Made by a program: the position numbers and the translations under genes. 64,000 bases of DNA from an uncultured Candidatus Poseidoniales archaeon. GTDB taxonomy: Archaea; Thermoplasmatota; Poseidoniia; Poseidoniales; Poseidoniaceae. Positions 1 through 64,000 of this stretch are shown in pieces. The notes beneath the pieces were generated by a model. It made no database searches. It saw only the letters and a list, made by a program, of their open reading frames with translations, and was not told the DNA's origin. The stretch lies in assembly GCA_964009815.1 (NCBI GenBank), contig CAXGJQ010000001.1, forward strand, positions 5,332-69,331. Direction: 5' to 3'. Within the stretch, counting starts at the first letter, position 1; each line of letters opens with the position of its first letter.

Positions 1-1452
1 CTTGTTGCTTTCCACGGCGGTCGTTGTGTTGTGGAGGACGGCCGCCTGAAGGGCGGTTGGGGCGGTCGCTTTTCTGCCCAGGTCGATTTGGGCGGTTGTT
101 CGAGTTACGGTCGTCGTTTCGCCGGTTGCCGCCACGTTGGCCGCCAGACCGATTGCCGCCACGTTGACCTCCCGAGCGGTTGCCGCCATCGCCTCGCTTC
201 TGGCCACCACGGTTGTAACGACGCATTCCGCTGCCGCGCCCGGTGCCGCGACGAGAACGTCCCCCGCCGGGTGAGCCCTTGACCCGTCCGGGTTTTTGAC
301 CGGGCTTGGGCCGTGCCTTCTCGAAATGGTACGGTTGGTCTTCCAACACTTCGATTTCTTCACCAAGGAGTTGCTGAATGCCAACCAAATACCCCGATTC
401 TGTTTCATCACAAAACGAGTAGGCCAATCCTTCTCGTCCTGCCCGTGCCGTTCGGCCGATGCGATGGATGTAGACTTCCGGTTCATTGGGAAGATCAAAA
501 TTGAACACGTGCGTGATGTCTTCGACATCGATGCCGCGACTGGCGATATCGGTGGCCACCAGCACAAACACATCGCCTTTTTTGAACGAGGCGAGGGCTT
601 TGGTTCGGGCGGTTTGACTCTTATCACCATGAATGGAATCGGAGGGAATGCCAACCTTGCTGAGCTGCTTCGCCAAACGATTTGCAGCGTGTTTTGTTCG
701 TGTGAAAACAATGCCGCACGAAACCATTTGTCCCTCGATAAGGTCAATGAGCAACTCGCGCTTGTCACTTTTTTGGACGAACGCAATGTACTGCTCGATC
801 CGGTCGGTGGTTGGCGCTTCTGGACTGATGTCAACTTCTACAGGACGGTGAAGCATTCGGCCGGCGAGTGTACCAATGGCTTTGGGCATGGTTGCACTGA
901 ACATCAGATTCTGACGCTTGTTTGGAACAAGGGCGAGGATACGCTCAACGTCCTTGCTAAAGCCCATGTCAAGCATGCGGTCAGCCTCATCCAAAACGAA
1001 GTGCTCCACCTGGCTCAAATCAACATGGCCTTGATTGTGAAGGTCCAGGAGGCGTCCTGGTGTTGCGACCAAAATATCCACGCCACGTCGAAGAGCTTTG
1101 ACCTGTGGCGATTGCCCGACTCCACCGAAAATGACGGTCGAGTACAACGGAAGATGGCGCCCGTAAACGCGCAGGCGTTCAGCAATTTGGGCAGCCAGTT
1201 CACGGGTGGGGGTGAGCATGAGCGCTCGAATGGGTCGTCCAGAATTGGGCTGCTCACTGGCGAGGTGGTGAAGAATGGGAAGGGCGAAGGCAGCCGTTTT
1301 TCCCGTACCGGTCTGCGCGATACCCATCACGTCGCGGCCCGACATCAGGGCTGGAATTGTTTCGGATTGAACCGGTGTAGGGGTCTGATACCCTTCGGAA
1401 GTCAGAGCTTCCAAAATTCGTTCATCAAGTTCTAAATCGCTGAAGGTTGACA
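1..1452 (-). CDS. ATP-dependent DEAD-box RNA helicase, 3' end runs off left edge; C-terminal RGG/GGQRGGNRS-rich tail
   Basis: Reverse-strand translation starting at ATG (rc) 1450-1452 gives MSTFSDLELDERILEALTSEGYQTPTPVQSE (Q-motif), AQTGTGKT (motif I), VLDEADRML (DEAD), SAT, HRIGRTARAG. It is followed by a Gly/Arg-rich repeat tail that continues past position 1. It is absent from the ORF track because it has no in-window stop. Confidence 0.85.
40..290. repeat. Imperfect short tandem nucleotide repeats encoding GG(Q/N)R(G/S)GN repeats of the helicase tail
   Basis: Repeated ggttgccgccacgttg / cgccagaccgattgccgcc units are visible in the sequence. On the minus strand they encode RGGNRSGGQRGGNRSGGQRGGNRRNDDRN. 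Confidence 0.6.
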
Positions 1453-1631
1453 TGCCGATGCCTCAAGGACGAGCACCCCGCGACCGTAGCCTTCGGACCA
1501 ACCGCTCCATTCGGGCCTCCAACCCTTTCCCTATGAACACCGAGGGTCGCGACCAAGTCAAACAAGACATTCAGTTTGATATCCATGAAAACGAACCATG
1601 GGTTTCTTGTTCATGACATCGGTTTCGGGTT

Positions 1632-2564
1632 ATGGGCCGGCCTCTTCACGTTGTGACCGGCGCTTTTGGCTACTCAGGCCGATGGATTGCTCACCACCTG
1701 TTGAAAGAGGGTGTGCACGTTCGAACATTGACCAACGCCGTGGGACGAGACGACCCCTTTGATGGGCAAGTGGAAGTGCATGGACTTGATTTCAACGATA
1801 TGGACCGGTTGGTCGATTCATTGCGTGGTGCTGAAGTGCTCTACAACACGTATTGGGTTCGATACAACAAGCGAGACAAGCAATTCGCTCACAACACCGC
1901 CGTAGAGAACACACGACGGTTGTTTGAGGCAGCAACCTTGGCCGGTGTCAAGCGCATCGTCCAATTCTCTGTGGCCAATCCAACCAAAGCTCCAAATTGG
2001 ACGTATTTTGAAGGCAAAGTGGAAGTTGAGCGTCTATTGGAAACATCGGGACTCTCCTACGCCATTTTGCGTCCAACGGTTCTTTTTGGTGGCCATCGAA
2101 ACGTCCTCATCAACAACATCGCCTGGATGCTCCGTCGATTCCCTGTTTTCGGCGTGTTTGGTTTTGGCAATTATCCGATTCAACCGGTTCATGTTGAGGA
2201 TGTTGCAGAGGTGGCCATCGCCCAAGGCAAGGCAAAAGAGAACGCCATCGTAGACGTTACTGGCCCCGAGACGTTTCGCTACAAGGACTACATTCGCCAC
2301 ATGGTAAAGGCGATGGGATTGAGGCGGATGATTCTCCCCATACCTCCGCTGGCCGGGTGGATGTTTGGAAGGGTGTTGGGTGTGTTTTTGCAGGACGATG
2401 TCATCACGCGCGCTGAAATCAAAGGTCTCCGTCAAGGATTGATGGCCTCGTCTGCCCCACCGGTGGGCACGCGTTTGTTCTCAGAATGGATCGCTGAGCA
2501 CGGGGCGTCCTTTGGTGAACGCTATCAAAATGATTTGAAAGAGCGACGCTACAAAGCGCCCTGA
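1632..2564 (+). CDS. NAD(P)-binding Rossmann protein, NmrA/SDR/NDUFA9-like (epimerase/dehydratase family)
   Basis: N-terminal VTGAFGYSGRWIA dinucleotide-binding motif. Overall resemblance to NmrA-like / complex I 39 kDa-like atypical SDRs. Confidence 0.55.
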   Translation: MGRPLHVVTGAFGYSGRWIAHHLLKEGVHVRTLTNAVGRDDPFDGQVEVHGLDFNDMDRLVDSLRGAEVLYNTYWVRYNKRDKQFAHNTAVENTRRLFEAATLAGVKRIVQFSVANPTKAPNWTYFEGKVEVERLLETSGLSYAILRPTVLFGGHRNVLINNIAWMLRRFPVFGVFGFGNYPIQPVHVEDVAEVAIAQGKAKENAIVDVTGPETFRYKDYIRHMVKAMGLRRMILPIPPLAGWMFGRVLGVFLQDDVITRAEIKGLRQGLMASSAPPVGTRLFSEWIAEHGASFGERYQNDLKERRYKAP

Positions 2565-3017
2565 TTACAGCCCGAGGGCCTCGGGCTTGACTCGGGAGGA
2601 AAATCGCGTGACCGTACCGTCGGCCTCGATGATGAATTTTTCAAAATTCCAACGAATATCGCCATCGTAACCATCGGCATCAGCGGTCTGGCAAAGGGCA
2701 TCGTAGAGTGAAAGGCGGTCCTCCCCGTTCACATCGGCCTTCGCCATGAGCGGAAAGGACACGTTGTAGGTAGAGGAGGTAAATTCGCAAATCTCCTCAT
2801 GGGTTCCAGGCTCTTGACGGCCGAATTGATTGCACGGAAAACCGATGACGGTCAAATCGTCATGGGCTTCGTGAAGAGACTGCAGGCCAGCGTATTGTGG
2901 CGTTGCTCCACAAGCACTGGCCACGTTCACCACCAGCCAACGAGTGCCGCCGAGTGCTCGAAGAGTGGTTTGTTCGCCGTCCATGTTCGTAAAGGGGATG
3001 TCGAGTGGGTTGCCCAT
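2565..3017 (-). CDS. Glutathione peroxidase (Cys-type)
   Basis: LVVNVASACGATPQY (catalytic Cys), FPCNQFGRQEPG and WNFEKF motifs of the GPx family. Confidence 0.85.
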   Translation of the reverse strand: MGNPLDIPFTNMDGEQTTLRALGGTRWLVVNVASACGATPQYAGLQSLHEAHDDLTVIGFPCNQFGRQEPGTHEEICEFTSSTYNVSFPLMAKADVNGEDRLSLYDALCQTADADGYDGDIRWNFEKFIIEADGTVTRFSSRVKPEALGL

Positions 3018-3105
3018 GATTTATTTTTGATGCCCATTAATTATCAAGGTGTGGTTCACTGCAAGAGAGGCAAATCCTCTTCAAGTGCCGGTCAGTGGTT
3101 AGGCT

Positions 3106-3669
3106 ATGCACATTCTCATGGAGACCACCGCAGGCAACATAACCATCGAACTCTTTACCGAAACCATGCCGGTCACGGCAGGCAATTTCCTTGATTTGGT
3201 TCAACAAGGCTACTACGATGGCCTTCACTTCCATCGAGTCATCAAGGGATTCATGCTTCAAGGCGGTTGCCCCTACTCGGCAGACCCCAACTCCCCGCGT
3301 GCAGGGACTGGAGGGCCAAAGAGTGGAGGGAACTACACGACCAGTGATGGCCAATCAATTACTCGAAACCGAGGAGGAAACATCCCCGATGAGCATCCAG
3401 AAAATGCTCAGTTTTCAAACAAAGTCGGAACGCTTTCCATGGCCAACACGGGCCGGCCCGACAGTGGTGGCTCGCAATTCTTCATCAACACCAAACACAA
3501 TGATTTCCTTGATTGGTGGGACACTCGCTCACCCTCTGCCCACCCTGTCTTTGGCAAGGTCACTGAAGGTATCGATGTCGTGAGAACCATTGAGAACACG
3601 AAAACAAATCCACAAACAGATCGCCCGAAAACTCCTCAGCAAATCATCCGATGCACCGTCGTAGAGTGA
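3106..3669 (+). CDS. Peptidyl-prolyl cis-trans isomerase, cyclophilin type
   Basis: FHRVIKGFMLQGG, LSMANTGRPDSGGSQFFIN, FGKVTEGIDVV cyclophilin signatures. Confidence 0.9.
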   Translation: MHILMETTAGNITIELFTETMPVTAGNFLDLVQQGYYDGLHFHRVIKGFMLQGGCPYSADPNSPRAGTGGPKSGGNYTTSDGQSITRNRGGNIPDEHPENAQFSNKVGTLSMANTGRPDSGGSQFFINTKHNDFLDWWDTRSPSAHPVFGKVTEGIDVVRTIENTKTNPQTDRPKTPQQIIRCTVVE

Positions 3670-3675
3670 CCTCCA

Positions 3676-4641
3676 TTGGAGCGTGAAGGTTTGGTTGTTC
3701 TCGCCGTGCACGGAGGTGCAGGTGGCGACGGGCCCTGGCGCGGCATGACCGACGCAGACCCACAACGTGTTGCCTGCATGCAAGCGCTCCTCACAGACCT
3801 CGGGAAGCGGCTCGCTCAAGGTGAACTCACGGCGACTGAAGCGGTGACCTTGGCGGTCGAAGCCATGGAAGACGAACCGTTGTTCAACGCTGGAAAAGGC
3901 TCAGTGCTGGACGAAAACGGCGAGGTGAGCATGGACGCCAGCATCATGCGAGGCGTGGACCAAGCAGCTGGCGCCGTCATCGGCCTGAAGACCTCACGCC
4001 ACCCAATACGAGTAGCGCATCATCTGTTGGCCAAAGGTTGGCCCGTTATGTTGACCGGTTCGGCCGGCGACCGATTTGGCGAGGAAGAGGGAGTTGAGCA
4101 GGTGGAATTGCCATGGCTCAAAACCGAACTGCGTCAAGCGCAGTGGGCCAAATGGAAGGACCAACGCCTCCGCCCCGGGGCAACCGACGAAGAGGATGCT
4201 TTGCTCGACCACGATGGAGATGAGGATGGATGGGGCACGGTTGGAGCGGTGGCCTTGGACGTCCATGGAAACGTGGCTGCAGCCACGTCCACCGGCGGAA
4301 TGACCGGAAAGCCGGTTGGACGTGTTGGTGACACCGGAATCATCGGAGCAGGCACCTGGGCTGACGCCAGCATAGCGGTTTCCTGCACCGGAATTGGTGA
4401 GGCCTTCATTCGAACGGCGGCGGCCCATTCAATGGCCATTCACCATCGAACGATGTCCTTGCCGCAGGCAGCGGAACGTGTGTTGAATGAAGTGGAACCG
4501 TTTGGCGGGCGTGGTGGATTGATTGCCCTCAACAGCCAAGGCGACGTCGTCATGCCATTTCAGACGATGTTGATGTACCGAGGGGTGTTTCAAGATGGCG
4601 AGGTGAAGGTTGGCATTGGACCGGAGTTCATTCAATCATAA
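3676..4641 (+). CDS. Isoaspartyl peptidase / L-asparaginase (Ntn-hydrolase, plant-type asparaginase family)
   Basis: LAVHGGAG N-terminus. GTVGAVALD with Thr nucleophile after the autocleavage site. GIIGAGTWAD. Confidence 0.8.
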   Translation: MEREGLVVLAVHGGAGGDGPWRGMTDADPQRVACMQALLTDLGKRLAQGELTATEAVTLAVEAMEDEPLFNAGKGSVLDENGEVSMDASIMRGVDQAAGAVIGLKTSRHPIRVAHHLLAKGWPVMLTGSAGDRFGEEEGVEQVELPWLKTELRQAQWAKWKDQRLRPGATDEEDALLDHDGDEDGWGTVGAVALDVHGNVAAATSTGGMTGKPVGRVGDTGIIGAGTWADASIAVSCTGIGEAFIRTAAAHSMAIHHRTMSLPQAAERVLNEVEPFGGRGGLIALNSQGDVVMPFQTMLMYRGVFQDGEVKVGIGPEFIQS

Positions 4642-4682
4642 ACGCCCCTAAGTTCATGACCTGTTAGGCGGACCGGAGGCTT

Positions 4683-5858
4683 ATGCCTGTGGATGCGGAT
4701 GAAGCCTTGCGCAGAGCAACATTGATTCGCAGCGACCCGTCACTCCGAGGAATATCACGCCGCAACGCAGCGACCGAAGAAGGCGAAATCCTGTGGGAAT
4801 ACCTCGCTCCAGACGGTGAGCTCGTTGAGGAGGAAGATATCGTTGAACGCTGGAATAAGATGGGACTGCCGCCGGCGTGGGAAGATGTTTGGATTTGCCC
4901 CAATCCACGAGGCCACATTCAAGCAACTGGCAGGGACGTGAAGGGCCGATTGCAATACCGCTACCATTCTGATTGGACGGAGATCACCACCGAAATGAAG
5001 TACGATGACGTGGTGTATTTCGCCTCCCAACTCCCCCGCCTCCGGCGCCAAGTTGCTCGTGATTTGGAGTCGGGAGGAATGACCCTCAACACGGTCGCGG
5101 CCCTGGTGGTTCGATTGATTGACCTTTACAACATCCGCGTGGGTTCTGATGAATACGCGAAAGCCAACGAATCCTACGGTTTGACGACCCTCAAATCCAT
5201 GCACGTGAAACACATCAAAGGAGACGACGCAGAAGGGCGCCATGATGCAATTTTCTCCTTCACCGGTAAGTCGGGTAAAGATTGGGACATCACCATCAAG
5301 GACGACTACCTCGTGGATTTGATTCTCAAAACCAATCGTCTCGGGGCAAAGAATGCTGACTTGTTCATGTACATCTCAGAGGCTGGAAACGAGGTTGACC
5401 TCAAGGCCGAACATATCAACCAGTACATTCGGGAGTCAAGTGGTATGGCGTTCACAGCCAAAAATTTCCGAACATGGGCGGCGACGTACCGTTGCGCAGA
5501 ACGCTTGGCCTTTCTGGCCAGGCCAAAAACCAGCCAAGAAATGAAAAAATGGATGAGGTCCATTCCGAAGGTTGATTCAATGACCAAACTGTGGAGCGAA
5601 GGCGATTGGGCGCCTCCGGCCAGTGAAGCCGCCAAGAACAAGGCCATGCTTGCCGTTATTGATACCGTCGCTGCTGACCTTGGAAACACACGAACGGTGT
5701 GCCGTTCATCCTACATTCATCCTTGGTTCCTCGATGCTTGGGCGGAAGAACGGTTGGGGGAAAAATGGGCTGAATTTGAGGAAATGCGCGCCATGGGCAA
5801 CATGACCGGGGGCGAAAGCACCACCCTTCGAATCTTGAAATCAGTCATCAAAGGGTGA
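4683..5858 (+). CDS. DNA topoisomerase IB (poxvirus/bacterial-type TopIB)
   Basis: [25 protein letters not shown], and a C-terminal CRSSYIHP containing the putative catalytic Tyr. Size and motif order fit small TopIB enzymes. Confidence 0.7.
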
Positions 5859-5934
5859 GCCTCTTCATTGGGCTTGGTTCGCCTCTTTTTCTGTCTGCGC
5901 ATTATTTATTAAATGCCGCCACCGGATTGAAATC

Positions 5935-7536
5935 ATGGCAAAACACCGAGCGGGCGACCGTCGAATTATCAGCATCAGCATTCCAGAAGACTTGGCCAAA
6001 AAACTGGACCGTAAAGTCGGAAAAGGCCGAGCAGGTGGCCGGTCAGCGACCATCGCCCGGTTGATTCAGCAAGGGCTTGAAGAACAAACTCCCACGGTTT
6101 CTGAACCGCCTGCAGAAAGCCGTCGGGCAGAAGCCACCGAAGGGGAAGTGCGAATTGAATCCGATACGATGGGTGAGCTCAACGTCCCGGCCGACCGCTA
6201 TTTTGGGTGTCAAACCGCTCGCTCACTTCTCAACTTTGATATCGGCCATGACACCATGCCTTTGGGCGTTGTTCGCGCCTTTGGTGTGCTAAAGCAAGCC
6301 GCTGCAAAGACCAACGTGGCCCTCAAACAACTCGACCCAGAAGTGGGCGACCTCATCATCGCTGCGTCGCAAGAAGTGATTGATGGACACTTGAACGAGC
6401 ACTTTCCACTTCGCGTTTGGCAAACCGGAAGCGGTACGCAATCGAACATGAACACCAACGAGGTGATCGCCAATCGAGCCATCGAAATTGCGGGTGGCGT
6501 CTTGGGTTCCAAATCACCCGTTCATCCCAACGACCACGTCAATCGGGCTCAATCGTCCAATGACACGTTTCCAACCGCCATGCACATCGCCGCTGCCGAG
6601 GCGTTCACGCATCGTCTGCTCCCCAGCGTACGTGCTCTTCGCGATGCTTTGCAAGCCAAATCAGTGGAATGGAGAGACATCGTAAAAATCGGGCGCACCC
6701 ACCTCATGGACGCTGTCCCTCTGACCCTCGGGCAGGAAGCATCGGGATGGGTGGCTCAATTGGACGCCGACCTCCGGCGGCTTGACTTTGCACTGGACGA
6801 CTTGTTTGAATTGGCCCTTGGCGGAACGGCGGTGGGGACTGGACTCAATGCCCATCCCCTCTTCGCTCAGATGGTGGCTGATGAAATTGCCAACATAACA
6901 GGCTTGACCTTTTGCTCTGCAGAGAACAAATTCGCTCAACTGGCTGCACACGATGCTATCGTTGCAGCGTCCGGGGCGCTGAACACCTTGGCGGCGTCAC
7001 TGATGAAAATCGCCAACGACATTCGGTGGTTGGGCTCCGGTCCCCGTTGCGGACTTGGCGAATTGGCTTTGCCGGCCAACGAGCCGGGGTCGTCCATCAT
7101 GCCTGGAAAGGTGAACCCGACCCAATCCGAAGCCATGACCATGGTGTGCTGCCAAGTCATGGGCAACCACACGGCCATCACCATTGGAGGAAGCCAAGGC
7201 AACTTCGAATTGAACGTCTTCAAGCCACTGATGATTCACAATTTCATGCACTCCGTGGACCTGCTCACAGATGCGTGCCGAACCTTCCGAACCCGCTGTG
7301 TGGAGGGGCTGGTCGCTGTTGAAGACAACATCCAGTCGCACTTGGAGAATTCGCTGATGCTGGTCACCGCCCTCAACAACCACATTGGGTACGATAAATC
7401 GGCCAAGATTGCGAAGAATGCCCACGAAAAGGGAACAACGCTTCGCGAATCTGCGCTTGAATTGGGCTACTTGACCAATGATGAGTTCGATGCTTGGGTT
7501 CGCCCTGAGCTTATGACGGGACCGAAACAAGGTTGA
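5935..7536 (+). CDS. fumC: Fumarate hydratase class II (FumC) with about 70-aa N-terminal ribbon-helix-helix-like extension (or fused upstream RHH ORF)
   Basis: [22 protein letters not shown] and [17 protein letters not shown] (class II fumarase/aspartase superfamily signature; fumarase-like version). Residues 1-70 read [19 protein letters not shown]...[12 protein letters not shown], which is RHH/CopG-like. An in-frame GTG at 6148 would give a canonical fumarase N-terminus [16 protein letters not shown]. Confidence 0.85.
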
Positions 7537-7537
7537 G

Positions 7538-8617
7538 TCAAGAACGGCGGAGCGCCCGAAGTTTTGCCTGGAGGGCAGAGGTTCGCTCATCGGTCTGTTC
7601 TGTCATTGAAGGCCCCTGGCTCTTCAGGCGACGGTGCAACATTTCACGATCCCAGACATGGATTTGACCATCTTCGCACCCGATAGCGGCCCGTTCCTGA
7701 GTGCCGTGCATGCTCCGCACTTTGGCAAACTCACCCGTCGCAACTTTTCCGCCTTTATCGGTGGCCCAAACGTTGAGCATACTGCCTTGACCGTCGTCAC
7801 GGGCCAACCACAGGAGTGAGGCTCCGTTTTGCTCCATGGCTTCGGTTTGGGCAGAGACTGGCGCCCCATGCGATGACCAACATTTGTCGCCTTTCTCTGT
7901 TCGACCAACGGCAAGGCCAGCATCGGTGGTTGCCACGTAGCCTTTGACCATGCACGTCAAGTGTTCAATGGCGCCTTCTTCGGTGGAGAGCACCGTTCCA
8001 AGATGTGAAACAACGCTCCCGTCGGTTTGCCCAAACAACCCTTGGGTTCGCCCGGTCGCTCCCGCGGTGGTGGGAGAAGAAGTGGGGGGTTTTGTGTGGG
8101 TGAAGGGCGGAGCGCCTGAGATGTCGAGGTGGCCGCATCGTGGACGCCCCAATCCGGCGAGCAAAGCATCGTCGGTGCAAACGAGAGTCCACGGGCGTTC
8201 ATCCATCCGTTCGACCCAAAGCAAGGTTCCATCCGAAGCGATTCTCCAAATCGCCGATTCAATGAAATCGTTGTGCTCGATATCGTACACCGAAGAGATG
8301 GCCACGACATCGCCTTGCCACCAAATGATGTCGTCAGCGCTTCCCTCGAGGGCCATTGACCACAGCTCTTCACCGGTGTTTCTGTCAAGGGAAACGACGT
8401 GCAAACCACTGGCTACGACGACTTGGGTTTCACTCAAGGCGATGGCGCTAACCCGGTCGTTGGTTTGAGCAGTCCACCGGTGTTCGCCGTCTTCGGCCCA
8501 GTGCGTCAAGCGACCATGCCATCCCCCTGCAAACACATCCTGTTCGGGCGTAAGGTGAACCATGGAAACCGGTTGGTCCAAATTTCGGACCATCCATGTC
8601 GCCCCCTTCAGGTCCAT
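7538..8617 (-). CDS. PQQ-like / WD40-like beta-propeller repeat protein
   Basis: Repeated W/G-rich blades (GDVVAISS..., DGTLLWV..., DGQIHVWD) typical of PQQ-enzyme-repeat beta-propellers. Confidence 0.45.
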   Translation of the reverse strand: MDLKGATWMVRNLDQPVSMVHLTPEQDVFAGGWHGRLTHWAEDGEHRWTAQTNDRVSAIALSETQVVVASGLHVVSLDRNTGEELWSMALEGSADDIIWWQGDVVAISSVYDIEHNDFIESAIWRIASDGTLLWVERMDERPWTLVCTDDALLAGLGRPRCGHLDISGAPPFTHTKPPTSSPTTAGATGRTQGLFGQTDGSVVSHLGTVLSTEEGAIEHLTCMVKGYVATTDAGLAVGRTEKGDKCWSSHGAPVSAQTEAMEQNGASLLWLARDDGQGSMLNVWATDKGGKVATGEFAKVRSMHGTQERAAIGCEDGQIHVWDREMLHRRLKSQGPSMTEQTDERTSALQAKLRALRRS

Positions 8618-8752
8618 GCAACGAGGAAGCCCTCCCCCGACATAAGGAGGTCGCTCGGTAGCGTCAACTTTCCTCGCATTCTGGACCGTTCACTTCCACC
8701 GAGCAAAAAAGAAAGGCTACCGTGAACAACACGGCTTAGGGATGGTGAGCGC

Positions 8753-9220
8753 ATGATAACACGGGAAGGTATTGAAAAGGCACAACAAGCATGGGGAGAA
8801 GGAATTGTAGCGATGGCTTCGGCACACCTCGAGGAGGGCGATTATGTTGGAATCGCTCGAAACCACGTCGAAACCCTGTACGCTTACGGAATGAGCACGG
8901 TTTTGTTCAAGCCAACCCTCGCTGCCGTGGAGCAATTTCGCCCCACCTTCGAGCAAGCACTCTCCTATTTTGTCGCCTCCAACAATGCCTGCCCTGAAGA
9001 CAAAGGATTCGCTATCAAGGGATGGACAAAGGTTCGATTTGAGAACACCGACATCATCCTCGATGGGTCAACCGCTTTGGCCATGGGGAACTATTTCTTC
9101 ACGCCCCCGAAGGGCGAGGAAGTCAAGGTGGAATACACGTTTGGCTACGTGCTGGATGATGCTGGCGCCTTGCGAATCAATCTCCATCACTCCTCCATGC
9201 CAGCCATTGCCGACCAATAG
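8753..9220 (+). CDS. Small conserved protein, NTF2-like/SnoaL-like (DUF4440-like) fold suspected
   Basis: 155 aa, no TM. The pattern AWGEG...F...G...W..V resembles ketosteroid-isomerase-like proteins. Weak call. Confidence 0.3.
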   Translation: MITREGIEKAQQAWGEGIVAMASAHLEEGDYVGIARNHVETLYAYGMSTVLFKPTLAAVEQFRPTFEQALSYFVASNNACPEDKGFAIKGWTKVRFENTDIILDGSTALAMGNYFFTPPKGEEVKVEYTFGYVLDDAGALRINLHHSSMPAIADQ

Positions 9221-9231
9221 GCCCTCTTCCT

Positions 9232-10113
9232 TCACAGCATTGGAATTCGGCGGCGCGGAATAGCAAACGTGAGCACAAAGGCAAGCAAGCCGAAAATGCA
9301 GGCCGACCAGTAATGCCCTACCGTGAAAAAGGCGACCACAGAGGATGTACGAAGCAGAACAATGGAACCCGATTTCAGTGCCCAAACAGAAAACCCAGCC
9401 GCGATGAGGGAGAGGCCCATGAACGCAAAGCCAACCAAAACATACACGGCTTGAGCGCTGGAATCCATCAAAGGATGGTCTTGTTGAGAAGGGGTTCGAT
9501 CCACTGTGCGAATCTCGCATGCTTCGGTGGTTCCTTCACAGGGCTCTTCTGCAAAGGTTTGCTCGGAGGGGAATTCGAAATCAATCGATGTAAATCCAAT
9601 GGGTTCAATCAATGCCGGGGGAGACAAGAGAACGCGGTTGGAATAGACGTCGCGATGGTCGTTGCGATGAACGATGATGTCCACGCGAATCAACCCAGGG
9701 TCCAATTGTTCAAAGGAGAAATATCCCGATTCGTCGGTCACGTTTTCCTCGGAAACCCACATGCTCGAGGCGTCGTCCAACCATGAAAGGTAGACCGTGG
9801 CGTTCACCATGGGTTGTCCAGCCTCATCCACCACCGTTCCGGTGAATGTCGCCGTATCGTCTGGAGCCGTCAACGCCAATCGGTAAACAAATTCATCCGG
9901 TCGCACCAAACCATCGTTGGGAGAAGCATAATCCAAACCGTTGAGAAAACCCAACATGCACGTGAAGAGGAGAAACACAGCGGTCGCTTTTCCGATGGGG
10001 TGGAGATTTGGGTCTTCGATGGTGAGAACAGCCTTGGAAGAGGCAAACAGCATGGGCGTCTCATCGGTCATTTCGTCGAGGTAGGTCGCATCGTCTTCTG
10101 CGCCCTCCGACAT
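9232..10113 (-). CDS. Membrane protein with carboxypeptidase-regulatory-like (CarbopepD_reg) beta-sandwich domain
   Basis: GTVVDEAGQPMVNATVYL...TDESGYFSF motif. Several hydrophobic helices (AVFLLFTCMLGFL, VLVGFAFMGLSLIAAGF, LLAFVLTFAI). Confidence 0.45.
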   Translation of the reverse strand: MSEGAEDDATYLDEMTDETPMLFASSKAVLTIEDPNLHPIGKATAVFLLFTCMLGFLNGLDYASPNDGLVRPDEFVYRLALTAPDDTATFTGTVVDEAGQPMVNATVYLSWLDDASSMWVSEENVTDESGYFSFEQLDPGLIRVDIIVHRNDHRDVYSNRVLLSPPALIEPIGFTSIDFEFPSEQTFAEEPCEGTTEACEIRTVDRTPSQQDHPLMDSSAQAVYVLVGFAFMGLSLIAAGFSVWALKSGSIVLLRTSSVVAFFTVGHYWSACIFGLLAFVLTFAIPRRRIPML

Positions 10114-10134
10114 GGTCTTGCTGAGGCGGGCGCC

Positions 10135-11538
10135 CTACTTGATGTCAATGCGCGAGCCCCAACGGCCACGAAGTTGAGCTAGGCACGCCTTGGTCATCCA
10201 GACGTTCATGTGAATCATTCCATTTTCCCCACGCTCATCTTCCTCCACCATACCTTGGTCATAAATGGCTGAAACAATGCGTTCGCTGGCGTCCGGATGG
10301 GCGGTGGTTGGAGGATGTATGTGGAGGATGAAGGGTGAACCAAAAAGACGCTCGCGGATGAAGTGTTGAAGTTCCTCAACCCCCTCTCCAGTCATTGAGG
10401 AAAGGGCCACTGGGGCCGGAAAGCCACGTTGAGTGACCAGGTCTGAAACCGCTGCTTGTTGAGCGGGTGTGACTTTGTCAATTTTGGTTAACACGACGTA
10501 AGGGGGTCGGTCATCGTCAAGGCCTTCAGTTTCGTGCTCTTGACGTTCGAGCACCTCTCGCCGGGTGGTTTCCAATTTTCGGGTGACCTCGGGTAATGAG
10601 TCAGAGGTGTCAACCAAAATAAGCGTTAAATCGGCATTTAGTGCTTCAGCAATAGTTGCTTTAAATGCCGCTAAGGTTGCATTTGGTATGTTATCAATAA
10701 ATCCAATGGTGTCGGCCAAGAGAATTCGAGGGCTTTTCTCCATCCGCCCCACCGTGGTCTCCAACGTGGAGAACAATTGGTCCTCAACCAGCACCGGTTT
10801 GCCAGATAAGTGCTGGAAAAGTGAGGACTTTCCTGCGTTGGTGTATCCAACAAACCCGACGGTCATCGCCCCACTGCGAATGCGTTGACGGCGGTGTTCA
10901 CGCTGAGCATTGGCGTGTCGCTTTTGCCGACGACGCAGGTTGGTGAGTTCTCGATTTAGATTCGCAATGACGTTTTGGAGGGCCGTGACACCGCCACCAC
11001 CGTACCCTGCTCGCTCACCGGTTGTTTGTTGTTGAGCAACCTCTCTCAGAATGGTGCGGTCTGACTGAAGCTGTGCGATTCGAACCTGCGTTCTTGCTTC
11101 GACCGAAGAGGCGTGCGCCGTGAACAGGGCGAGGAGAAGACGGACTCGATCCCAAACCTCGACTCCGAGGGCTTGATTGACACCAACGAGTTGACGTGGG
11201 GTAGCATTGGTGTGGATGATGGTCAAATCAACGCCCTCCCAAGGATGCCCGGAAAGTGTGCTCCTGCGCTCGTCGGCGATGTCTTCAAGCCGGCCTTTTC
11301 CAAAGTAGGTGCGTGGGTCAACATGGCCGCTTTGCAAAACGGTTTCAACGATGGTTATGCCCATGGTTTCAGCTAAGGCTCTCAATTCAGTCGTGTCTTC
11401 CGAGCCTCGAACCAAAAGGAGCGCTTTACGGCCCTGGTGATTGGTTCTCGCTTCGCCTAGGACCACGCCTCCGCTTCCCGCCACGACGAATGGGTCATCG
11501 GAAGGCTGAGCCATGCCCATCGGGATGGTTAGTCTCAT
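10135..11538 (-). CDS. hflX: GTPase HflX
   Basis: N-terminal HflX domain (LLLVRGSEDTTELRALAETMGITIV), G-domain motifs VGFVGYTNAGKSSLF (G1), LADTIGF (G3), TKID (G4). The ORF-track start at 11865 is an unsupported 5' extension. An internal Met (MRLTIPMG) at 11538 fits HflX length. Confidence 0.85.
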   Translation of the reverse strand: MRLTIPMGMAQPSDDPFVVAGSGGVVLGEARTNHQGRKALLLVRGSEDTTELRALAETMGITIVETVLQSGHVDPRTYFGKGRLEDIADERRSTLSGHPWEGVDLTIIHTNATPRQLVGVNQALGVEVWDRVRLLLALFTAHASSVEARTQVRIAQLQSDRTILREVAQQQTTGERAGYGGGGVTALQNVIANLNRELTNLRRRQKRHANAQREHRRQRIRSGAMTVGFVGYTNAGKSSLFQHLSGKPVLVEDQLFSTLETTVGRMEKSPRILLADTIGFIDNIPNATLAAFKATIAEALNADLTLILVDTSDSLPEVTRKLETTRREVLERQEHETEGLDDDRPPYVVLTKIDKVTPAQQAAVSDLVTQRGFPAPVALSSMTGEGVEELQHFIRERLFGSPFILHIHPPTTAHPDASERIVSAIYDQGMVEEDERGENGMIHMNVWMTKACLAQLRGRWGSRIDIK

Positions 11539-11562
11539 ATCAGCCCACCTCAAGGCCCCATC

Positions 11563-11790
11563 ATGACCGAACAGCACGAGATGGAGGTGCGGTGGTCCGG
11601 CGATTCTGCCCTCGGAGAGGCGATGGTTGCAGCGGCCAAGGAACAAGGGTTTGAGGCGGTGCTTCAGACCGAAGAAGCCGAGGTTGAATTGCTCGTGAAA
11701 GTCGTCGACCATGACCTTCAAGCACTTCGCGACCGGGTTGATCACCTCCTCGTGACCCTCAGTGCATTGGAAGAAGCACACAACGGGTGA
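11563..11790 (+). CDS. Small acidic hypothetical protein (75 aa)
   Basis: ORF occupying the otherwise empty divergent interval between hflX and the DCC-family gene. No recognisable motif. Confidence 0.2.
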   Translation: MTEQHEMEVRWSGDSALGEAMVAAAKEQGFEAVLQTEEAEVELLVKVVDHDLQALRDRVDHLLVTLSALEEAHNG

Positions 11791-11794
11791 GGCC

Positions 11795-12154
11795 ATGTCC
11801 AAGACCACTGTCTTGATCGATGCACACTGTGTCATGTGTAACGGCCTAGCCCGGTTTTTGCGCAAGAGGGTGAAGTCATCCGTGGATTTTGAGGTTCATG
11901 GCATTGACTCGGAGGAAGGACAAGCCATCATCGCTTCGTTTCCCGAACGCCTTCAAGCCATGGACACCGTGTATGTCGTTCGAAATGGACGCCCCTATGT
12001 TCGCTCTGCAGGAGCCATTCGCTTGCTGCTGTGCATGCCGTGGTACTATGCCATGTGGTTCCCGTTGGCGTGGTTGGTGCCCCTGCCCGTTCGCGATGCT
12101 GCGTATTGGGTTGTTTCGAAAGTAAGGCACCGTTTTGGACGAATCGACGGTTAG
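11795..12154 (+). CDS. Thiol-disulfide oxidoreductase DCC family (DUF393/YuxK-like)
   Basis: VLIDAHCVMCNGLARFL CxxC signature at the N-terminus as in DCC1-like proteins. Start taken at MSKTT (11795) rather than the ORF-track 11762. Confidence 0.65.
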   Translation: MSKTTVLIDAHCVMCNGLARFLRKRVKSSVDFEVHGIDSEEGQAIIASFPERLQAMDTVYVVRNGRPYVRSAGAIRLLLCMPWYYAMWFPLAWLVPLPVRDAAYWVVSKVRHRFGRIDG

Positions 12155-12930
12155 ATGTCGAGGTCCAAGACGACCGGTGCGTGGTCGGAAACATCGATGC
12201 CTCCTTGCCGTACGATGGTGCAGTCAACCATGGCCTCGGCCGCAGCAGGATTGAGGAGGAAATAGTCAATGCGCCAGCCTCGGTCTTTTGCTCGAGCCTG
12301 TCCACGGTTTGACCACCAAGAGTATACCTTGGCGCCATCCCCAACCTTGTGACGGAAGGCGTCAAGCCATCCATCGGCCAACAAATCGGAGAACCAAGCT
12401 CGTTCGTGGGGCAAGAATCCGGAATTTCGAGCGTTGCCTTTCGGATTCCAAATATCGTCCTCAGTGTGGGCGATGTTGAGGTCCCCGCAAACGACGACGG
12501 GGCGGGCATCGTCCAAATAGGGCCGAATGAATTGCCGCCATTCTTCCATCCAACCTTCCTTGAACGTCTGACGTTCATCTTTGTTGGAACCGCTTGGAAG
12601 GTACGTGTTGACGCAGACAACCCCGTTGACTTCGCATACTAAGACGCGCCCTTCGCCATCATTCGGGTCAAAAACTCCGCCTTTTCCCTTGGCCACCACG
12701 GCGTGGGCTTGAGTCGAGGCAGTCGCTACACCAGAATATCCCTTCTTTTCAGCAGGGTGGAGGGTGACGTCCCAGCCCGTCGGCCAAGCCCAATCCTTGG
12801 GCAATTGTTCTTCCAAAGTTCGTGTTTCCTGAAGCATCACCACATCCGCTTTGAGGTCCTCAAAATAACCGTCGATTCCTTTTCGGATCGCCGCTCGAAG
12901 CCCGTTTACGTTCCAAGAAACAAAGCGCAT
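12151..12930 (-). CDS. xth: Exodeoxyribonuclease III / AP endonuclease (Xth family)
   Basis: MRFVSWNVNGLRA, VVMLQET, GDLNIAHTEDD, WSNRGQARAKDRGWRIDY, VSDHAPV signature blocks of the ExoIII/APE1 family. Confidence 0.85.
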   Translation of the reverse strand: MRFVSWNVNGLRAAIRKGIDGYFEDLKADVVMLQETRTLEEQLPKDWAWPTGWDVTLHPAEKKGYSGVATASTQAHAVVAKGKGGVFDPNDGEGRVLVCEVNGVVCVNTYLPSGSNKDERQTFKEGWMEEWRQFIRPYLDDARPVVVCGDLNIAHTEDDIWNPKGNARNSGFLPHERAWFSDLLADGWLDAFRHKVGDGAKVYSWWSNRGQARAKDRGWRIDYFLLNPAAAEAMVDCTIVRQGGIDVSDHAPVVLDLDI

Positions 12931-12963
12931 GAATGACGGTCAACGGTGAAGGTGAATAAGGAT

Positions 12964-14049
12964 TCAAGCAATGTTCTGTCCGCATTTCCGTCCTGTTTCT
13001 GCAGCTGCATCGGCCAATTCATGGTCAGAGGCGACCCATTCCCCAGCCAGGAGAATGCCGTTGGAAACATAAGCGTCATACGCCGGTTTCTTCCCTTTCG
13101 TCTGAACGACGATGTTCTCTTGGCGCCGTTCGTGGAGCACGTGATGTTGCCACCCTTTGGCGTGTTGCTCAAGGAAGTGCTCAAAGCGAATGGCGCGCGC
13201 TTCTTTTGTTTCATTCTCTTGTTCCACCATAACCGCTGAAAGAAAGGCTCCTTGCAACCCTAATCGTGGTTGGATGTTGGCGAGGTCTAGCATGTACGCC
13301 CCCTCGTGGGCATCGATGATGCCGTGTTTTTCACCGAGTGGACGAGAGGTCAAGGTGGCATCCAGGGTACTGGCTCGAACGGGGGAAATTCCAGAAAGGG
13401 CTTTCTCGTCTACCGAACGCAACAAGCGTTGGGCTTGCGATTTGCCACAAGCAAGAACGACGATGTCGCTGTCAAATGTTCGTCCGTCTTTCAGCGACAC
13501 GCGTCCATTTTCAACGGTGTCGACTTGGCAGTGAGCTTCGATGAGCACGCCCACTTCATCCAGTGCAGCGGCCATTCTTCCAACGACTCCCGCCCATCCT
13601 TCACCAATCACCGCCAATCGACCTTTTTGCAGCGCCGTGTACCGGCCATCAAACCGTTGAACACCTGAGCCTGCGACAAGAGCGGCCCCCCGGGCGGCTG
13701 GGGATGAAGGGTCAGCTTGCTTGAGTGCGCGTCGAAGTTGAGCAGCGAGGCGGATGTTGTTTCTCGGTCGGAGCGGCCCAACACCGACCACGTGAAGGTG
13801 GTCAAGTCGAGGGTTGGAAAGGACCATCCGTAAACGGCTAATCTTCCGAACCACCTTCATCAACGGTCCTCGTTGATGGAGCAAGTGCAGCCCATAACCA
13901 AACGGAGCACCATCCACGGTTTGGGACGTCGCCCGCCCCCCGATGCGGTCAGTCCGGTCAAGGACCACCACGTGATGGCCAGCAGTCACCGCATACAAAG
14001 CGGTGGTCAGGCCTGCGATGCCCGCGCCAACCACCGTAACACGAACCAT
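12964..14049 (-). CDS. FAD/NAD(P)-binding oxidoreductase (amine oxidase / phytoene desaturase-like superfamily)
   Basis: VTVVGAGIAGLTTA...VVVLDRTDRIGGR dinucleotide-binding motif. Second GxGxxG-like AVIGEGWAGV. Confidence 0.55.
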   Translation of the reverse strand: MVRVTVVGAGIAGLTTALYAVTAGHHVVVLDRTDRIGGRATSQTVDGAPFGYGLHLLHQRGPLMKVVRKISRLRMVLSNPRLDHLHVVGVGPLRPRNNIRLAAQLRRALKQADPSSPAARGAALVAGSGVQRFDGRYTALQKGRLAVIGEGWAGVVGRMAAALDEVGVLIEAHCQVDTVENGRVSLKDGRTFDSDIVVLACGKSQAQRLLRSVDEKALSGISPVRASTLDATLTSRPLGEKHGIIDAHEGAYMLDLANIQPRLGLQGAFLSAVMVEQENETKEARAIRFEHFLEQHAKGWQHHVLHERRQENIVVQTKGKKPAYDAYVSNGILLAGEWVASDHELADAAAETGRKCGQNIA

Positions 14050-14124
14050 GACACTCGCATGGGGTGCGCATCAAAAGGTCGTTGGAAGGGGTGCTTTGAA
14101 GAGGTAGCCCACACTCCAATCATC

Positions 14125-15069
14125 ATGGCCGATGCACCGCTCTTGCCTCACGACCGTGGGCATGAATTGTGGACCATGGAAGAAGGTGCGAGCCGAAAAC
14201 TCACAGCCAGCATTGACCGATGGGTTGGAGCCATGGTTGGTGATGATGGAATTGACATGCCCCTCTCGGGCGGTGGACCATCCGTTGAAGCCACAGTATT
14301 TGCTCGCCAAGACGGTTTGGTCGTCGGGTGTGCGGTCGTTGATTACCTGCTGCAGATTTGGGCACCATCGGTTCGCGTTTCATGGTTTGCAGGAGACGGG
14401 AAGCGCGTGTCATCTGGCGATGAAATCGCCATGTTCTCAGGGACAAGCGAAGATGTGCTGGCCGTCGAACGTCTTGCACTCAACGTACTGGGTCAACTCT
14501 CCGGCATTGCGACTGAGACAAAACGCTGGTCGTCCATCGCTCCAAAACAAATTGCTTGCACGCGCAAAACCATTTGGGGGCTCCTCGATAAGTGGGCAGT
14601 TCACATGGGTGGAGGATTGACGCACCGACTTTCAAAAGACGATGCGGTGATGATCAAGGAGAACGATTTGGCCAGCATGCATGACCACCTCGAGACCCAT
14701 GCAGAACGGCTCGTCACCTATTTGCAAGACGTTGATCCCAACGAAGTGGGCGCCTTCCTTGAGGTTGAAACCAGGACCGAAAAGGAAGCGTTGATGGCCG
14801 CTATGGTCTGGTCTCAGCGCCGTTCTGACTTGACCGTCCCCCGTCTGGTCATCATGTTGGATAATTTCTCTCCTGAGCAATGCAAAACCGTGAATGAACA
14901 GATGGAAGACCAAGGCATCCGAGACCACGTGGTGCTGGAAGCCAGTGGAGGCATTGTCTTTGATGAACTGAAGTCATGGCACGAGTGTGGGTTGGACGTT
15001 GTGTCCACCAGTGCCGTCAACCGGGGCGTTGCTCCACTCGACATGAGCATGCTCGTCAAAGGCCTGTGA
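14125..15069 (+). CDS. nadC: Nicotinate-nucleotide pyrophosphorylase [carboxylating] (quinolinate phosphoribosyltransferase)
   Basis: TRKTIWGL, VMIKENDLA, IMLDNFSPEQ, LEASGGI motifs. The ORF-track start (13873) overlaps the convergent upstream gene. An internal Met at 14125 was chosen. Confidence 0.8.
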   Translation: MADAPLLPHDRGHELWTMEEGASRKLTASIDRWVGAMVGDDGIDMPLSGGGPSVEATVFARQDGLVVGCAVVDYLLQIWAPSVRVSWFAGDGKRVSSGDEIAMFSGTSEDVLAVERLALNVLGQLSGIATETKRWSSIAPKQIACTRKTIWGLLDKWAVHMGGGLTHRLSKDDAVMIKENDLASMHDHLETHAERLVTYLQDVDPNEVGAFLEVETRTEKEALMAAMVWSQRRSDLTVPRLVIMLDNFSPEQCKTVNEQMEDQGIRDHVVLEASGGIVFDELKSWHECGLDVVSTSAVNRGVAPLDMSMLVKGL

Positions 15070-15081
15070 GGTGGCGGTACC

Positions 15082-15831
15082 ATGGACGACATCGCGGCCG
15101 ACCCAAGTCATCCACGGTATGCTTCGCTGCTGATGCGTCATCGTCTTGAGGTCGCCGCAGAAAAAGGCATGTTGGCCGGGAGCGCCATGATTGCACACGG
15201 TCGTGGAGAAGCGTTTGATTATCTCCTTGGTGAGCGAACAACCGCCAGTGCTTTGCAAGCAAGTCGCCAAGCGCTGGCCACCTTGCAAGCTGCGAAGAAG
15301 CCGGTGTTGAGCATCAACGGAAACGTTGCTGCCCTAGCCTGTGATGAAATGTTACGGTTGGCTAATGCATTGTCGTGTGCTGTTGAAGTCAACATCTTCT
15401 ATCGCACTCCGGAGAGGATGAAAGCGATCCTCGACCACATGAACGAGCGGAAACATGTCCTCGGCGTGGAGGTTCCCGTGCTCGGGCACGCCCCAGATGC
15501 TCGCATCCCTGGGTTGAAAGGGCCGCGAGCCGCATGCCATCGCGATGGCATTCTCGAGAGCGATGCCATTCTCGTTCCATTGGAGGATGGAGACCGGTGC
15601 CAAGCCCTGGTCGCCATGGGCAAAGAAGTGATTGTCATCGACCTCAACCCACTTTCACGGTCGGCTCAGCAAGCAACCATAACCATTGTTGACGAACTTT
15701 CACGTGCACTTGGCAACATGCTGGACTTCGCTGCGTCGGAAGGAACGCTGGAAGTCGATTCCGACTACAACCACATCACGGTGCTTGAGGAAGGTGTGAA
15801 CGAGATGCTCAACGCTTTCAAGCGAACCTGA
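15082..15831 (+). CDS. Archaeal 4-phosphopantoate--beta-alanine ligase (phosphopantothenate synthetase, PPS; PF02006-like)
   Basis: About 250 aa. GEAFDYLLGERT and PVLSINGNVAAL blocks resemble archaeal PPS (MJ0209/TK1686 family). Family call from memory, not searched. Confidence 0.5.
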   Translation: MDDIAADPSHPRYASLLMRHRLEVAAEKGMLAGSAMIAHGRGEAFDYLLGERTTASALQASRQALATLQAAKKPVLSINGNVAALACDEMLRLANALSCAVEVNIFYRTPERMKAILDHMNERKHVLGVEVPVLGHAPDARIPGLKGPRAACHRDGILESDAILVPLEDGDRCQALVAMGKEVIVIDLNPLSRSAQQATITIVDELSRALGNMLDFAASEGTLEVDSDYNHITVLEEGVNEMLNAFKRT

Positions 15832-15832
15832 A

Positions 15833-17026
15833 TCAGCGTTCCTTGAGTTTGTCCGCTAATCGGTTCGCAATGCTGATCCCAACGTCTGAGCAGGAAGTTG
15901 TTCCGCCGAGGTCGTAGGTGAGGGAGGTGCCGGCCTTGAGGTGCTCCGCCACGCTTTCATCAATGAGTCCTCCAATAGCAACAAGGTCATCGTCGTTGGT
16001 CTTTCGACCAAGGTAATCCATCATCATCTGGATTGAATTGATCGAAGCGATGGGGTTGACTTTGTTTTGGCCTGCGTGCTTGGGTGCAGAGCCATGTACG
16101 GGCTCAAAGAAAGCGTGGTGGTCTCCGATGTTTCCGGAAGCGGCCATGCCCATGCCCCCTTGTAAAACGGCACCGAGGTCGGTAGAAATATCTCCAAACA
16201 TGTTCGAGGTAACCACCGTGTCGTAGTGTTCAGGTGAACGGGTAATCCACTGCATGAAGGCGTCAATGTATCCGTAATCCGCTTCCGTGCCGGGGTATTG
16301 AGCGGCGACTTCATCAAAGGTGGAACGGAAGAGTTGGCACCCTCGGGTAACATTGGATTTGTCAATGCACGACACGCGTCGGACGCCGTCAGCGGGTGCG
16401 CCGTTTCGCGTTTCAGCGATCTCGAAGCCCATGCGAATCAAGCGTTCAGAGCCATTCTTTGAGATGGGGCGTGGGTCGTAGGCAACCTCGCCATCAAGGC
16501 CAGGGAAGGTCATTGGTTCAGGCTCGTATTCGGGGCGTCCCTGGGCGCGGTCGGCTGAGCGTCGCAAAAGAGCATGGTACAAACCTTCGGTGTTTTCTCG
16601 GAGGATGGTCATGTCCACCATGCCAGGTTCCCAAATTTGACGGAATCCGCCGTGAATTTTGTGTGGAACTCCTTCGTAGAGCTTGATGGGGCGGACATTG
16701 GCGTACAAATCCAGTCCGCTCCTCAAACCGAGAATGACCGAACCGCCTGCCAAGTCGCCGTTGGGCAACCGTGCACCGGGATATCCGATGGCACCAAGGA
16801 ATATCGCATCGGTTTCATTCTTGCAGAGGTCGAATGAACCTTCGGCCCATTCTTCACCGGTGGCGAGGTAATGCTCTCCTCCACAGGGAATCACCGTTTG
16901 CTCAAATCCGTGATTTGAATGCGCTTGGATGGTGTCCAAGATGCGTTGCGCTTCCAAGGCAACTTCTCGTCCCGTCCCGTCGCCTGGCAGAACCGTGATG
17001 CGATGGTCACTCATGCCTTGGCGCAC
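15833..17026 (-). CDS. Isocitrate/3-isopropylmalate/tartrate dehydrogenase family (decarboxylating beta-hydroxyacid dehydrogenase)
   Basis: [25 protein letters not shown]-like [35 protein letters not shown] signatures. Confidence 0.8.
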
Positions 17027-17143
17027 ATGGCGCTTCTACATGAACGCGACCCTCGTGAAGTGAAGAAAATTTGACTCGAAACGGAGAGGTTTTGGGATGA
17101 ATTACCGGTGGATGATTGACTGAAAATCAATCGGTTTCAGGAT

Positions 17144-17839
17144 TTGAGAAGGGCATGCTTCATAGGCTGTCAAGTGGGAAGATTGTCCATGGCAGACGAG
17201 CACAAAAACGAGCAGGAACGCCGTGTCTCCGTTGATGACATGCCTGCCGAAGTGCGCCAGCTCGCCGACGCCATGCTCGGAGTCAATCCACAATGGAACG
17301 TTCATGATTGGCTGGTCGAACAAGCCAACTTGTCGATGGATTTGTTGGCGCTTGATTTGCTCCGTGAAAAAGTGATGATCGACCAGCGGTTACAACGCTT
17401 GGATGACCTCGGACGCCGTCTTGAAAGCGATGAAAAGAGCGAACCTCTTGATGAGGACCCGAACCAGCGTAACCTCTTCGATTGTTTTGACCTGAACGAG
17501 GAACACGCCCTTCGAGGGCTCGGAGAGCGCGCCACAGAACCCGTCAATTCCACTCCATTAAACGGAGAAGAACATCACCCTTCCAACATCTTCCTCGACC
17601 TGTTGCCAAACGCCAACACCGATGACCCGCTGTTGGCCATCGCCTGCCAATCGGTCATCATCAGTATTGAGCTTGAAGTCGCAAAGGGTGAGCCTTTGGC
17701 CACCTTACAAGCCATTTTTGCCCACACCCGCGCCTCGAACATCGACGACAGTGAAACCGACGAAGCCTTGGACCATCTCCTCACCACAGGGATGGTCATC
17801 GAAGTTGACGACGATTGTTTCATTTTGCTCCCACCTTAA
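17144..17839 (+). CDS. Hypothetical acidic protein
   Basis: ORF with coding-like composition, no recognisable motif. Start possibly MADEHKNE at 17189. Confidence 0.35.
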   Translation: MRRACFIGCQVGRLSMADEHKNEQERRVSVDDMPAEVRQLADAMLGVNPQWNVHDWLVEQANLSMDLLALDLLREKVMIDQRLQRLDDLGRRLESDEKSEPLDEDPNQRNLFDCFDLNEEHALRGLGERATEPVNSTPLNGEEHHPSNIFLDLLPNANTDDPLLAIACQSVIISIELEVAKGEPLATLQAIFAHTRASNIDDSETDEALDHLLTTGMVIEVDDDCFILLPP

Positions 17840-17898
17840 TGGGGAGCCCGTAGCAGTCCCAACAACGGGCTTTAGTCTACAAGAGCGTATGTTTCAGT

Positions 17899-18507
17899 AT
17901 GGGAATAGTAAGATCGGTCTTCTGGGGAGGCATGACGTGGTTTTCAGCAATGGCCATGATGGTGCATCCTGAAACGGCTTTGGGATTAGCAATCGTGGTG
18001 GCTTTCTTATCGGAATCTGCTCACCACAGCGCAGAATTAAATCGAATGGAACGAGGCGGGCGTCAACTCGCTTCTGAATTGCGACAAGCCAATGAACACG
18101 TTGAGAATCTACGACGTGCCCTGACGCATCGCCACATGGAATTGAACAACGCCATCGAAGAACTTCATCGGCGAGATGCGGTTGGAAGCCCGGCCGCCCG
18201 AGAATTGCTGAAGCGGCAAGAGGAAGCCATGACAGCAGCGTCCACTGCCCTTGAAACAAGGCAAGAGCAAAACGACGTGGTGTTCAACAGCATGGAGCGA
18301 CTCTTGAACATGCAAGTTGAACAAACCGCGAACATGCAGCGAGCGATGAGCGATCTTCTTCAACATCTCATTTCCCAACCACGAGGACACTTTACCATGA
18401 GTGACAGTGTTGTGGTTCAGGAGCAAAGAAATCAAGACACTGGCCTTTCTGAAACCTTCAATCTCATCAATGAGTGGTTGGATGCCGAAGCGGTATCTTC
18501 ACCATGA
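17899..18507 (+). CDS. Hypothetical protein, N-terminal TM helix plus coiled-coil
   Basis: Hydrophobic N-terminus (WFSAMAMMV...LAIVVAFL) followed by a heptad-like charged region. Confidence 0.35.
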   Translation: MGIVRSVFWGGMTWFSAMAMMVHPETALGLAIVVAFLSESAHHSAELNRMERGGRQLASELRQANEHVENLRRALTHRHMELNNAIEELHRRDAVGSPAARELLKRQEEAMTAASTALETRQEQNDVVFNSMERLLNMQVEQTANMQRAMSDLLQHLISQPRGHFTMSDSVVVQEQRNQDTGLSETFNLINEWLDAEAVSSP

Positions 18508-18526
18508 GGACAGCACTGCGTGAAGC

Positions 18527-18838
18527 ATGGGAAGCAAAAAGGAAGGTGCTCAGCGTGTGCTCGACGCCCATGCTTCTTCATTGAAGGTCAAGGGGCGATT
18601 GGTGCCCGTCGCCGTCGGCATTCTTGCCATTGGGCTCGTTGTCGCCTATCTCACTCGATGGGAATTCGGCCTTGCCACTGTTTTGATGTGTGGGTTGCTT
18701 TTCCAGTACGCCGTCGAACGGATGAACACCCTCCTCGAAGCAAGCATCGCTAATGGCCTCAAGGACATGGGGTGGGAGCAACCGGACGAATTGGATGAGA
18801 AAACGCTGAGCAAAATCAGAACCATCGCAGAAAAATAG
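18527..18838 (+). CDS. Small membrane protein
   Basis: Two predicted TM helices (LVPVAVGILAIGLVVAYL / LATVLMCGLLF). Confidence 0.3.
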   Translation: MGSKKEGAQRVLDAHASSLKVKGRLVPVAVGILAIGLVVAYLTRWEFGLATVLMCGLLFQYAVERMNTLLEASIANGLKDMGWEQPDELDEKTLSKIRTIAEK

Positions 18839-19564
18839 GTGGAGAACGTGTCTGGGAACAAAGAATTGGTTGAGCAATTCTTCGTGCAGGAGCGAAAAAA
18901 ACACCGACGCATGGTCGTGCTCCTCTGGATCACGGCTGGAATTGGCGACCTGTTTGCTATCGTTGCGTGGCTCGAAGGCGTTGAAATCAGTCGCATACTC
19001 CGAGGATTGGTCGTTCTCGGCGGTTTCGCTTTCGTGATGATGTGGTTGAGTTTACACCAGAAAAAGACATTGCAGGGCCGGTTGAGTGCATTGCTGGCCA
19101 GCATTGAATTTGGCTGGGAAGAATTCCACGGATTGGACCTGAACTCAACAGAAGCTGACCATCTGCACATCGCCTTCGCCGCCACCACCCTTGGGCGTAC
19201 CACGACCAATGAATCCTACCTTCGAACACGGGGGGGTGATGAGAAAGGACCAGCTTTTGACAAGACGGAAGCGGCCATCAAGCCCGGCAAACAACGCGTG
19301 GACCCTCAACTCCACGAGGAAGATTACCTGGGCCTCGAGGGAGACCTCCGAGTGGCCGAGCAACTGGTTGAAGAAGCCAATCAACAGTATGCTGACGAAG
19401 CGCAGCGGCTATGGGACATCGCCGAAGCACGGGACATGGACAACATCGAAGCAGGCGTAGAGCGACTTGGAGATTTGGTAGCGACAGGTTGGTTTGAGCG
19501 GAACGCCAAGGATGGAGCTGTTGAGGAACTGATGAATTCACATCTCAAAGATGAGCCCCTATAA
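18839..19564 (+). CDS. Hypothetical membrane protein
   Basis: Two N-terminal TM helices then a soluble acidic domain. Immediately follows the previous ORF (stop/start adjacent). Confidence 0.35.
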   Translation: MENVSGNKELVEQFFVQERKKHRRMVVLLWITAGIGDLFAIVAWLEGVEISRILRGLVVLGGFAFVMMWLSLHQKKTLQGRLSALLASIEFGWEEFHGLDLNSTEADHLHIAFAATTLGRTTTNESYLRTRGGDEKGPAFDKTEAAIKPGKQRVDPQLHEEDYLGLEGDLRVAEQLVEEANQQYADEAQRLWDIAEARDMDNIEAGVERLGDLVATGWFERNAKDGAVEELMNSHLKDEPL

Positions 19565-19599
19565 GCATCTTCTAAAGCCGTCGCTCAGCACTTCGGTTT

Positions 19600-20346
19600 A
19601 TGACGGTGAAAGCCATCCTCGTTGCGGGAGGGTACGGTTCACGCCTTCATCCATTTACCCATTACACACAAAAAACGCTCCTCCCGCTTTACGAACGCCC
19701 CGTCATCGACTACACCTTGGGGACCATCCGTCGGGCAGGCATCAAAGACATCACCATCATCTCCAACCAATTCGTTGGCCAAATCACAAAGCACATCGGC
19801 CAAGGGCTTCCCGGTGAACGAATCCATTACGTCATTGAAGAGGAGCCGTTGGGGGTCGCCCACGCCTTGAATTTAGCACGGCCCTACAACAAAGATTCGC
19901 GATTGATGGTCTATTTTTCCGACAACATCACGACCCTTGAATTCAAAGAACACGTGTCGGCGTTTGAACAGGCCAAAGAGCCCCCTGGGTGCCTCCTCAT
20001 CGCCCGCGAAGAGCCAAATCCACAGGCGTTTGGGGTCGCTGTTTTGGACGAAGAAGGTTCGATTTGTGATATCGTTGAAAAACCAAACAACCCACCTTCC
20101 AATCTAGCCATTGGGGGAATTTACATGTTTGATGAAAATTTTTGGCAGTACCTTGACCGCACTGTTGATCAACTCGGCGATGCTTTTTCCATTTCAGACA
20201 TCACGCGAATCTACGTCAAAGCAGGACTGGCTGAGGTGCTTTCAGTTGGAACGGAAACCTGGGTCGACTGTGGAACTCCCGAGGCCCTTCTGCAAGCATC
20301 GCAAATGGCGAAGGATGGAAAATTAGACCCAACCCCCCACCGTTGA
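19600..20346 (+). CDS. Sugar-phosphate nucleotidyltransferase (glucose-1-phosphate thymidylyl/uridylyltransferase-like)
   Basis: KAILVAGGYGSRLHPFT (G-x-G-t-R-L signature), EEPLGVAHAL, KP...GGIYMF. Confidence 0.8.
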   Translation: MTVKAILVAGGYGSRLHPFTHYTQKTLLPLYERPVIDYTLGTIRRAGIKDITIISNQFVGQITKHIGQGLPGERIHYVIEEEPLGVAHALNLARPYNKDSRLMVYFSDNITTLEFKEHVSAFEQAKEPPGCLLIAREEPNPQAFGVAVLDEEGSICDIVEKPNNPPSNLAIGGIYMFDENFWQYLDRTVDQLGDAFSISDITRIYVKAGLAEVLSVGTETWVDCGTPEALLQASQMAKDGKLDPTPHR

Positions 20347-20355
20347 ACTGGAGCA

Positions 20356-21186
20356 TTGAACATGAAAATCGGAATCATTGGAGCAGGCATGGTTGGAGGA
20401 GCCATTGAACATTGTTTTGCCCATGCCCACGAATTGTTTGTTCACGACCCTGCAAGAGGGACTGAACTGAACCAAGTTATTGACAACGTGGACATGGCCT
20501 ACATCGCTGTTCCAACTCCTCCCCATCCCGAAACAGGAGCCTGTGACACCCGCATCGTTGAAGAGGTGCTCGATGCTTTACCAGATGGATTCACGGCCGT
20601 CATCAAAAGCACCGTTGTGCCTGGAACAACGCAACAATACCACGAACGGTACAGCCATTTGAAGATCGCCTACTCGCCTGAATTTTTGGTGGAGCGGCAG
20701 CGCCTCGAAGATTTTGCCAACCAAGACATCTTGGTCGTAGGGACGCACCACAAGGAAGTGGCAGAAACCGTGTTCCAGCACCACAAGGAAGCCGGTGTTC
20801 TGCGCAAAGAGCAACTGTTCCAAGTAACCCCTACGCAGGCGGAACTGGTGAAGTACACCAAGAACACCTTCTATGCCCTCAAAGTCACCTTTGCCAACCA
20901 AATGTACGACATTTGCCAGGGAATGGGCGAAGATTGGTACGCCATTCGGGACATCATCACCGCTGACCAAGCGCAGCCCATCGGTCCATCGCACCTCGAC
21001 CCAATCTTCGGTCTACGCCGAGGGTTTGGAGGAAAATGCCTCCCCAAGGACAGTTCTGCCCTCGGTGTTCTCGCTGGTGAGCTGGGAGTCAAATATGCCA
21101 TCATGGACGCCATGCAGACCGACAATGAGGCGCTGCGAGCTATGCTAACTGGGAAACCCAGTGATGTGGTGACCAATGACGACTGA
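20356..21186 (+). CDS. UDP-glucose/GDP-mannose 6-dehydrogenase family protein, short form (276 aa, lacks C-terminal UDP-binding domain)
   Basis: [12 protein letters not shown] Rossmann, catalytic [10 protein letters not shown] (Cys nucleophile motif GFGGSCFPKD). The ORF stops about 150 aa short of typical family length. Confidence 0.65.
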
Positions 21187-21628
21187 CGCCTTGGCTTGGC
21201 TTGACCAGCGCGTGCCTCGAGGGTCGATTGTTCGATTCAGCATCGCTGGAGGATTCAACAGTTTTCTCTTCTATGTGTGTTGGGCAGGCCTCATGCTGAT
21301 GTTGGCCGATGCTGATGTTCGAATCCTTTGGGGAATTTGTTGGGGAGTCACCGGCGTCCTCGCCCATTTTGTCCATCGGTGGTTTACATTTGACGATAGA
21401 AAGCCGGTTGCATGGACCCTTTCCACCGCAGTTCCAGTGTATGTATCGAGTTTGGTCGGGTCAAGCATCACCATCGGTTGGCTTTCCGACACCTACACGG
21501 TCGATGTCCGCCTCCTGGGGCTTCTCAATCTGCTCGCTTGGGGCGTGATTGTTTGGCTGATGATGCGCTTGTTTGTGTTCCAGTATTCACCTACAGAGCA
21601 TGAGTCTCAAGAACATCAAACGGAATGA
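21176..21628 (+). CDS. GtrA-family membrane protein (polysaccharide/lipid-linked sugar translocation)
   Basis: [22 protein letters not shown]-terminal GtrA signature, 4 predicted TM helices, about 150 aa. Overlaps the upstream dehydrogenase by 11 nt (operonic). Confidence 0.55.
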
Positions 21629-21971
21629 CATCCAGAGCTCGTTGGTGGGTCGCTTCCAAGTCAACCGGGCAAGCCTTTCCAGCGTTCACCGCGAGAAGCC
21701 ATGTGCGGGCACAAACACACCATGAATCTCCAGCTTTCAATCCTGGAAAGTTAAATCGAGGCGCGGGCGTGATGAGGTCGTTGCCCATGTCTCGGGCGAA
21801 GTGAAGGAAATCGTCGTTGAGCACGCAGCAAACGGTATGAGAACCATGGTCTTGGTCGTCCGTGTTGCAACAACCGTCTCGAAACCATCCCGTTAGGGGG
21901 TCTCGTGAACAAGGTTCGAGTTCAGTGCCAATGACGTTCACGCTGGGGTCCATGCCCAAAGCAAAGGGCAT
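21591..21971 (-). CDS. DUF2237-family Cys-rich conserved protein
   Basis: LTGWFRDGCCNT, HTVCCVL, FPGLKAGDSWCVCA pattern matching DUF2237. Confidence 0.5.
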   Translation of the reverse strand: MPFALGMDPSVNVIGTELEPCSRDPLTGWFRDGCCNTDDQDHGSHTVCCVLNDDFLHFARDMGNDLITPAPRFNFPGLKAGDSWCVCARTWLLAVNAGKACPVDLEATHQRALDVIPFDVLETHAL

Positions 21972-22000
21972 CGCCCTATGAACGCTTGTTCAACCTTCTC

Positions 22001-22375
22001 TCACCGCCGGAATACGTTCTTGAAACGATTCAAAATACTTGGTTTTTCAGAAGGTTGTGCTCGCCCAAGCAGCACATCGAGTTCGCCAGAACGGTCAAGA
22101 TTCAACAAATCGTCAAATCCACCAACCGATTTTCCGGCCACGATGATCTGCGGGACGGTTCGTGCGCCACCCGTAGCTCGGGCAAAAGCCCGTTGCGCCT
22201 CGGGAGTGTTTTTCAAGCGGCGCTCCTTGTACGTGACCCGTTTAGAATCAAGGAGGCGTTTGGCTTGAACACAAGCACCGCAGCCTCGATTGGTCCAGAC
22301 AATGACCGGCGAGTCATCACCTTGAACCATGGTTGACGGAGGAGTGAAACGGGTTTCAAGATTGGGGTCTGCCAA
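22001..22375 (-). CDS. Glutaredoxin/NrdH-like redoxin (CGAC active site)
   Basis: VIVWTNRGCGACVQAK, TVPQIIV, GGFDDL thioredoxin-fold glutaredoxin signatures. The likely start is the internal MVQGDD (about 22330). Confidence 0.6.
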   Translation of the reverse strand: MADPNLETRFTPPSTMVQGDDSPVIVWTNRGCGACVQAKRLLDSKRVTYKERRLKNTPEAQRAFARATGGARTVPQIIVAGKSVGGFDDLLNLDRSGELDVLLGRAQPSEKPSILNRFKNVFRR

Positions 22376-22425
22376 GGGGTTTTGTCCGTTGGGTTCATTG
22401 GGAAGAAGCGCGCAAAGGTGCAGTA

Positions 22426-22857
22426 ATGCTACCCGACACGGTTCACAAACTCCCCCGAGAAGAACGGTTTGCCTACGCCCGATTGCTGGCCTTCATGGCT
22501 CGAATTGACAATGAGTTGACCGTTGACGAAATGGCCATGTTTGAGCAACGCCTTGGCACCGCTCTGCTCTCGCCGAGTCAACGGGAATCGATTCGTGATG
22601 CCCTGAAGAACCCTCCAAGCCTCGAAGAGTGCTTGGAAGATTTGTCTGGAGAAGCGGGTCGGCTCGCTCTACGAGACGCCGTAATGATGGCGGCCGCTGA
22701 CGGTACCGTCGACGAGGATGAGCGGGATGCACTGGAGGACATTTCAGAACACCTGGGGCTGCGTGAGGATGCTGTTGAGCAACTCCTCAATTGGACGGTC
22801 AAGGGCTACAGATGGATGAAGGATGGTTACGAACTCCTTGATTCGCTTGAGGAATGA
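22426..22857 (+). CDS. TerB-like (tellurite-resistance TerB family) helical protein, paralog 1
   Basis: Two ADG-x-x-DE-x-E half-repeats (FMARIDNELTVDEMAMF; MAAADGTVDEDERDALEDISEHLGL) typical of the TerB fold. Confidence 0.5.
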   Translation: MLPDTVHKLPREERFAYARLLAFMARIDNELTVDEMAMFEQRLGTALLSPSQRESIRDALKNPPSLEECLEDLSGEAGRLALRDAVMMAAADGTVDEDERDALEDISEHLGLREDAVEQLLNWTVKGYRWMKDGYELLDSLEE

Positions 22858-22863
22858 GGCCGT

Positions 22864-23286
22864 ATGTTCCCCGATGGTTTGATCCATCGTTCGCCACAAG
22901 AACGCGTCCGCTATGCCGAAATATTGGTGTTCATCGCAGCAGCGGATGGAGAATTGGTGCGCGAAGAAATAGCCATGATTGAAGCCATGATGGGGCGAGC
23001 CATGATTCACCCCGAATCGAGAATCACTGTTCGAGGAGGATTTGAACAACCCATTCCACTTGAACAATCTCTGGCCGACCTTGATCCAGTCTTTGCTCAA
23101 CTCGTCCTCAGGGACGCTGCGTTGGTCGCGGCTGTTGACGGGGATTACGACCGGAAAGAATTGACCGCTCTTCGTAAAATTGCGAAAGCGGCGGACGTGA
23201 CTCCGAAACAACTCTCACTGTTGCTTGATTGGGTGACAAAAGGATGGCATTGGTTTGAAGAAGCCAGTGTTTTTTTGGCGAAGTAA
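22864..23286 (+). CDS. TerB-like helical protein, paralog 2 (tandem duplicate of the previous gene)
   Basis: Same architecture and similar motifs (IAAADGELVREEIAMIE; VAAVDGDYDRKELTALRKIAK). It ends like paralog 1 with W-V-T-KG-W-(hydrophobic). Only 6 nt separate the two genes. Confidence 0.5.
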   Translation: MFPDGLIHRSPQERVRYAEILVFIAAADGELVREEIAMIEAMMGRAMIHPESRITVRGGFEQPIPLEQSLADLDPVFAQLVLRDAALVAAVDGDYDRKELTALRKIAKAADVTPKQLSLLLDWVTKGWHWFEEASVFLAK

Positions 23287-23347
23287 CGGGCGTTTTCCAT
23301 CCTCTCATTGAGAGACATCTTCAAAGAGAGAAAGCCGTCCCGTCGGT

Positions 23348-25354
23348 TTGGTGGGGACATTGCAAAACGGGGTTAGCGGATGGTATGCACGATTGGACCG
23401 ATGCCTTGACAACCGCGAACAACAAATTGAGATTTGGCTCACCACGTGGGAAAAATCGCTCAAGACCTTTCAGCCCATCGCCGCTCTTCTCCCCGAAGAC
23501 TGGCCAACTCTCCCGGCCAACCTTTTGACGGACCCAGGTCATGTGCTTGACCACCTTCTCGCTCGTCATGACGCCGAGTCCGATGGACGCTCTCCTCGAG
23601 GCGCCCACCCTACGCCACCACGTTTGGCGGACGCGGTTATTTGTTCTGAAATGAAAGACAACATGGTGAATCCTAAGAAACCCGTTCAGCAGTCCAATTT
23701 CCTGATCAGCAACCTCCCTCCCGGCTTCCGCCAGCACGTTGAACAACTCAATTTGCCAAAGGCAACCCAGGACAATGAAGTGGATGACGAAGCTGAGCAA
23801 CAAGCTGTTGAGGCCAACAAACGCACGCTGAGCGGCATACCTTTGCCGGTGGCCGACACAGCAACGGGAGGAGGTTTGTTCCATGCACGCTTGATTCGAC
23901 GACACGCCGATGCTCACGAAGATGCGGACCTTGAACTGCGCAAAGAAGACAGTCGCCGTCTGTTCTCAAACATCCAACTTTTGGATGTCAACCCCTTGGT
24001 GGTCAAGAGCACAAAAACAAGGCTTTTGCTCGAATCCATTCGTCATGAGCTCGTCAGTTTTGGGCCCGAAACACCAGGAAAAATTTCTCGAAAGGAAATG
24101 GAAGCCTTGCTTGACAGTGGTGTTCGTCAAGGAGACGCTTTGCAAGGTGATTGGCCATGGGACCAACCCCCTGAACTGGTACTGACCAACCCGCCATGGT
24201 TGCGCATTAAAGACCGGTTCAGAGGCATGGAAGACGGCAGCCAACTCCGCAAAGAATTGGGTGAACAACTTCGAAGCCTTGCCGACAACGGCACGCCTCG
24301 TTTTTCCACCATGCGTGGAAACGTCAACCTCTACCGCTTATTCATCGAGCGCAGCCTCCAGATTTTGAATGAAGGAGGCCGATTACGCATCATCGCACCC
24401 GACAGTCTTCTTCGGGAACAATCGTCACATCCGCTTCGAGAATTGCTTGTCAAGCACCACGGCTGGACCCATGCTTGGGCCATTGAGGAGGCCAACCTTC
24501 TCTTCCCAGGAATGACACAAGGCGTGGTTGTACTCGGAATTACCGCCAACGGCGAAGCCCCCGTACTCAACCTCCAAGGGCCGATTACTCGGGCTGACCT
24601 GCGCCGTGAAGGTGAGGGTTTATCCTCCCGCGTTCCTGTGTTTGAACTCAAAGAAGAACAGTGGACGGGTTGGGCACGAGACACATGGGCAGTACCTCGT
24701 CTTCCCCGGGATCGCGTTGAACGCACCTACACCCTTGAGGTGCTTGACCGCCTAGCGAAACTCCCACGCCTGAGTGATGAAGAACACCCGCTGACCACCA
24801 ACAAACGCCAGGTTCGTGTGCGGGTTGGAGAAATTGACCAGACTTCCCATGCCAAGAGCATCGAAACATGGGTCAAAGGCAAGCGAAGCCGTCCTTTCAT
24901 CCGGGGAGTTCACTTCTCAGAAAGTGAAGATGGGAAAGTTTTCATTCGCCATCCTGCCTTCCGGACCGACATTCCATCCCGTGCGAGTGAACGCCAGCTT
25001 GCCATGTGGGTGGGCGACAACCATCCATCCTACGGGCCCCGACTGGCCTGTCAAGCCATCGTTAATGCTCATCAAGAACGCCGTCTGCGCTGGGCCGTTA
25101 TCCCCCAAGGGAGTGTTCTTGGGAACAGCGTGAACCACATCGAATTGCATGACGACATCCAATCCCGCTTGATGGAAGAGCACTCGGACATCGAAACCGG
25201 CTTGGAATGGCTCTGCAACCACCTGAACAACAACGACCTTGACGAATGGGCTCGAGCCTGGGCTGCCAACAACAACGTCAACAATTACGAATTGGAAATG
25301 TTGCCAGTTGAACTACCCGACTCCTTTCCACAATTCAGCAGTCTCGTCCGCTGA
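23348..25354 (+). CDS. Divergent N6-adenine (gamma-class, Eco57I/TaqI-like) methyltransferase-like protein with C-terminal TRD-like region; motif I degenerate
   Basis: LVLTNPPWL (motif IV NPPW) followed by NLYRLFIERSLQILNEGGRLRIIAPDSLL (motifs V-VIII of gamma MTases). No canonical DPxxGxG motif I upstream (closest is LLDVNPLVVKS). The first about 100 codons overlap an antisense ORF. The start may be the internal MKDNM (about 23651). Confidence 0.5.
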   Translation: MVGTLQNGVSGWYARLDRCLDNREQQIEIWLTTWEKSLKTFQPIAALLPEDWPTLPANLLTDPGHVLDHLLARHDAESDGRSPRGAHPTPPRLADAVICSEMKDNMVNPKKPVQQSNFLISNLPPGFRQHVEQLNLPKATQDNEVDDEAEQQAVEANKRTLSGIPLPVADTATGGGLFHARLIRRHADAHEDADLELRKEDSRRLFSNIQLLDVNPLVVKSTKTRLLLESIRHELVSFGPETPGKISRKEMEALLDSGVRQGDALQGDWPWDQPPELVLTNPPWLRIKDRFRGMEDGSQLRKELGEQLRSLADNGTPRFSTMRGNVNLYRLFIERSLQILNEGGRLRIIAPDSLLREQSSHPLRELLVKHHGWTHAWAIEEANLLFPGMTQGVVVLGITANGEAPVLNLQGPITRADLRREGEGLSSRVPVFELKEEQWTGWARDTWAVPRLPRDRVERTYTLEVLDRLAKLPRLSDEEHPLTTNKRQVRVRVGEIDQTSHAKSIETWVKGKRSRPFIRGVHFSESEDGKVFIRHPAFRTDIPSRASERQLAMWVGDNHPSYGPRLACQAIVNAHQERRLRWAVIPQGSVLGNSVNHIELHDDIQSRLMEEHSDIETGLEWLCNHLNNNDLDEWARAWAANNNVNNYELEMLPVELPDSFPQFSSLVR

Positions 25355-25446
25355 ACGGAGAAAAGCGCGCGTTTGATTTCCGAATTCCCGCGTTTTGAAC
25401 ACGATAATTTATAGCGACTGCCTCGTTAGCACCACCTGCGTACTCT

Positions 25447-26046
25447 TTGGGAGATGAATTGACAATGGGCGTTCATCCAAAGATTGGCATCACTGGCTTG
25501 CCACGCAGTGGGAAATCAGCCGTTATGGAAAAGGTCCTCGACATGCTCCTCGACGAGCGAAAGCGAGAGATCTCTATGCGAGGGGGGTCCACAGAGAACC
25601 CCATTTTGGGTGGCCTGCGAACCGAACCGTTGCTTGAAAACGGTGAGCGAATGGGTTACAAGGTCATCGACATTGTTTCTGGAGAAGAAGGTACCATCGC
25701 TCACAAGAAGATCGACTCTCGTCTGCGGGTGCTTGGATACGGTATCGATGTCGAAGAGCTCAACCGAGTGGCTCTGCCAGCCATTGATTACGCTCAGCAC
25801 CATTGCGAAGTGTTGGTCATTGACGAGATTGGGAAATTCTCAGTTGAATCGGAAGCGTTCGTTCAAGCGGTGCGTAGCGCTTTGGAAGTGGACATGCCAA
25901 CCTTGCTGACCTTGCACAAGAAAAGCCGCCATCCGCTGCTTCAAGACATCCGTCGCCGGGACGATGGTCGAATTCTCGAAGTGACCCCCGTCAACCGTGC
26001 CTTGTTGCCCTACAAGATTCACAAGCTCATGCGGGAAACGTATTGA
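25447..26046 (+). CDS. Nucleoside-triphosphatase THEP1 family (MJ1559-like P-loop NTPase)
   Basis: KIGITGLPRSGKSAV Walker A, LVIDEIGKFS Walker B-like, overall about 190 aa THEP1 layout. Upstream gataatttatag TATA-like element at about 25395. Confidence 0.75.
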   Translation: MGDELTMGVHPKIGITGLPRSGKSAVMEKVLDMLLDERKREISMRGGSTENPILGGLRTEPLLENGERMGYKVIDIVSGEEGTIAHKKIDSRLRVLGYGIDVEELNRVALPAIDYAQHHCEVLVIDEIGKFSVESEAFVQAVRSALEVDMPTLLTLHKKSRHPLLQDIRRRDDGRILEVTPVNRALLPYKIHKLMRETY

Positions 26047-26056
26047 GCAAGAATCC

Positions 26057-26440
26057 ATGCATCGGTTCTTTGATGTGGCTACCCTGCTTGGACTGGTCAT
26101 GCACCCCCCAAGCGTTGCCGTTGAACGCCTCCTCTATGGAACGGGCGTGGGCCTCTTGCTTGGAATCGGGTTTGGTTTGCAGGCGGGCCGAAGTTTTGGC
26201 TCAACGTACCTTGCATTGGAACTGTTCATCGTTTTGGCCGTTGGTTGTTTTGTCCTCGGCTGGATGCTTGGAAACGGCGGCGGCCCACTGGCGCGCTGGT
26301 TCTCTCATGAGACCGAGGATGCCATGGCCAAGCGCGTTCGTTCGGACATTGAAGAAGTCCACCGCTCCGAGGATGTAACGGCCAAATGGGCCGAGATGGA
26401 AGCAAAGGTTCTCACCGAAGACCTCAGTGAAGAAGCATGA
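26057..26440 (+). CDS. Small membrane protein
   Basis: Three hydrophobic helices (VATLLGLVM, GVGLLLGIGFGL, LELFIVLAVGCFVLGWML). Start taken at MHRFF. Confidence 0.35.
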   Translation: MHRFFDVATLLGLVMHPPSVAVERLLYGTGVGLLLGIGFGLQAGRSFGSTYLALELFIVLAVGCFVLGWMLGNGGGPLARWFSHETEDAMAKRVRSDIEEVHRSEDVTAKWAEMEAKVLTEDLSEEA

Positions 26441-26498
26441 GTGTCGCATCGTAGGGTTGATGTGTATTCGCCACCTCGTTTGATGCAGAGGCGAGACC

Positions 26499-26882
26499 AT
26501 GAGCGATGTCCCCGAAGGATTGTACTACACCAAAGAACACGAATGGATGCGAGTTGAAGGGGACACCGTCACCATCGGCATCACCGACCACGCCCAAGAC
26601 ATGTTGACCGACATCGTGTACATCGAACTTCCAGAAGAAGGCGATGAAGTTGACGACATGGGTGAATTTGCGGTGGTCGAATCGGTCAAGTCCGCATCCC
26701 CAATCTTCGCTCCACTTGCCGGCACCATCACCGCTGTCAACATGGATCTTGAAGACGCCCCCGAACTCATGAATTCCTCACCCTACGGTGATGGATGGAT
26801 TGTCAAGATGACCCTGGAGAACCCCGGTGCTGTTTCTGGGCTCATGGACGCCGCCGCCTACAAAGCGGAAATTGGCGAGTGA
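26499..26882 (+). CDS. gcvH: Glycine cleavage system H protein
   Basis: YTKEHEWMRVEGDTVTIGITDHAQ, lipoyl-Lys motif AVVESVKSAS, SPYGDGWIVK. Confidence 0.85.
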   Translation: MSDVPEGLYYTKEHEWMRVEGDTVTIGITDHAQDMLTDIVYIELPEEGDEVDDMGEFAVVESVKSASPIFAPLAGTITAVNMDLEDAPELMNSSPYGDGWIVKMTLENPGAVSGLMDAAAYKAEIGE

Positions 26883-26886
26883 GTCC

Positions 26887-27426
26887 ATGGTTGAAGCCAC
26901 GGCGTTGACCCTGTACGTCGATGGTTCGTGCCTTGGCAACCAGAACGTCGACGCTTCAACACCAGCCTCTTGGGGATTGGTCGTCGTCATCGGTGATTCT
27001 GGACTTGGGAAAGGGTCTGGTGAACTGCACCATGAAGAAGCCGGTCCCGTCATTACCTCTCCCAGCGCTGAGGGTTTTCTCGGTGCAGAGGTTGGCTCCA
27101 ACAACACAGCAGAATTGAGTGGTTTCGCAGCCGCTCTTCGGTGGCTTCTGGTTGAGGGAGGTGAGTCCCCTGCAATGATCCGAGCGGACTCAACCTATGC
27201 AGGAAACCTTGCAAGCGGGGTTTGGAAAGCCAAGAAGAATCGAGAATTGGTGGCCAATGTGCAAACGCTATGGACGGAAGTCGCTGCATTACGTGAACTG
27301 TCATGGTCCCATGTGAAAGCTCACCGAGGCCATCGATGGAATGAACGCGCCGACCATTTGGCTGCGCGTCATGCCTCGGGGGAACTCCCCGAGCCTCTGA
27401 CGTTTTGGAAGCCGGGTCAGCGTTAA
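26887..27426 (+). CDS. rnhA: Ribonuclease HI (type 1 RNase H)
   Basis: LTLYVDGSC, NNTAELSG, IRADSTY, WSHVKAHRGHRWNERADHLA (DEDD carboxylates in RNase HI order). Start chosen at MVEATAL, 4 nt after the gcvH stop. Confidence 0.8.
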   Translation: MVEATALTLYVDGSCLGNQNVDASTPASWGLVVVIGDSGLGKGSGELHHEEAGPVITSPSAEGFLGAEVGSNNTAELSGFAAALRWLLVEGGESPAMIRADSTYAGNLASGVWKAKKNRELVANVQTLWTEVAALRELSWSHVKAHRGHRWNERADHLAARHASGELPEPLTFWKPGQR

Positions 27427-28286
27427 CCGTCAAGTCGGCCCTTCAGCCAATGCGTGAACTCATCGCGATAATCGGGGCGGCGTAAAGCATGGTCAACTTG
27501 CGCTTTTAACCACAGCAATGGGGCACCTGAATCGTACCACTGCGTCTCATCAAACACGACTCCGTGAAGCGTACCATCGTTCATCCAGTGGTGAAGTAAA
27601 GCGATGCTTTGCAAATCTCCATGCGCTTCGTAGGAGTATGTTTGCAGAAGTTTCTGGGTTTCTTTTGGAAAGACATAGCGGCCGCACAAGGCCAATCGAG
27701 AGGGGGCTGCGTCAAGCGTTGGTTTCTCAACGATGTGGTGAATGCGCTGGCCTTCTAGCGCTACGATCCCGTACTGTGAAACGACGCTTTCGTCCACTTC
27801 CATCAATCCCACTGTTGCCTCACCGGTGCTCATGTAGGCCTCGATCAAGCGCTTTGAGCACCCAGATGGTTTGAAGTTGTCAACAGGGGCATGCATATCC
27901 ATCATGAGGGTGTCTCCAAGCATGACCAAAAACGGGCCTTCCACTTCGTGAAGCGCTGCTTCAATGGCGTTTCCAACCCCCATGGGCTGATGTTGCAGGT
28001 GAACGTGAACTTCGAGGTCGGCAACAGCATGAAACAGCGATTCATCGAGATGTGGTCTTAGGGCGTGAAGGTCCCGGCGGTCCTCGAGGAGAGAATCAAA
28101 CGATTTTGACGGAGAGGTGACGATGTGAATGCGTTCCACACCTGCTTCTTTGGCTTCAAAAAGAAGGTGGGTAAGGAGAGGAACATCGACCAAGGGGAGC
28201 GATTCTTTGGAAGAAAAGGCACTCGCTGGAAACATTCGCGTGCCAAGGCCCGCAGCAATCAAGACGGCATCCTGAACCGGGTCCAT
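27423..28286 (-). CDS. UTP--glucose-1-phosphate uridylyltransferase-like sugar nucleotidyltransferase
   Basis: AVLIAAGLGTRMFP signature, VMLGDTLM, VEKP. The ORF-track N-terminal 65 aa are Arg/Pro-rich and overlap the neighbouring gene. An internal Met at 28286 fits the family. Confidence 0.7.
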   Translation of the reverse strand: MDPVQDAVLIAAGLGTRMFPASAFSSKESLPLVDVPLLTHLLFEAKEAGVERIHIVTSPSKSFDSLLEDRRDLHALRPHLDESLFHAVADLEVHVHLQHQPMGVGNAIEAALHEVEGPFLVMLGDTLMMDMHAPVDNFKPSGCSKRLIEAYMSTGEATVGLMEVDESVVSQYGIVALEGQRIHHIVEKPTLDAAPSRLALCGRYVFPKETQKLLQTYSYEAHGDLQSIALLHHWMNDGTLHGVVFDETQWYDSGAPLLWLKAQVDHALRRPDYRDEFTHWLKGRLDG

Positions 28287-28335
28287 GGCCCTCCACACAA
28301 GGCACAGGCTTTCAAGCGTGGCGTCCCAGCACGGC

Positions 28336-28752
28336 ATGATGGAACGAAAAGGCACCGTCGGTCTTCTCGTGGCTGGCACCCTTCTCGTGGCCCAAACCCT
28401 CACCACCGTGGCTCCGCCTGGACCATGGGATTCCTCATCGTTCACACGCGGCGTGTTCGGCCTGTTGGGCTTGGTGCTCATCTATTTGGCATGGTTCAAC
28501 CATACCTTTGGCATGGTTGGAGTGGCGCCAACGGTGAACCGATGGAAAACACCGGAGACCACCTGGCTCCAAGTGGTGGTGTTTGGCCTCGCTTGCCTCG
28601 TCCTGACCAGAGCCATCCGATGGGGGGATACGGGCGGGTTTATTCCAGAACCAACTGGACTCTTGCTCGCTCTGATCGGTTTCTTTGCCTTGATGAACGG
28701 CCTCTATGTGTGGCTCATCACCAACGGGCCTTTGGCGGATGAAGAAGAATAA
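28336..28752 (+). CDS. Small membrane protein (4 TM)
   Basis: Hydrophobic helices VGLLVAGTLLVA, FGLLGLVLIYLAWF, LQVVVFGLACLVL, LLLALIGFFALM. Acidic C-terminus. Confidence 0.35.
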   Translation: MMERKGTVGLLVAGTLLVAQTLTTVAPPGPWDSSSFTRGVFGLLGLVLIYLAWFNHTFGMVGVAPTVNRWKTPETTWLQVVVFGLACLVLTRAIRWGDTGGFIPEPTGLLLALIGFFALMNGLYVWLITNGPLADEEE

Positions 28753-28754
28753 AT

Positions 28755-30272
28755 TCACTCATCCAACGAACGTAGAGCATCGCCAAGCTCTGGAAGATTG
28801 TCAGGCGCTTCCATCTGAGAAACATGAACGGGTCGTTGTTCGCTGACCGGTGGTTCACCTTCTCCAGCCAGCCACGCCTGCCAGGCTTCGCTGCGCTCAG
28901 CACGGCGAAGGGAGAGCGGTTTCCAAAGCGGCTCCAAATCTGCGCCGGCATCGTACAATGCTTTGATTTGCGGAGCAAAATGCTCCGGTGCAACTTCTTC
29001 CATGCGCAACATGAGTTCACGCAGACGGGTGCGGACGACTTCGTCGCCGTCTTTCCAAAGGTCGTGAAAAACGCCTCGACTATCCGTGGGGTCGTGTTCA
29101 ATGTACTCGCGCAGGTTGGGCACAAGGTTTCGACGAACAATGGCGAGAGGATGATTGGCCAGTTGCTGAAGACGGTCGGCCCACTGTTCTTTGTCGAGAT
29201 ACTTGACGTCACCGACCGTGGCGCTAGCGGCGGCCAGTACGCCCTCATCCTCGGACGCTAACATGGCGTCCAAAAACGGGAGCGCGTCCCATGTGAGGCG
29301 GCGAAAAAGGCGGGTGAGTACGTCAGCCATCGCCCGCTGAACCAACGTCTCCTCACGCTCGTGGAGACGCAAGGCCAGTTGGTGACCAAAGTCTCGGTCG
29401 GCCTCGATGGCTTTGGCCAAGCAGAGGGTCACCTTGTTGGCCACCTCGGCGACCGGGTCGGAGGCTCTTCGCAGAAGAATTTCTTTGAGGCCGAGCGGTT
29501 CAATGAGGGGTTTTCGCTCCAAAAGAAGGCGAACCCATTCGAGCAGCAAGAGGCGGCGGTCCAAGTCGCCGCCCTCGAGGCGTTCAAGGAGCCAACGAGC
29601 CGCAGCGACACCATGGTCATGCGCCACCACCGTACTGGACATGCGAGGCACGACGGCGTGAGCGTTCCAGTCCATGTGTTGAGGCCCTGCGTCGGGTTGA
29701 GTGTGCCAAGTACCAGGCCGTTCAGCCAACGCGATCGATTCCACGAGATGGTAGCCTTGGTGAACCGGTTGGCCGTAAGGTACGGTGGCCAAACCGTTGA
29801 TCAAAGCGATGCTGAGCCACCAACGGTCGGTATTGGGGGCGTGTGGGTCAAAGGCTTGGGCCAGCCAATCGGTGGCGATGTGAAACAGCAAGCGGTGAGC
29901 CACATCGTCCATTCTTCGACCCAACCACTTTTGATGAATTTCAAACGGGTCATCGCTCAAATTCATCCGATGTGGGACGATGAGGTCAACAACGGTGTTG
30001 AGATGCCGGTCGAACATGCCGCGGTCAATGTTGAGGATGCCGAGTCCTTCTTCGAACAAACGATGAGGAGAAGTGGGGGGAATGGGGGGGAAATCGGGGT
30101 CGGACATCGGCGGCTCTGGTAGCGGCCACGCTTCAGTGCCGCGTTCAAGGGCTTCAACAAGCCCCGTTGCCACACGCTCAAACGCTGCATCGGAGATTTT
30201 GGTTCGGCTCTTGCTCACGCTGTTGACCTCCAAATACCATCGGGAGAACGTAGACTCAAATGTCCAGTTCAA
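28755..30272 (-). CDS. Hypothetical alpha-helical repeat protein (505 aa)
   Basis: Long ORF with Leu/Arg-rich helical repeats. No enzyme motif recognised. Confidence 0.4.
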
Positions 30273-31203
30273 TGTTGAGGTTCTGAATCAGTTCCTTGTA
30301 TCGGTTTCGAATGGTGACTTCTGTAACACCAGCGACTTCAGCGACTTCACGCTGCGTGCGGCGCTTTCCACACAGCACCGAGGCGATGTAAATGATGGAT
30401 GCGGCAATACCGGTTGGGCCACGGCCGCTGGTCAATTCCTTTTCTTGGGCGGCTTTGATGAGTTCGTAAGCCTTGGCTTCGACGTCAGCATCAAGACCAA
30501 GTCCCGAACAGAAACGAGAGATGTAATCCTCTGGGCCAGTTGGCATGATCTTCATCTTCAGTTCTCGGACCATGAATCGGTACGTACGTCCGATTTCCTT
30601 GCGGCCGGTACGGGAAGCTTGTCCGATTTCGTCAAGGGTTCGAGGTACGCCACACTGACGGCAAGCCGCATAGAGGGATGCCGCGGCGACACCTTCGATG
30701 GAACGGCCTCGGATCAACCGCTTGTCCACGGCTTTCTTGTAGTTCACAGCTGCAGCCTCACGAACTGACTTGGGGAGTTCCAATCGGCTGGCCATGCGGT
30801 CAAGTTCGGCGAGGGCCATTGCAAGATTGCGTTCAGTGGCGTTGCTCACTCGGCTTCGCTTCTGCCACTTTCGCATGCGGTAAAATTGGGAGCGGTATCG
30901 AGAATTGATGGTCTTCCCGGAGTAATCCTTGTTTTGCCAGTCGATGTCCGTGGACAATCCTTTGTCGTGAAGCATGACGGTCATGGGTGCACCGGTACGG
31001 GCGCGCTGGTCGCCTTGTTCGGGTGAAAAGACACGCCATTCGGCGCCCTGGTCAATGACGTTGTCTTCCAAGACCAATCCACAATCGTCGCAAACGACTT
31101 CGCCACGGGTCTCATCTCTAGAGAGCGATCGGCTTGAGCATTCAGGGCATTTGACAATATCTTCGACTTGTTGTTCATCCATAGTAATCCCACACGTGTT
31201 CAC
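30256..31203 (-). CDS. tfb: Transcription initiation factor IIB (archaeal TFB)
   Basis: N-terminal Zn-ribbon CPECSSRSL...CDDCGLVL, B-reader, two cyclin-fold repeats ([11 protein letters not shown]..., [24 protein letters not shown]). Confidence 0.95.
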
Positions 31204-31359
31204 ATCGATGTGCGAACCTATTTAACCCCTTTTGGAATTCGTATATATACTTGATGATTCAATTTATTCTAGAATCATTCGAAGGTCACCTGCTCTGGAA
31301 AAATCGCCTCCCGAACCGATTATGAACGGTTAACCCCTGAACGGAGTTGAGGGGGGGAC
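31204..31359. promoter_or_regulatory. AT-rich divergent promoter region between tfb and the aconitase-family gene, with tatatata TATA element
   Basis: GC drops sharply. The sequence ttttggaattcgtatatatacttgatgattcaatttattctag contains a palindromic TATATATA flanked by purine-rich BRE-like sequences usable in both orientations. Confidence 0.5.
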
Positions 31360-33348
31360 ATGGGGACCAACAAACCGCCGGAACACATCACCCTCACCCC
31401 AGGGAAACGAGTCCTCTTTCTCACCAAAGATTTGGACCTCATCAAACAACAACTCTACGAAGGACTGGATTTGCGAATGGAAGACCTCACGATAGAGGAC
31501 CTCCTTGACGACATCAACACCGACGTGATGACGCCCGCATGGGTGTGTTTCGACCACGACCCGGCTGAAATAGCAAAGAACGCCTATGCAGGTCTCATGC
31601 ACAACGGTCTTCGAGTGTTCCGAGAAAACGCCCTCAAGGACGGAAATTTCGAGGTCATCGTCTCCGGACAGCGAAAAGGCACGGGGTCGAGCCGAGAGAC
31701 CGCTGCCCAATGCGAACGCTGGGCGGGCATTGGCATCGTTATTGCCGCATCATTCGCACCCATCCACGAACGCAACAACATCAACCTCGGCCAGTTGATG
31801 GGGAGCCATGTCATGCTTGAACGGCTCCAAAATGGAGAAGCCATACCGCTCAAGGAATTTACCGGGCAATACGATCCGGTCACTCAACTCATCGTTGAAT
31901 ACGGCGGCCTGTTCCCCTTCGCAAAGGCACTCAAAGCAGGTGAACTTGACCTTGCGCCACTCGACACCCCTCACCAACCGATGACGATGGCTGAACACAT
32001 CATCAGCCGAAACCTCGTCGGGCAGCCTGACGGTCAATGCGTCAAGCCTGGCGACCCCGTCATCGCCCAAGTGCAGGGAGGCTACTCACACGAGTTCACC
32101 ACAGCTCAAGTTCACACCTTCCTGCAAGAGGAATACGGGGCGGATTACGCTCTGCCAAACCCCGGAAAATTTGCTGTTTTTGAAGACCACCTGCTTTACG
32201 CCCATCACAATCCCAAATTTGTGCCTTTCATGCACAAAGTACAGACGCTTCGGGATTTACAAGTGGCGTTTCAACAGCACACGGGCGTTCGCGATTATTC
32301 AGCCGTGGACGGGGTGTCCCCGGGAATATGCCATCAAGTCGCTCGAGAGGAGTTCATTGAAATCGGGGATTTCATCCAAGCCACCGATTCCCACACCTGC
32401 ATGGGCGGAGCCTCAAACGCTTTGACGTGGGGCGTGGGGGCCACCGAATACGCCAATCTCGTCAGTGCTGGATTTACCTTCGTCAAGATTCCTGAGTCCA
32501 TCCGATTTGAACTCGTGGGGAAATTGCACCATGGCTGTACGGCCAAAGACATCATTCTCGCCATTTTAGCCGACCATGCTCGAAAGGAGTTAACGCTGAA
32601 TCGGAGCATGGAATTCGGCGGGCCTGGTCTGGCCTCGCTCTCCATTGACGAACGAGCAACGCTCTGCAACATGGCCACTGAATGCTCGGGGCGAACCGGT
32701 ATCTGTGAAGCCGATGATGCGTTGATGGCATGGATGCTCAAGGCACAGCCTCACCTCGATGAATCCGAACAACGCGCTCGCATGGTCGCCCCCGACGAGG
32801 GAGCAAACTATGACGGCGGAGTCCACACCATCGACCTCTCATCCATTGTACCCATGGTTGCTCATCCAGGAAATCCTGACGAAGGCATTCCAAGCGATCC
32901 GACCAACGGGGCCAACATCGCTGACATCGGAGCGGTGGCCGTTGACATCGCTTACGGCGGCTCATGTACGGCTGGAAAAGAAGATGACATCGCTTACTAT
33001 GCTGAGGTTTGCCAAGCTGCCAAGGATGCTGGACTCACCGTCAAAGAAGGCGTAGATTTCTACATTCAGTACGGCTCAGGCCAAGTCAAAGCACTCGCCG
33101 AACGTATGGGTTGGCATGACCTGTTTCTCGAAGTCGGTGTCAAACTCATTGACCCGGGGTGCGGGGCGTGCATCGGAGCAGGCCCCGGAGTATCCATCAC
33201 ACCCGACCAAGTGACCGTTTCAGCCATCAACCGCAATTTCCAGGGGAGGAGCGGTCCTGGTAAACTCTACCTCGCCAGCCCCTTAACCGTCGCAGCGTCG
33301 GCCTTTACCGGCCACATCAGCATATGGAACCCAGAATTGTTCGCTTAG
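31360..33348 (+). CDS. Aconitase-family hydratase with permuted (swivel-domain-first, AcnB-like) domain order
   Basis: N-terminus has LeuD/swivel motifs (DDINTDVMTPAW; SGQRKGTGSSRETAAQ). The C-terminal 450 aa carry catalytic-domain motifs ATDSHTCMGGA, GGSCTAG, CGACIGAG (Fe-S Cys ligands) and SAINRNFQGRSG. Confidence 0.8.
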   Translation: MGTNKPPEHITLTPGKRVLFLTKDLDLIKQQLYEGLDLRMEDLTIEDLLDDINTDVMTPAWVCFDHDPAEIAKNAYAGLMHNGLRVFRENALKDGNFEVIVSGQRKGTGSSRETAAQCERWAGIGIVIAASFAPIHERNNINLGQLMGSHVMLERLQNGEAIPLKEFTGQYDPVTQLIVEYGGLFPFAKALKAGELDLAPLDTPHQPMTMAEHIISRNLVGQPDGQCVKPGDPVIAQVQGGYSHEFTTAQVHTFLQEEYGADYALPNPGKFAVFEDHLLYAHHNPKFVPFMHKVQTLRDLQVAFQQHTGVRDYSAVDGVSPGICHQVAREEFIEIGDFIQATDSHTCMGGASNALTWGVGATEYANLVSAGFTFVKIPESIRFELVGKLHHGCTAKDIILAILADHARKELTLNRSMEFGGPGLASLSIDERATLCNMATECSGRTGICEADDALMAWMLKAQPHLDESEQRARMVAPDEGANYDGGVHTIDLSSIVPMVAHPGNPDEGIPSDPTNGANIADIGAVAVDIAYGGSCTAGKEDDIAYYAEVCQAAKDAGLTVKEGVDFYIQYGSGQVKALAERMGWHDLFLEVGVKLIDPGCGACIGAGPGVSITPDQVTVSAINRNFQGRSGPGKLYLASPLTVAASAFTGHISIWNPELFA

Positions 33349-33487
33349 CGGATTTCCATTCTGTGTCCGCTTTTTGCCCTTCTTCATCGCGGTTCGCCTG
33401 TGGAGATTATAATCCCTCAAAGAACGGGATGAATATCTGTCGGCCCGACGTCAATGGACGGAGGAGGACCGAGGGAGGTGAACGCCC

Positions 33488-35572
33488 ATGGCAGGCACAG
33501 CAGAACGCATGGCAAAAAATCAGAAGCAGGTCGCAATTTCAGAATTCTTTGAGAAAAACAAGCACTTTCTTGGTTTTGATTCCCTTACCCGCTCCCTCAT
33601 CACGGCCGTCAAAGAAGCGGTTGACAATTCACTTGACGCTTGTGAAGAAGCGCGCATATTGCCCGAAATTCGAGTTCAAATCAACAAGATCGATGACAAA
33701 AAGAACATCATTGAACTGAAGACCGAAGACAACGGCCCTGGCATCCCAAAGCGCAGCATCGAGAAGGTGTTCGGCCAACTCTTGTTCGGTTCCAGATTCC
33801 ACGCGATTCGTCAGTCTCGAGGGCAACAAGGCATCGGAATTACTGGAGTGGTCATGTACAGTCAATTGACGACGGGACGGAAAACCCATGTCCGCTCAAA
33901 AATTGCGACGGAGACCTCGGCAGCCACCGTCGATATTGGTCTTGACACACGCAAAAACAAAGCCACCAAAACCAATGAAGGCCGCGAATTGTGGGAGCGC
34001 CCCGACGGTACGCTGAAAGAACACGGGTTGGAAATCACCTGTAGAATGAAAGCCAAGTACCAGCGAGGAAGACAAAGCGTCTACCAATACCTGCGTATGA
34101 CCAGCATCGTAAACCCTCACGCCGATATCACATTTGTTGACCCGGACGGTGAAGTTCACCACTGGCCAAGAGTCACGGAGCGTCTTCCGCGGAAGGTGGA
34201 AAGCATCAAGCCGCACCCTCACGGAATCCATCTCGGAACCCTGCAACGTATGTGCACCGAATCGACGGACAGTCGAATGACCTCGTTTCTGTACAAGAAT
34301 TTCAGTGGTGTTTCATCTCGTGCAGCCAAACAACTGCTCGAAGCCGCGGGGGTTTTGGAAAAGGCAAAACCAAAATCGATGAAACCCGACCAAATTCGTG
34401 CGCTTCTCGAGGCCTTCCAAGGCGAGCGTTTGCTCAACGATAAAGCGGTCAAATTGCTCAATCCCCCTACCAATTGTTTGTCGCCCATCGAGGAGTTGCT
34501 CATCAAAAAGGGCCTCTCGAAGACCATCGATTCTCGCTTCGTCACCACCATGACGCGCTCGCCCACGGTCTCTCAAGGCAACCCGTATCAAGTGGAAGTC
34601 GGCCTGATCTTTGGAGACGGCATGGCAGCGGACAAGCCCGTTGAAGTGCTCCGATTCGCAAACCGCGTGCCGCTGATGTACCAACAAGGTGGTTGTTTGC
34701 TGACGAAAGCCATTGAATCGGTTGACTGGCGACAATATGGAATGGACCAAGCCGGTGGACGGGGCGTCCCGAAAGGCCCAGCAGCCATTCTGGTCCATCT
34801 GGCAAGCACGAACGTTCAATTCACTTCGGAAGCCAAGGAAGCCCTCGCCGAAAACGGCGAGGTCATGGACGAAGTTCGAAAAGCCATGTTGGAAATGGGA
34901 CGAGGGCTCCGAAAACACCTTGAGAAAAAGAAGAAAATGGTCAAGGTCCAAGAGAAGTTCGAACTGGTGAACGATATCATCCCCGCTATCGCTGAAAAAT
35001 CAGCGGCCATTTTACAACGCCCCGTTCCAGATTTGGCCGGCTCAATCACGAGGATCATGGGAGCGGTTATCGCAGAGAGCACCACGACTTGGAACAAGGA
35101 AACCAAGATGGTGGACATTGCCATCAAGCTGTTCAATTACACTTCGCGTGCTCGCGCCTACACCCTTCTTGCCTCTTGGCCAGAAAGTGCCGGGGCAAGC
35201 ATGGAAAACAACACCACTGGGGGGCGGAAAGAAGCAACAGGGGTTTGGGCGTGGAAACTTGAAACCCTTGACCCAGGCGAAACCTACACCATCACCTATG
35301 CGCTGAATGGATTGGAAAAGGGAGATTGGACGGAAACCGATGTGTTTTATCGAGGCAGTCAAGAAGTCATTGGTGCCTCAAAAATGGATGAAAAACTTCT
35401 GGAAGAAATTCGCCGTCAAGAAGCCAGGGAACAAGGCGAGGAAGAAGAGAGTGGCGAGGAAGAGGTCTCCCTTGAGGATACAGAGGAGAATGACGCCCCC
35501 CCTGAAATCGCTGATGACCAACCAAAGCCCTCGGGTCAACAAACCCTCATGGGGTTCGGGAGTGATGCATGA
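33488..35572 (+). CDS. top6B: DNA topoisomerase VI subunit B (GHKL ATPase) with acidic C-terminal tail
   Basis: Bergerat-fold motifs EAVDNSLDA, EDNGPGIP, GQQGIG, transducer domain. The last about 70 aa are E/D-rich. Confidence 0.9.
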   Translation: MAGTAERMAKNQKQVAISEFFEKNKHFLGFDSLTRSLITAVKEAVDNSLDACEEARILPEIRVQINKIDDKKNIIELKTEDNGPGIPKRSIEKVFGQLLFGSRFHAIRQSRGQQGIGITGVVMYSQLTTGRKTHVRSKIATETSAATVDIGLDTRKNKATKTNEGRELWERPDGTLKEHGLEITCRMKAKYQRGRQSVYQYLRMTSIVNPHADITFVDPDGEVHHWPRVTERLPRKVESIKPHPHGIHLGTLQRMCTESTDSRMTSFLYKNFSGVSSRAAKQLLEAAGVLEKAKPKSMKPDQIRALLEAFQGERLLNDKAVKLLNPPTNCLSPIEELLIKKGLSKTIDSRFVTTMTRSPTVSQGNPYQVEVGLIFGDGMAADKPVEVLRFANRVPLMYQQGGCLLTKAIESVDWRQYGMDQAGGRGVPKGPAAILVHLASTNVQFTSEAKEALAENGEVMDEVRKAMLEMGRGLRKHLEKKKKMVKVQEKFELVNDIIPAIAEKSAAILQRPVPDLAGSITRIMGAVIAESTTTWNKETKMVDIAIKLFNYTSRARAYTLLASWPESAGASMENNTTGGRKEATGVWAWKLETLDPGETYTITYALNGLEKGDWTETDVFYRGSQEVIGASKMDEKLLEEIRRQEAREQGEEEESGEEEVSLEDTEENDAPPEIADDQPKPSGQQTLMGFGSDA

Positions 35573-36669
35573 TGTCCGCCAGCCACACGCCAGAGGAAAC
35601 CAAAATTGCGCTGCACGAAGTTGTCACAGAAATGTACGACAAAATTGTCAAAGGCGAGCCTCCCACCATGACGTTGCCCGTCCGAACCAAAAACAACATT
35701 GGATTTGACAAGTCGCTCGGGGTCTACAAATACGGCAAGAAGCGGTCGATTCGAGATGCTACAAGCCTTGGTTCTGCCAAGCAATTGCTACGAGCCCTTT
35801 ACGTGGTGGAATTTATTGAAGAAATGATCAACACCAACAAATCCTCGACCCTCAGAGAGATGTATTACATCTCGGAGAGTTGGGGCCTTGGAAAGTTCTC
35901 ATCCCAGAACGAATCCAACAATCTCGCTGAAGATTTGGAAGTCGTGACCAAATGCCTTCGTGAAGACTTCAAGCTCCGCCCGGAAGAAGATGGAGCCAGA
36001 ATGATTGGAAACATCACCCTTCAGGAACGCAACCGACGAGGAGAATGGATGCGAATCAACGCTCGCGACGATGTAGGCGACTCTGGATACGGCGTTCCTT
36101 ACAACGTGGAAGAGGAGAAAATTGAGTTGCTTGAGCATGATGTCAAGTTCATCATGGCCATTGAGACCGGTGGTATGTTTGACCGGCTCATCGAAAATGG
36201 CTTCGATGAAGCATACAATTGCGCCCTTGTCCACCTCAAAGGCCAGCCTGCTCGTTCTACACGGCGCATCTTGAAGCGAATGAGTGAGGAATGGGACTTA
36301 CCCGTCGTCGTTTTCCTTGACGGCGACCCGTGGTCGTTCCGAATCTTTGCCTCCATTGCTTACGGAGCCATCAAGACGGCGCACATTTCCGAATACCTCG
36401 CCACCCCAACCGCCACCTACCTCGGCATTACATCGGATGACATTGAGGCCTACGACCTCCCAAGCGACGACCTTTCCTCACGAGACGTTGACGCGTTGAA
36501 GGCTGAACTTTCTGACCCACGGTTCGCCGACGCATGGTGGCAAGAGCAGATCAACATGATGCTGGAACTTGGCAAAAAGGCTGAACAGCAATCGTTGGCC
36601 AAATATGGACTTGATTTCGTCACCGACACCTACCTACCTGAGAAATTGAATGATTTGGGCCTAGCCTGA
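35569..36669 (+). CDS. top6A: DNA topoisomerase VI subunit A (Spo11-like)
   Basis: Winged-helix/CAP region with putative catalytic Tyr (EMYYISE) and Toprim (IMAIETGGMFDRL...FLDGDPWS). The start overlaps the top6B stop (ATGA). Confidence 0.9.
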   Translation: MMSASHTPEETKIALHEVVTEMYDKIVKGEPPTMTLPVRTKNNIGFDKSLGVYKYGKKRSIRDATSLGSAKQLLRALYVVEFIEEMINTNKSSTLREMYYISESWGLGKFSSQNESNNLAEDLEVVTKCLREDFKLRPEEDGARMIGNITLQERNRRGEWMRINARDDVGDSGYGVPYNVEEEKIELLEHDVKFIMAIETGGMFDRLIENGFDEAYNCALVHLKGQPARSTRRILKRMSEEWDLPVVVFLDGDPWSFRIFASIAYGAIKTAHISEYLATPTATYLGITSDDIEAYDLPSDDLSSRDVDALKAELSDPRFADAWWQEQINMMLELGKKAEQQSLAKYGLDFVTDTYLPEKLNDLGLA

Positions 36670-36711
36670 TTTCATCAGCGAGCCTTATGGAGGAAGAGGG
36701 TCTGGAAAGCA

Positions 36712-37758
36712 ATGATGCAAGCACCCGAGCCTGCCAAACGCTCCCCTTGGGGATTTAGGCTTGCTGTGGCCGGCGCCCTCATGCTGTTGATCGGTACCGT
36801 GATGGTGGTCAGCCAATCGGAAACCATCAGCGCTACGATGGACCCGAGGGAACAGCATCACGACAAACCGTACGTTGGAGAAGGGACTTTTCCAACCGGT
36901 GAGCTCACCGACACATGTTACCGGTTTTATCAGCAGGCAGACGACATCGAAATGACCGTTCAACTCTACCGTGTTGAAGGCTCCTCGTTGGTGGGAGATG
37001 CGCTTGAAGAGAGCAAGTGCATGCTCGACTGGCAGGTGATGGCCGCAGACGGAACGACTTTCGCCGAACAAGGTTCATGGCAACTCAACGGAACAGGGAA
37101 GTACGCTTTGGTCACAACGTGTGAAACCAATTGTGAAGAAGCCACGGGGTGGTTGATTTCGGTTGACGCCATCCAATCCGACCTGCTCTCTTCAACATGG
37201 TTGATGGTCGGTGGAGCCATGTGTTGCTTGGGCATTCTCACAACCCCTATCGCACTAACCGTCTATCTCGCCTCAAAACCAAGTCGGGCTCCCCGCGTCA
37301 TGATGGTTGGCCCAGAGGGACAATTAATTCCCATCACTGACGTAAACCCTGACCATCCGACATTGTTCACACAAGCTTCTGAACAAAACGCAAACCAGCC
37401 GACGGTGGCCCCACCATTTGCAGATACAGCCGAACATCAACCGTCAGAAGCATTTGTCGACGGCCTCAACGATGTAGCTGCAGGAACCCTGTTGACCACC
37501 GAACAAGTCTATGCACTCATGCGAGGAGATGTCGAGGGCGCCCAAGAACACACCAAGACCGGTCGATATCAAACCACCACGGCTGAAGACGCCATTCAAG
37601 ATGCTGCTAACGTAGCGGCCATTGCTTCGTGGGATGAAGGCGTGCCACTTGCCGAGCCGCAACCCGTTCAATCAAAACCCCTCACAGCAAAGAGAAACAT
37701 GGACGTTCCTCAATCCGAGAAACCCAGTGAATCGTGGAAGGATTGGGACGAGCAGTAA
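36712..37758 (+). CDS. Hypothetical membrane-anchored protein
   Basis: N-terminal TM (LAVAGALMLLIGTVMVV), Cys-containing ectodomain, second TM (LMVGGAMCCLGILTTPIALTVYL). Confidence 0.4.
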   Translation: MMQAPEPAKRSPWGFRLAVAGALMLLIGTVMVVSQSETISATMDPREQHHDKPYVGEGTFPTGELTDTCYRFYQQADDIEMTVQLYRVEGSSLVGDALEESKCMLDWQVMAADGTTFAEQGSWQLNGTGKYALVTTCETNCEEATGWLISVDAIQSDLLSSTWLMVGGAMCCLGILTTPIALTVYLASKPSRAPRVMMVGPEGQLIPITDVNPDHPTLFTQASEQNANQPTVAPPFADTAEHQPSEAFVDGLNDVAAGTLLTTEQVYALMRGDVEGAQEHTKTGRYQTTTAEDAIQDAANVAAIASWDEGVPLAEPQPVQSKPLTAKRNMDVPQSEKPSESWKDWDEQ

Positions 37759-37803
37759 CTTAACGGTGCGTTCATAGAGGAGGGGGGACTACCCAACCTC
37801 GGG

Positions 37804-38559
37804 TTGAGGAGTATGAACGACATTGACCGAGCACTGTACCTTCTGCAAAACAAAGTTCGTCGCCAAATCTTGGAGCGCTTGGCCCGAGAGCCGCACTACC
37901 CCATGCAATTATCAGAGTTGATCGGTGTAAGTCAACCCGCCGTGGTCAAACATCTCAAAGAACTCGAGAAGGGCGGAATGGTCTCCAAGAACAAGGTTCC
38001 GTCAGAAAAAGGCGGGCCACCACGAACCATTTACGCGGTTGAGCGTGCCATGTCCATTCATGTTGATATCGGTCCAGATTTGTTCCGTTGTGAAGAACGA
38101 AAACTCCCTGCAGGGGGCCCAATGCGATTGTCAACCAACCTGCCAAAGGCCTCCGTTCCTATTGCTGAATCACTGAGCGGGCGTAAAAAAATCGCTGTCG
38201 CAGAAGGTTTGGCGCACATGCGAACCCTGGCTTCGGTTCTCGAAGAGTTGGATGCCCAACGGGATGCATTGATCTCCCTTCACCAACATGTCCGCCAACG
38301 TGTGTCCGCTGCTGTTGAAACGGACTTCGAATCCTACGAGGAACGAAGCATCATCCAAACCATGGTTGAGGCAACAGGAGAGCGCCTTGACCTTACAGCT
38401 CTTGTCCAACAAGAACTGGTTGGCCAAGGCAACGTGGGCGATGTCATCAACACCCTGCGTTCAAGGTTGGAAAAGCAGATTGCTCGAAGGTCTGGACAAG
38501 TCATCGCTGCTCCGCTTGACACCGAGCTCCGATGGTACCTTGGACCGAAGTCCAAGTGA
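37804..38559 (+). CDS. Winged-helix (ArsR/TrmB-like HTH) transcriptional regulator with C-terminal coiled-coil extension
   Basis: RRQILERLAREPHYPMQLSELIGVSQPAVVKHLKELEKGGMV is a classical ArsR-type wHTH. Confidence 0.6.
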   Translation: MRSMNDIDRALYLLQNKVRRQILERLAREPHYPMQLSELIGVSQPAVVKHLKELEKGGMVSKNKVPSEKGGPPRTIYAVERAMSIHVDIGPDLFRCEERKLPAGGPMRLSTNLPKASVPIAESLSGRKKIAVAEGLAHMRTLASVLEELDAQRDALISLHQHVRQRVSAAVETDFESYEERSIIQTMVEATGERLDLTALVQQELVGQGNVGDVINTLRSRLEKQIARRSGQVIAAPLDTELRWYLGPKSK

Positions 38560-38574
38560 ATTCATCAAAGCAAA

Positions 38575-41500
38575 TCAGTTGTCAAGCTCGTCTGCAAGGA
38601 CTGAAACGAGAGACGATTGTTCAGCCAATCGCTTGTTCACTTCATCTCGACGTCCCTTGCCAACCAGATACACAACACCCAAGAGTGCGATGGTCAGGAC
38701 GATGACGGCGAATGGAAGGGCCGTCTTGCCCACAACTTCACGAGCAAGGTCAAGGACCGGGCTGTTGGACTGAAGGTCTTCTGGAATCGGTTTGACGTTG
38801 TCTTTCTCATCGGATTCAACGATCTCATTCATTGGGTCGACCACGACATAAACGCCCTTGCTACCGGCTGAAACAGGGTAGAGCAAGTAGAGTTCAATCT
38901 CCTTGGCATCTTCCGTGTCATCTGGTGCAAGCAACGCTCCCACCACTTGGCGCATGACCACGCGTTCTTCTTCGCAACCGTTGTCACGAATTTCCTTCAT
39001 GATGTCAGCATCGTTAGCTTCGCCATATTCGCAAAGAACAATCTCAATGTCAGTGGCATGGACGTTTCCAGTGTTTTGCAAGATGATACCGATAGGAATC
39101 GTCGAGTCAACTTCGCCCGATGTAGATGGTGGCATGATGATCTCCTTGATTTCGAGGTTTGGTGCTCGCAGACGGAGCGTGACAATGAACTCATTCGTGT
39201 CCAAATTCTCACCGTCCCATGCTGGGGAGTCGTCGTGGTCTCCATCGTTCTCCATGTCGCCAAACATGGAAACCACCTTCAGACCAATGCTTCGTGTGTC
39301 GAGTTTGGCGTCGGTGCCAATCTTCACAGCTGCAACGGCCGTGATGGTTTCATACGGAGCCATCTCAGGAAGGCGCCACTCGTCGAGGTCTTCGAGATAG
39401 ATACAGGCGTCTTCGGGGTAGGATGATGCGGTTGACTGCATGGTCATGCAAGATTCTTCGACAACGAGGTCAGCGCTGAGTTGGCGCATGATGAACCAGT
39501 CGACATCCCAACTGCTGAGAACGCTCATTCCAGGCAATTCATTCCATAGGAGTGAATCCCCATCGCGTTGGGCCGTATGGTTGTTCAAGGTTGGAACATC
39601 GGGCACGTTTCCGTTGTTGGTCACGTTGAACATGAAGCGAACGACACGGCCAGGAGCAGAAGTCTTCACCGCATTGTCAACGGTTGGATCCATTGAAATT
39701 TGCATGTCATGGAATTCATCAACGGTGACAGTTAGAACGATGGCATCTCGAATTCGTGTTTCACGACCGCTGGCGTCCGGATAGACTTCTTCGGAGAAGG
39801 CTTGGAGCACGATGGTGTATTCACCTGCTGGCACACGGTTCGGAACGTTCATTTCCACATCAAACGCCTGATAGGTATCTGGTGAGAGTTCTTGGAGAGT
39901 TTCACGAGGAATCTCAATGTCCCAGATGACGTCAACGCCGAAGGCATCGGTCACTCGAGCGAGGCGGAAATCAAACCGGTCGGGTCCATTGCCGTCGTTG
40001 GTGACCGTGATTGGCAAAGTGATCTTTTCGCCAGGATTCACATTCATTGAATTGCCAATCGCCGGGTCAATGCCAGCATCAAGGTCGAAAACGTGCTCTA
40101 CGGTGGTGGACAGGATCTCCGAATCCGAAATTCTCGGATATCCGTCAAGGTAGCCCTTCAGCGTAATGGCGGGCCCAAGGCCGGCCGTGGCGTTGTTTGG
40201 AGCGCAAACGTAGACCGTGATGCGCTTGGTGATTTTCTCTGCGTTTCCTGGGATGGTCCAAGCAATCGGGTCGCCTAGGCCATCGCCTGCATCCGCTGAG
40301 CCAGTAGCGTTATCGAAGTCAACGAGAACAACCCAGTTCTCTTCTCGCCAGGCAGGCATGCCCACACCGTCGGGCTTGGCATCGGGCGCTCCGGGTGTGG
40401 CAAAGACGAGTTCGCCGCTGTCAAAGTTCTTGGTGACGTTGACGTTGTAAGTGGCGCACTCTCCTGGCTTGACCTGTTCGGAGCGGTCATCGGCAGCAAA
40501 GACGATGTTTCCTGTTGAACGGATTGAAACGAACACGCCGAGTTCAAGGATGTCGTAGGTTCCCTTCTCAACGGACTTGATGGGTTCTCCTTCCGACCAA
40601 CCCTTCACGTAGATGACGAACGCTCCTGGATCTTCGGTTGTCGGCACAAAGACCTCGAGGTTCTTTGTAACCGATTGACCCGGGTCCAATTCCACTCGAA
40701 TGGGGAAGTTTACCTGCCATCCGAATGGCAACAACCATTCTTGCTGACCTTCGAGGCTGTTCGGGTCCCAGAAGACGAAGGCGTCGTTGACGTTCCCTGT
40801 GTTGGTGATGGTGATCGAGAAGATAGCGGTGTCGCCTTGTTCAATGTCCGCCATGCTGTGCGAGGTGTCGAGGTTGATTCCGTGAACAACGTCCATCAGT
40901 GTCAAGGTGATGATGTCGTTCTGAATGGCTGGATCTTTGTACGATTGTGCCGTTACACGAACTTCCGCAAGCTCGTCGCCGTTGGCCTGATAGATGGATG
41001 GTGCCTGAACTCGCATGTAGAATCGAATATCTTCGCCGCCTTCGAGGAAAATCGGGGTGTCCGGGAAGATGCTTGAATGGTTGGAGGCGAAGTAGAGGTT
41101 CGCCGTCCAATTCATTGGCACGCCTGAAATGTTCAGTCCATAGGTATCAGCGACCAGGTCTTTTGGACCGGGCGTTGAGTTGTTCATGGTCATGTTGTAG
41201 ATGGTCTGTTGGCCGGGTTCGATGACGTGGTAGAAGGTTTCACCCTCATCAAAGTCAACATCAACTTGACCTGTTAAGACGTGGGAATAGCATATTGTGA
41301 ATCGGTTGTTGTTACCGTCGTCACCGCACTTGTTCGTATCCGACCACGCAATGTGGGCGCCGCTTCCAAGGTCATTGGAAAATGCCGGGGGCATACCGAT
41401 GGAGGGTTGGCGTCCGCTATTTGGCCCGAGTTTATTCGAATTCCACGAGGTTACCGGAACCGCTTCCCACGGGTCGAGGGCCGTCAGGCCATCACCGGTG

Positions 41501-43605
41501 AGGTCGGTTTGATTCAATCGGACGTAGAGAACCTCTTCGTTAGCAGAGAGGTTACCTGAGTCGACCCATGCGATGTGGACATTGTTTTGGTCATCGGTCA
41601 GAAGCGATGGGAACACCGAGTTCCCGGCGTAAGGGGAGGCAGGTGGCAGCCCATTCTTTCCTTCAACGTTGGAAATGGGCGTGTCGTTAATCTTCTTGAT
41701 GGCGTACGTGGAAAGGCCTTCTTCAGCGCCATCCCAAGCACCTGCACCTTGGAGTCGAAGTTTGGTGTAGTAGATTTCGTAGTTGACGTCCTTTTCAAAT
41801 CCGTAATCTCGGCCATCCATCCAAGCGATGTGCGTGTTGCCTTGCATGTCAACACCAATGGAAGGGTGGAAGGAGTAGGCGTCATCAATCGTGACACGGG
41901 TGTCGTTGACCACAACCAAGTGGCCGTCGGCGCCTGCGCCGGTGTCTTCCGCGTAGGTGCCGCCCTGAGCTGTGTGTCCGGGCAACCCAGGTGTGAAACT
42001 TGGGTCGTTGTTCATCTTGGCATATGGGTCAAGAATGGACATGTAGATTTCACGGGAGTTGTTGGTGGAGATGTATACCATGGCTTCGACGAGGAGGGCC
42101 ATTTGGTTGGTTCCGGATCCCGATGGGAATTCGTATGCCTGGCCGCCGGCATCAGTGCTAGCGAGGGTATTACCGGGGCAATTTCGAGACTGAGTGGAGA
42201 CGATGCCGTTGGGGCACTGGACCAAGTCCATGAAGTGGGATTGGATGTTTCCTGCACCACCGTAGCCTTGGCCGTACAAACCAACGGGAACAACGCCGGC
42301 GAGGAGGCAGTTGTCGTGGGCCTCCTGGATGGCCGCTTTGTCATCGGCTTGCTGAGACGGGTCGCCGTCTTTGGGGCCTTCGTCTGAAACGGGAATCACG
42401 ATCTTTGTGGCGTTTGGGTTCCATCGGTGATCGGATTGAGTAGGAGGATTACCGGGAACGTTTCCGGCTGCGTCCTTCCATGAAAGACATGCCCAGTTGG
42501 AACCGGGGCCCCAATCCTCACCAGAATATCCGGAGTAGGTGTTGCCGTTGTAGATGGTCCCGGGCAGTTTGCGAATACCGCCAGAGTCGTCGCCGGGGGT
42601 TTGACCAAGCGGAGTGGTTCGTGGGCCGGTGTTCTGGTTGTATCCCTGGCAGTTGCCTGAGCTGGCTGCGCCGGGAAGGGTGTTGCCCAAACCATAGATG
42701 GTCTCGTAAACGGTCATGTTGCCTTCTTCGAGCATCGGCTTGATGCCTTGGAAGTAAGGGCCGCTTGCGAAGTTGCCGCCGTAAATGACCGTGCAGATGT
42801 CGGCCCATTCCGAATACATCGAACCGGAGGTGTCAACGATAAAGGCCAATTCGACCTTTCCACCGCGAGTGTCATCCCAAGCGATCTGAACGTAATCGTT
42901 GGCATCAACGACAACATCTGGGTGCCCCTTGTGGCCAATGATGGGTGTGAGGAGGGTGTCATCAAAGAGAGTGATGGTTGCACCAGAACCGATGTCGGGC
43001 TGAATCATGGAGTAGTAGATTTGCGGTTGGTTGAAGAAACGCCCCAATTCGTCATAGTTGTCTTGCCAAACGATGTGAACGTTGTTTTGACTGTCGATAT
43101 CGAGAGAGGGCCAGTCTCGGTTTTGAGACCGCCGCGAGATGATGGTGTCATCGATGGCCGTAATGGTGCCGTCGTCCGATGCCATGCCGTCCATTGGAGC
43201 GGCCCATGGCGAGAGTGCCGTGTACATGATGGCGTGTTGACCTGCTTTGTCGGCCCATACGATGTGGATGCGGTCGTATTCGTCGACAGCGAGATCAGGG
43301 TGCCAAACCTTGTGGAGTCCAGAATTGGTAATTTGGGTGGCGTCGATCAATGTCTCACCACGGGGAGACATCATCGAGTAGTAGAGGTGGAGGTTGTTCC
43401 GAGTCCATACCACGTGAACGTTTCCGGAGCTGTCAGAGCCAACAGCTGCTTGCGCATCGGACGATGTGCCACCGTCCACGATTTGGACGGCTTCGGTGAT
43501 TACGACGGTGTTTGCACTCACGGTAACGGAGGCGAGCAACAAGGAAGACATCACGGATAGAACCATGATTGATGCTAGACTGATGGATTTGATTTTTTGA
43601 CGCAT
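38575..43605 (-). CDS. Giant (1676 aa) membrane-anchored surface adhesin-like protein: signal peptide, beta-propeller-like HI(A/V)W-D repeats, VWA-like domain, multiple CARDB/Ig-like modules, C-terminal TM anchor
   Basis: N-terminal signal (SLASIMVLSVMSSLLLASVTVSA). Recurring NVHIVWxD / HIAWxD...YY units. VWA-like MIDAS region ELAFIVDTSGSM. CARDB-like segments (LEIKEIIMPPSTSGEVDSTIPIGIILQNTGNVHATD). C-terminal TM LPFAVIVLTIALLGVVYLVGKGRRD. Confidence 0.8.
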   Translation of the reverse strand: MRQKIKSISLASIMVLSVMSSLLLASVTVSANTVVITEAVQIVDGGTSSDAQAAVGSDSSGNVHVVWTRNNLHLYYSMMSPRGETLIDATQITNSGLHKVWHPDLAVDEYDRIHIVWADKAGQHAIMYTALSPWAAPMDGMASDDGTITAIDDTIISRRSQNRDWPSLDIDSQNNVHIVWQDNYDELGRFFNQPQIYYSMIQPDIGSGATITLFDDTLLTPIIGHKGHPDVVVDANDYVQIAWDDTRGGKVELAFIVDTSGSMYSEWADICTVIYGGNFASGPYFQGIKPMLEEGNMTVYETIYGLGNTLPGAASSGNCQGYNQNTGPRTTPLGQTPGDDSGGIRKLPGTIYNGNTYSGYSGEDWGPGSNWACLSWKDAAGNVPGNPPTQSDHRWNPNATKIVIPVSDEGPKDGDPSQQADDKAAIQEAHDNCLLAGVVPVGLYGQGYGGAGNIQSHFMDLVQCPNGIVSTQSRNCPGNTLASTDAGGQAYEFPSGSGTNQMALLVEAMVYISTNNSREIYMSILDPYAKMNNDPSFTPGLPGHTAQGGTYAEDTGAGADGHLVVVNDTRVTIDDAYSFHPSIGVDMQGNTHIAWMDGRDYGFEKDVNYEIYYTKLRLQGAGAWDGAEEGLSTYAIKKINDTPISNVEGKNGLPPASPYAGNSVFPSLLTDDQNNVHIAWVDSGNLSANEEVLYVRLNQTDLTGDGLTALDPWEAVPVTSWNSNKLGPNSGRQPSIGMPPAFSNDLGSGAHIAWSDTNKCGDDGNNNRFTICYSHVLTGQVDVDFDEGETFYHVIEPGQQTIYNMTMNNSTPGPKDLVADTYGLNISGVPMNWTANLYFASNHSSIFPDTPIFLEGGEDIRFYMRVQAPSIYQANGDELAEVRVTAQSYKDPAIQNDIITLTLMDVVHGINLDTSHSMADIEQGDTAIFSITITNTGNVNDAFVFWDPNSLEGQQEWLLPFGWQVNFPIRVELDPGQSVTKNLEVFVPTTEDPGAFVIYVKGWSEGEPIKSVEKGTYDILELGVFVSIRSTGNIVFAADDRSEQVKPGECATYNVNVTKNFDSGELVFATPGAPDAKPDGVGMPAWREENWVVLVDFDNATGSADAGDGLGDPIAWTIPGNAEKITKRITVYVCAPNNATAGLGPAITLKGYLDGYPRISDSEILSTTVEHVFDLDAGIDPAIGNSMNVNPGEKITLPITVTNDGNGPDRFDFRLARVTDAFGVDVIWDIEIPRETLQELSPDTYQAFDVEMNVPNRVPAGEYTIVLQAFSEEVYPDASGRETRIRDAIVLTVTVDEFHDMQISMDPTVDNAVKTSAPGRVVRFMFNVTNNGNVPDVPTLNNHTAQRDGDSLLWNELPGMSVLSSWDVDWFIMRQLSADLVVEESCMTMQSTASSYPEDACIYLEDLDEWRLPEMAPYETITAVAAVKIGTDAKLDTRSIGLKVVSMFGDMENDGDHDDSPAWDGENLDTNEFIVTLRLRAPNLEIKEIIMPPSTSGEVDSTIPIGIILQNTGNVHATDIEIVLCEYGEANDADIMKEIRDNGCEEERVVMRQVVGALLAPDDTEDAKEIELYLLYPVSAGSKGVYVVVDPMNEIVESDEKDNVKPIPEDLQSNSPVLDLAREVVGKTALPFAVIVLTIALLGVVYLVGKGRRDEVNKRLAEQSSLVSVLADELDN

Positions 43606-43744
43606 AGGTATACCCCGGACTTCTACGCTTTATCGTGAATCTAATCATACTTAACCGCGTCCCCTTTCGGTCATGTTTCAAGGGCTTGGGCAAGGAGTAT
43701 CAAAAACGATACCTCTCGGAAGAAAGAGAGGGTTTTCTCTCAAT

Positions 43745-44380
43745 TTAAGCCCATTCAGTCGGGTCAAATCCTGAGCCAAATGACATCTTCTCATCGAACT
43801 CGATTTGAGCAGGTGGGTGGGCCTCTTCGGCGAGGGGTTGTCCCTCGCTGTTGGGCTTGGATTTCGCCCAATCATCAACCGGTCCAGATTTGCCCACTCC
43901 GGGGCCGTAGGAATACTTGATTTCATGAATCAAGGCAAGTTTTGCCAGCCATAGACGTCGGAGGCTGTTCATGAACTCATGTTTGGTAAGTCCATCAAAC
44001 CAAATTGGTAGACTCACGTTGAAGGCTTGGAGGGGGCCTGGTTTCTTTTCGCCCTTATGGCCCATGTGTATCACCCAATCCACGCCGGTACGAATCAAAT
44101 GCAATCGACTTTCATGAATCCATTCAGACCAATCACTCTCTTCGTCATCCATGTGGTCTTTCATTTCCTTTTGTTGCCCTTCATCGACCCTCGTCATGCT
44201 CGATACAGCCACCAAGTCTCTGCCCTTCGGAACAACGATGGCGAACATGTGCCCTTGCTTGCCGCTTGGATATCGAACAAGGAAATGAGCGTGGGCCCGA
44301 GGGTCCTTTTGCGCCTTGGCTGAAAGCCGCTCTTCCGTGAGCCACTTTTTGAGCAGGGCGACGGTTTCGTCGGGCGTCAT
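43745..44380 (-). CDS. Hypothetical conserved protein
   Basis: 211-aa ORF with coding composition. No motif recognised. Confidence 0.35.
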   Translation of the reverse strand: MTPDETVALLKKWLTEERLSAKAQKDPRAHAHFLVRYPSGKQGHMFAIVVPKGRDLVAVSSMTRVDEGQQKEMKDHMDDEESDWSEWIHESRLHLIRTGVDWVIHMGHKGEKKPGPLQAFNVSLPIWFDGLTKHEFMNSLRRLWLAKLALIHEIKYSYGPGVGKSGPVDDWAKSKPNSEGQPLAEEAHPPAQIEFDEKMSFGSGFDPTEWA

Positions 44381-44418
44381 GGTCTCCCGAGACTCTCATC
44401 CCGTTTGAATGCAACCGT

Positions 44419-46011
44419 TCACGAGGCCAATTCATCCAATAGACGACCAAGTCGCGCTTTTTCCTCGCTCGAAAACCTCATTCGGACCCATGCATTTCGG
44501 GTGTCAACCCATGCATCCCACGCTGCAGCGAATGATTTGCCGCTCATCCAAAAGACAGGAAAACAAAGAAAATACACCACGAGAAGGCCACTGGCGGGCG
44601 AATACCCCCCGAGTTCAAGCCATGAAACGTTCCATCCAAATGTGCAGGCGATCCACTCACGGTAGAACCAAGTCAGTGTGGTCCAAAATCCAGCCACTAC
44701 AGGCCAGATGAGGAGTGAGCCAAAGAAAGCGGCGAGGAACTGATAGCTGGTTCGTGCATCCAGCCCTTCGTCCGTGGAATCACCGAGGAGGCGCCCAAGG
44801 GCGACTTGGAATCCAAGAGAAGTAAGAGCAAAAGGAAGGAGTGCAATAAAGAAGAGCACAGAGAGCAACGCCGATGGTAGGCGTTTCCAGTTGGCCTTTC
44901 GAAGCACCCGCCCCTGCGGGCCGAGGGCTCGTCCATCCAACCCATGTGATTCGAGCAGTTCTGCTGCTTCCGAGGCTCGTTCAAACCTCTCCCCTTCCAG
45001 CGGCTGTGGTGGAAGCACGGCTTGGCGCCCCGGCCATGTATCTCGAATGGCTCGTGCGGCCAAAACCTCGTCTTGCCAGGATTTGAGGCGTTTTCCATTC
45101 CCCCGCGCCTGAGCATGAGCCATGAGGTGCAAGGCACGGTGCTCCTCCCATGAGGATGAATTCGGTGTCATGGTCGGGAGGCGTTCTTGGAGTTGATCGC
45201 GTATTCGGTGAACGGAGGCCTCAGGCGGTTCGGTCCAGCCGCCTTGTCGGACAGCATCTACCATCTCAGAAGGAATCATCTCGTCAGACAATTCAATCGG
45301 TTCTCCAAATTCAATGAACTGATCGGTTCGAAACAATTCTCTTCGGCGGAAATGCAAGCCAATGGGAACGAGATGGGGCAGAGGGAGTCCTTTGGCCTTG
45401 GCCAGTGCTGCGGCGGCGAGGACTGTCCGGAAAGGCCCGGTCTTGAACCGAATCATGTGGGATTCGCTGTGACTGGTGCCTTCCGGGAACAGGACGCATC
45501 CAAAGCCGTGCGCGATCCCGCTGGAGAGGGCGAGAAGAGACCGCCCATTGAGGTGGAGAGCTTCCTCTTCTGTGCAACCTCCCCTGAGAAGTTCGGCTTT
45601 GCGGACCACGGGTTGGACGGCCAAACGTCGTGTCCACCACCCCAACAGAGGGCGGGTGACCAAATCATGGCGGGCACCGACGACGAACTCTTTGGGGTGA
45701 TTAAGGAAAATGGCGAGAGGGTCCATGAGGCCGTTGGTGTGCCACCCGCAACACATTGCCCCAGCACCATCTACAGTCAGGGGCGTTGCCTTGGAAGTGG
45801 CCGTGGTTCGAAACTGAACGCTCGATACCCTTCTGCACATCCAAAAGGCAACCTTTGTCCAAAGGTAGGATCCAGGAACTGAGGAATCGTAGGTAGGCAG
45901 AGGAGTTGCTAGCAACTTTTCGATGTTCATGTTCTTCGCAGAGGATGACAGGATGGGGAGTGCTTCGCCGTTATGCATCATTTCTTCTTCTTCAGTGACG
46001 ATGGTGGCCAT
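44419..46011 (-). CDS. Lysophospholipid/glycerol-3-phosphate acyltransferase family (PlsC/LPLAT) with C-terminal multi-TM extension
   Basis: Acyltransferase motif I HTNGLMD (H-x4-D), motif III FPEGTSH, downstream hydrophobic helices (LLSVLFFIALLPFALTSLGF, SLLIWPVVAGFWTTL). Confidence 0.6.
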   Translation of the reverse strand: MATIVTEEEEMMHNGEALPILSSSAKNMNIEKLLATPLPTYDSSVPGSYLWTKVAFWMCRRVSSVQFRTTATSKATPLTVDGAGAMCCGWHTNGLMDPLAIFLNHPKEFVVGARHDLVTRPLLGWWTRRLAVQPVVRKAELLRGGCTEEEALHLNGRSLLALSSGIAHGFGCVLFPEGTSHSESHMIRFKTGPFRTVLAAAALAKAKGLPLPHLVPIGLHFRRRELFRTDQFIEFGEPIELSDEMIPSEMVDAVRQGGWTEPPEASVHRIRDQLQERLPTMTPNSSSWEEHRALHLMAHAQARGNGKRLKSWQDEVLAARAIRDTWPGRQAVLPPQPLEGERFERASEAAELLESHGLDGRALGPQGRVLRKANWKRLPSALLSVLFFIALLPFALTSLGFQVALGRLLGDSTDEGLDARTSYQFLAAFFGSLLIWPVVAGFWTTLTWFYREWIACTFGWNVSWLELGGYSPASGLLVVYFLCFPVFWMSGKSFAAAWDAWVDTRNAWVRMRFSSEEKARLGRLLDELAS

Positions 46012-46436
46012 CAGTTCACCCCCTCAAGTTTGGTCGAAAGAGCCCCAAGGGCGACGTGGTTTGGTTCAGTGGCCTTGGTCGCCGGCCACATGGCCATCAA
46101 CGTACCTCCTCCATCACCGGGGGTGCGTGGGAGAACATGGACATGGACATGGGGGACTTCTTGACCTGCAAGTGGTCCATCGTGGACGCAAACGGTGAAA
46201 TCGGTCGTTGAGAAGTGATGTCCAAGGCGACGTTGGACCTCCTCTACGCCGTCCATCAAAGCCGCCCGTTCATCCGATTGGAGGGCGGCTAAGCGTTGGA
46301 CGGGGCGAGTCGGGATGACCAAGGTGTGGCCTTCCCGCCGCGGGAAGATGTCAAGAAAGGCGTACCATCCGTCGCCACGAGCCACTGGATGGGAGGGAAT
46401 CTCGCCCGACAAGATCCTCTCGAAGAGCGTGGTCAT
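46011..46436 (-). CDS. HIT-family (histidine triad) nucleotide hydrolase
   Basis: HVHVHVLPR histidine-triad motif. FERILSGEIPS N-terminus typical of Hint proteins. Start taken at MTTLFERIL. Confidence 0.8.
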   Translation of the reverse strand: MTTLFERILSGEIPSHPVARGDGWYAFLDIFPRREGHTLVIPTRPVQRLAALQSDERAALMDGVEEVQRRLGHHFSTTDFTVCVHDGPLAGQEVPHVHVHVLPRTPGDGGGTLMAMWPATKATEPNHVALGALSTKLEGVN

Positions 46437-46465
46437 GCCATGCCCTGTGGGACTGATGTCTTTTT

Positions 46466-48085
46466 TCATTGTGGAGGAAGAACCCAATGTCCGCCTGCTC
46501 CTTTCTTGATGGCCAAAGAGGCCACTGTTCCCTCGCGGTCCACCGTAATGTGGTGCAGGAAGTCATCGTTGGACTCCGGGAAGTCATCGCGCTGGAAGGC
46601 CCCCCGCGATTCTTCTCTCGCCAAACCGCTCTGAACCGAAGCCGTGACCATACGAACGGCGGCTTGAGCACGAAGTATTTCGAGAAGATTCGTGTTGGCA
46701 ATGAGCGATTTTTGGTCGACGTGAAGGGATTCTGCTGCTATTGAAATTTGTTCGAGTTTGCCATGAAGTTTGTTCATGCTGTCAGCCGAGAGAGAGGATG
46801 TTGCGGCGAGGGCCGCCTGGAGGTTGGCCATGACCGTCCCGCAGCGCACAACATGGCTTTCATCACCGGTTTCCATCATCGCTGAAACATCGCTTGTTGC
46901 TTCAGCGAGAGCCGATTCAAGTCCGGAGGCCGCACTGAATTTTCGACTTGAAACCCATTCGCCGGCTTGGTTTCCAGCAGCAGCGCCGGAGCCGATGGCA
47001 TCGAGGAGGCGATTTCCACTCAATGGGGCTGCTCCATGGAAGCCAGTGCAAGCTGCGCTACCTGCAGCATAAAGACCGGTGAACCAGCGAGACCATGCCC
47101 CTACGACGCAACGGCCATGCCCATCAACGGGCAATCCGCCAAGGGTATGGCCGACCGTTGGTTGCAGTGGAACCGTTTGACGGTTCATGTCAATGCCTGT
47201 TCGTTGCTGGACGAGCCGGAAGAGTGAGGTCCACCACGCTGCACTTTGCCCGAGGTTTCGAGCATCAAGGACCGGTTGAACGGCTGCGTTCAAGGCTTCA
47301 GTCAGTTCTTGAGAGGATTGGTTGGCCACCTCGATAGGGGCTCCAGATGCCTCGTGAAGTTGAGCGCCATCCAAAAGGAGGCCGGTTGGAAGGAACACGT
47401 CCGTGCCCTTGATCGTTAATGGATGATGAGCCATGAATTCCATGTCCCGGAGGGCAACTCCAGCTCGAAAGGCCATGTCCATGCCCAGTCCAACGACGCC
47501 TGAAGAATAGGCGCCTTCGAAACCTTCATCGGCGATGATAATCGCTTTGCATTGCAACCCAATAATGCGACCATTCACCATGTCAAGGGCAATCATGCCT
47601 TCAACCGATTGATTGGCGTGAACCAAGGTGAGGGGGATTTGATCTCCACGGCGAATGACGCCATGGCGCATGCACTGTTCTTCACCCACCTGTTGGATAC
47701 CGAGGGCTGTGCCGCTTCCGGCATCAACCGTTCGGGGTTGTTGGTGGCCTGGACCTTTTCGAACCATAGGGAGACCTTGTTGATCTCGGCGAAAATTCAC
47801 GCCGCGGCGTTCCAGAAGGTCAACTTGCTTGATGGCTCCAGCCGTCCTTTCAGCAACGATGTCTTGGTCGCAAAGAAACGCTCCACAGCGGATAGTATCT
47901 TCCCGGTGGCTACGGTTGTTTGATTCTTGCAGCGAGGCTGAGAGCCCTTCAAGAGCGGCCATTCCAGGATTTCCTAATCCTGTCGCAGACATCATCAAGG
48001 TGCTGGCACCGGACTTGGCCGCTTCAGCAGCAGCGTGCAATGCAGCGGGCCCGTCTCCAAGCACAATCACATCCCATGCTTCCAT
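46466..48085 (-). CDS. nadB: L-aspartate oxidase (SdhA/FrdA/NadB flavoprotein family; NadB-like)
   Basis: DVIVLGDGPAAL FAD motif. RSHREDTIRCGAFLCDQD aligns with the E. coli NadB block DSHVEDTLIAGAGICDRH and lacks the SdhA covalent-His SHT motif. HHPLTIKG, ESRGAFQRDDFP. No adjacent Fe-S subunit. Confidence 0.65.
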   Translation of the reverse strand: MEAWDVIVLGDGPAALHAAAEAAKSGASTLMMSATGLGNPGMAALEGLSASLQESNNRSHREDTIRCGAFLCDQDIVAERTAGAIKQVDLLERRGVNFRRDQQGLPMVRKGPGHQQPRTVDAGSGTALGIQQVGEEQCMRHGVIRRGDQIPLTLVHANQSVEGMIALDMVNGRIIGLQCKAIIIADEGFEGAYSSGVVGLGMDMAFRAGVALRDMEFMAHHPLTIKGTDVFLPTGLLLDGAQLHEASGAPIEVANQSSQELTEALNAAVQPVLDARNLGQSAAWWTSLFRLVQQRTGIDMNRQTVPLQPTVGHTLGGLPVDGHGRCVVGAWSRWFTGLYAAGSAACTGFHGAAPLSGNRLLDAIGSGAAAGNQAGEWVSSRKFSAASGLESALAEATSDVSAMMETGDESHVVRCGTVMANLQAALAATSSLSADSMNKLHGKLEQISIAAESLHVDQKSLIANTNLLEILRAQAAVRMVTASVQSGLAREESRGAFQRDDFPESNDDFLHHITVDREGTVASLAIKKGAGGHWVLPPQ

Positions 48086-48184
48086 TCAAATCTCCCCTGT
48101 TGCCGGCGACGCAGAGGACTGCCATAAGGTGCGCGCTTCCGCCGCAAGCATGGAACCTTCAATAAACGCCAACCTGCGCTCCCG

Positions 48185-49720
48185 TCAGACTTTGGGGAGA
48201 GGGAGTGTTGCCCACGTCCGGGCTCGTTCGAGATGGCGGTTTTTCTTTCGGAGTTGGAAATTGGATTTTCGCTTCACTACGGTCCGAAGGACGCGCGATT
48301 CGATAACAACACCGGACTCATCGCGCAAAATAACCTGGACGTATCGGTCTCCTTGCTCTCGCGTAGGCCATGCGACTCCCAACCACAGCACGACCCCTTG
48401 TTGCAGATACCGTGGCACCCAGTCCAAAGCGTCATCCTCTCCTTCGGCATTGAGGCTGACAGCTTGGCGAGGGGGAGGGCAAGCCTGCAATTCAAACCGG
48501 TGATCGCGGGCAAAGGGCTCTCCGCCGGGGCAGACGACCTCAATCCTCGCCACGGTTTGATTGAAGGTCTGATTGTTGAGGGCGATGAACAGATGCCCGG
48601 TTCCATCATCGCATTCGGGGTCAAGAGCAACATCCATTCGCCAAGGAGAGCGCAACATGCTCGGCGACCCTGAAAGAAGGTCGAGTTGCAAGCGCTCGAG
48701 CAAACGGAAGGCGCTGGGTTGCCACACCCGAGCGTGCGCCAACAGACGTTGAAGCGAACGCCAGTTGAATTTGGCCCCCTCGTCGAGTAAAACGTCGTGG
48801 ATGGCATCCGGTCGGATAAATTCGCTCAATTCACTCATGGCGATGTCATTGCTCAAGTCGCCCTTTGCATGCAAATGAAGGATGTACAATACGCGCTCCC
48901 AAGATTGCTCTTTGTCGTAGCCGGGCAAAATACTCTCTCGGAATCCGTCCAACCAAGCTCGCCAATCCAAGTAAAGGTCAGGATCGAGGTGCAACACAAT
49001 CAATTCGCCAAGAATTGAGCCCAACTGGGTCGGATGGTGGGTTGGTGCATGATGGGCCAGGCAGGGCATTTGATCGCCGTGTTGACGAACGGCATCAGAC
49101 GTGAAGAACGAATGGAAGGAATGGGCGAAACCCAACGTCATGGACACGAGGAACGAAAGGTTCCACACCAAGGAATCTTGTCGAATGACCGTACCAAGTC
49201 CGAGAAGAAATACTGCGCTAATGGCTAACAAGCTGTTGATGGTGTTGTGCCTGCGGACATCGGTTAATCCCTCAAGTATGCGGTCCATACCGGGTTGAGA
49301 GCGCAAAGAAAGTTTGCCGCCGGTGGTCTCATCATCAATTTCACGAAGGGAAATCCGCGCTTGGATGGATTGCCACATGGCTTCGCCAGCAAAGAGAGGT
49401 GGGGCCGCCGTGACCAGGAGAGGCAGTAGCCAAAACAGCATGACATAGCCCGGGTTAGGAGGGGCCACTGAGGGGAGAATTACTGAGAGAAGGGCGACGA
49501 CGGCAACACTGGCGCCAAAAAGAAGGCGGACCATCATCGAAATGGGGTGCCTTGCCACCCTTCCAAACCGCATGCGAAGTTTCTCTTGATGTTGCCATTT
49601 CTCAACGGTACGTTCCAGTGGATTTTCGGTTCGTGCGAACCCATGTCCGTACGGATCGGGAAGCGAACTGGCTGCATCCGATGGGTCGTCCGCCATGTCA
49701 TCCCCATCCAAGGGGTGCAT
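48185..49720 (-). CDS. Hypothetical membrane protein (about 510 aa)
   Basis: Multiple TM helices in the N-terminal half, soluble C-terminal half. The ORF-track start (49804) overlaps the tRNA-Arg. An internal Met at 49720 was used. Confidence 0.4.
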   Translation of the reverse strand: MHPLDGDDMADDPSDAASSLPDPYGHGFARTENPLERTVEKWQHQEKLRMRFGRVARHPISMMVRLLFGASVAVVALLSVILPSVAPPNPGYVMLFWLLPLLVTAAPPLFAGEAMWQSIQARISLREIDDETTGGKLSLRSQPGMDRILEGLTDVRRHNTINSLLAISAVFLLGLGTVIRQDSLVWNLSFLVSMTLGFAHSFHSFFTSDAVRQHGDQMPCLAHHAPTHHPTQLGSILGELIVLHLDPDLYLDWRAWLDGFRESILPGYDKEQSWERVLYILHLHAKGDLSNDIAMSELSEFIRPDAIHDVLLDEGAKFNWRSLQRLLAHARVWQPSAFRLLERLQLDLLSGSPSMLRSPWRMDVALDPECDDGTGHLFIALNNQTFNQTVARIEVVCPGGEPFARDHRFELQACPPPRQAVSLNAEGEDDALDWVPRYLQQGVVLWLGVAWPTREQGDRYVQVILRDESGVVIESRVLRTVVKRKSNFQLRKKNRHLERARTWATLPLPKV

Positions 49721-49749
49721 GGCCCTGATTATGGCTCTTGTCCAAAAAC

Positions 49750-49826
49750 TGGCGGGCGTGGCAGGATTCGAACCCGCGATCTCCGGCTTAGGAGGCCGGT
49801 GCATTATCCAGCTGTGCTACACGCCC
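49750..49826 (-). tRNA. tRNA-Arg (anticodon CCT)
   Basis: The minus-strand sequence GGGCGTGTAGCACAGCTGGATAATGCACCGGCCTCCTAAGCCGGAGATCGCGGGTTCGAATCCTGCCACGCCCGCCA folds with a 7-bp acceptor stem, a 5-bp anticodon stem with loop CUCCUAA (CCU), a GGTTCGAATCC T-loop and an encoded CCA. The D-stem has one mismatch. Confidence 0.8.
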
Positions 49827-49849
49827 ATCAGATGCTGATGTGCAACCTT

Positions 49850-51007
49850 TCATGACGCTTGCGATGCAGAGGGGCCGAGGTGTTCTTGCCCAATTTCGGC
49901 GATTCGGTGGAGAAGTTCCTCCAATTGAATGCGTTGTTGGGCCGACCGTTGCAGCCGCATGTCACACCTTGATACGGCGTTCAACAATTCTGCAAGAAGA
50001 GCATCGGGGTAGTGGGTTCGACCTGCAACGAGGAAATGATGGAGGCGATCAACGACGCCGCGTCCGTCCAAATCGTGGTTGTTCATCATTTGGTCCAATG
50101 CCCCCATTGCCCCTTTGAGGACGCGGGTGTTCTTCTCCCCTTGCTTTTCCCATTTCCAATCGTGAACACGCCCACGCAATGCTTCTTCAAGGACCAGTTG
50201 TATCTCTCTTCGACTGCTATTGGCCATCAAGAGCTGGATGTTTTTCCGGTCATTGAGCAACGAGCGCTGAGCGAGGAGTTGAAGGGTAAAGATGGCCTTT
50301 CGAAGGTTTCCGTTGGCGACGTGAGCGATGTCGCCCAAGACTCCCACCGTTGGGTTCAACGATTCCAACTGACTGATGGCCTCAAGGCGCTGCTCAATCA
50401 TGAGCCGAGAAAGGGAGGGCATTCGCACGTGTTGTGTTCGGCTTCGCAGGGCTTCAATGATTCGCGACGGCGTATGTGTGGTGAAGATGAACCGAGCACT
50501 CCGACTGCTTTCCTCCATCATTCTTCGCAGATAGGACTGGCGTGCGTGACCCAAATAGTCAGCATCCTCAATGATGATGATGCGTGAAACTGCAGCAAAA
50601 TTTCCGGCCTCCGGAGAGGATGATTCCTCGCCAGCGGGCGGGGGCGATGTGCTTGATGAGGCGCTGATGTTGTGGTCGAAGGCATCCAAACTGGTTCGTC
50701 CTGCGAGGGTGTCTTCTGAACCAGCACCTTCAGGGCGCAAAAACGCCTCGAACTTGGCCATGGCGCCCGAGGTTTTGTCCAGGTCTCGGGCCTGAAGAAT
50801 GTGGGTTGTTGAACGCCATGAAGGCCCCAGCACTTGACGGCAAACGAGTTGATGTGCTGCTGTTTTTCCGCAACCGGTGGGACCAGAGAGTAAAAGGTGA
50901 GGTGGGTTGGCTTGCAATGAAAGATTCTTCAAAGCATCAATGACGTTTGAAGATGTAAGGAGTTCGTCGAACAGGACGGGCTTGTATTGCTCAAGCCAGA
51001 CGGTCAT
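49850..51007 (-). CDS. rfcS: Replication factor C small subunit (clamp loader AAA+), with about 40-aa low-complexity insertion between Walker A and Walker B
   Basis: LLLSGPTGCGKT Walker A, IIIIEDADYL Walker B, SRT (SRC-like) sensor motif, lid and collar domains. There is an extra S/P/E-rich segment DAFDHNISASSSTSPPPAGEESSSPEAGN. Confidence 0.85.
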   Translation of the reverse strand: MTVWLEQYKPVLFDELLTSSNVIDALKNLSLQANPPHLLLSGPTGCGKTAAHQLVCRQVLGPSWRSTTHILQARDLDKTSGAMAKFEAFLRPEGAGSEDTLAGRTSLDAFDHNISASSSTSPPPAGEESSSPEAGNFAAVSRIIIIEDADYLGHARQSYLRRMMEESSRSARFIFTTHTPSRIIEALRSRTQHVRMPSLSRLMIEQRLEAISQLESLNPTVGVLGDIAHVANGNLRKAIFTLQLLAQRSLLNDRKNIQLLMANSSRREIQLVLEEALRGRVHDWKWEKQGEKNTRVLKGAMGALDQMMNNHDLDGRGVVDRLHHFLVAGRTHYPDALLAELLNAVSRCDMRLQRSAQQRIQLEELLHRIAEIGQEHLGPSASQAS

Positions 51008-51460
51008 GCTACAGAAGACCGGACCATGGTCTTTGAACTCTGCGAGTGGCTTTGTTCACTCGGCGTTCAAGCGCTTGGTGCCGTGGCGGCGGAGTTTCAT
51101 GAAGATGCGGGATCCGCAAGCTTTGCAGCTGATACCGTTTCGTTCTCGGTGGAACGATTCGAGGCTTCCACAGACGGCGCACTTGTAGTCAACGAGTTCA
51201 ACCATAGTTCTCTCTCCGATGTCCGCGACCGTGCATCCTGTTTTGAACCTTTCATTGGCTTCTTCGATGCTGCCATGCCTCGTAGGTGGGCTCAGACATC
51301 ACGACCAAACACCCTTTTTGATACAGATGAATGATCTTCAGTCCTACCGCTGAAGGAGAGCGCTGGAGGGTGCTCGCAATGGACACGATGTCGCAATTGA
51401 GTTCAAGACTCTCGATGAGATGTTCCTCTTCCTTGACCGTCCAAGGAACACCCATGGAAT

Positions 51461-51895
51461 TCAACAAGCACGTCCACCGACGAGTCCAGGCATCAAGCGA
51501 ATGCGGCTGCCTGCTTCCAAGTTCATGCCAGCAATGTCGGCTGCACTGACGAGTTGGTCGTTCACGAAGACCCAGGAACCCTGAGTGGAGTTGACCTTCT
51601 CGGAGATTTCAGCTTGGGTCATCACGGCTTCAGCGTGACCGGTGGAGTCGGCGATTTCGACCACGAAGGTCGGTGCGTCTTGGCCGCCCACGAGACCGGG
51701 CATCAAGCGAATGCGGCTGCCTGCTTCCAAGTTCATGCCAGCAATGTCAGCTGCACTGACGAGTTGGTCGTTCACGAAGACCCAGGAACCCTGAGTGGAG
51801 TTGACCTTCTCGGTAAGTTCGTTCTGTGTCATCTGAACGGTAGAGTGTCCAGATGCGTCTGCAATTTCAACTTCAAATTTCATATTGTTGTCCAT
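51461..51895 (-). CDS. Tandem di-domain ThiS/MoaD-like ubiquitin-like protein (two SAMP-like beta-grasp modules, each ending Gly-Gly)
   Basis: Module 1 is MKFEVEIADASGHSTVQMTQNELTEKVNSTQGSWVFVNDQLVSAADIAGMNLEAGSRIRLMPGLVGG. After a QDA linker, module 2 is PTFVVEIADSTGHAEAVMTQAEISEKVNSTQGSWVFVNDQLVSAADIAGMNLEAGSRIRLMPGLVGG, followed by RAC and the stop. Start taken at MDNNMKF/MKFEVE rather than ORF-track 51955. Confidence 0.7.
   Translation of the reverse strand: MDNNMKFEVEIADASGHSTVQMTQNELTEKVNSTQGSWVFVNDQLVSAADIAGMNLEAGSRIRLMPGLVGGQDAPTFVVEIADSTGHAEAVMTQAEISEKVNSTQGSWVFVNDQLVSAADIAGMNLEAGSRIRLMPGLVGGRAC
51491..51813. repeat. Direct repeat inside the di-Ubl gene: two about 113-bp near-identical copies spaced 210 bp apart
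   Basis: catcaagcgaatgcggctgcctgcttccaagttcatgccagcaatgtc[g/a]gctgcactgacgagttggtcgttcacgaagacccaggaaccctgagtggagttgaccttctcgg occurs at about 51491-51603 and again at about 51701-51813, with 1 mismatch seen by eye. Confidence 0.85.
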
Positions 51896-52039
51896 GTGTG
51901 TCCACCTTTGAGAGAGTGAGTTTCCAACAGTATATGAACTTCGCAACCAAAACACCCTTTTCGGATTTGGTCGTTGTTCAACAACTCTGTCAGCATTGCA
52001 CCCGCTTCCAAAAGAGGAAGTCGTTGAGGGTATATGAAC

Positions 52040-53350
52040 TCAAATTTTGAGATTGGCTTGACGGGCAAGAAGATGAATTTGCATGCTGTGTTCCACCATC
52101 GCAGCATTCGCCCACGCTTGGTCAAAGTCGGCCCCTACGGCATAAGCGCCGTTTCCGCGAACCACAACACAGCGCATGCCTCCTTGATTGAGGGCTTCTG
52201 CTACCTGACGAAGGTAATCCTCGGGGTGGTCAGGGTCAGGGTCAACGATGATGATCTTTCCAATGTGCTGCTTTCCAACCTCGTCGATGGGCGTCAACAA
52301 CACCAGGTCTTTTTCGCAACTCGCTGCAGTGGTATGGGGGCCATGCATATGGATGACGGCGGCGGGACCGCCGGTCACCATTGATACGGAGGCGAGAACG
52401 ACTTCAAGAGCGTGCCAATCGGGAGGTGCGCCCCGAGGAGAGGTTGAGCCGAGAGGAGCTGCACACAAACTCCGTTCATTCATTCGAGGGAGGGTGACCA
52501 TGTGTTTGGTGGAAACCATCACACCTGGCTGTTCTGGATGAATCATCGCCAAAGAGCCCATGGTGGCCCGAACCAAATGTTCGCGGTCAAGTTGCCGTCC
52601 GAGACGGACAAAGTCGGATACGACATAGGGGGGGATCACGATGTTGTCTTCCACAAGTGGTGGCATGGGGGGCTCCTCCAATTGTTCGATGACTTCGGTT
52701 GCACCGACAACCGATTGGCGGAGGCGTGCATTCTCCATGTGAAGTCGTTCGAGTTCCGCTTCCTTTTCAGCAAGGATGTCCAACGTCGCTTGGTCAACTT
52801 CTCCACTTCGTTCCTCGACGACCGGGGCTTCCTCAACGGGTTCTGGTTCAGCAGGGGACTCTGGTTCAGGCGTCGCTTCTTCAGCGGGTTCAGCAGCCGG
52901 AGCTTCCTCAACGGGTTCTGGTTCGGCGGGAGATTCTGGTTCAGGTGTCGGTTCTTCAGCGGGCTCCGGTTCGGACTCAGCCGGTTCGGCTTGAACGGGT
53001 TCTGCTTCCTCTTCGTGAGCTTTCTCAACCGGCTCAGACTTCGATGCTGGTGGAGCACTCGGGGGACCTGAGGGCGGGCCGCTTGGGGGGCCTGAGGGCG
53101 GACCAGATGGAGGGCCCGAGGGTGGGCCAGTCGGTGGGCCGGTTGGTGGACCGGTTGGTGGGCCGCTGGGCTCATTGGGCTTCTCATCTTCAACGGGTGC
53201 CGGTTCAGCCTCTTCTGGAGGTTGTTCAATGGAGCCTATGTCGCCAAAAGCGTCGCCCAACATGTTATCCAGTTGAGATTGTTCTTCATCGTCACGGGCT
53301 TTTTCTGCAGAAGTTTTTGGTTTCCCCATGGTGGCACCCAATTTAGCCAC
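52040..53350 (-). CDS. Class II aldolase/adducin-domain protein with about 200-aa disordered N-terminal extension (GPPT/GPPS and PEPE repeats, short coiled coil)
   Basis: C-terminal about 190 aa: HMHGPHTTAAS...VVVRGNGAYAVGADFDQAWANAAMVEHSMQIHLLAR resembles class II aldolase/MtnB/fuculose-P aldolase folds. N-terminus: (PPTGPP)x3(SGPP)x5 then EPTPEPESPAEPEPVEEAP x2. Confidence 0.55.
   Translation of the reverse strand: MAKLGATMGKPKTSAEKARDDEEQSQLDNMLGDAFGDIGSIEQPPEEAEPAPVEDEKPNEPSGPPTGPPTGPPTGPPSGPPSGPPSGPPSGPPSGPPSAPPASKSEPVEKAHEEEAEPVQAEPAESEPEPAEEPTPEPESPAEPEPVEEAPAAEPAEEATPEPESPAEPEPVEEAPVVEERSGEVDQATLDILAEKEAELERLHMENARLRQSVVGATEVIEQLEEPPMPPLVEDNIVIPPYVVSDFVRLGRQLDREHLVRATMGSLAMIHPEQPGVMVSTKHMVTLPRMNERSLCAAPLGSTSPRGAPPDWHALEVVLASVSMVTGGPAAVIHMHGPHTTAASCEKDLVLLTPIDEVGKQHIGKIIIVDPDPDHPEDYLRQVAEALNQGGMRCVVVRGNGAYAVGADFDQAWANAAMVEHSMQIHLLARQANLKI
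52828..53175. repeat. Low-complexity coding repeats: a 75-bp unit x2 (PEPE-rich) and 9/12-bp GPPx units
   Basis: cttcctcaacgggttctggttc...ttcttcagcgggt is repeated at 52828 and 52903. ggtgggccggttggtggaccggttggtgggcc units lie at about 53058-53175. Confidence 0.7.
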
Positions 53351-53395
53351 ATGGCGCGGCTTAAATAGCGGTTGCGTCCCGGAGGAGATGAAACT

Positions 53396-53470
53396 GCCCG
53401 CTTGGTGTAGAGGTTATCATGCAGGATTGTCATTCCTGCGACCCGGGTTCAATTCCCGGAGTGGGCGCCA
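53396..53470 (+). tRNA. tRNA-Asp (anticodon GTC)
   Basis: GCCCGCTTGGTGTAGAGGTTATCATGCAGGATTGTCATTCCTGCGACCCGGGTTCAATTCCCGGAGTGGGCGCCA. It has a 7-bp acceptor stem, anticodon loop UUGUCAU, a T-arm CCGGG/CCCGG with TTCAATT loop and an encoded CCA. It matches the archaeal tRNA-Asp consensus GCCCGGGTGGTGTAG.... Confidence 0.85.
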
Positions 53471-54376
53471 CTACTCTTCTTCATCGAAGAATTGCTTCTT
53501 CTGCACAATGGATGGTGCAGGCAAAAGATACCACATGATAGGCAAGATGAGGAGTGAGTCCAGATTTTTCCCGAGTTGAATATCAAACGTTGATTCGAAC
53601 GCGATGAATGACCGAGAATCTCTGGTCCCGTTAGCAGGGACATTTTCGGCTACTGAGGTTCGATTCTCTGGCTCAACCAGTCCCAAATCATACCCCGAAA
53701 AGTCCGCTTCCAGTTGAACTCCAAGCCAAATGAAGGAGAAATCCGATGACGAGTTGGTGTGGACAAAGGAAACAGTCTCGATGTTCGCGCCGGGCGTGTT
53801 GGTGGCGGTGGAGTCTTCTTCTTCATCACCACCCCCACTCAATTCCAACATGTAACACGCTGGGAAGATGACCGAGAAAGCGACAAGGGTGCCCAAGAAA
53901 GCGAGCGAACGAACATGATGGCGCCAGCGGAAGGACGACAACATCAGCAGCTCACTCAACACCAAGAGAGCCAATCCAAGTTTGATGGACTGCCGTCCAA
54001 AAGCAAGCCATTCTCGTTCCTCATTCTCGCCTTGCTCATCGGCCTCACCTGACTCATTCGGCGAATCTGGCTCATCCTCCGTGGCTGTGTCGTTGGAGGA
54101 AGCCGTATCGTCGACCGGAACCGCTGCATCGCCGTCCCGTTCAAGTGCATAGAAGAAAAAGGCCGTCGCCCGTTTAATTTCAATGTCGATCAGGGTCTGG
54201 TCTTTGTTGATGGCGATCAGCGAATGGGCTTCGGTTGGAGCAGGTTTCCCTTCGGTGTAGATGCCTTCAGCCGTGGCCACAAGCCATGCTGAGATGAACA
54301 CGTGCACTGCCAAAAACACCGTCACGGAAAGACGGATGATGCCAAAGGCCCGGTGAGGTGGTGGCCGTGGCAACAC
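53471..54376 (-). CDS. Hypothetical membrane protein with acidic loop
   Basis: TM helices (IIRLSVTVFLAVHVFISAWLV, LGLALLVLSELLMLSSF, LAFLGTLVAFSVIFPACYML, LLILPIMWYLL) and a D/E-rich segment. The stop abuts the tRNA-Asp 3' end. Confidence 0.4.
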   Translation of the reverse strand: MLPRPPPHRAFGIIRLSVTVFLAVHVFISAWLVATAEGIYTEGKPAPTEAHSLIAINKDQTLIDIEIKRATAFFFYALERDGDAAVPVDDTASSNDTATEDEPDSPNESGEADEQGENEEREWLAFGRQSIKLGLALLVLSELLMLSSFRWRHHVRSLAFLGTLVAFSVIFPACYMLELSGGGDEEEDSTATNTPGANIETVSFVHTNSSSDFSFIWLGVQLEADFSGYDLGLVEPENRTSVAENVPANGTRDSRSFIAFESTFDIQLGKNLDSLLILPIMWYLLPAPSIVQKKQFFDEEE

Positions 54377-54406
54377 GGCTGACCCTCCCCGTTCTTCCTT
54401 TTGATT

Positions 54407-57400
54407 TCACTCGTTCTCAGTTCGGCGGTTGCCAGCAACTGCAGCAAGGCCAATGAGAGCGATGACCGTGAGTGGGGAGACGAAGGGCAAGAGGCCTGAA
54501 TCTTCAGCGGCTTCTTCTGCCGTCTCAGGTTCATCCACTTCTTCGGCGGTGTTGTCGTCGCCCGTTTCTGTGTTGTCAGGGAATCCGAGGTCGGACGTGT
54601 CCGCACCTGCGTCTTCAAGCACCTGCGAGAGTTCACCAAGGTCGTGGTCTTCAACGTCCACGATGTCTTCAAGGTCGGAAAAGTCAGCCATTTCTTGCTG
54701 AGCTGCTTGTGCAGGAGCGCCAGTGATGTAGCGGATGCTAGCGAAGGTCATTGGTCGGTCTTCGCTGTAGCCGGTCGTGGTTGGTCCAGCGATGACGTAG
54801 CCGTTCTCGTCCTCGTCCCATGCGTAAAGGCCAACACCCACGATGGTGGCCTGTTCATCGCTCCAAAGAGGAGCCCACATGCCGTCAACGTAGGGGAATT
54901 CTGGAACTTCATTCTCTGCAACATCTTCGAAGGTTGCACCAATGTTCTCGCCAAAGGCTTGGAGAACATCTCCAAGACCTGATTCAGCAAGCGCTTCACC
55001 GATGGTCATGAGTTCGTCGCTGGGTTCGCGGGCTTCTTCGAACTCAATGCATTCACTCTGTGAATCAAAGGGCTCGCTTTGGCCGGCTTGTGTAAGGTGA
55101 ACTTCCAAGCAGTATTCTCCTGGACCGGAAACGTCAACGATTTCCTCAGAGTAGAGCGTTGATTCATCGGCCCACTCCTCGAAGCCTGTGGTCACCATGG
55201 TGTTGGCCCCGTCGGTGACGTCCATCAGTTGCCACGACATCGTAACGTCATCATATTCGCCGTAGCCGGCTTCGGCAACGACGCGGAGTTGGTTATCCTC
55301 TTCGAGGTACACGTGGGTGCCCCAAACTTCAGGGCCCATGTAATGACTACTGCAAATCTCAGTGGCCTCTACGAGCAACGTGCCATCGGCTTCAGAAATG
55401 TGCCCTCCAGAACACATTTCCATGCCGCCGTAGGTGGACGGTGCCATGACTTCAGAGGTGTAGGTAGTCCACTGATCGCTTCTCTCGTCGTCTACTGTAA
55501 TATCGCAGCCCCATTTGGCGCAAACCATGAGGTCCTGAGTTGCCATGAGGGCGTTCCCGTCTCCGTCGTTGATGTAAGCGTCCATCATGAAGAAGATGGC
55601 CTCGCCTTCATCAGAACCATCCGGGCAGTCAACGGTCCCGTCATTGAGGAGTTCAAAGGAAATGGAGTTGGTGTAATCGGCGCAATAGAATGTTTGCCCG
55701 TCGTTTTCATCGTACTCATCGCCTCCATCTTCGCAATTGGCCACGCCGTCGTTGACGTACTGCCATGGAATCTGGTCATAATTTTCGCACATGAACCATT
55801 TTCCTTCGTTGTCAGCTGGTTCATCCGAACCATCCGCGCAATCGCTGCTTCCATCGTTGACGAGTTCAAAGGAGATATCCATGCCGTCATGGCACGTATA
55901 GGTGGTCGTCTGGGTGTTGGCAAACTCATCGGAGCCATCATCGCAATCGTCCCAACCATCGTTGGCGTTGTCAATGGTCAGTTCTTGATACATGCCATCG
56001 TACTCGCACATGATGGTGGGTGAAGTTTCGAATCCAAAGACATCGATATCCATATGTTGACCAAATCCGTAATAGTAGTCGCCAGATTCCCAGTCCTCAT
56101 TCATTTGACCACGAAGATAGAAGTCCATTTCATCTGAACCATCGCTGCAATCTTCGTTTCCGTTGTTCATTTGCCATTCATAGATCATCTCACCACTGTC
56201 GCACATGACCATGTCATCGTCATGGTAGTGGTCATCTTCATCACCACCTACGCCGAAGATGTTCTCGAATATGTCTGCGAAGGAATCTTCGAGTTCGGCC
56301 TCAAAGTCTTCTGCAACCGCCTCGCCAAAAGATTGGCTGGCGTGGGTAATGACGTTGCCCATCATGATGAACATGACTGGGTTTCCAGGGGGGCATGTGT
56401 CACAGGGCGTGGCATCGATGACCGTACCGTCGCCGAGGTCAACTTCCAAGGTCTCGTCCGAGCGCATGTTGAAGTTGACATCTTCCATGTTGGCCTCGCC
56501 TTCGTAGTCGCCTTCGTTGGTGAGTTCGTCGCTGATGCTGATATCGAATTGACCTTCATCAAATCCAAACTCTTCCATGGGCAAGCCACTGAGATAAACG
56601 TTGTAATCGGCCGAACCGATGTAGGTGCCATCAAGCATTCCGCACAAATCTTCGACTTCTACTTCGCCGCCTTCTCCGTATACGCCGACATCGGATGGGT
56701 CGTCGATGCAATCCCAGTCCGTGTTGTCGTTTGCAGCCGCCTCAACGTAAATCGGGCTAGGGGCGCCCAAGCGCCATTCTGCATCAGAGCCAATGGAATA
56801 ACTGAATTCAATTCCAGTGTCGAAGTCAATGTTCAACTGCTCGCCACCGCCCTCGACCATAATGTCAATTCCGAGGTTCATGTCGTTGGAGATCATCATA
56901 TCGAAATCCATGTCTGCTCCAAGAAGTTGATACTGGTCGTTGAGGTACTCCGTGTAGAGCATGTCAACCGTCAAGACATTTTCAGCTTCGGCAATGACGT
57001 CGATATCAAAGCCATTTGGGTCGCTGCCAAAGGTGGTTTCTGACCAGTCCGTCATGATGACGGCGTTGGAAAGGAGACCGTGGCGAAGCACCACGTCGCT
57101 GGTGCGGCTCCAAACTTGCACGTCGTTGCCGTCCAGGTCTTGGATGGTCTGAACCGAGATGTCTTCGGTTTGGTGAACGTAGACGTTTGAGGAACCCGTG
57201 GTCAACTGACCAAGGTCGAGGTTGAACCCTGCGCCGTCAGCGTCTTCCATGATTTCAGAGAACAATTCTTGAATGTCCAAACCTGTGACGTTTTGCAAAT
57301 CACTGTCGAGGCTTGTCCAGTCGTATTCTACACCGTAGTAATACTCGGAGGCTTCAGCAGGGACTGCGGAAACGGTGGTTAGGGGGGTGATTGCTGCAAG

Positions 57401-57451
57401 CAAAAGAGCGGTTAGCAATAGGGCTGGTGAGGTTCGTCGCAACGTAGACAT
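54407..57451 (-). CDS. Large (1014 aa) highly acidic secreted/anchored protein with LDL-receptor class A-like (CxDGSDE) modules and C-terminal hydrophobic anchor
   Basis: Signal peptide ALLLTALLLAAITPLTTVSA. At least five Cys-rich modules ending DCSDGSDE / CDDGSDE / CADGSDE / CEDGGDE / CPDGSDE, which is the calcium-cage consensus of LDLa domains. pI clearly acidic. C-terminus LLPFVSPLTVIALIGLAAVAGNRRTENE. Confidence 0.75.
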   Translation of the reverse strand: MSTLRRTSPALLLTALLLAAITPLTTVSAVPAEASEYYYGVEYDWTSLDSDLQNVTGLDIQELFSEIMEDADGAGFNLDLGQLTTGSSNVYVHQTEDISVQTIQDLDGNDVQVWSRTSDVVLRHGLLSNAVIMTDWSETTFGSDPNGFDIDVIAEAENVLTVDMLYTEYLNDQYQLLGADMDFDMMISNDMNLGIDIMVEGGGEQLNIDFDTGIEFSYSIGSDAEWRLGAPSPIYVEAAANDNTDWDCIDDPSDVGVYGEGGEVEVEDLCGMLDGTYIGSADYNVYLSGLPMEEFGFDEGQFDISISDELTNEGDYEGEANMEDVNFNMRSDETLEVDLGDGTVIDATPCDTCPPGNPVMFIMMGNVITHASQSFGEAVAEDFEAELEDSFADIFENIFGVGGDEDDHYHDDDMVMCDSGEMIYEWQMNNGNEDCSDGSDEMDFYLRGQMNEDWESGDYYYGFGQHMDIDVFGFETSPTIMCEYDGMYQELTIDNANDGWDDCDDGSDEFANTQTTTYTCHDGMDISFELVNDGSSDCADGSDEPADNEGKWFMCENYDQIPWQYVNDGVANCEDGGDEYDENDGQTFYCADYTNSISFELLNDGTVDCPDGSDEGEAIFFMMDAYINDGDGNALMATQDLMVCAKWGCDITVDDERSDQWTTYTSEVMAPSTYGGMEMCSGGHISEADGTLLVEATEICSSHYMGPEVWGTHVYLEEDNQLRVVAEAGYGEYDDVTMSWQLMDVTDGANTMVTTGFEEWADESTLYSEEIVDVSGPGEYCLEVHLTQAGQSEPFDSQSECIEFEEAREPSDELMTIGEALAESGLGDVLQAFGENIGATFEDVAENEVPEFPYVDGMWAPLWSDEQATIVGVGLYAWDEDENGYVIAGPTTTGYSEDRPMTFASIRYITGAPAQAAQQEMADFSDLEDIVDVEDHDLGELSQVLEDAGADTSDLGFPDNTETGDDNTAEEVDEPETAEEAAEDSGLLPFVSPLTVIALIGLAAVAGNRRTENE

Positions 57452-57556
57452 CGGTCACACACGTGAAACTATGCGATTTAAGAGTATTGCACTGAGATTT
57501 TATCGTCTTCCCCTATAAATTCCGGATTTTGGAGAGTGATGTCCGGTTTCGCCCAA

Positions 57557-58639
57557 TCATTCGCCATGATTTTTTGTAAAGAGTGTGGGTAGTTGGTTAT
57601 TCTTCTGATACGCCTTGTTGAAGATTTTCCGAGCGAGTTTGTAGTCGAGGCGGCGGCGTCTTTCACCTGCTTTTGTATTCCCCATGAACGCCGTCAGAAA
57701 CACGTCATGCGTTGCTTCTCTGTAGTTGTCAATGATACGATTGGCTTCAGCGATGACGTCATCAAGGAGATTTCCTTCCAATTCAATTTCGATATAGGTA
57801 AGGTGCCGACTGCTCACTTTGATGTTGCTTCGGTCGTATCCCAGCTCTTCCCCACGACAGAATTTAATTCGCATGGAACCATCTTCTCTGGTGCCGTCAA
57901 CGGCACGATAACCGAGGGTTCCCTCGGGTGCGTTGAATTTCATTGGGGTCAATTTGGATGGGTTTTGAGCGGTTTGATTATGAGCGCTTCGAAGTTGGTT
58001 ATAACCACCGAGAAGTGTATCGTTTTTCCACACCTCATTAAGAGGATTTGATGCAGAGAAAATCATCACGCAAACTGGATGTTCCGTGTCGTCAAACGGG
58101 TTGTCTTCGAGAATGGTCACGGAATGGAGTTTGTTTTTCCAGTGGGGCAAATCATCGAGATCTTGGATACCCGACTCGGGAACAATCCAAATGGAGTCGT
58201 CGTATTTTGCCAAGGTTTGCTCTATGGCCAACTTGAACAAATCATCCAATACATTCAGGCGAGAATCATCGAGGGTCGGAATGAATCCCGGCCCGAAGTA
58301 CTCCACCATGGGTGATTTCATGCGTTTTGCAGAGTTCTTTGCAAGATAGGGTGGATTGGTCAGCACAAACGCTTGCTCGTGCCGAATAACACGTCGGATT
58401 GAGTCGTTTGGTTCACCCCACTGCTTTGAGGCACAGATGTTCTCATCGATGTCGTGCCCTCGGATTTCAAAGCCCATCTGTTGAGCAAGTTCCAGCAGGT
58501 GCCCGTCTCCTGCAAATGGGTCAACGCATAGCTTGTATTGGTTGCTCAATGATTCGATATGAGCTCGAATATGGGGGCGCAGCCAAACAGAATCTCGCGT
58601 GAAAAATTGGCCGAGGTCGCGCTTGGTTTTTTCTGACAT
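57557..58639 (-). CDS. N6-adenine DNA methyltransferase, gamma class (TaqI/Eco57I-like) with C-terminal target-recognition region; no adjacent endonuclease
   Basis: Motif X GQFFTRDSV, motif I CVDPFAGDGHLL, motif IV FVLTNPPYL, in gamma-class order. About 150-aa C-terminal region. Confidence 0.8.
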   Translation of the reverse strand: MSEKTKRDLGQFFTRDSVWLRPHIRAHIESLSNQYKLCVDPFAGDGHLLELAQQMGFEIRGHDIDENICASKQWGEPNDSIRRVIRHEQAFVLTNPPYLAKNSAKRMKSPMVEYFGPGFIPTLDDSRLNVLDDLFKLAIEQTLAKYDDSIWIVPESGIQDLDDLPHWKNKLHSVTILEDNPFDDTEHPVCVMIFSASNPLNEVWKNDTLLGGYNQLRSAHNQTAQNPSKLTPMKFNAPEGTLGYRAVDGTREDGSMRIKFCRGEELGYDRSNIKVSSRHLTYIEIELEGNLLDDVIAEANRIIDNYREATHDVFLTAFMGNTKAGERRRRLDYKLARKIFNKAYQKNNQLPTLFTKNHGE

Positions 58640-58684
58640 GGCGACAACTCATCACTGGCAACAGTACATAACGAATTTTGAAAT

Positions 58685-59278
58685 TCAATCCTCGCCTTGA
58701 CGGGCCCGGCACACGGCTACGAAATTCTCAAACATTTCTTTTCCAAACTCCGAATCGTTCACTTCGGGATGAAATTGCAAGCCAAAGCGGTCGCCAGCCT
58801 CATTTTCCATGCCTTGAACTTTGCACGAAGGGCTCCCCGCCGTGATAAAGAAGCCATCTGGGACGACATGAACTTCATCGTTGTGCGATTCCCAAACCGT
58901 TTGAGTGGGGTTGGTCCCTGCAAAGATGGCCCCTCCGCCTTCAATCAATTCGATGTCCATCGCCCCAAACTCAGGTTCAGGAGACTCGCGAGCGTCGCCG
59001 CCGTAATGCCGGGCCATGAATTGATGTCCGGCACAGATGCCGAGAATAGGGATGTCCAATTCCAAATACGCTCCGCAATTGCCCAACTCGCCGCTCAAGC
59101 CGACACGCGCCGCGCCGCCCGAGAGGATGAGGCCGTCGAGTTCACGGAGTTCACTCACCGGTGTTGTGTTGTCAATGATCTGTGTGTCCACTTTGAGATA
59201 ACGAAGCATGCGCCATTCTCGGTGTGTCCACTGGCCTCCATTGTCCACGACATCAATCACAAGGGGCCTGTCCGACAT
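58685..59278 (-). CDS. guaAA: GMP synthase [glutamine-hydrolyzing] subunit A (class I glutamine amidotransferase)
   Basis: LVIDVVDNGGQWTHREWRMLRYL, catalytic GICAGHQFM, HPEV triad region. About 200 aa as in archaeal split GMP synthase. Confidence 0.8.
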   Translation of the reverse strand: MSDRPLVIDVVDNGGQWTHREWRMLRYLKVDTQIIDNTTPVSELRELDGLILSGGAARVGLSGELGNCGAYLELDIPILGICAGHQFMARHYGGDARESPEPEFGAMDIELIEGGGAIFAGTNPTQTVWESHNDEVHVVPDGFFITAGSPSCKVQGMENEAGDRFGLQFHPEVNDSEFGKEMFENFVAVCRARQGED

Positions 59279-59540
59279 GGTGCTCACTCTCCCGGATGTG
59301 GTTGAGGAACGACCATGAACATGCCGATGCACGGGGATTCGTGAAGTGCTTCAACGACGATGAATTCGAAGATGCCGTTTAGCGCTGATGGGTCGTGACA
59401 GACCCGCAAACTCGGCACCAAACCTTGATGCCGTCCTTTCGTGGAGGAATGCCAGCGATGTTGATGCTCGCCCCGCATGTGCACTTCACGATGTTCTCCA
59501 TGGGCAATCCGAGTCATCGGTGCTTCATGAAGTGAACGCT

Positions 59541-60737
59541 TCAATCCCATGTGATGGTGGATTGAAACACCACAAAACATCGCGTGGTGGAGAACCCTTT
59601 GACTTCAGAAACCAGCGTGTCGCTTGGTATCCCTCCCGCAGCTTCAACCATCGCTTCCAGTTGGGCGACGCGCCCGTCGAGAGAGGTGCGCTCGATGATG
59701 GCCCACCCGCGCAAAAGGCCCAATTCAGAAGGGATAAACAACGGAAAGAGGTCTGGAAGGTGCTCAAAACTATCGTGAGGGAGGTTCACCAACACCACGT
59801 TGGCTTTCCCGCAAAGCCCCTCATCTTCTTTCCATGTTCGTGCGTCTTTGCACACCACGGCTGACGGTGAGAACGGGGAGGAGGATTTCCGCGTCCAACT
59901 GGAAAGGTTCTTGCTCAGTAAATCAACCGCTTTCGGGTTCAAATCTCCAGCAAGATACCCCGAAACGAGGCCTTCGTGCCTTAACAACAGAGGAAAAGCG
60001 GGGCCAACACCGGCGTAGGGGTCAGCGACCACCAAAGGAGAACCGAGTCGTTCTCGAAACCCTTGAAGCAATTCATACGTGTTCAATCGCTGCTTTGACA
60101 GGCGCGCAGAGTAATAGATCTCCCCTGGGTCAACGTGGATGGTGAATTCATGTTCTCGGACGGTAGTGGTCGTGTGCTGGCTCCCATCACGGCTGGCGAT
60201 TGGTCGGAGGTCACGGACGCGGAAATCGCCAACAACTCCTTCATCCGCGCATACAATGCGGACGCTTGGCATCTGCTCCATCATCGCTTTCGCCATGGCC
60301 GAAGCGTGAGGGCGAACCTCTTCCTCCAATTTCACGAGAAGGACATCCCCTTGAACCTCGTAGGACGAAGGCCAAAAGGAATCAGGAAGGGTTTGGAGTT
60401 CGGTCGGTAGGCGTTCCCTCCAATGCCTTGGTCCGTTCTCTCTTGGAGGCGCATCGATGTGGTTCAGCCCCTCCCAACAAGGGTCATCCTCGGCTGGAGC
60501 TTGGTCGTTGAGTGGAACGCCGCGGCGGCCTTCATCCAACGGAAGAACCCCGCTTCCACCGAGCCATCCATTCGCTTTGCAACGCTCCAACCAAACCTGT
60601 GTCTGGTCGCTCGGCACGCTCAAATGACGCATGGCCCTCGCCCTGTCCAAGCGCTTCGGTGGTTTGAGCATGGCGGCAAGAGATTCCGAATCCAGTGCCT
60701 TCCCTGAGAAAGGCTTGCTGTTGGTCGGCATGGGCAT
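59541..60737 (-). CDS. tRNA (guanine37-N1)-methyltransferase Trm5 / Taw2-family (Met-10+ like) class I SAM MTase
   Basis: DVLLVKLEEE, RIVCADEGVVGDFR, VVADPYAGVGPFA-like SAM motif (VVADPYAGVGPAFPLL), NLPH. Start position uncertain (overlaps the divergent dph5 start). Confidence 0.65.
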   Translation of the reverse strand: MPMPTNSKPFSGKALDSESLAAMLKPPKRLDRARAMRHLSVPSDQTQVWLERCKANGWLGGSGVLPLDEGRRGVPLNDQAPAEDDPCWEGLNHIDAPPRENGPRHWRERLPTELQTLPDSFWPSSYEVQGDVLLVKLEEEVRPHASAMAKAMMEQMPSVRIVCADEGVVGDFRVRDLRPIASRDGSQHTTTTVREHEFTIHVDPGEIYYSARLSKQRLNTYELLQGFRERLGSPLVVADPYAGVGPAFPLLLRHEGLVSGYLAGDLNPKAVDLLSKNLSSWTRKSSSPFSPSAVVCKDARTWKEDEGLCGKANVVLVNLPHDSFEHLPDLFPLFIPSELGLLRGWAIIERTSLDGRVAQLEAMVEAAGGIPSDTLVSEVKGFSTTRCFVVFQSTITWD

Positions 60738-61557
60738 GGGTTCACTCGATGGAATGACCGTTGAAGCCCAAAGGGCTGCAAAGGCCGCTGACCATCGACG
60801 ATACGAGGCTTACACGGCACTTTGGCCTGATGATGAATTGAATCGACTCGAAGAAATGGCCGGGCCCATTCAACGGGTGATGCGCCCTGAGGTTGAAGAG
60901 CCGGATGAGTTGTTTGCGCTCGCCAAACAATCCCTTGTTGCTCTGCTCGTGGTGGGCGACCCGCTTCAAGCCACCACGCACGTCGACCTGCAATTGCGCG
61001 CTCAAGATGCCGGTATTGACTGCCGGGTCGTCCATGGAATTTCCATCACCACCGTGGTCACTGGAGCCATTGGGCTCTCAAACTACAAATTCGGGCGTCA
61101 GACAACCCTGACGTATCCCTACGGAGATTGGATCGCCACCTCTCCATTGGAGGTCTTGGCAGCAAATTGGGAACAAAACCTGCACACCTTGGCGCTCCTG
61201 GACCTCGACCCCACTGGGCTGGGAACCGGTGACCAGCGCCCCATGCGGCCAAAAGACGCCGTCCAATCCATGCGCCTCATGTGGGAAAAACTTCAGGAAA
61301 CGGCGGATGAGCCGCTTTCAGAAGAATACGTGCGCTTGGCTTTTCGACAAATGGCGACTAAACTCTACCTTCAGCAATCCTTTGATGACATCCCAGTGGT
61401 GTTGTGTTCCGATATGGGGACCAGCGAGCAATCCATGGTGACCACCACGCTTGGAGGACTCGGCGATGAGCAGGGGGGGCGGTTGAACTGCCTCGTCTTC
61501 CCAGCAAGCACGGGTGAGGTTGAAGACAAGGCGTTGCTTCGTTGGAAAAAGGAGTGA
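60670..61557 (+). CDS. dph5: Diphthine synthase (diphthamide biosynthesis methyltransferase, tetrapyrrole-methylase fold)
   Basis: LLLVGMGMGSLDGMTVEA, YEAYTA, LLVVGDPLQATTHVDL, GIDCRVVHGISITT family blocks. About 295 aa. Confidence 0.75.
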   Translation: MAARDSESSAFPEKGLLLVGMGMGSLDGMTVEAQRAAKAADHRRYEAYTALWPDDELNRLEEMAGPIQRVMRPEVEEPDELFALAKQSLVALLVVGDPLQATTHVDLQLRAQDAGIDCRVVHGISITTVVTGAIGLSNYKFGRQTTLTYPYGDWIATSPLEVLAANWEQNLHTLALLDLDPTGLGTGDQRPMRPKDAVQSMRLMWEKLQETADEPLSEEYVRLAFRQMATKLYLQQSFDDIPVVLCSDMGTSEQSMVTTTLGGLGDEQGGRLNCLVFPASTGEVEDKALLRWKKE

Positions 61558-63668
61558 GGGAAATGTTCGGGCTTTCGGATGAACTGGTGCTCCTTCTCTC
61601 CTTCCTGTTGTTCATGGGCTTCTTTGCCGGTGTTGGCCTTGCGTCCATGCGCGTGAAGCAAGACACAACCGACGATTACCTGGTCGCAGGGCGAGGAATG
61701 CATCCGGCCCTCGCTGCTTTGAGTGCCGTCAGCACATGGAACTCGGGCTACATGTTCATCGGCTTCATCGGTTTCATTTTCGTCCAAGGATACTCGGGCA
61801 TATGGATTGGCCTCGTCTCAACCTTGGGCCAAGCCGTTGCGTGGATATGGCTCTACAAATTCATCCAAAAAGAAGGGGCTGAGCGCGGCGTTCGTTCCCT
61901 TTCCTCACTCGTTTCGAAAACAAGAGGGTCTCCTGAAGCAAAATTAGCTGGCATCCTCTCAGTGGTGTTTCTTGCTATTTATGCCGCGGCGCAACTCGTC
62001 GCTGGCGGTGTGGCGCTCCGGGCCATGCTTGGATGGTCGGAAGTAGCTGGCATCCTCATTGGTTTCGTGCTCGTTGTGGCGTACTGCTATGCTGGGGGCA
62101 TCCGCGCCTCCATCTGGACCGATGCGGCGCAATCCTGTGTTATGCTGGTCGGCTCAACCATCCTGTGCTACGTGGCGGTTTCCGAAGTCGGCGGCTTATC
62201 CGGCCTCCATGGAACACTTCGGGACATCGACCCAGGGATGGTGAATTTCTTCCCCGCCGACCTTACCTTCGGTGTCACGTTGTGGATTGGCGCATTTTTC
62301 CTTGGCGGACTTGGCGTGGCAGGCCAACCGCAAGTGGTGTCGCGTGTCATGACACTCAAGGACGACAAGGACAGAAAAGAAGCAGCGATTTGGTTCTTCG
62401 TCTGGCAGACGCCGTTTATCGCACTCATGTTCATCATTGGCCTTGCGTGTCGCGCTATTTTCCTCGACCTGGATGCTTCTCAAGCCCAGGACGGTCTGCC
62501 CTTGTTGGCCATGGAAGTGCTCAGTCCCTTCCTTGCAGGTGTGATTCTCGCCTCCATTTTTGCAGCCACCATGTCAACAGCTGACAGCCAGGTGCTGGCC
62601 TGTACGGCGGCCATCACCGACGACGTGAAACCCGAATGGAGTCAAGAGCACAAGACCACGAAACTCGTGACCATGGTCGTCGCTGTGTTTGCCACCCTCA
62701 TCGCCTTGGTCGGGCAGCAATTCCCCGGCTTCGGAGATTCGGTCTTTGCCCTCGTGGTGTTGGCGGTGTACGGCTTGGGCGGCATCTTCGTGCCCTTGTT
62801 GTTGATTCGCATGATGGGGTATGAACCTGATACAGAGCACACGATTTGGATGATGATCGCCGCTCTGAGCGCCGTCATCGTTTGGAGTTTTAGCCCGTGG
62901 GGCGCAGACATCTTCCCATCCATTCCCGCCATGAGTTCGGCGTTCGCCACGCACTTCATTCTCTGTTGGAAGCGGTCGGAATCCCCTTCAGAACCGTTTG
63001 GGCGGTACAGCCTGCCAACCCAACGGACCACCACCATCGGAGCGGTCGTTCTCTTGGTCCTCTTTGGAGCATTGGAAGGCACCTACTACACCATGGCGCC
63101 AGATGCCAGTGAGGCTTCCGGAGACAACCCCTACCAGCTGAGTTACACCGTCAGTGAATGGACGCAATCCGAAACGTTGAACCTCAACGATGGCGAGACA
63201 CAGACCTTCAGTGTCTCCATTGACGACACCATGACCGCTGTCCTCGGTGCGACCCTCACCATCACGTACAGTGACACCGGTGAAACGGCCACAAATGCGT
63301 GCGATGACATCGTCACGAATCCTGATTATAGTGCACTCGCTGGTCCCTTTTCGGAGAGTGACGATTCGGAGCGAAGCACCAATGCGTGCGATACCACCAC
63401 CGTTGTGGGCAGCATCGTCCCGAACGTAGCCCTTCAGGAATACGCCTCCGGCGTAGGTGATTACACGCTCAACGGTACGGAAGACAACCTCATCGAAGTC
63501 CTGAACATGCTCGGTAAATCACCGGAAATGATGGGGACGTTGAACATGGACGTCGGTTTGAATGCCAACAATGGAAATTTCTTCGGTGGAGATTCAACTG
63601 AATCGGTCACCGTCACGCTCAACCTGCTGGTGTTTCAACCGAGCGGCATGACTCCTCTCACAATGTGA
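61542..63668 (+). CDS. Sodium:solute symporter family (SSS/PutP-like) transporter with about 230-aa C-terminal extracytoplasmic extension
   Basis: About 13 TM helices, SSS motifs DYLVAGRGM, GIRASIWTDAAQ, AATMSTADSQVLA. C-terminal Thr/Asp-rich soluble region. Confidence 0.8.
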   Translation: MEKGVREMFGLSDELVLLLSFLLFMGFFAGVGLASMRVKQDTTDDYLVAGRGMHPALAALSAVSTWNSGYMFIGFIGFIFVQGYSGIWIGLVSTLGQAVAWIWLYKFIQKEGAERGVRSLSSLVSKTRGSPEAKLAGILSVVFLAIYAAAQLVAGGVALRAMLGWSEVAGILIGFVLVVAYCYAGGIRASIWTDAAQSCVMLVGSTILCYVAVSEVGGLSGLHGTLRDIDPGMVNFFPADLTFGVTLWIGAFFLGGLGVAGQPQVVSRVMTLKDDKDRKEAAIWFFVWQTPFIALMFIIGLACRAIFLDLDASQAQDGLPLLAMEVLSPFLAGVILASIFAATMSTADSQVLACTAAITDDVKPEWSQEHKTTKLVTMVVAVFATLIALVGQQFPGFGDSVFALVVLAVYGLGGIFVPLLLIRMMGYEPDTEHTIWMMIAALSAVIVWSFSPWGADIFPSIPAMSSAFATHFILCWKRSESPSEPFGRYSLPTQRTTTIGAVVLLVLFGALEGTYYTMAPDASEASGDNPYQLSYTVSEWTQSETLNLNDGETQTFSVSIDDTMTAVLGATLTITYSDTGETATNACDDIVTNPDYSALAGPFSESDDSERSTNACDTTTVVGSIVPNVALQEYASGVGDYTLNGTEDNLIEVLNMLGKSPEMMGTLNMDVGLNANNGNFFGGDSTESVTVTLNLLVFQPSGMTPLTM

Positions 63669-64000
63669 AGGTCATGCCCTGCTCGCCAACCGCCCAACCC
63701 ATATCGATGACGGTTTGATGTTCTGGTGAAGTGGGTACGTGAAGCGGGTTGGTATGGTTAAGATGAATGAACACGACCTCGGGGTCGCCCTCAGCACGCG
63801 GCCCTAATCGCTCGAGCGTTTCGCTGACGGTGGGGTGAGGTACCTCGTCTTGCCTTCGGCCGCGGAGTTCATTCGCACTCCAAAAGGTTCCATCGACAAG
63901 GGCGATGTCAACGCGAAGGGTGCTGAGCCATTCCCGAATTGAAGAAGCGTTGTGATGAGCGAGCGTGTCGTCCCATCGGTCGTGGTCGGGAAGAAAGAGA
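63658..64000 (-). CDS. MBL-fold metallo-hydrolase, PqqB/PhnP-like (3' part; 5' end beyond right edge)
   Basis: Reverse-strand translation gives ...VDGTFWSANELRGRR...VVFIHLNHTNPLHVPTSPEHQTVIDMGWAVGEQGMTFTL*, the C-terminal signature of PqqB/PhnP-type MBL proteins. It overlaps the symporter stop by 11 nt. Confidence 0.55.
   Translation of the reverse strand, partial: LFLPDHDRWDDTLAHHNASSIREWLSTLRVDIALVDGTFWSANELRGRRQDEVPHPTVSETLERLGPRAEGDPEVVFIHLNHTNPLHVPTSPEHQTVIDMGWAVGEQGMTFTL

Follow-up and report, generated by a model that had tools for sequence, protein, structure and literature searches.

Gene, locus and distribution

In the window, the whole 64,000-nucleotide stretch of archaeal DNA that was analysed, the ORF listing and the homologues identify a real gene on the minus strand (54407..57451) in a Poseidonia-type archaeon (Marine Group IIa); its 1014-aa product is predicted to be a hyper-acidic surface protein that is exported and anchored at its C-terminus. 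Its computed composition (D 12.6%, E 10.7%, K 0.2%; pI ~4.05) includes acidic runs such as EDDHYHDDDMVMCDSGE, and it is the most acidic of the window ORFs of at least 150 aa (DE 23%, KR 2%). The initial annotation had described an archaeal surface protein that is rich in D/E, the most acidic in the window, and provided with a signal peptide and a C-terminal hydrophobic anchor. This description is borne out, for acidity among ORFs of that length, and hydropathy places the two hydrophobic segments at aa 7-31 and aa 984-1008. A TTTATA hexamer read directly in the intergenic sequence 63-68 nt 5' of the ATG (57514..57519, minus strand) may tentatively be regarded as an archaeal TATA box. The window also encodes another large exoprotein, of 1676 aa, with CARDB and DUF7507 domains.

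Besides an identical protein (P0001), 235 homologues were found, all in Poseidoniales and with identities from 38% to 100%. When the distribution in marine archaea was checked, relatives were seen in at least 84 Poseidoniales species genomes. The genes follow the fixed order TYW2/TRM5 - GATase - gene - 300-aa membrane protein - aldolase_II - RFC, and judged from its sequence context the gene is a core, vertically conserved one at a housekeeping locus. The downstream partner, here a membrane protein of 301 aa (53471..54376, minus strand), is present in all 56 related loci with room for it, and in 64 of 66 loci it lies 32-76 nt downstream of the gene. It contains 3-4 hydrophobic segments, an acidic insert and, in the conservation map, the motifs SAWLV, YTEGxPxP and FSGYDLG, with no family in Pfam or NCBIfam. 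The neighbour of 360 aa, formerly called an orphan methyltransferase, was loosely so named: an N6_N4_Mtase match exists, but at 21.9 bits it stays below the threshold of 26.7. This neighbour is a subclade-specific insertion that 16 of 71 related loci carry in the same place. A literature search found no paper on any member of the 1014-aa protein family. On sequence evidence, the gene product is a conserved cell-surface protein, as yet uncharacterised, with LDLa-type modules; the Poseidoniales in which it occurs are abundant ocean archaea.

Conserved ends and variable centre of the protein

The signal peptide comprises aa 1-29 (57365..57451, minus strand; MSTLRR-TSPALLLTALLLAAITPL-TTVSA, followed by VP), and V27, A29 and P31 in this region are conserved among homologues. 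Since homologues have KR, AR, HR or RK in place of the RR pair, the signal is probably of the Sec type, with cleavage predicted between VSA and VP by the -3/-1 rule. The following domain (aa 30-400; 56252..57364, minus strand) is beta-rich, measures ~370 aa and is the best-conserved portion of the family. Its AF2 domain model (pLDDT 85.4, pTM 0.76) has five antiparallel beta-strands, each 25-29 residues long, together with a smaller sheet and a helix of 40 residues. No match to its sequence was found in Pfam, NCBIfam or PDB sequences, and none to its fold in PDB or BFVD. Cys248/270 and Cys350/353 are invariant; the loop between Cys248 and Cys270 is variable, and in P0185 an SBP domain is inserted at the equivalent region.

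Behind the modules, two beta-sandwich (Ig/FN3-like) domains occupy aa 620-805 (55037..55594, minus strand; AF2 pLDDT ~80-85). They have conserved Cys pairs 644/649, 680/700 and 781/801 and are missing from short family members; their Foldseek matches are tandem Ig-like domains of GH2 enzymes, cytokine receptors, RbmA and transglutaminase. A C-terminal alpha/beta domain (aa 810-957; 54581..55024, minus strand; PEFPYVDGMWAPLWS...ATIVGVGxYAWD...GP.TTGYS) is marked by invariant columns in 85 sequences. It has an AF2 model of moderate confidence and no match in Pfam or PDB sequences. The relative packing of the domains is uncertain in the full-length model (pTM 0.47).

A disordered D/E/T-rich linker, variable in the family (aa 958-983; 54503..54580, minus strand; pLDDT <30), leads to the anchor (aa 984-1014; 54410..54502, minus strand). 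The anchor consists of GLLPFVSP, a TM helix (LTVIALIGLAAVAG), which is the one C-terminal segment in the hydropathy profile, then NRR and TENE. The tail had been described as PGF-CTERM-like. In position this holds, since 'PFxSP' of 141 relatives stands where distant members have PGF, PAPG, PGM or PGV, including LPGF tails; in sequence it does not, as the tail has no PGF tripeptide and no match to the TIGR04126 (PGF-CTERM) HMM. The one match to a sorting-signal model, PEF-CTERM, reaches 13.5 bits, below the cut-off of 23, and no archaeosortase was found within the 64-kb window. Other proteins with modules of the same class give sub-threshold PGF_CTERM matches (16-21.5 bits), and one bears the JGI name 'PGF-CTERM protein'. 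The tail is best read as a divergent PGF-CTERM-like anchor.

The module region is by far less constant than these ends. Among 120 homologues (orthologues and paralogues) the module count ranges from 0 to 7; other members carry a different beta insert instead, and some relatives have no insert. The minimal member, P0109 of 621 aa, retains the N-domain, the C-domain and the tail, and family lengths extend from there to ~1120 aa. Among 39 distant members, LDLa was found in 21, SBP_bac_3 in 2 and CUB in 2, and one locus (L003) holds tandem paralogues with differing cassettes. As compared across these sequences, the modules are a variable insert and the N- and C-terminal domains are the protein core, so the view that the protein is built around LDLa modules has to be given up.

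Five modules of the LDLa type

All five C-x-DG[SG]DE motifs quoted in the initial annotation are present: DCSDGSDE (aa 434-441), CDDGSDE (503-509), CADGSDE (538-544), CEDGGDE (573-579) and CPDGSDE (609-615). Their number is far above chance, with a mean of 0.00065 and a maximum of 1 for C.DG[SG]DE in 20,000 residue shuffles. However, every module contains just two Cys (417/435, 482/503, 520/538, 555/573 and 590/609), equivalent by sequence alignment to C2 and C5 of LDLa. At most one disulfide, C2-C5, can therefore form, and the proposed three-disulfide spacing is not found. Asn stands at the C4 position ("VNDG").

Module 1 (aa 413-441; 56129..56215, minus strand; C417...MNNGNEDC435SDGSDE) is the most widely kept across the family, with C417 and C435 invariant; alone it scores 19.1 bits with PF00057. 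Module 2 (aa 478-509; 55925..56020, minus strand; C482...NANDGWDDC503DDGSDE; 14.8 bits) is atypical in its Cys-Cys spacing of 20. Module 3 (aa 516-544; 55820..55906, minus strand; YTC520HDGMDISFELVNDGSSDC538ADGSDEP) is the best match (27.6 bits; 25.8 with PF12999), and it is the only one to pass the Pfam cut-off of 24.1 when modules are scored singly. Below it fall module 4 (aa 551-579; 55715..55801, minus strand; FMC555ENYDQIPWQYVNDGVANC573EDGGDE; 18.3 bits) and module 5 (aa 586-615; 55607..55696, minus strand; FYC590ADYTNSISFELLNDGTVDC609PDGSDE; 22.3 bits, 22.8 with PF12999), the latter with C590 and C609 invariant. When module 3 is aligned residue by residue with LDLR LA1 and with glucosidase II beta (GII-beta), its acidic calcium-ligand set is complete; the set is also complete in module 5. 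Modules 1 and 4 each have one Asp-to-Asn change at a ligand position, at C4+1 and C5-1, respectively.

Homology of the modules to LDL-receptor class A modules is supported by sequence and by model. The whole protein passes the PF00057 cut-off (29.5 versus 24.1 bits). PDB sequence matches include LDLR and VLDLR, to E 4e-9, and GII-beta, at E 3e-7, with the first and second Cys aligned to C2 and C5. Structure prediction agrees, as the top Foldseek match of the AF2 model, which is without ions, is VLDLR (E 3e-5, 26-34% identity).

The modules belong to a class, here called N-type, of which 503 unique two-Cys copies were collected, with spacing 17-18 in 89% and the consensus F-x-C-x-DG-x-x-I-x-x-x-x-VNDG-x-x-DC-x-DGSDEP. 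The proteins that host them are all hyper-acidic and carry a lipobox or signal peptide as well as PGF-like tails. With an HMM made from 103 modules that came from unrelated Poseidoniales proteins, modules 1 to 5 scored 38.3, 32.8, 57.1, 39.2 and 43.5 bits, that is 33-57 bits versus 15-29 bits with the canonical LA HMM. The N-type profile was aligned by hhalign to the canonical LA profile with 98% probability (E 2e-13) over 30 columns, in register with both Cys. Module 1 of mouse GII-beta likewise scored 54.0 versus 24.5 bits, and phmmer directly recovered a bird GII-beta-like protein (E 1.3e-13). By these profile scores, the N-type modules are a distinct class common to many other lipoprotein or PGF-tailed surface proteins of Poseidoniales, and nearest to the LDLa-like modules of eukaryotic GII-beta. 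The earlier statement that prokaryotic LDLa modules are rare was an overstatement, as NCBI names relatives in Thermoplasmatota and proteins of Myxococcales 'LDL receptor domain-containing'.

Possible roles and comparison with known systems

On balance, we favour a display scaffold that is anchored at its C-terminus and carries a stalk or binding array loaded with calcium; this reading starts from the architecture, homology, module class, conservation and synteny described above. This Poseidoniales (Marine Group II)-specific protein would be exported by its N-terminal signal peptide and attached to the cell by the TM helix and basic tail, through an anchor that probably descended from a PGF-CTERM-type sorting signal. 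The ectodomain would present a distal 370-aa beta-rich 'head' and a membrane-proximal alpha/beta domain, both conserved, with an exchangeable cassette between them, here the five minimal calcium-cage modules and two Ig-like beta-sandwiches. Ca2+ binding and disulfide pairing are predicted from sequence and model: each module would be closed by the C2-C5 disulfide alone, with Asn for C4 and with acidic ligands supplied by the Asp residues at C4+1 and C5-1 and by the D-E of SDE. At the ~10 mM Ca2+ of seawater all cages would be metal-loaded, and with a single disulfide Ca2+ would be the main stabiliser of the module. LA modules of LDLR-family receptors and of GII-beta are Ca2+-dependent protein-binding units; the array may similarly serve as a rigid acidic stalk with Ca2+-dependent protein-binding sites. 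Taken together, the family could be a scaffold showing varied binding modules (LA-like, SBP, CUB or another beta-domain) on the cell surface, and probably acts jointly with the adjoining ~300-aa membrane protein. An N-domain as strongly conserved as this one is unusual in an adhesin, which counts against a display or adhesion role.

The strong conservation of both terminal domains could instead mirror lattice contacts if Poseidoniaceae used the protein as their main S-layer component, the one that builds the envelope lattice. In that case the N- and C-domains would provide lattice and anchoring contacts and the modules and Ig domains a Ca2+-stabilised canopy. The signal peptide, the PGF-like anchor behind an acidic/Thr linker, the extreme acidity, the Ig-like domains and the ~1000-aa length resemble the overall design of the S-layer glycoprotein of Haloferax. 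The single conserved housekeeping locus in the loci examined and the putative TATA box of its own also agree with such a role. However, no known S-layer structure was among the top 50 Foldseek PDB matches of either model, only one N-glycosylation sequon occurs in 1014 aa, and the variable length, exchangeable cassettes and tandem paralogues are odd for a lattice protein. The 1676-aa exoprotein is an equally good candidate, and the S-layer role is considered unlikely.

Slightly less probable is a receptor for substrate or particle capture, the 'calcium-dependent ligand capture' of the initial annotation, whose LA-like modules would depend on Ca2+ to bind either partner hydrolases or basic peptides and proteins, and would feed the protein-degrading heterotrophy of MGII. 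The binding properties of LA modules favour it, as do the amino-acid-type solute-binding or CUB domains swapped in or added in distant members and the stacks of 13-19 such modules in other Poseidoniales surface proteins. Particle attachment and protein degradation, both ascribed to MGII (PMC6461757; PMC6336850), are also in agreement. Yet orthologues with 0-2 modules keep the remaining protein, which indicates that the modules are not the conserved function, and the sequence reveals no ligand or partner. In LDLR, ligand lysines pack against an aromatic at C4-2; here this residue is not conserved and an aromatic stands at C4-4 instead, as in GII-beta, so LDLR-type ligand binding should not be assumed.

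Recent horizontal acquisition of the modules or the whole gene from a eukaryote or eukaryote-associated organism is very improbable; the initial annotation had suggested acquisition from a eukaryote-associated source. LDLa is best known from metazoa, and outside the archaea the module type has its nearest sequence relative in eukaryotic GII-beta. Nothing in the sequence points to such a transfer, given the shared locus across the Poseidoniales species genomes and their range of identities, the gene GC of ~0.50-0.54, which resembles its surroundings, the large and diverged N-type class, and the lack of DNA tandem repeats, the modules showing none at the nucleotide level. That CxDGSDE belongs to another Ca2+-binding repeat (thrombospondin type 3, dockerin or EF-hand-like) or is a composition artefact is most improbable: acidic Dx[DN]xDG-like loops are frequent, D+E make up 23% of the protein, and one distant member has a weak TSP_3 match (E 6.9e-4), but TSP_3, dockerin and EF-hand models gave no match to the 1014-aa protein at E up to 10, and the shuffling, hhalign and Foldseek results contradict it, leaving the LDLa identity in place.

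Compared to LDLa (PF00057), the modules match the calcium-cage half x-[CN]-DG-x-x-DC-x-DGSDE in register, keep C2 and C5 at an LDLR-like spacing of 17-18 residues, retain the acidic Ca2+ ligands, and form tandem arrays of ~30-35-residue units with short linkers. They differ in having two Cys instead of six (C1, C3, C4 and C6 are missing) and room for one disulfide instead of three, in Asn at C4, in the aromatic at C4-4 rather than C4-2, and in their archaeal host and novel domain architecture. With the G2B domain of GII-beta (PRKCSH; N-terminal PF12999, PDB 5f0e_B) they share the pattern F-x-C-x-DG-x-x-IPF-x-x-VND-x-x-DC-x-DGSDEP and Asn at C4, and in the HMM made from archaeal N-type modules only, GII-beta module 1 comes close to the best module here (54.0 and 57.1 bits). 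PF12999 reaches 29.8 bits, under its 34.9-bit cut-off, and its match is confined to positions 40-111 of the 176 in the profile. An additional Cys pair (C-D-C ... C) in the GII-beta modules is missing here, and EF-hand, coiled-coil and MRH domains are absent from the archaeal protein. GII-beta itself is soluble, resides in the ER lumen and binds the GII-alpha subunit, whereas the archaeal protein is a predicted cell-surface one.

Closer to home, the Poseidoniales surface proteins P0142, P0147 and P0157 (1334-1592 aa) share N-type two-Cys modules, extreme acidity (DE 24-30%, KR 1-3%) and C-terminal PGF-like anchors, but they lack the conserved N- and C-domains, hold the 13-19 modules mentioned above, and begin with a lipobox signal (LSGCLG) and thrombospondin-like DxDxDG repeats. 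The S-layer glycoprotein of Haloferax volcanii, a PGF-CTERM/archaeosortase A substrate, resembles the protein in its signal peptide, large acidic ectodomain, Ig-like domains and acidic/Thr-rich linker, and in a Pro-containing motif, TM helix and Arg cluster at the C-terminal end. Unlike PGF-CTERM substrates, the protein has LLPF-VSP instead of PGF and a lone sequon; nevertheless, true LPGF tails are found at this position in distant family members and in other N-type proteins.

Two-cysteine modules of the LDLa type

The gene at 54407..57451 on the minus strand starts with ATG and encodes 1014 aa, in agreement with the initial annotation. By composition, the protein is 12.6% D, 10.7% E, 0.2% K and 1.4% R; it contains 20 Cys, and its pI was calculated as about 4.05. 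The view that it is the most acidic product of the window was also confirmed: with D+E of 23% and K+R of 2%, it ranks first among ORFs of at least 150 aa, the runner-up in acidity reaching 20%. All five motifs that had been quoted as ends of LDL-receptor class A (LDLa or LA) modules were found, ending at aa 441, 509, 544, 579 and 615. The pattern C.DG[SG]DE thus occurs 5 times, compared to a mean of 0.00065 and a maximum of 1 when the residues of the protein were shuffled 20,000 times.

In the Pfam search, the LDLa family model PF00057 matched the whole protein with 29.5 bits (E 8.9e-7, 4 stretches), above the curated cut-off of 24.1, as had been anticipated. When modules 1-5 (aa 413-441, 478-509, 516-544, 551-579 and 586-615) were scored in isolation, 19.1, 14.8, 27.6, 18.3 and 22.3 bits were obtained over profile positions of about 7-35 of 37, and only module 3 lay above the cut-off by itself. 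Against PDB sequences, the module region matched LDLR (E 4e-9), VLDLR and LRP2, and also glucosidase II beta (E 3e-7). The Pfam models of thrombospondin type 3, dockerin and EF-hand gave no match at E up to 10, either in the whole protein or in the isolated modules; therefore, the LDLa identity holds against the first two, which had been named as alternative Ca2+-binding repeats.

The canonical LDLa module has six conserved Cys (C1-C6), which form three disulfides, C1-C3, C2-C5 and C4-C6. A Cys spacing compatible with this arrangement had been proposed for each module, and this proposal failed: exactly two Cys exist per module, at 417/435, 482/503, 520/538, 555/573 and 590/609. In the register provided by the PDB alignments, the first Cys corresponds to LA C2 and the second to C5, Asn (in "VNDG") occupies the C4 position, and LA C1, C3 and C6 have no counterpart. 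In LDLR LA5, the Ca2+ ligands are the Asp residues at C4+1 and C5-1 together with the Asp-Glu of SDE. The full set of acidic calcium-cage residues is found in modules 2, 3 and 5, and one Asp-to-Asn change at a ligand position is seen in each of module 1 (C4+1) and module 4 (C5-1).

An AlphaFold2 model of the protein, for which an 85-sequence family alignment was the input, has a pLDDT of about 80-86 across the module region. Its best Foldseek matches in the PDB are the LA modules of VLDLR and LRP2 (E 3e-5 to 1e-3, 26-34% identity), in line with a predicted LA-type fold. Of the earlier proposal, the LA-like fold is thus retained in prediction, but the three-disulfide cysteine set is not. Because the Pfam, PDB-sequence, profile-profile and Foldseek results agree, the modules are genuine LDLa homologues with a calcium cage and a C2-C5 Cys pair but without three disulfides. 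They would show that the LDLa fold is reducible to one disulfide plus Ca2+. At the seawater Ca2+ concentration of about 10 mM, the calcium cages would always be filled, and Ca2+ may stand in for the missing disulfides.

The N-type class and glucosidase II beta

The two-Cys pattern with Asn at C4 is shared by the query modules and 503 related unique modules among the retrieved proteins, a class here called N-type. The Cys-Cys spacing is 17 or 18 in 89% of the 503, and their consensus is ..F.CdDG..Ipf..VNDG.eDC.DGSDE. Comparison of the N-type profile with a canonical six-Cys LA profile derived from LRP-like proteins gave 98% probability and an E of 2e-13 over 30 columns. A phmmer search against 1.84 billion representative proteins returned 352 matches at E up to 1e-3. 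Beyond the gene's own family, these were hyper-acidic two-Cys VNDG proteins and classical Cys-rich LDLa proteins of bacteria and eukaryotes, a bacterial example of the classical type being 'LDL receptor domain-containing protein [Myxococcales bacterium]'.

The hyper-acidic VNDG proteins contain 2-19 module copies, with D+E of 20-30% and K+R of 1-3%. Most of them have a signal peptide or a lipobox (LSGCLG) and end with LPGF or LPAPG, a TM segment and RR; those with a named source belong to Poseidoniales, Thermoplasmatota or 'Euryarchaeota archaeon' MAGs. Four Poseidoniales-type lipobox proteins among those retrieved (P0142, P0147, P0150 and P0157, 1334-1592 aa) carry 13-19 two-Cys LDLa-like modules each, together with N-terminal DxDxDG (thrombospondin-like) repeats and true PGF-type tails, and have a scaffold-like appearance.

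An N-type HMM was built from 103 modules of hyper-acidic VNDG proteins unrelated to the gene. The query modules scored 33-57 bits on this HMM versus 15-29 on the canonical-LA HMM. For mouse glucosidase II beta (5f0e_B), the values were 54.0 versus 24.5 bits for module 1 and 27.2 versus 12.8 for module 2, and LDLR LA1, LA3 and LA4 favoured the canonical HMM, with 43-48 bits versus 26-39 on the N-type HMM. The glucosidase II beta-like model PF12999 reached 29.8 bits in the protein, under its cut-off of 34.9, over profile positions 40-111 of 176. Residue alignment to 5f0e_B shows in what the likeness consists, namely a VND-type module with Asn at the C4 position and IPF-x-x-VND. The glucosidase II beta modules differ, however, in having one extra Cys pair (CDC...C) that does not exist in the query modules, and the EF-hand and MRH domains present downstream in glucosidase II beta had no Pfam match in the 1014-aa protein. 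By these sequence comparisons, the N-type modules are a distinct LDLa class, nearest to the glucosidase II beta type.

The archaeal query also recovered, with an E of 1.3e-13, a bird RefSeq 'uncharacterized protein' (P0226, XP_052536633.1, Tympanuchus pallidicinctus) made of repeats of FTCLDGSSTIAFEWVNDDYCDCRDGSDEP. With four near-identical module repeats of the glucosidase II beta type, it has the look of a PRKCSH gene model that arose by duplication or by an assembly error.

Conserved ends around a variable central region

By hydropathy, the protein has two hydrophobic segments only, at aa 7-31 and aa 984-1008, in line with the signal peptide and C-terminal hydrophobic anchor initially annotated. 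The first is signal-peptide-like (...TTVSA|VPAE), and the second is followed by NRR-TENE. A Tat-type signal was considered and rejected, as the RR pair varies across the family. The 20 Cys form 10 sequence-adjacent pairs, the majority of which are invariant across the family, an arrangement that fits an oxidising extracellular location. The protein is exported, C-terminally anchored, multi-domain and acidic.

The tail had been described as PGF-CTERM-like. Its architecture supports this in part, since a Pro-motif (LLPFVSP), the TM segment and a basic cluster (NRR) follow a D/E/T linker; however, the PGF tripeptide is absent, and the NCBIfam model TIGR04126 (PGF-CTERM, cut-off 24.5 bits) matched neither the full protein nor the isolated tail. 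The sole sorting-domain match of the tail was PEF-CTERM TIGR03024, with 13.5 bits and under the 23-bit cut-off. The tail is nevertheless conserved, its motif reading PFxSP in 141 relatives and PAxSP in a further 10. In distant family members and in other N-type proteins, the corresponding place is taken by LPGF, LPGM, LPGV or LPAPG; several of these proteins score 16-21.5 bits on TIGR04126, again under the cut-off, and one related fragment has been named 'PGF-CTERM protein' by JGI. The motif comparison suggests that the tail is a diverged PGF-CTERM derivative. No archaeosortase candidate was found within the 64-kb window, and no mention of an archaeosortase in MGII was found in the MGII genomics and transcriptomics literature searched.

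The protein had been depicted as built around its LDLa modules. Family alignments of 23 and then 85 members do not bear this out, since the central modules vary and the N- and C-terminal domains are conserved. Across the aligned set, the N-terminal domain (aa 30-400) has 55-97% identity to the query, with invariant Cys248/270 and Cys350/353 and a long conserved run beginning SEYYYGVEYDW. The C-terminal domain (aa 810-957, PEFPYVDGMWAPLWS...) is conserved in the family alignment, as is the tail AEDxGLLPFxSPLTVxAMIGLAAxAGNRR. The strict motif count varies from 0 to 7 among 120 homologues. One homologue of 621 aa (P0109) consists of the N-domain, C-domain and tail and nothing more, and in three others (P0095, P0105 and P0116) a different beta-rich insert replaces the LA modules and the Ig-like domains. 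Even tandem paralogues in one genome (locus L003, 4949-7828 and 8001-11123) differ in their cassettes: one, of 959 aa, has LDLa-like modules, and in the other (P0096, 1040 aa) a different beta-rich insert replaces module 1.

Among 39 distant members (18-45% identity), LDLa is found in 21, an amino-acid-type solute-binding domain in 2 and CUB in 2. P0185 and P0176 are 72% identical, and only P0185 has the solute-binding domain, located at the variable, disulfide-bounded 248-270 loop of the N-domain. The domain of P0185 (aa 224-480) is complete; it is an ABC solute-binding domain of the amino-acid type and scores 81.6 bits on SBP_bac_3. P0306 was noted together with this pair. Across the family, head, base and tail are conserved and the part between head and base can be exchanged. 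No DNA tandem repeats were found within the gene by TRF, indicating that the modules are old.

Modelled alone, the N-domain is predicted with confidence (pLDDT 85.4, pTM 0.76). Five antiparallel strands, each 25-29 residues long, are accompanied by a smaller sheet, and a helix of 40 residues stands at the C-terminal end. Foldseek searches of this model against PDB and BFVD gave nothing significant (best E 5.8e-3, TM <0.16), the matches being generic beta-meanders only, such as BamA. The N-domain had no Pfam or NCBIfam match, and matches of a profile of the 39 distant members to PDB sequences were confined to the LA region. Two Ig/FN3-like beta-sandwiches lie at aa 620-805, for which Foldseek returned GH2 Ig-like domains, cytokine receptors, RbmA and transglutaminase barrels.

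Locus, neighbours and a possible docking role

In a scan of one genome per GTDB species, a relative was present in 84 genomes, including the original MG-II chromosome CM001443.1, which answers the initial question of how homologues are distributed across MAGs. None of the Poseidoniaceae-type genomes recovered lacks the gene, whose locus is constant and includes a small membrane protein next to it. The order is TYW2/TRM5 methyltransferase, (M24 peptidase), GATase, the gene, a membrane protein of about 300 aa, aldolase_II and RFC. All named homologues come from Poseidonia, Poseidoniaceae, Poseidoniales or Thermoplasmatota MAGs, and the GC content of the gene is unremarkable. Together with the fixed locus, these observations argue against a recent transfer from a eukaryote; acquisition from a eukaryote-associated source had been suggested.

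Neighbours were counted by local tblastn on the 84 loci. GATase precedes the gene in 67/71 loci. The membrane protein follows it in 56/56 loci with room, 32-76 nt downstream in 64/66; in the window it is a 301-aa protein at 53471-54376 (-), separated from the gene by a 30-nt gap. It has 3-4 hydrophobic segments and conserved SAWLV, YTEGxPxP and FSGYDLG, and HMM searches assigned it to no family. A sortase or archaeosortase identity was rejected, since there is no HMM match and the single Cys varies. The 301-aa protein and the surface protein probably function together. On the other side lies a 360-aa putative DNA methyltransferase (57557-58639 (-); N6_N4_Mtase 21.9 bits over aa 24-70, cut-off 26.7). 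It is not confined to this genome, but it stands between GATase and the surface-protein gene in only 16/71 related loci, all of the closest clade, and is therefore a clade-specific insertion.

Further along is a class II aldolase/adducin-like protein (52040-53350 (-)), whose Pfam domain covers only aa 247-427. It has a Pro/Glu/Ala-rich low-complexity N-terminal extension of about 245 aa (PPTGPPSG and EPEPAEEP repeats); as its homologues have 232 aa (loci L003 and L004) or 457 aa (L001), the extension or the start site varies. A second large exported protein, of 1676 aa (38575-43605 (-)), is likewise a candidate for an envelope component or an adhesin; it has a signal peptide, 14 Cys and CARDB, DUF7507 and NPCBM-associated domains. 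The 293-aa product of 9232-10113 (-) is a further surface protein, small and anchored, in which a CarboxypepD_reg / Big_1-like domain is combined with a hydrophobic segment at the C-terminus that ends in PRRRIPML.

By analogy with LDLR and glucosidase II beta, the module array may make up a rigid and acidic stalk on which proteins could bind in a Ca2+-dependent way. In place of the ligand-contact aromatic that LDLR has at C4-2, these modules, like those of glucosidase II beta, have an aromatic at C4-4, and this shift, along with the dispensability of the modules in some members, calls for caution as to lysine capture in the manner of LDLR. The family as a whole would be a display scaffold for diverse binding modules. 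The main rival to such a scaffold is an S-layer role, which the overall layout of the protein fits. A single N-x-S/T sequon, N54-V-T (aa 54-56, N54 invariant), exists in the 1014 residues where about 6 are expected from composition, a marked depletion for an archaeal surface protein; this, the variability of the cassette and the lack of any known S-layer structure among the top 50 Foldseek matches speak against the S-layer.

No archaea are more abundant in surface seawater than the Poseidoniales (Marine Group II), which are still uncultured. Attachment to particles, virus recognition and access to substrates of high molecular weight all depend on the cell envelope, and to our knowledge almost nothing is known of that of Poseidoniales. 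No mention of LDLa in Poseidoniales, or of this protein family, was found in the literature searched. Relatives already carry the automatic name 'low-density lipoprotein receptor class A repeat-containing protein [Candidatus Thermoplasmatota archaeon]', so the bare presence of LDLa in these archaea is not new; automatic annotation already yields LDLa matches in both Thermoplasmatota and Myxococcales. As far as can be told, the new points are the recognition of a one-disulfide, Asn-at-C4 class among these modules, their closeness to the glucosidase II beta type, and the finding that a Poseidoniales surface scaffold, itself conserved but otherwise unrecognisable, uses them as a variable cassette. 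The gene pairs a domain of unrecognised fold with a pared-down calcium-cage module of a type widespread in the surface proteins of the lineage, and the link of the archaeal modules to the eukaryotic glucosidase II beta type bears on the origin of the LDLa module.

A joint reading of these points can be offered, though we consider it rather unlikely as a whole. The two-Cys VNDG modules would be an old archaeal branch of LDLa, with the fold held by Ca2+ and not by three disulfides; this branch would lie nearest to the pan-eukaryotic glucosidase II beta (PRKCSH) module and not to the metazoan receptor type. The modules would serve the Poseidoniales as a general Ca2+-dependent docking unit. On anchored scaffolds, among them this family with its N-terminal domain of unrecognised fold, between 1 and about 19 modules in an array would recruit partners such as secreted hydrolases to the surface. 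If this were true, the 'metazoan' LDLa module would trace to prokaryotic surface biology, and it would become possible to test how the most abundant archaea of the surface ocean organise their envelope. Under the same docking reading, the VNDG-array scaffold system would be analogous in its logic to cohesin-dockerin.
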